Source of the DNA: a virus
Taxonomy: Duplodnaviria > Heunggongvirae > Uroviricota > Caudoviricetes
IMG/VR virus record: IMGVR_UViG_2663763286_000019
Reading direction: 5' to 3' (one strand)
Length of the DNA: 4,701 nt
This document shows positions 1 to 4,701 of this stretch, piece after piece; position 1 is the first letter of the stretch, and every line of letters begins with the position of its first letter. A program made the translations under genes and the position numbers. Below the pieces are notes generated by a model that was not told the DNA's origin, made no database searches, and was given only the letters and a program-made list of their open reading frames with translations.

Positions 1-296
1 TTAACCAGTGGCCGGCACTGACGTACTATGCGAACGATGGCTGGGTGGAAATCGACAACAACATCGCTGAAAATGCCCTGCGGGCGGTCAGTCTGGGTCG
101 TAAAAACTTCCTGTTCTTCGGCTCTGATCATGGTGGTGAGCGGGGAGCGCTACTGTACAGCCTGATCGGGACGTGCAAACTGAATGACGTGGATCCAGAA
201 AGCTACCTTCGCCATGTGCTTGGCGTCATAGCAGACTGGCCGGTCAACCGGGTCAGCGAACTGCTTCCGTGGCGCATAGCACTGCCAGCTGAATAA
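1..296 (+). CDS. IS66-family transposase (TnpC-like), C-terminal fragment; 5' end lies upstream of the window
   Basis: Reading frame is open from the window edge (codons from position 3: [14 protein letters not shown]...) to TAA at 294-296. Translation ...[75 protein letters not shown]... matches, from memory, the conserved C-terminal region of IS66-family transposases. Not confirmed by search. Confidence 0.8.
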
Positions 297-333
297 CACA
301 TCCCCGTCAATACGGCCCTCGCTGTACGCTTAC
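1..333 (+). mobile_element. Right-hand end of an IS66-family insertion sequence (partial element)
   Basis: Transposase stop at 296 is followed 37 bp later by ...GTACGCTTAC (324-333), whose reverse complement begins GTAAGCG, the terminal sequence typical of IS66-family inverted repeats. The boundary at 333 is inferred; the other end and target-site duplication are outside the window. Confidence 0.55.
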
Positions 334-435
334 TATTTATCAGGATTTATCGGTTTCTGAACCCTGGATATGTTTATCTGTCCCGGCCTGTTGAATCAGG
401 CGGGGAAAAGGTAAAGACAATCAAGAGGATTATTT

Positions 436-708
436 ATGGACAATAACACCATTTCTCTACAGGAGTTGCTCGACTGCATTTCAAAGCTTCGGGATGATGT
501 AAATGCCCTCACTGTTGCATTTTCATATTTGGCCTTATCAATTCCCAGAGAACAAATGCAACCAACACTGGCATCGCTCCTGCTTGAATCACGCAACCCC
601 AAATGGTCCCAGGAACAACAAAATTCTTTCAAGTGGCTGGCGGCATTACTGGAAGAAAAATATGCTGGTAAAATTACCATTTCGGTGGAGTCTTCAGAGA
701 ATCAGTAA
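436..708 (+). CDS. Hypothetical protein, 90 aa, predicted mostly helical; function unknown
   Basis: ATG at 436 preceded by AAGAGGA with about 6-nt spacing. No recognisable motif in MDNNTISLQELLDCISKLRDDVNALTVAFSYLALS... . Its 3' end overlaps the convergent 674-1018 gene by 35 bp, so one of the two ends may be miscalled. Confidence 0.4.
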   Translation: MDNNTISLQELLDCISKLRDDVNALTVAFSYLALSIPREQMQPTLASLLLESRNPKWSQEQQNSFKWLAALLEEKYAGKITISVESSENQ

Positions 709-1018
709 TTCTTCCTGGTAGCTTTCCTTTGTAGGTTATCCACACATTCTGCGCCTCTAAAATTACGGGGCGCTTTTCCGGCGACTGCTCATCCCCTTCA
801 CATAACCCGGCTGCAACTTCCAGGAAGACCTGTCTGATGCTCCTTCTGGCTGCTGCCTCATAAAACTCCAGCGCGGCACCTTCAACACGGTCCAGCGAGA
901 TGTCCAGGTCAAAAATTTCACCGTCAAAGCGTTTTTTGTCCCTTAATGCTACAGTTACCGCAACTTTATTCTCAAAATTGCGGATCCCTTTCACAATCAG
1001 TTCATAGTTTTGTGTCAT
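674..1018 (-). CDS. DUF1327/YdfR-like prophage protein (114 aa from the ATG at 1018)
   Basis: The ORF track gives 674-1039, but the internal ATG at 1018-1016 has a GGGGAGAG Shine-Dalgarno about 8 nt upstream and lies 4 nt after the holin stop, so I call 1018 as the start. Size (about 115 aa) and position directly after the holin match the YdfR/DUF1327 slot of Qin-type prophages. Assignment is by context, not sequence recall. Confidence 0.55.
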   Translation of the reverse strand: MTQNYELIVKGIRNFENKVAVTVALRDKKRFDGEIFDLDISLDRVEGAALEFYEAAARRSIRQVFLEVAAGLCEGDEQSPEKRPVILEAQNVWITYKGKLPGRITDSLKTPPKW

Positions 1019-1022
1019 TGAA

Positions 1023-1238
1023 TTACTCTCCCCGTGCAACCTTACGCTTGTCTTCTTTAATCTTGAAATAAAGGTTTGTCAGGTACGTCAGCAAGCCAAA
1101 TACCAGACTACCCAGCACACCGATTGCAGCCCACTGTGACGGAGTTACTTTATCGAGTAACTGCAATGCCCAGAAACCAGCATTACCAGCCGATGTGCCA
1201 TAGGCGATACCTGTTGTTAACTTATCCATTGATTTCAT
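1023..1238 (-). CDS. essQ: Class II holin (phage 21 S-type pinholin) with dual-start motif
   Basis: 71 aa, [71 protein letters not shown], closely resembling the phage 21 S / EssD / EssQ pinholin as I recall it. Met1-Lys-Ser-Met4 dual start (antiholin/holin), two hydrophobic segments, charged C-terminus. SD GGGGTGAGGA upstream of the ATG at 1238. Confidence 0.85.
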
Positions 1239-1456
1239 ATCCTCACCCCGATGTACACAGATGGTGCAATATGTTTGAAAAGATCGGAGTCTATGGGGTA
1301 GTTTTTATAGCAAACGTTGTTCTCAACGGCTCTAAAAAACAGACACATTAAAAATGTGGGTAATTATTTTAAAAGAAAATCATATATTAAATAATAATAC
1401 GAGATATGTTTTCATATTTAGTGTACTGTATACGGCCATTTATACAGGAAAAGCCT

Positions 1457-1627
1457 ATGTCAGAACGTAAAGACTCAAAATCACGCCGTAATTATCTCGT
1501 TAAATGTTCCTGCCCAAACTGCACCCAAGAGTCAGAACACAGTTTTTCAAGAGTACAAAAAGGTGCCCTTTTGATCTGCCCTCATTGCAACAAAGTATTC
1601 CAGACAAATCTTAAAGCTGTAGCTTGA
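1457..1627 (+). CDS. ynfU: Small zinc-ribbon protein, 56 aa (CxCPxC ... CPHC), YnfU-like
   Basis: The ORF track starts at 1406, but the internal ATG at 1457 has AGGAAAAG 7 nt upstream. Product MSERKDSKSRRNYLVKCSCPNCTQESEHSFSRVQKGALLICPHCNKVFQTNLKAVA has two Cys pairs about 18 residues apart. The gene symbol rests on my recollection of a 56-aa putative zinc-binding protein at this position in Qin and is unverified. Confidence 0.5.
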   Translation: MSERKDSKSRRNYLVKCSCPNCTQESEHSFSRVQKGALLICPHCNKVFQTNLKAVA

Positions 1628-1686
1628 TTGATTTTATTCGTAACAAGTATTTTTTATATTTTAATAACATATTTAAAGCAGATAAT

Positions 1687-1709
1687 AAAAAACCCGCCTG
1701 AGCGGGTTT
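1687..1709. terminator. Intrinsic terminator hairpin, stronger on the minus strand (ends the cspB transcript)
   Basis: Stem CCCGC (1693-1697) / GCGGG (1702-1706), loop CTGA, flanked by A6 upstream and TTT downstream. On the minus strand the stem is followed by TTTTTTATTAT. It lies about 280 nt past the cspB stop. Confidence 0.6.
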
Positions 1710-1990
1710 AATATTGTGGTACTTTTTGTGGGAGTCATCCACTTACGCACTTTGTTTTGCTATGCCAGCAGTTAGCTTCTGCTGTAAAACTATTCATGCA
1801 GCAAACCTGCACTTCACCACAATGGTTAGCATACTTTTCCTGATTAAGTTATTGCCAAATATGCTGGCCATTGTTTCATGTATTGGACCTCCTTACTCTT
1901 TATTAAAGAGATCCAATATTCACCACTCTGTCTGTATCTCCACTCAGGCATCAGCCTTCTTCGTTATCGTATACAGACAAACTATGAATT

Positions 1991-2206
1991 TTAATCAGTA
2001 ATTATGACATTTGCTGCTGCAGGACCTTTAGCACCACTCTCTACAGAGAAGGTAACCTTTTGACCTTCAAATAAGGTTCGATAATTATCATTCTGAATCG
2101 CAGAAAAATGCACAAACACATCTTTACTACCATCAACAGGAGAAATAAAGCCAAAACCTTTATCAGCGTTAAACCATTTTACTAAACCAGTCATTTTATT
2201 TGACAT
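1991..2206 (-). CDS. cspB: Cold-shock protein CspB (CspA family, 71 aa)
   Basis: [71 protein letters not shown] carries the cold-shock domain RNP1/RNP2 motifs (KGFGFI, VFVHF). AAGGAA SD upstream of the ATG at 2206. The paralog call (cspB rather than cspA/G/I) relies on the C-terminus ...NVIITD and the prophage context. Confidence 0.85.
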
Positions 2207-2366
2207 TCTACATTCCTTAACTTGAGCCTTTCGGCATAAATGGCTTGTATAACAGAAACGACTTCGTACTTAATTGGAGAGACTCAAAGAAGGAATAAGT
2301 GAATAACACCTGAAATGAGAACTGCTTTAGTAAACTACTTCGTATATCGTCTGTTCTTCAAACCGA
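2207..2366 (-). promoter_or_regulatory. cspB long 5' UTR (about 160 nt) with cold-box-like element near its 5' end
   Basis: Minus-strand sequence GGTTTGAAGAACAGACG (2364-2348) resembles the cspA cold box (GGUUUGACGUACAGAC), and GCCGAAAGGC plus UUAAGGAAUG near the start codon resemble the cspA leader. Transcription start inferred at about 2366 by analogy with cspA. Confidence 0.55.
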
Positions 2367-2372
2367 CGCAAT

Positions 2373-2402
2373 CATTAACGCATAGTTGAACATATGAAGC
2401 AA
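2373..2402 (-). promoter_or_regulatory. Probable sigma70 promoter of cspB
   Basis: Minus strand: -35 TTGCTT (2402-2397), 17-bp spacer, -10 GTTAAT (2379-2374), mirroring the cspA promoter (TTGCAT / CTTAAT); AT-rich tract upstream. Positions are by analogy. Confidence 0.4.
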
Positions 2403-2506
2403 TGTTTATTTTAGACATCCAGCCATCTTCAACCCCATCAAAAAACTATAGCTTTCTTCAGGAACGTGTGTATAGTGCGCCAAGTTATCAGTATTAAGGA
2501 ATTTTT

Positions 2507-2719
2507 TTGTCCCGTAAAATGACAGGAATTCTCAAAACCTTTGACGGCAAAAGCGGCAAAGGTCTTATAACCCCATCCGATGGTCGTATCGATGTCCAGC
2601 TTCATGTTTCAGCGCTCAATCTCCGCGATGCAGAAGAAATTACCACCGGATTACGCGTGGAATTTTGCCGGATAAATGGTCTGCGTGGACCATCAGCTGC
2701 CAATGTTTACCTTTCATGA
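2507..2719 (+). CDS. cspF: CspF/CspH-type cold-shock-like protein (70 aa), non-canonical CspA paralog
   Basis: [70 protein letters not shown]. Apparent TTG start at 2507 with AAGGAA 5 nt upstream. Called cspF rather than cspH because it is divergent from cspB and sits between Q and the holin. Confidence 0.75.
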
Positions 2720-2773
2720 GCTATATTAAAGCTTTAACTTCAAGCCCCATCGAATCAAACATGGAGAGTTTTC

Positions 2774-2863
2774 ATGAATAAACCCGTCTGTCTTGATGAC
2801 TGGTTGATTGGCTTTAAAAGCTTATGCTGTACTTTGACCTTAATAGCTCTGCTAATAATGTAA
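2774..2863 (+). CDS. Candidate small hydrophobic protein, 29 aa ([29 protein letters not shown])
   Basis: ATG at 2774 with GGAG (2763-2766) 7 nt upstream, TAA at 2861-2863, 55 nt downstream of the cspF stop. The C-terminal about 20 residues are hydrophobic and could form one transmembrane helix. Short ORFs are frequent by chance in AT-rich DNA. Confidence 0.3.
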
Positions 2864-3011
2864 TAAGCAGACTCATTGTATCTATGGACATTGTACTGGA
2901 AGAAAGCATTTTAAACATCAGGCAAAAAACAAAGTCACCCGATAAATAATAAGTAAACTAACATGAATCCCGTAATGAGATTCAACATCTCTATTACCCT
3001 ATTTAAAGCAC

Positions 3012-3037
3012 AAAAACCCGCTCATCAGCGGGTTTTC
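3012..3037. terminator. Bidirectional intrinsic terminator: tR'-like on the minus strand after the late promoter, cspF terminator on the plus strand
   Basis: Stem CCCGC (3017-3021) / GCGGG (3028-3032), loop TCATCA, with A5 and T4 flanks extending the stem. The plus strand continues TTTTCTACTTTTTCTT; the minus strand continues TTTTTGTGCTTT. Confidence 0.65.
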
Positions 3038-3069
3038 TACTTTTTCTTAACTTCGGGTATACAAAGCCC

Positions 3070-3110
3070 ATCGTTGAAAAAATTTTATCCATATTTTTTG
3101 AAAAATGCAA
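3070..3110 (-). promoter_or_regulatory. Late promoter (pR'-like) with lambda-type AACGAT element in the initially transcribed region
   Basis: Minus strand: -35 TTGCAT (3110-3105), 17-bp spacer, -10 TAAAAT (3087-3082), then TTTTTTC and AACGATGGG (3075-3067). As I recall, AACGAT is the -10-like pause-inducing element at the start of the lambda pR' transcript where Q engages. Located 32 bp downstream of the Q stop. Confidence 0.5.
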
Positions 3111-3141
3111 GCATCACGTCGCCATCTTCGGCGAAAATCAC

Positions 3142-3894
3142 TTATCTCGTCACCTTTCTCAATTGTGCTTCAGCGTAAGATTCCTCCTGCCAGCACTTTG
3201 TAACCAGTTTATCAATGACATTTGCATATCCTTTATACCACTGATAATCACTCAGGTCCGGTACCAGCTTCTGGACATGATGCCGCGCCAGTGTGGTTGG
3301 TAAACGACTAAACCGTTTTCCATTGCAACGCCCACAAATCTTATAAACAGGTGTGCCATGAAGCCGGGTCCTTTTTTCATCCAAGACAATACCTTTACCC
3401 TTACACCCTCTGCACGCTGTGCTGACTTCTCCCTTACCATGGCAATGCTGACATAGTTCCTTCACCCACTCTTCTTTGATAACAGATTCCCCGCTTCTGG
3501 AGTGTTTCACCACTTCGCGCAATACATTATGAAATCCAGTACCAGCACAATGCTCACAACGAGCCTTACTTGCCGCAGACCTGGAATAATCAGCAAAGGC
3601 AAAATTCACAAGGTAAGGAATAATCTGTAGCCGGGTTTCTTCACTCAATTTATTCAATGTCGGGTTATCCAGTGCCATCGCGTAATTGAGCAGACCTTCA
3701 ATCGCAAACTGAGGATCCTGAACACCAACTTTTGCCAGGAATAAGGCAAACCCAAGCGGTGCTTTCGACTGCACCATCCCCTGCGTAGCCATCACATCCG
3801 TAATCGTTAAACCACCAGAGCCTGTCGCCGGTGCGTCATCACTCAATTTTGGAGATTTTGGGGAGTAATATTTTGGTAAGGCTTCAAGGTTCAT
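3142..3894 (-). CDS. quuQ: Late-gene antitermination protein Q homolog (250 aa)
   Basis: 250-aa ORF immediately upstream of the pR'/tR'-like module and downstream of a DUF968 gene, matching the size and position of Qin QuuQ. GGAG SD 7 nt upstream of the ATG at 3894. Contains four CxxCxGxG-type repeats (CEHCAGTG, CQHCHGKG, CRGCKGKG, CGRCNGKR). Confidence 0.75.
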   Translation of the reverse strand: MNLEALPKYYSPKSPKLSDDAPATGSGGLTITDVMATQGMVQSKAPLGFALFLAKVGVQDPQFAIEGLLNYAMALDNPTLNKLSEETRLQIIPYLVNFAFADYSRSAASKARCEHCAGTGFHNVLREVVKHSRSGESVIKEEWVKELCQHCHGKGEVSTACRGCKGKGIVLDEKRTRLHGTPVYKICGRCNGKRFSRLPTTLARHHVQKLVPDLSDYQWYKGYANVIDKLVTKCWQEESYAEAQLRKVTR

Positions 3895-3907
3895 GCTCGT
3901 TCTCCAC

Positions 3908-4701
3908 TTACGCCAGTACGCCTATTGCCAGCGCACGATCGATAAAACGAAATATCAGCTCCAGCTGGGAGCCATACTTCTCTTCAAATGCCACGGTATC
4001 CGCATGCAGCTCGTCGTGATGCTTTCTGCACAAAGGCAACACAAAGAGGTCATGCGCTTTTGTAGCCATTCCACCCTGACCGTGACCTATCAGGTGGTGG
4101 GGATCATCAGCAGGCTTTCCACAACATGCGCACGGCTGCGTCTTAACCCAGCGCGTGTACTTTTCATTAACCCAGCGGTGACGTTTTGGGCGTAACATAA
4201 AAGACTCCGGCGACTCCGGATCCACTTTCAGCGCCAGCACCTTTTTCGCCTTATCCTGGATGATGCTGGTGGCAGGAACCGAAGGCACAAGGTCACTTTC
4301 CCGGGTAACAGACGGCACAACAGGCTTCGGTAATCTCAGTGCCTTACGGGCTGCACTTTCCGGTAAGGCATCCGCCAGATCATTACGAATCAGCCACCAG
4401 CACAGTTCCGGCATTGTCACAACATGACTGTCATCAAAACCGAGATCCCGACGCACAACAGACAACACCCAGCGGGCACAGTTATCCGTTGCCATTGATT
4501 CCAGCCGTTCCGTGAACTGATCGCGCAGCTGGTTATCGCAGTGCCAGCACAGACGGATTGCGCCCGGAGCGTGTCGCATTGTTGTCATGTTCTCGCTGTG
4601 CCAGTCGGAATGAGGCCACTGGCAGCCTTTTTCACGAAGTAACCAGCTTTCAAGACATTCCACGCCACCAGCACGACGGATCACTGCCTCATTGCGGAAC
4701 A
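3908..4701 (-). CDS. ydfU: YdfU-like DUF968 protein, C-terminal about 260 aa; N-terminus beyond the window
   Basis: The frame stays open to the window edge (...FRNEAVIRRAGG...), so the M at 4684 in the ORF track is a GTG codon, not the true start. Cys/His-rich C-terminal region (CACCGKPADDPHH ... CRKHHDELH). Stop TAA at 3908-3910 is 13 nt before the Q start, so the pair is probably co-transcribed. Identification is by context and size as recalled for Qin. Confidence 0.7.
   Translation of the reverse strand, partial: FRNEAVIRRAGGVECLESWLLREKGCQWPHSDWHSENMTTMRHAPGAIRLCWHCDNQLRDQFTERLESMATDNCARWVLSVVRRDLGFDDSHVVTMPELCWWLIRNDLADALPESAARKALRLPKPVVPSVTRESDLVPSVPATSIIQDKAKKVLALKVDPESPESFMLRPKRHRWVNEKYTRWVKTQPCACCGKPADDPHHLIGHGQGGMATKAHDLFVLPLCRKHHDELHADTVAFEEKYGSQLELIFRFIDRALAIGVLA

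What the first reader, a model, noticed from the sequence alone, without database searches (positions are those of the whole stretch)
1687..3037. csp moron bounded by inverted copies of a near-identical hairpin, with about 280-290 nt 3' regions on both csp genes
The hairpins at 1687-1709 and 3012-3037 share the AAACCCGC...GCGGGTTT stem. Read in opposite orientation they are nearly the same terminator (AAACCCGC-TCAG-GCGGGTTTTTT versus AAACCCGC-TCATCA-GCGGGTTTT), and each sits about 280-290 nt beyond the stop codon of the csp gene pointing at it. The layout is a symmetric, self-insulated divergent cassette inside the late operon. The unusually long 3' regions could carry 3'UTR-derived sRNAs or small proteins, and the inverted hairpins could mark the moron acquisition boundaries.
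Basis: seen in the sequence. Interest (0 to 1): 0.45.

Follow-up and report, generated by a model that had tools for sequence, protein, structure and literature searches.

The report
Prophage cold-shock insert, terminators, new RNA
The two look-alike hairpins are two unrelated ordinary transcription terminators flanking a known cold-shock gene insert in a Qin-type E. coli prophage, but the long tail behind cspB hides a conserved, multi-helix folded RNA that no RNA database or paper I could search describes.

Summary
The window is the Q-to-holin late region of a Qin-type lambdoid prophage: essQ, ynfU, cspB, cspF, ynfS, Q. It is 99.8% identical to E. coli 2013C-4974 and has the K-12 Qin gene order. 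Both hairpins exist as described, 281 and 292 nt beyond the csp stop codons.

They are not copies of one element.
- **Hairpin 2 (3012-3037)** travels with the Q gene and its late promoter in prophages that lack the csp genes. In K-12 Term-seq it ends minus-strand RNA. It is the promoter-proximal late terminator tR'.
- **Hairpin 1 (1687-1709)** is the terminator between convergent ynfU and cspB. Its orthologues follow csp genes on phage-plasmids that have no Q. In K-12 only plus-strand (ynfU) 3' ends are listed there.

The low-GC insert spans about 1251-3008, so ynfU lies inside it. Hairpin 1 is therefore not a boundary.

The cspF tail encodes the known small protein YnfS. The cspB tail (1869-1713, minus strand) carries a roughly 157-nt RNA with five helices. 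It is conserved behind cspA-type genes in more than ten enterobacterial genera, with covariation, no conserved ORF and no Rfam match. The main K-12 cspB-strand 3' end lies just 5' of it. Its function is unknown.

The parts
1023..1238 (-). essQ class II holin, first lysis gene of the late operon
   Evidence: ORF. Annotated essQ in the 99.8%-identical genome and in K-12.
1251..3008 (.). Low-GC cold-shock insert (moron) between tR' and the holin: ynfU, hairpin 1, structured RNA, cspB, cspF, ynfS
   Evidence: Homology to csp-less prophages stops at about 1247-1266 on the holin side and at 3008-3012 on the Q side. GC is 33-44% against 43-55% in the flanks. The same layout occurs in phage 2H10.
1457..1627 (+). 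ynfU, 56-aa zinc-knuckle small protein, convergent with cspB
   Evidence: Pfam PF23499, E 2.5e-31. Annotated. Detected as a tagged protein in 10.1101/511675. YnfU homologues sit convergent right after the RNA element in 11 loci of other genera.
1687..1709 (.). Hairpin 1: bidirectional intrinsic terminator between convergent ynfU and the cspB unit
   Evidence: Folds at -15.4 and -15.5 kcal/mol on the two strands. It has a 6-U tail on the minus strand. The K-12 orthologue has a plus-strand Term-seq 3' end at 1641060. Orthologous terminators follow the element on phage-plasmids and in Superficieibacter.
1713..1869 (-). Conserved structured RNA in the distal cspB 3' region. Helices: P0 1869-1859/1834-1824; P1 1823-1815/1721-1713; P2 1812-1796; P3 1784-1766 (invariant loop AAGCUAA); invariant linker AAAGUGCGUAAG; P4 1742-1728
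   Evidence: The alignment holds 30 distinct sequences from more than ten genera. 94% of cells are paired and 12 pairs change on both sides; 0 of 500 shuffles reach the observed values and slid controls give 24-57% paired. RNAalifold predicts the same four helices. P0 is an 11-bp hairpin in most lineages. The covariance model scores 139.8 bits here, with one hit per csp locus. The single-sequence fold agrees. There is no Rfam match and no conserved ORF.
1876..1878 (-). Position equivalent to the major K-12 cspB-strand RNA 3' ends (1641224/1641226), 6-8 nt 5' of P0
   Evidence: Term-seq table of PMC7815308, all three growth conditions. Mapped to the window by sequence identity.
1884..1974 (-). 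Proximal cspB 3' UTR hairpins: a stem-loop at 1974-1928 and a second hairpin ending about 5-7 nt before the mapped 3' end
   Evidence: The Rfam cspA model aligns its terminator stem to 1973-1928. Fold of the whole 3' region: z -7.0.
1991..2206 (-). cspB, 71-aa CspA-family cold-shock protein
   Evidence: ORF. Pfam CSD, E 1.1e-31. Annotated.
2207..2367 (-). cspB 5' UTR, cspA-type thermoregulator
   Evidence: Rfam RF01766, 156.7 bits (gathering score 78), match 1928-2367.
2507..2719 (+). cspF, 70-aa CspA-family protein, divergent from cspB
   Evidence: ORF. Pfam CSD. Annotated. Window 2092-2715 is about 78% identical to the core cspG-cspH pair.
2774..2863 (+). ynfS, 29-aa small protein inside the 'cspF 3' region'
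   Evidence: Pfam PF23697, E 1.2e-19. K-12 b4750. Protein detection is cited in 10.1101/511675.
3012..3037 (.). Hairpin 2: tR', the promoter-proximal terminator of the late promoter (minus strand). By sequence it is also a terminator for cspF-ynfS on the plus strand
   Evidence: It is conserved with Q and the promoter in csp-less prophages, and homology ends right after its U-run. The K-12 minus-strand Term-seq 3' end is at 1642356 in all three conditions. Folds at -21.3 kcal/mol on the minus strand and -14.4 on the plus strand.
3070..3110 (-). Predicted late promoter pR': -35 TTGCAT (3110-3105), 17-nt spacer, -10 TAAAAT (3087-3082), predicted start about A3075, -10-like AACGAT at +1 to +6 (3075-3070). 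The predicted short RNA runs 3075 to about 3008, roughly 68 nt
   Evidence: The hexamers and spacing are conserved downstream of Q in eight prophage variants. No start-site data were found. The role of AACGAT is an analogy to lambda pR' recalled from my own knowledge.
3142..3894 (-). Late-gene antiterminator Q (ydfT/quuQ)
   Evidence: Pfam PF03589, E 7e-53. Annotated.

Best explanation
The window is the late-gene control region of a Qin-type lambdoid prophage. Late transcription runs on the minus strand, in this order: Q, then the late promoter pR', then hairpin 2 (tR'), then a roughly 1.76-kb low-GC cold-shock insert, then the holin essQ.

Without Q, RNA polymerase starting at pR' makes a roughly 68-nt RNA that stops at hairpin 2. 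With Q, it would read through hairpin 2, cspB and hairpin 1 into the lysis genes. That step is inferred from the lambdoid paradigm.

The insert is an old cold-shock gene unit that also exists outside phages. It consists of a cspA-type gene with its thermoregulated 5' UTR, a divergent cspF-type gene, a convergent ynfU, and a conserved structured RNA between the csp gene and ynfU.

Hairpin 1 is that unit's own terminator. It is shared by the convergent ynfU and cspB transcripts and also insulates the holin from cspB transcription.

The two hairpins share a common enterobacterial terminator stem (AAACCCGC/GCGGGTTT) but have separate evolutionary histories.

The cspB 3' region has three parts:
1. 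Two proximal hairpins that define the stable mRNA 3' end seen at 37 C.
2. A roughly 157-nt five-helix RNA domain.
3. The terminator.

My favoured reading of the RNA domain is inferred, not shown. I think it is a cis-encoded 3' domain of cold-shock csp transcripts that is separated from the coding part by endonucleolytic processing just 5' of helix P0. It would control mRNA fate or downstream expression, rather than act as a classical Hfq seed-pairing sRNA.
For: Identity and gene order.

Hairpin 2 as tR':
- The Q-downstream alignment shows a conserved TTGCAT-17-TAAAAT promoter and a terminator about 45 nt later in csp-bearing and csp-less prophages. One variant (L008) has a different stem at the same place. 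Similarity ends right after the U-run.
- Homology breakpoints fall at query positions 289-293, which is window 3008-3012.
- K-12 Term-seq lists a minus-strand 3' end at 1642356 in three conditions and no plus-strand end there.

Hairpin 1 as the csp/ynfU terminator:
- Orthologous AAACCCGCC...GGCGGGTTT terminators follow the element on E. coli and Klebsiella phage-plasmids and in Superficieibacter.
- K-12 Term-seq lists a plus-strand 3' end at 1641060.

Insert limits and composition. ynfU always accompanies cspB in 80 of 80 loci.

Structured RNA:
- Covariation counts and an independent RNAalifold prediction of the same helices.
- P0 hairpin.
- The covariance model gives exactly one hit per csp locus and none near cspA, cspG/H, cspI or in csp-less prophages.
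- A cspA-thermoregulator mRNA lies directly upstream in 18 of 20 loci at Rfam's gathering score; L137 and L159 have no such hit.
- G-U pairs fit only the csp strand.
- No frame is open in more than 7 of 30 sequences.
- No Rfam family matches.

Processing: the strong K-12 minus-strand 3' ends at 1641224/6 lie 6-8 nt 5' of P0 and 5-7 nt after a stable hairpin.
Against: - No transcription start data for pR' were found. The promoter matches only 3 of 6 in the -35 hexamer and was not called by the consensus scan.
- Q-dependent read-through is not tested.
- Term-seq lists no minus-strand 3' end at hairpin 1 and no plus-strand 3' end at hairpin 2. Their activity on those strands rests on sequence alone. 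All data are from 37 C cultures, not cold shock.
- No RNA species corresponding to the structured domain has been observed. It could be rapidly degraded.
- The 11-nt direct flank match (TATTTAAAGCA) next to both hairpins is unexplained by independent origin.
- The alignment of the RNA was collected with an exact pattern on two invariant boxes. Those boxes are invariant by construction, and distant relatives are missing.
- The proposed pseudoknot is only weakly supported.
Confidence: 0.8

Rival explanations
1. The two hairpins are inverted copies of one terminator that mark the ends of the acquired csp cassette, and each terminates the csp gene pointing at it.
For: The 8-bp stems are identical and the loops begin alike, TCAG against TCATCA. 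The distances from the stop codons are similar, 281 and 292 nt. The right end of the insert does coincide with hairpin 2.
Against: - Hairpin 2 occurs with Q in csp-less prophages.
- Hairpin 1 occurs behind csp genes without Q.
- The left end of the insert lies beyond ynfU.
- The flanks match in direct orientation, not inverted.
- Term-seq 3' ends are on the opposite strands.
- The two 3' regions are unrelated to each other.
- cspF-ynfS can be deleted while both hairpins stay, as in L150, L005 and L009.
Confidence: 0.05
2. The hairpins are direct repeats left by recombination. The csp unit entered the phage by a crossover within or next to a terminator of the same stem. This duplicated the terminator plus about 11 nt of flank (GCGGGTTTT..TGCTTTAAATA on the minus strand) on both sides of the cspB-cspF-ynfS segment.
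For: A direct-orientation flank match of 11 nt lies next to both hairpins (p about 0.004 in a shuffle test). It is also visible in K-12 and in L150. The donor csp units already carried a terminator with the same stem, which gives microhomology.
Against: The match is short and AT-rich, it is offset by a 6-nt insertion, and four flank comparisons were tried. No empty-site prophage with Q-tR'-ynfU-holin and no csp gene was found: 80 of 80 ynfU loci have cspB. ynfU is a partner of the csp unit in other genera as well. ynfU therefore came in with the unit rather than being phage backbone.
Confidence: 0.1
3. The conserved RNA domain is a trans-acting small RNA derived from the 3' UTR, like CpxQ, SroC or the moron-borne IpeX. 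It would be released by RNase E and act by base pairing with Hfq or ProQ.
For: It sits at the 3' end of an mRNA and is followed by a terminator with a U-tail in Escherichia. A strong upstream 3' end just 5' of it suggests cleavage there. It has invariant single-stranded stretches, AAGCUAA and AAAGUGCGUAAG.
Against: - No minus-strand 3' end at hairpin 1 appears in the curated Term-seq lists.
- No cspB 3' region entry appears in the RIL-seq-based table searched. That table lists cspF.cspB.IGR, cspF.ydfT.IGR and cspB CDS only.
- Most genera lack the terminator hairpin after the domain.
- Five helices with conserved junctions is unlike typical Hfq sRNAs.
Confidence: 0.15
4. The conserved domain is a leader or intercistronic regulator for the gene downstream of it, not a feature of cspB. 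In about 20 loci of other genera a conserved 75-aa ORF follows on the same strand, sometimes only about 50-75 nt after the domain.
For: The conserved 75-aa ORF lies downstream on the same strand in L013, L014, L136, L137, L139, L142, L143, L146-L149, L151-L157, L159, L160 and L162. Highly conserved junction nucleotides are typical of ligand- or protein-binding leaders.
Against: The Escherichia and Klebsiella-plasmid lineages keep the domain without that ORF and put a terminator right after it. In 11 loci a convergent ynfU lies between the domain and the ORF. The only universal neighbour is the upstream csp mRNA.
Confidence: 0.15
5. The conservation in 1713-1869 reflects a protein-coding gene, for example the 95-codon plus-strand ORF 1714-2001, or a DNA site, and not an RNA structure.
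For: An ORF of 95 codons spans the region on the plus strand of the window. Some records annotate hypothetical proteins over it.
Against: No frame on either strand is open in more than 7 of 30 aligned sequences. Twelve base pairs change on both sides while staying paired. Frequent G-U pairs would be A-C mismatches on the other strand.
Confidence: 0.03

Closest known systems
Lambda pR'-6S RNA-tR' late control region, and the Stx-phage short pR' transcript StxS (from my own knowledge of the literature)
   Same: A promoter lies directly after the Q gene, followed by a nearby intrinsic terminator. In the lysogen this gives a short RNA, and Q-modified polymerase overrides the terminator. Here the promoter and terminator are conserved with Q, and a minus-strand 3' end is mapped at the hairpin in K-12. 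An AACGAT -10-like element lies at the predicted +1 to +6, as I recall for lambda.
   Different: The Q here is a 250-aa PF03589 protein. The predicted RNA is about 68 nt rather than 194 nt. The same hairpin also faces the convergent cspF-ynfS unit. No start-site or Q-dependence data exist for this module.
Morons in the Q-to-holin interval of lambdoid phages (stx in Stx phages; nmpC/lc with the IpeX RNA in DLP12/PA-2)
   Same: This is a compositionally distinct insert with its own regulation, sitting between tR' and the lysis genes. Related prophages carry other cargo at the same place, such as a DNA methyltransferase and hypothetical genes.
   Different: The cargo is a cold-shock unit (ynfU, cspB, cspF, ynfS) that also exists on plasmids, on phage-plasmids and in other genera. 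Part of it is transcribed against the late operon.
Core-genome cspG-cspH divergent pair of E. coli
   Same: It is about 78% identical to window 2092-2715, from most of cspB through the intergenic promoters to the end of cspF. Both carry a cspA-type thermoregulated 5' UTR.
   Different: cspG is followed by ymcF-ymcE-gnsA, not by the structured RNA. The covariance model finds no copy there or near cspA or cspI. There is no AAACCCGC hairpin pair.
Rfam RF01766 cspA thermoregulator
   Same: The cspB mRNA matches it at 156.7 bits. So do the csp mRNAs upstream of the element in 18 of 20 other loci.
   Different: That model covers the 5' UTR, the coding region and a short terminator. The conserved domain described here lies further 3' and is not part of any Rfam model.
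3' UTR-derived regulatory RNAs of enterobacteria (CpxQ, SroC, and similar)
   Same: The location is at the 3' end of an mRNA, with a likely cleavage just upstream.
   Different: It is much more structured, with five helices. There is no evidence of Hfq or ProQ association, and no stable species has been observed. It is tied to one gene family across mobile elements.

Membership tests
Intrinsic (Rho-independent) terminator | G+C-rich stem-loop directly followed by a U-run | tested here: met
   Hairpin 1 on the minus strand has an 8-bp stem plus UUUUUU. Hairpin 2 on the minus strand has a 10-bp stem plus UUUUUGUGCUUU, and on the plus strand UUUUCUACUUUUU. Hairpin 1 on the plus strand has only UUUAAUAUU.
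Intrinsic (Rho-independent) terminator | RNA 3' ends map to the U-run in vivo | tested here: inconclusive
   In the K-12 orthologues, 3' ends are listed at hairpin 1 on the plus strand only (1641060) and at hairpin 2 on the minus strand only (1642356). None is listed for the csp-sense strands, and no cold-shock data exist.
Lambdoid late control module (Q, pR', tR') | Promoter and terminator lie immediately downstream of Q and are inherited with Q | tested here: met
   The alignment of eight Q-downstream regions shows a conserved TTGCAT-17-TAAAAT-type promoter and a terminator about 45 nt later, independent of the cargo beyond it.
Lambdoid late control module (Q, pR', tR') | Transcription starts at pR' and pauses at a -10-like element in the initial transcribed region | not testable with these tools
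   AACGAT lies at the predicted +1 to +6. No start-site table could be reached.
Lambdoid late control module (Q, pR', tR') | Q-dependent read-through of the terminator | not testable with these tools
   This needs in vitro or in vivo transcription with QuuQ.
Phage moron | Extra DNA between two genes that are adjacent or differently filled in related phages, with distinct composition | tested here: met
   Breakpoints lie at about 1251 and about 3008. Other cargo occupies the site in L006-L008. GC is 33-44% against 43-55%.
Phage moron | Own promoter and terminator, expressed from the repressed prophage | tested here: inconclusive
   The cspB mRNA matches the cspA thermoregulator. K-12 Term-seq shows abundant cspB-strand RNA and ynfU termination in a lysogen, and YnfS and YnfU proteins have been detected. 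Promoters were not mapped here.
Repeat pair marking an insertion (inverted or direct terminal repeats) | The two copies are related by descent and delimit the unit that is gained or lost | tested here: not met
   Each hairpin has orthologues without the other. The left limit of the insert is not at hairpin 1. Deletion variants remove cspF-ynfS without using the hairpins.
Any described RNA family (Rfam 15) for window 1713-1869 | Match to a curated covariance model | tested here: not met
   There is no match at gathering score in the window or in 20 homologous loci. At E up to 10 only weak terminator-driven hits appear. ARAGORN finds no tRNA or tmRNA.
Conserved structured RNA (general criteria) | Base pairs maintained by compensatory changes across diverged sequences, with no conserved ORF | tested here: met
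   Twelve of 31 pairs change on both sides and 94% of cells are paired, against 24-57% in slid controls. 0 of 500 shuffles reach the observed values for four of the five measures, and 8 of 500 for further pair types. RNAalifold agrees, and no ORF is conserved. Caveat: the sequences are related, and two boxes were fixed by the search pattern.
Hfq-dependent 3' UTR-derived sRNA | A stable processed RNA ending at the terminator and found in Hfq interaction data | tested here: inconclusive
   No minus-strand 3' end at hairpin 1 appears in the curated Term-seq lists. The cspB 3' region is absent from the RIL-seq-derived table searched. Absence from curated lists is weak evidence.

The most novel reading that the evidence does not exclude
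The roughly 157-nt five-helix domain behind cspB (window 1869-1713, minus strand) is an undescribed class of structured RNA present in E. coli K-12 itself. It is dedicated to mobile cspA-type cold-shock genes across Enterobacteriaceae. Its invariant junctions and loops suggest that it binds a specific partner: a protein, a ribonuclease such as RNase P or RNase E, or a small molecule. On this reading it would set the fate of the cold-shock transcript, or act on its own after being cut from it.
Probability: 0.45. Interest if true: 0.75.

Novelty: new member of a known kind. Interest (0 to 1): 0.5.

Why it matters
The hairpin pair itself is ordinary. It shows how two unrelated terminators with the same common stem can look like a repeat. 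It also shows that the Qin late terminator tR' doubles as the border of a cold-shock insert.

The useful result is the conserved folded RNA in the cspB tail. It lies in the best-studied bacterial genome and is carried by inducible phages, phage-plasmids and a conjugative plasmid. It always follows a thermoregulated csp mRNA and has no database entry.

If it is functional, it adds a 3'-end layer to cold-shock gene control, which has so far been explained through the 5' UTR. It would also give a defined, testable RNA of about 160 nt, with clear compensatory mutants to make.

Tried and rejected
- **Long-range pairing between the element and the csp 5' UTR.** RNAduplex energies are within the shuffle range in eight homologues. 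Rejected.
- **tRNA-like gene.** ARAGORN finds nothing. The four-way junction has long linkers, so this was not pursued.
- **Pseudoknot between the P2-P3 linker and the P4 loop.** 83% of cells are paired and slid controls are lower, but 4-10 of 500 shuffles reach the observed values. Kept as tentative only.
- **Antisense 95-codon ORF or other coding explanation.** Rejected.
- **The conserved 75-aa downstream ORF as YdfK.** There is no similarity and no Pfam or NCBIfam hit.
- **Looking for ynfU without csp as an empty site.** None among the 80 IMG/VR loci. The only E. coli cases are IS-mediated deletions or insertions.
- **Start-site data for pR'.** One paper is not held. Two Cappable-seq supplements have no entries for the region.
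- **Literature searches.** I searched for the invariant boxes, for cspB 3' UTR RNAs, and in three genome-wide ncRNA discovery papers. Nothing relevant was found.
- **Similarity between the two 3' regions.** None.


Full report
**What the window is**

The 4701-base window is 99.8% identical over its full length to the chromosome of E. coli 2013C-4974. Its annotation there and the K-12 Qin prophage annotation give the same gene order.

| Window coordinates | Strand | Feature |
|---|---|---|
| 1-333 | n/a | End of an IS66-family element |
| 436-708 | + | Unnamed ORF |
| 674-1018 | - | ydfR |
| 1023-1238 | - | Holin essQ |
| 1457-1627 | + | ynfU |
| 1991-2206 | - | cspB |
| 2507-2719 | + | cspF |
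| 2774-2863 | + | ynfS |
| 3142-3894 | - | Late antiterminator Q (ydfT/quuQ) |
| from 3908 | - | DUF968 gene |

Pfam confirms Q (PF03589), YnfU, YnfS and the two cold-shock domains. The cspB mRNA matches Rfam's cspA thermoregulator at 156.7 bits. The same Q-cspF-cspB-holin layout is present in the classified phage 2H10 and in other sequenced phages. About 1409 of 5426 complete E. coli genomes hold the whole 1640-3090 block.

**The observation**

Each folds far better than shuffled controls on both strands. They lie 281 and 292 nt beyond the cspB and cspF stop codons.

The stem AAACCCGC/GCGGGTTT is palindromic, so the hairpin itself carries no orientation. The flanks match only in direct orientation: TATTTAAAGCA precedes both on the plus strand, with p about 0.004 for that flank pair, while the inverted flank comparisons are at chance. 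The two 3' regions show no similarity to each other.

**Hairpin 2 is the late terminator tR'**

Many E. coli prophages have a close relative of this Q gene but no csp genes. Their similarity to the window starts at window 3008-3012, right at the hairpin, or at 3059. I fetched three such prophages. They carry a methyltransferase and hypothetical genes, or go almost directly to a holin.

I aligned the region downstream of Q in eight variants. The alignment shows:
- a conserved TTGCAT, a 17-nt spacer and TAAAAT (or TAAGAT, TAATAT, TAGGAT);
- then AACGAT or AATGAT;
- then, about 45 nt further on, a terminator hairpin followed by a U-run;
- after the U-run the sequences diverge completely.

Two csp-less prophages have the same stem as the window. 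One has a different stem (CCTCGC-UUCG-GCGGGG) at the same position, which argues that a terminator is required there.

Published Term-seq for K-12 (PMC7815308, supplementary file 1) lists a minus-strand 3' end at 1642356 in all three growth conditions. That position is ...GCGGGUUUUGUGC, the U-run of hairpin 2 read on the minus strand. The table lists no plus-strand 3' end there.

Hairpin 2 therefore belongs to the Q module and terminates a short RNA, predicted to run from 3075 to 3008 (about 68 nt), from the promoter downstream of Q. This corresponds to pR'-tR' of lambda. The AACGAT at the predicted +1 to +6 resembles the -10-like pause element I recall for lambda pR'. That point rests on my own knowledge and was not tested here. 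By sequence, the hairpin can also stop the convergent cspF-ynfS transcript, but no such 3' end is listed.

**Hairpin 1 belongs to the csp/ynfU unit**

On the holin side, csp-less prophages lose similarity at window 1247-1266. A direct alignment puts the junction about 13 nt upstream of the holin start, at about 1251. ynfU and hairpin 1 therefore lie inside the insert. All 80 YnfU-encoding IMG/VR loci examined carry hairpin 1, the RNA element and cspB.

A search with the ynfU-hairpin region also hit about 90 E. coli plasmids at 79% identity over the hairpin plus the adjacent roughly 90 nt. These are phage-plasmids. On them the match lies behind a cspG-like gene and next to dnaE, with no Q or holin nearby. 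The same is true on Klebsiella phage-plasmids.

In those elements a terminator AAACCCGCC-loop-GGCGGGTTTT occupies the position of hairpin 1. A similar one occurs in Superficieibacter. Hairpin 1 is thus orthologous to the csp unit's own terminator. K-12 Term-seq lists a plus-strand 3' end at 1641060, the ynfU direction, at this hairpin and no minus-strand end.

**The hairpins are not copies**

Each hairpin has positional orthologues in elements that lack the other. Deletion variants exist that lose ynfS and the cspF 3' end (L005, L009) or all of cspF-ynfS (L150) while keeping both hairpins.

The 11-nt direct flank match remains unexplained. It could be chance. It could also be a trace of recombination at similar terminators when the unit was captured. 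I rate that at about 0.1.

**The insert**

The segment from about 1251 to 3008 has 33-44% GC, against 43-55% on either side. Window 2092-2715 is about 78% identical to the core cspG-cspH pair.

In other genera the same partners recur:
- a csp gene with a cspA-type thermoregulator (18 of 20 loci at Rfam's gathering score);
- a convergent YnfU homologue right after the conserved RNA (11 loci);
- a conserved 75-aa ORF on the csp strand (about 20 loci; no Pfam or NCBIfam match), and in five loci the STnc100 RNA further on.

The phage therefore captured a pre-existing cold-shock gene unit.

**The long 3' regions**

The cspF tail contains ynfS. This known 29-aa protein has strong ribosome start peaks and a detectable tagged product (10.1101/511675).

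The cspB tail is highly structured overall (z -7.0). Its CDS-proximal part is poorly conserved. Its distal part is about 79% conserved in the phage-plasmid homologues, with many changes that keep base pairs intact.

I collected homologues with an exact pattern on two invariant boxes. This gave 120 IMG/VR stretches and 29 species-representative genome stretches from Escherichia, Shigella, Enterobacter, Kosakonia, Phytobacter, Kluyvera, Superficieibacter, Pseudescherichia, Raoultella, Leclercia and Atlantibacter. A CspA-family ORF lies 129-222 nt upstream of the first invariant box, on the same strand, wherever enough sequence is available.

Thirty distinct sequences were aligned. The proposed structure is:
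- a closing helix P1;
- three hairpins P2-P4, with P3 carrying the invariant loop AAGCUAA;
- an invariant linker AAAGUGCGUAAG between P3 and P4;
- an 11-bp hairpin P0 directly 5' of P1.

The support for this structure is as follows.

| Test | Result |
|---|---|
| Cells forming standard pairs | 94% (slid controls 24-57%) |
| Pairs changed on both sides | 12 |
| Shuffles reaching the observed values | 0 of 500 on four of five measures; 8 of 500 for further pair types |
| RNAalifold | Independently returns P1-P4 |
| Minimum-free-energy fold of the window sequence | Returns P0, P2, P3, P4, most of P1 and the terminator |
| G-U pairs | Fit only the csp strand |
| Reading frames | None open in more than 7 of 30 sequences |
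| Covariance model R1, window hit | 139.8 bits |
| Covariance model R1, specificity | One hit in every csp-element locus; none near cspA, cspG/H, cspI or in csp-less prophages |
| Rfam 15 | No match at gathering score in the window or 20 homologous loci; only weak terminator-driven hits at E up to 10 |
| Literature searches | Nothing found |

**What the RNA domain might do**

The strongest cspB-strand 3' ends in K-12 Term-seq are at 1641224 and 1641226, in all three conditions. They lie 5-7 nt after a stable hairpin and 6-8 nt before P0. No minus-strand end is listed at hairpin 1.

The simplest reading is that transcripts are cut between the proximal hairpin and P0. This would leave a hairpin-protected cspB mRNA and release, or destroy, the structured domain. 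That is an inference.

I found no pairing between the domain and the 5' UTR, no tRNA-like call, and no sign of it in a RIL-seq-derived table. The alternatives are a released trans-acting RNA or a leader for the downstream 75-aa ORF, and both remain open.

**Verdict**

The hairpin pair is ordinary and already explained by known biology. It consists of a late terminator and a convergent-gene terminator that happen to share a common stem. One tail holds a known small protein. The other holds a well-supported, apparently undescribed structured RNA.

Limits of the analysis:
- The RNA alignment was gathered with a pattern that fixes two boxes, and the sequences are related.
- The transcript data are from 37 C cultures only.
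- No promoter mapping, Q assay or RNA detection for the domain was available.

Noticed in passing
window 1-333; L001 3984-6296: The window starts inside an IS66-family element (ISEc8; its transposase is annotated with an internal stop). In the closest genome it sits between ydfR and the lysozyme rrrQ, splitting the lysis cassette of this prophage copy. Most other genomes match the window only from position 334 on.
   Followed up: partly
window 436-708 (+): A 90-aa ORF, annotated 'hypothetical protein', lies next to the IS end and overlaps the 3' end of ydfR on the other strand. It has no Pfam match.
   Followed up: partly
window 1844-1879 (-): An 11-codon ORF (MKQWPAYLAIT) with a near-perfect Shine-Dalgarno sequence (TAAGGAGGT, 8-nt spacing) overlaps the 5' strand of helix P0. 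The major K-12 cspB-strand 3' ends fall on its start codon. The peptide differs in K-12 (MKQWLAYLAKS), and the ATG and Shine-Dalgarno sequence are absent in other lineages.
   Followed up: partly
L004 about 1747-2960; L089; L011 3395-3853: Insertion sequences repeatedly hit this small region. An IS3-family element and another insertion lie exactly at the 5' edge of helix P1, removing P0. IS200C is inserted at hairpin 1 in several genomes.
   Followed up: no
L147 about 4454-4632 (Raoultella lignicola): The RNA domain carries an expanded tandem repeat (CCTGAAAG)n in place of its 5' half, but still scores 97.6 bits with the model.
   Followed up: no
L013, L014, L136-L162 (same strand, 50-640 nt after the RNA domain): A conserved 75-aa ORF (MKKVIIFFN...EYPNGE...MSAGFPSLTGDH...SQEILDAA.KYL) follows the domain in about 20 loci of other genera. 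It has no Pfam or NCBIfam family and is not YdfK. In five loci the STnc100 RNA follows further downstream, suggesting a larger cold-shock gene island.
   Followed up: partly
K-12 1642188 (-), equivalent to window about 2840 (-): Term-seq lists a minus-strand 3' end antisense to ynfS in stationary phase only. This implies some read-through of tR' in the lysogen. A terminator-like hairpin on the minus strand also lies at window 2984-2964, just after tR'.
   Followed up: no
K-12 1643015 (+), antisense to Q: The Rho-termination table of PMC7815308 lists a plus-strand Rho-dependent region antisense to ydfT. Some plus-strand transcription therefore passes hairpin 2 or starts beyond it.
   Followed up: no
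window 3008-3075 (-): The RIL-seq-derived table of PMC8175672 lists 'cspF.ydfT.IGR' with 70 chimeric fragments and two partners. The short pR'-tR' RNA may therefore bind Hfq, as reported for StxS of Stx phages.
   Followed up: no
L163: A contig binned as a Veillonella parvula MAG carries the E. coli-type cspB, RNA domain and hairpin 1 at full identity. This is almost certainly a mis-binned Escherichia contig.
   Followed up: no
PMC7815308 supplementary file 1: In this Term-seq table, minus-strand read counts (minimum about 23,000) are on a much higher scale than plus-strand counts (minimum about 850). Counts should not be compared across strands.
   Followed up: no

Follow-up and report, generated by a model that had tools for sequence, protein, structure and literature searches.

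The reading frame downstream of cspF in a Qin-type prophage of Escherichia coli is ynfS, a conserved gene for a likely membrane peptide

Introduction

Just downstream of cspF in a lambdoid prophage of Escherichia coli lies an open reading frame (ORF) of 29 codons, preceded by a Shine-Dalgarno (SD) sequence. Is this ORF a genuine gene, and what kind of peptide does it encode? The DNA analysed here, referred to as the window, is a stretch of 4,701 nucleotides from IMG/VR virus record IMGVR_UViG_2663763286_000019. A sequence-only reading of the window had likened the peptide to type I toxins and had guessed that it might be one of the small proteins already reported from the Qin prophage. Here we show that the ORF is ynfS of the E. 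coli Qin-type (P21-holin) lambdoid prophage, we compare it with divergent homologues in Citrobacter-type prophage loci, and we weigh the roles that its product might have.

Results

Organization of the prophage locus

The window comes from the late region of a Qin-type lambdoid prophage of E. coli. Strain 2013C-4974 is its best match (99.9%), and the window is 94.7% identical in DNA sequence to the corresponding locus of K-12 MG1655. The left end is occupied by the 3' end of an IS66-family (ISEc8-like) transposase gene (1-296, plus strand), which takes the place of the lysozyme and Rz genes of K-12; the lysis cassette is therefore truncated. A 90-aa ORF (436-708, plus strand) that has no Pfam match follows, and its 3' end overlaps that of ydfR (DUF1327; 674-1018, minus strand). 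Next to ydfR lies the gene for a P21-type holin (1023-1238, minus strand). ynfU (1457-1627, plus strand) encodes a 56-aa protein with a CxxC...CxxC zinc-binding pattern (NCBIfam NF038384, E=7.9e-23) and is conserved at the same position in Citrobacter-type loci.

Two cold shock genes lie between ynfU and the ORF of interest, and they are divergently arranged. cspB (1991-2206, minus strand) has a cspA-type 5' untranslated region (UTR); a full-length Rfam match to the cspA thermoregulator (1928-2367, minus strand; 156.7 bits) covers this 5' UTR together with the start of the gene and is the only real Rfam match in the window. cspF (2507-2719, plus strand) was assigned by NCBIfam model NF012007 (CspF, 158 bits); its induction by AZT has been reported (PMC11228462). 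Beyond the ORF and convergent with it is the Q antiterminator gene quuQ/ydfT (3142-3894, minus strand; Pfam PF03589 Antiterm, E=7e-53), and a DUF968 gene begins at 3908 on the same strand. The prophage also carries hokD and relBE.

Sequence features of the ORF

The ORF (2774-2863, plus strand) starts with an ATG at 2774-2776 and comprises 29 sense codons; its TAA stop codon (2861-2863) is directly followed by a second TAA. A GGAG (2763-2766), part of GGAGAGTTT, is separated from the ATG by a 7-nt spacer, and the cspF stop codon (2717-2719) ends 54 nt before the ATG. All of this was read directly from the DNA and agrees with the sequence-only reading, which had also described a polar N terminus and a hydrophobic tail of about 20 residues. 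The latter is a fair description by Kyte-Doolittle hydropathy: residues 1 to 10 average -0.45 and residues 11 to 29 average +2.17, a value at which the segment qualifies as a potential membrane helix. The tail nevertheless includes the polar or charged residues K15, S16, T20, and T22, and its strongly hydrophobic core, residues 16 to 29 (mean, +2.46), is only 14 residues long.

These features taken alone are only modestly beyond chance. When the window was shuffled 200 times by mononucleotides, 6% of the shuffled windows held a comparable ORF with SD and ATG (20 to 50 aa, with a 14-residue stretch of mean hydropathy of at least 2). Sequence features of this kind are therefore insufficient to make the case for a gene, and homology, conservation, and published experiments are the decisive evidence.

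Two further ORFs overlap the 3' end of the 29-codon frame, and both are probably spurious. One, of 41 aa (2824-2949, plus strand), is open also in K-12, yet it lacks an SD, and Citrobacter-type loci do not conserve it. The other, of 34 aa (2814-2918, minus strand), is a CDS in the annotation of phage HannyBb, which holds many small calls like it.

Identity with YnfS and published translation evidence

The peptide matches Pfam family PF23697 (YnfS) over positions 1 to 29 of 29 (E=1.2e-19; 70.1 bits against a cutoff of 27). It is identical to K-12 YnfS at 25 of 29 residues, the substitutions between the two being N3K, A22T, V23L, and I29M. In RefSeq, this 90-nt CDS is entered as a hypothetical protein both in K-12 (WP_120795389) and in strain 2013C-4974. 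The window, K-12, and 2013C-4974 share the same gene slot, after cspF and convergent with the Q antiterminator gene. The window allele also retains the K-12 ribosome-binding site GGAGAGTTTT, with SD and ATG unchanged. We regard the ORF as virtually certain to be an orthologue of ynfS.

ynfS is not a new gene. VanOrsdel et al. (2018) described it as a 29-aa ORF between cspF and ydfT, detected the K-12 protein on immunoblots by means of a chromosomal SPA tag, and scored the gene as positive in a tetracycline ribosome-profiling screen (PMC6001520). The peptide and coordinates in that paper exclude the possibility that its data concern some other ORF. Weaver et al. reported strong start peaks at K-12 ynfS with both retapamulin and Onc112 and found that YnfS-SPA accumulates in stationary phase in LB (bioRxiv 10.1101/511675). 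The guess that the ORF is one of the reported Qin small proteins was thus correct (PMC6001520; 10.1101/511675), and the two checks proposed with it, initiation-stalled ribosome profiling and epitope tagging, had already been published for K-12 with positive results. This translation evidence belongs to the K-12 allele, whose SD and ATG the window allele shares. A 2024 survey of the y-ome still lists ynfS among the uncharacterized genes (PMC11551758).

Searches of NCBIfam, PHROGs, PADLOC, and PDB sequences returned no match for YnfS, and Rfam has nothing at the ORF. Against phage records, tblastn aligned only residues 1 to 16, since the low-complexity filter masks the YnfS tail. A tandem-duplicated YnfS query gave only five matches, all of them aberrant longer gene calls with a frameshifted or fused YnfS; one is a CspF-YnfS fusion, and none holds an intact 29-aa YnfS. 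In the rare frameshift alleles P0001 and P0004, YnfS is fused to the 41-aa frame described above. We also considered whether the peptide might be a bacterial lipoprotein and sought a lipobox ([LVI][ASTVI][GAS]C) after a signal-peptide n- and h-region. C18 is preceded by K-S-L and C19 by S-L-C, with no preceding signal peptide, and this reading was dropped for want of a lipobox.

Conservation of YnfS beyond E. coli

A search of viral contigs with CspH identified cspF-like genes whose proteins are Citrobacter CspF. Most of these Citrobacter-type genes are followed, after 62 to 65 nt, by a 29-codon ORF (MYPKIYLNDWLTGLKSSCCTLIVTILLFI, MYQKIYLNDWLTGLKSSCCTLIVTLLVFI, or MNQTVYLSDWLTGLKSLCSTIAMTILLFI). 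The divergent YnfS homologues, in loci L169 to L209, are exactly 29 codons long and 45 to 55% identical to the window peptide, and PF23697 matches 14 of 14 YnfS alleles, those of the Citrobacter type included. Reading-frame conservation in related prophages, which the sequence-only reading had singled out as a point to check, is thus present from Escherichia and Shigella to Citrobacter-type loci. The Citrobacter-type loci keep the whole island of ynfU (plus), cspB (minus), cspF (plus), and ynfS (plus). There its neighbors are a DUF968 gene and a Q-type gene that differs from the E. coli one and is shorter, with the convergent order kept.

Nine residues of YnfS are invariant across the clades (M1, L7, D9, W10, G13, K15, C18, T20, and L26), and most fall within a central motif, L-x-D-W-L-x-G-x-K-x-x-C-x-T. 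The conserved stretch runs from L7 to T20, and the last nine residues are variable yet hydrophobic. Third codon positions vary, whereas L7, D9, W10, G13, K15, C18, and T20 are fixed. Between clades, pN is 0.18 to 0.30 and pS is 0.56 to 0.98; omega is about 0.2 for ynfS where it is computable, compared with 0.06 to 0.12 for cspF. No indels occur inside the ynfS ORF, while they are present in the intergenic region, and similarity is lost right after the stop codon. Apart from GGAGAGTTT, which does not vary among the window, K-12, and three Citrobacter-type loci, the intergenic DNA cannot be aligned; the intergenic region and 3' flank are only 21 to 48% identical between E. coli and Citrobacter-type loci. 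Together, the alignments show the signature of purifying selection on a protein-coding gene, at lower strength than on cspF.

Polymorphism within Qin prophages looks different. There, ynfS shows 1 synonymous and 8 nonsynonymous changes, against 20 and 13 for cspF in the same haplotypes (Fisher p=0.02), so that recent constraint on the exact ynfS sequence looks weak. Neutrality as a general conclusion from the 1:8 count was overturned by the deeper comparison with Citrobacter-type loci. The count would also fit a reading in which ynfS is translated but has no function of its own, as a by-product of a good ribosome-binding site in the 3' untranslated region of cspF. A chance ORF of this kind arises in about 6% of shuffled windows, and no phenotype has been reported for ynfS. 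A by-product would hardly, however, keep the 29-codon length, the SD, and nine invariant residues at 45 to 55% protein identity while its flanks become unalignable, nor would it show pN well below pS between clades.

Distribution and loss of ynfS

With a 121-nt query around the ORF, ynfS was found in 1412 of 5426 complete E. coli genomes, nearly always as a single, chromosomal copy. cspF is present in 1531 of the genomes, and ynfS accompanies it in 1412 of these. Among species-representative genomes, a degenerate pattern for 10 YnfS residues occurred only in E. coli and Shigella. Downstream of the K-12 chromosomal paralogue cspH there is no YnfS-like ORF; an IS1 lies nearby.

All 129 IMG/VR loci that carry the DDWLIGFK pattern hold the 29-codon frame. 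A ynfS-independent anchor inside cspF yielded 120 loci on viral contigs: 92 with intact ynfS, 25 with a deletion, 1 with a nonsense mutation (codon 15), and 2 cut by the contig end. The recurrent deletion is 258 nt long (window positions 2711 to 2968, approximately) and takes away the whole of ynfS, the final codons of cspF, and most of the ynfS 3' UTR; the hairpin at 3013-3036, described below, and the Q side are left intact. In total, ynfS is lost in about 21% of cspF-bearing viral contigs and in about 119 complete E. coli genomes, and the gene is dispensable.

Loss in about one-fifth of cspF-bearing contigs, together with the nonsense locus, is a further point for a functionless by-product. 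The deletions, however, destroy cspF as well, and cspF is already decayed or frameshifted in the copies that carry the 258-nt deletion; we therefore read them as signs that the whole cassette is decaying in a cryptic prophage, not that ynfS in particular is being lost. Taken with the between-clade conservation, this makes it unlikely that ynfS is a by-product, and we prefer to view it as a selected protein-coding gene.

Probable transcription of ynfS and the putative late promoter facing it

A scan for promoters and terminators found no site resembling either between cspF and ynfS. The first plus-strand terminator after the gene pair is a GC-rich hairpin, AAAACCCGC-TCAT-GCGGGTTTT (3013-3036), which leaves ynfS with a long 3' UTR of about 150 nt. 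Given this arrangement, cotranscription is the simplest reading, and cspF and ynfS are probably expressed from one transcript, with cspF as the probable first cistron. The 258-nt deletion alleles, which lose the cspF 3' end and ynfS jointly, were counted in favor of an operon, as was the presence of ynfS in 1412 of the 1531 genomes that carry cspF.

The hairpin at 3013-3036 has T-runs on both strands, the one on the plus strand recovered by the terminator scan and the one on the minus strand read directly. On the minus strand, the fold of 3005-3080 has a free energy of -25.9 kcal/mol (z=-4.49). Just downstream of the Q gene lies a pR'-like motif (3110-3082, minus strand) with TTGCAT (3110-3105), a 17-nt spacer, and TAAAAT (3087-3082); it scores below the threshold of the promoter scan. 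Locus L010, of the deletion class, retains both hexamers with one change in the -10. By analogy with lambdoid pR'-tR', we infer that motif and hairpin are a Q-dependent late promoter and its terminator. The hairpin would then probably serve both as the terminator of cspF-ynfS on the plus strand and, on the minus strand, as the tR'-like end of a short RNA from the late promoter.

A second hairpin, at 1687-1710, shares the core AAAAACCCGC...GCGGGTTT with that at 3013-3036 and likewise has T-runs on both strands. The hairpin at 1687-1710 separates the convergent genes ynfU and cspB, and that at 3013-3036 the convergent genes ynfS and quuQ. Because of the T-runs on both strands and the convergent flanking genes, both are probably bidirectional terminators. 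Another hairpin, TGAATCCCGTAATGAGATTCA (2964-2984), is terminator-like on the minus strand and would be a tandem terminator after the tR'-like hairpin; the recurrent 258-nt deletion ends within it.

In locus L201, of the Citrobacter type (1865-1927), the stop codon of the Q-type gene is only 61 nt from that of ynfS. A weak minus-strand promoter-like match (1873-1845; 9 of 12 positions, with 1.1 such matches expected by chance) overlaps the ynfS 3' end there. From the short distance and this match, the late promoter of L201 may fire from within or beside ynfS, although chance alone would account for such a match and the window has nothing equivalent.

The layout of the transcription units would also suit a role in cis, in which translation of ynfS stabilizes the cspF mRNA or blocks Rho termination or antisense pairing. 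ynfS follows closely behind cspF, with a 3' UTR of about 150 nt after it and the late transcription unit on the opposite strand. Such a role needs no conserved amino acids, yet ynfS is conserved at the protein level, and we consider it extremely improbable compared with a function of the peptide itself.

Comparison with the properties of type I toxins

The suggestion that the peptide belongs with type I toxins of the TisB/ShoB/Ldr class would make YnfS a toxin, or another peptide that damages membranes in a similar way, with its synthesis restrained by a minus-strand antisense RNA. YnfS is indeed small, with a hydrophobic C-terminal half, and the host prophage also holds hokD and relBE. Of the features that could be tested, however, size and hydrophobicity were the only ones that agreed, and the assignment is unsupported. 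At E<=10, PF23697 was the only Pfam match, with no homology to Hok, Ldr, TisB, ShoB, Ibs, Zor, or DinQ, and YnfS has no PADLOC match. The ynfS ribosome-binding site is not sequestered, as the fold around the SD is not significantly stable (z=-0.74). Nor is ynfS an independent module, lying as it does 54 nt behind cspF with no terminator between.

The search for an antisense RNA that had been proposed for the minus strand found no sigma-70-like promoter opposite or 3' of ynfS. Between 2200 and 3200, the only minus-strand promoter-like site was at 2474-2445, and it points away from the ORF; this was a consensus scan, which weak promoters may escape. A transcript from the putative late promoter at 3110-3082 would be antisense to ynfS, and the weak match over the ynfS 3' end in L201 points the same way. 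The only antisense transcript that we infer for ynfS is accordingly one made by Q-dependent read-through of the hairpin at 3013-3036. The clades share no conserved 3' flank, the place expected of a cis-antisense gene.

In ordinary growth, classical type I toxins are kept repressed. YnfS-SPA, in contrast, is present in stationary phase in LB, and the initiation peaks in untreated growth are strong (10.1101/511675). Literature mentioning ynfS contained no report of toxicity upon overexpression. On balance, a type I toxin is quite an improbable identity for YnfS.

Probable membrane anchoring

Hydropathy fits the likeness to small membrane proteins that the sequence-only reading had also drawn. 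It suggests a C-terminally anchored, single-pass inner-membrane peptide, and we think this assignment likely. Membrane spanning is not certain, because the core is only 14 residues long and contains polar serine and threonine. The literature that we found reports no membrane fractionation, partner, or phenotype for YnfS. In the proposed topology, W10 and K15 would sit at one membrane interface, with the hydrophobic tail running to residue 29. The N-terminal polar decapeptide and the interfacial motif would contact a specific partner. L7 to T20 would span this interface and the opening turns of the hydrophobic segment, and their conservation, set beside last nine residues that vary but stay hydrophobic, fits specific contact better than membrane damage. 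We advance only tentatively, and with some doubt, the proposal that YnfS acts through such a partner and not as a generic membrane-damaging toxin.

Discussion

We propose that ynfS follows cspF as the second cistron on a shared mRNA, which would end at the hairpin at 3013-3036. This mRNA would be expressed from an accessory ("moron") island, ynfU-cspB-cspF-ynfS, which is located between Q and the lysis genes, and from the strand opposite to late transcription. Lysogens would produce YnfS and CspF together. In the lytic phase, RNA polymerase modified by Q would read through the hairpin and generate a transcript antisense to ynfS and cspF, leading to their shutdown; without Q, no antisense transcript across ynfS is predicted. 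Taken as a whole, this explanation, which joins the identity of ynfS, the operon with cspF, the membrane anchor, the specific partner, and the late antisense transcript, seems to us reasonably probable.

A bolder proposal is that lambdoid prophages carry CspF and YnfS as a conserved functional unit of two genes, active in the lysogen and silenced by antisense late transcription once the prophage itself enters lytic growth. It would pair a nucleic acid binder with a cold shock domain (CSD) and a membrane peptide, for instance in superinfection exclusion or abortive infection. The hints are the linkage of cspF and ynfS from Escherichia to Citrobacter-type prophages, beside two types of Q, and their orientation, convergent with the putative late promoter. 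CspF weakly matches the PADLOC cold shock domain model CSD_V (E=7.1e-5) and the retron Se72 effector model (E=5.4e-4; 19.8 bits against a cutoff of 82). These two matches are the only hint of a link to defense, and they may reflect generic CSD similarity. Such a two-gene unit strikes us as very improbable on present evidence.

As a discovery, ynfS matters little: the gene is already known and named, RefSeq annotates it, Pfam has a family for it, and its expression has been demonstrated. The present analysis adds constraint on YnfS at the protein level across two genera, tight linkage of ynfS and cspF within the four-gene accessory island, a cluster of conserved residues at the predicted membrane interface and not in the hydrophobic tail, and a count of the gene in complete E. 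coli genomes (1412 of 5426). What interest ynfS retains lies in its function and in its conserved linkage with cspF. Constraint, linkage, and interface clustering provide a concrete start for testing what a CspF-type protein and YnfS do in the lysogen.

The closest known system is K-12 YnfS itself (PF23697; WP_120795389), which the window copy resembles in locus, length, and SD; the prophages differ in that the window has an IS66-family insertion instead of the lysozyme and Rz genes. With the type I toxins TisB, ShoB, Ldr, Ibs, and Hok, YnfS shares small size and hydrophobicity. It differs from them in having no sequence relationship to any and in being encoded by a second gene behind cspF. 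It also departs from type I modules in its expression during normal growth and its unoccluded ribosome-binding site, and no dedicated antisense RNA gene was found. AcrZ, MgtS, and MgrB belong to a group of small E. coli proteins that cross the inner membrane once and modulate larger membrane proteins. Unlike proteins of this type, YnfS is prophage encoded, has a short hydrophobic core, and is restricted to Escherichia/Shigella and to prophage contigs with adjacent Citrobacter Csp proteins. It nevertheless resembles them in size (under 50 aa), in its single hydrophobic segment, and in its short polar end, and the tagging and ribosome-profiling screens that found them found it too.
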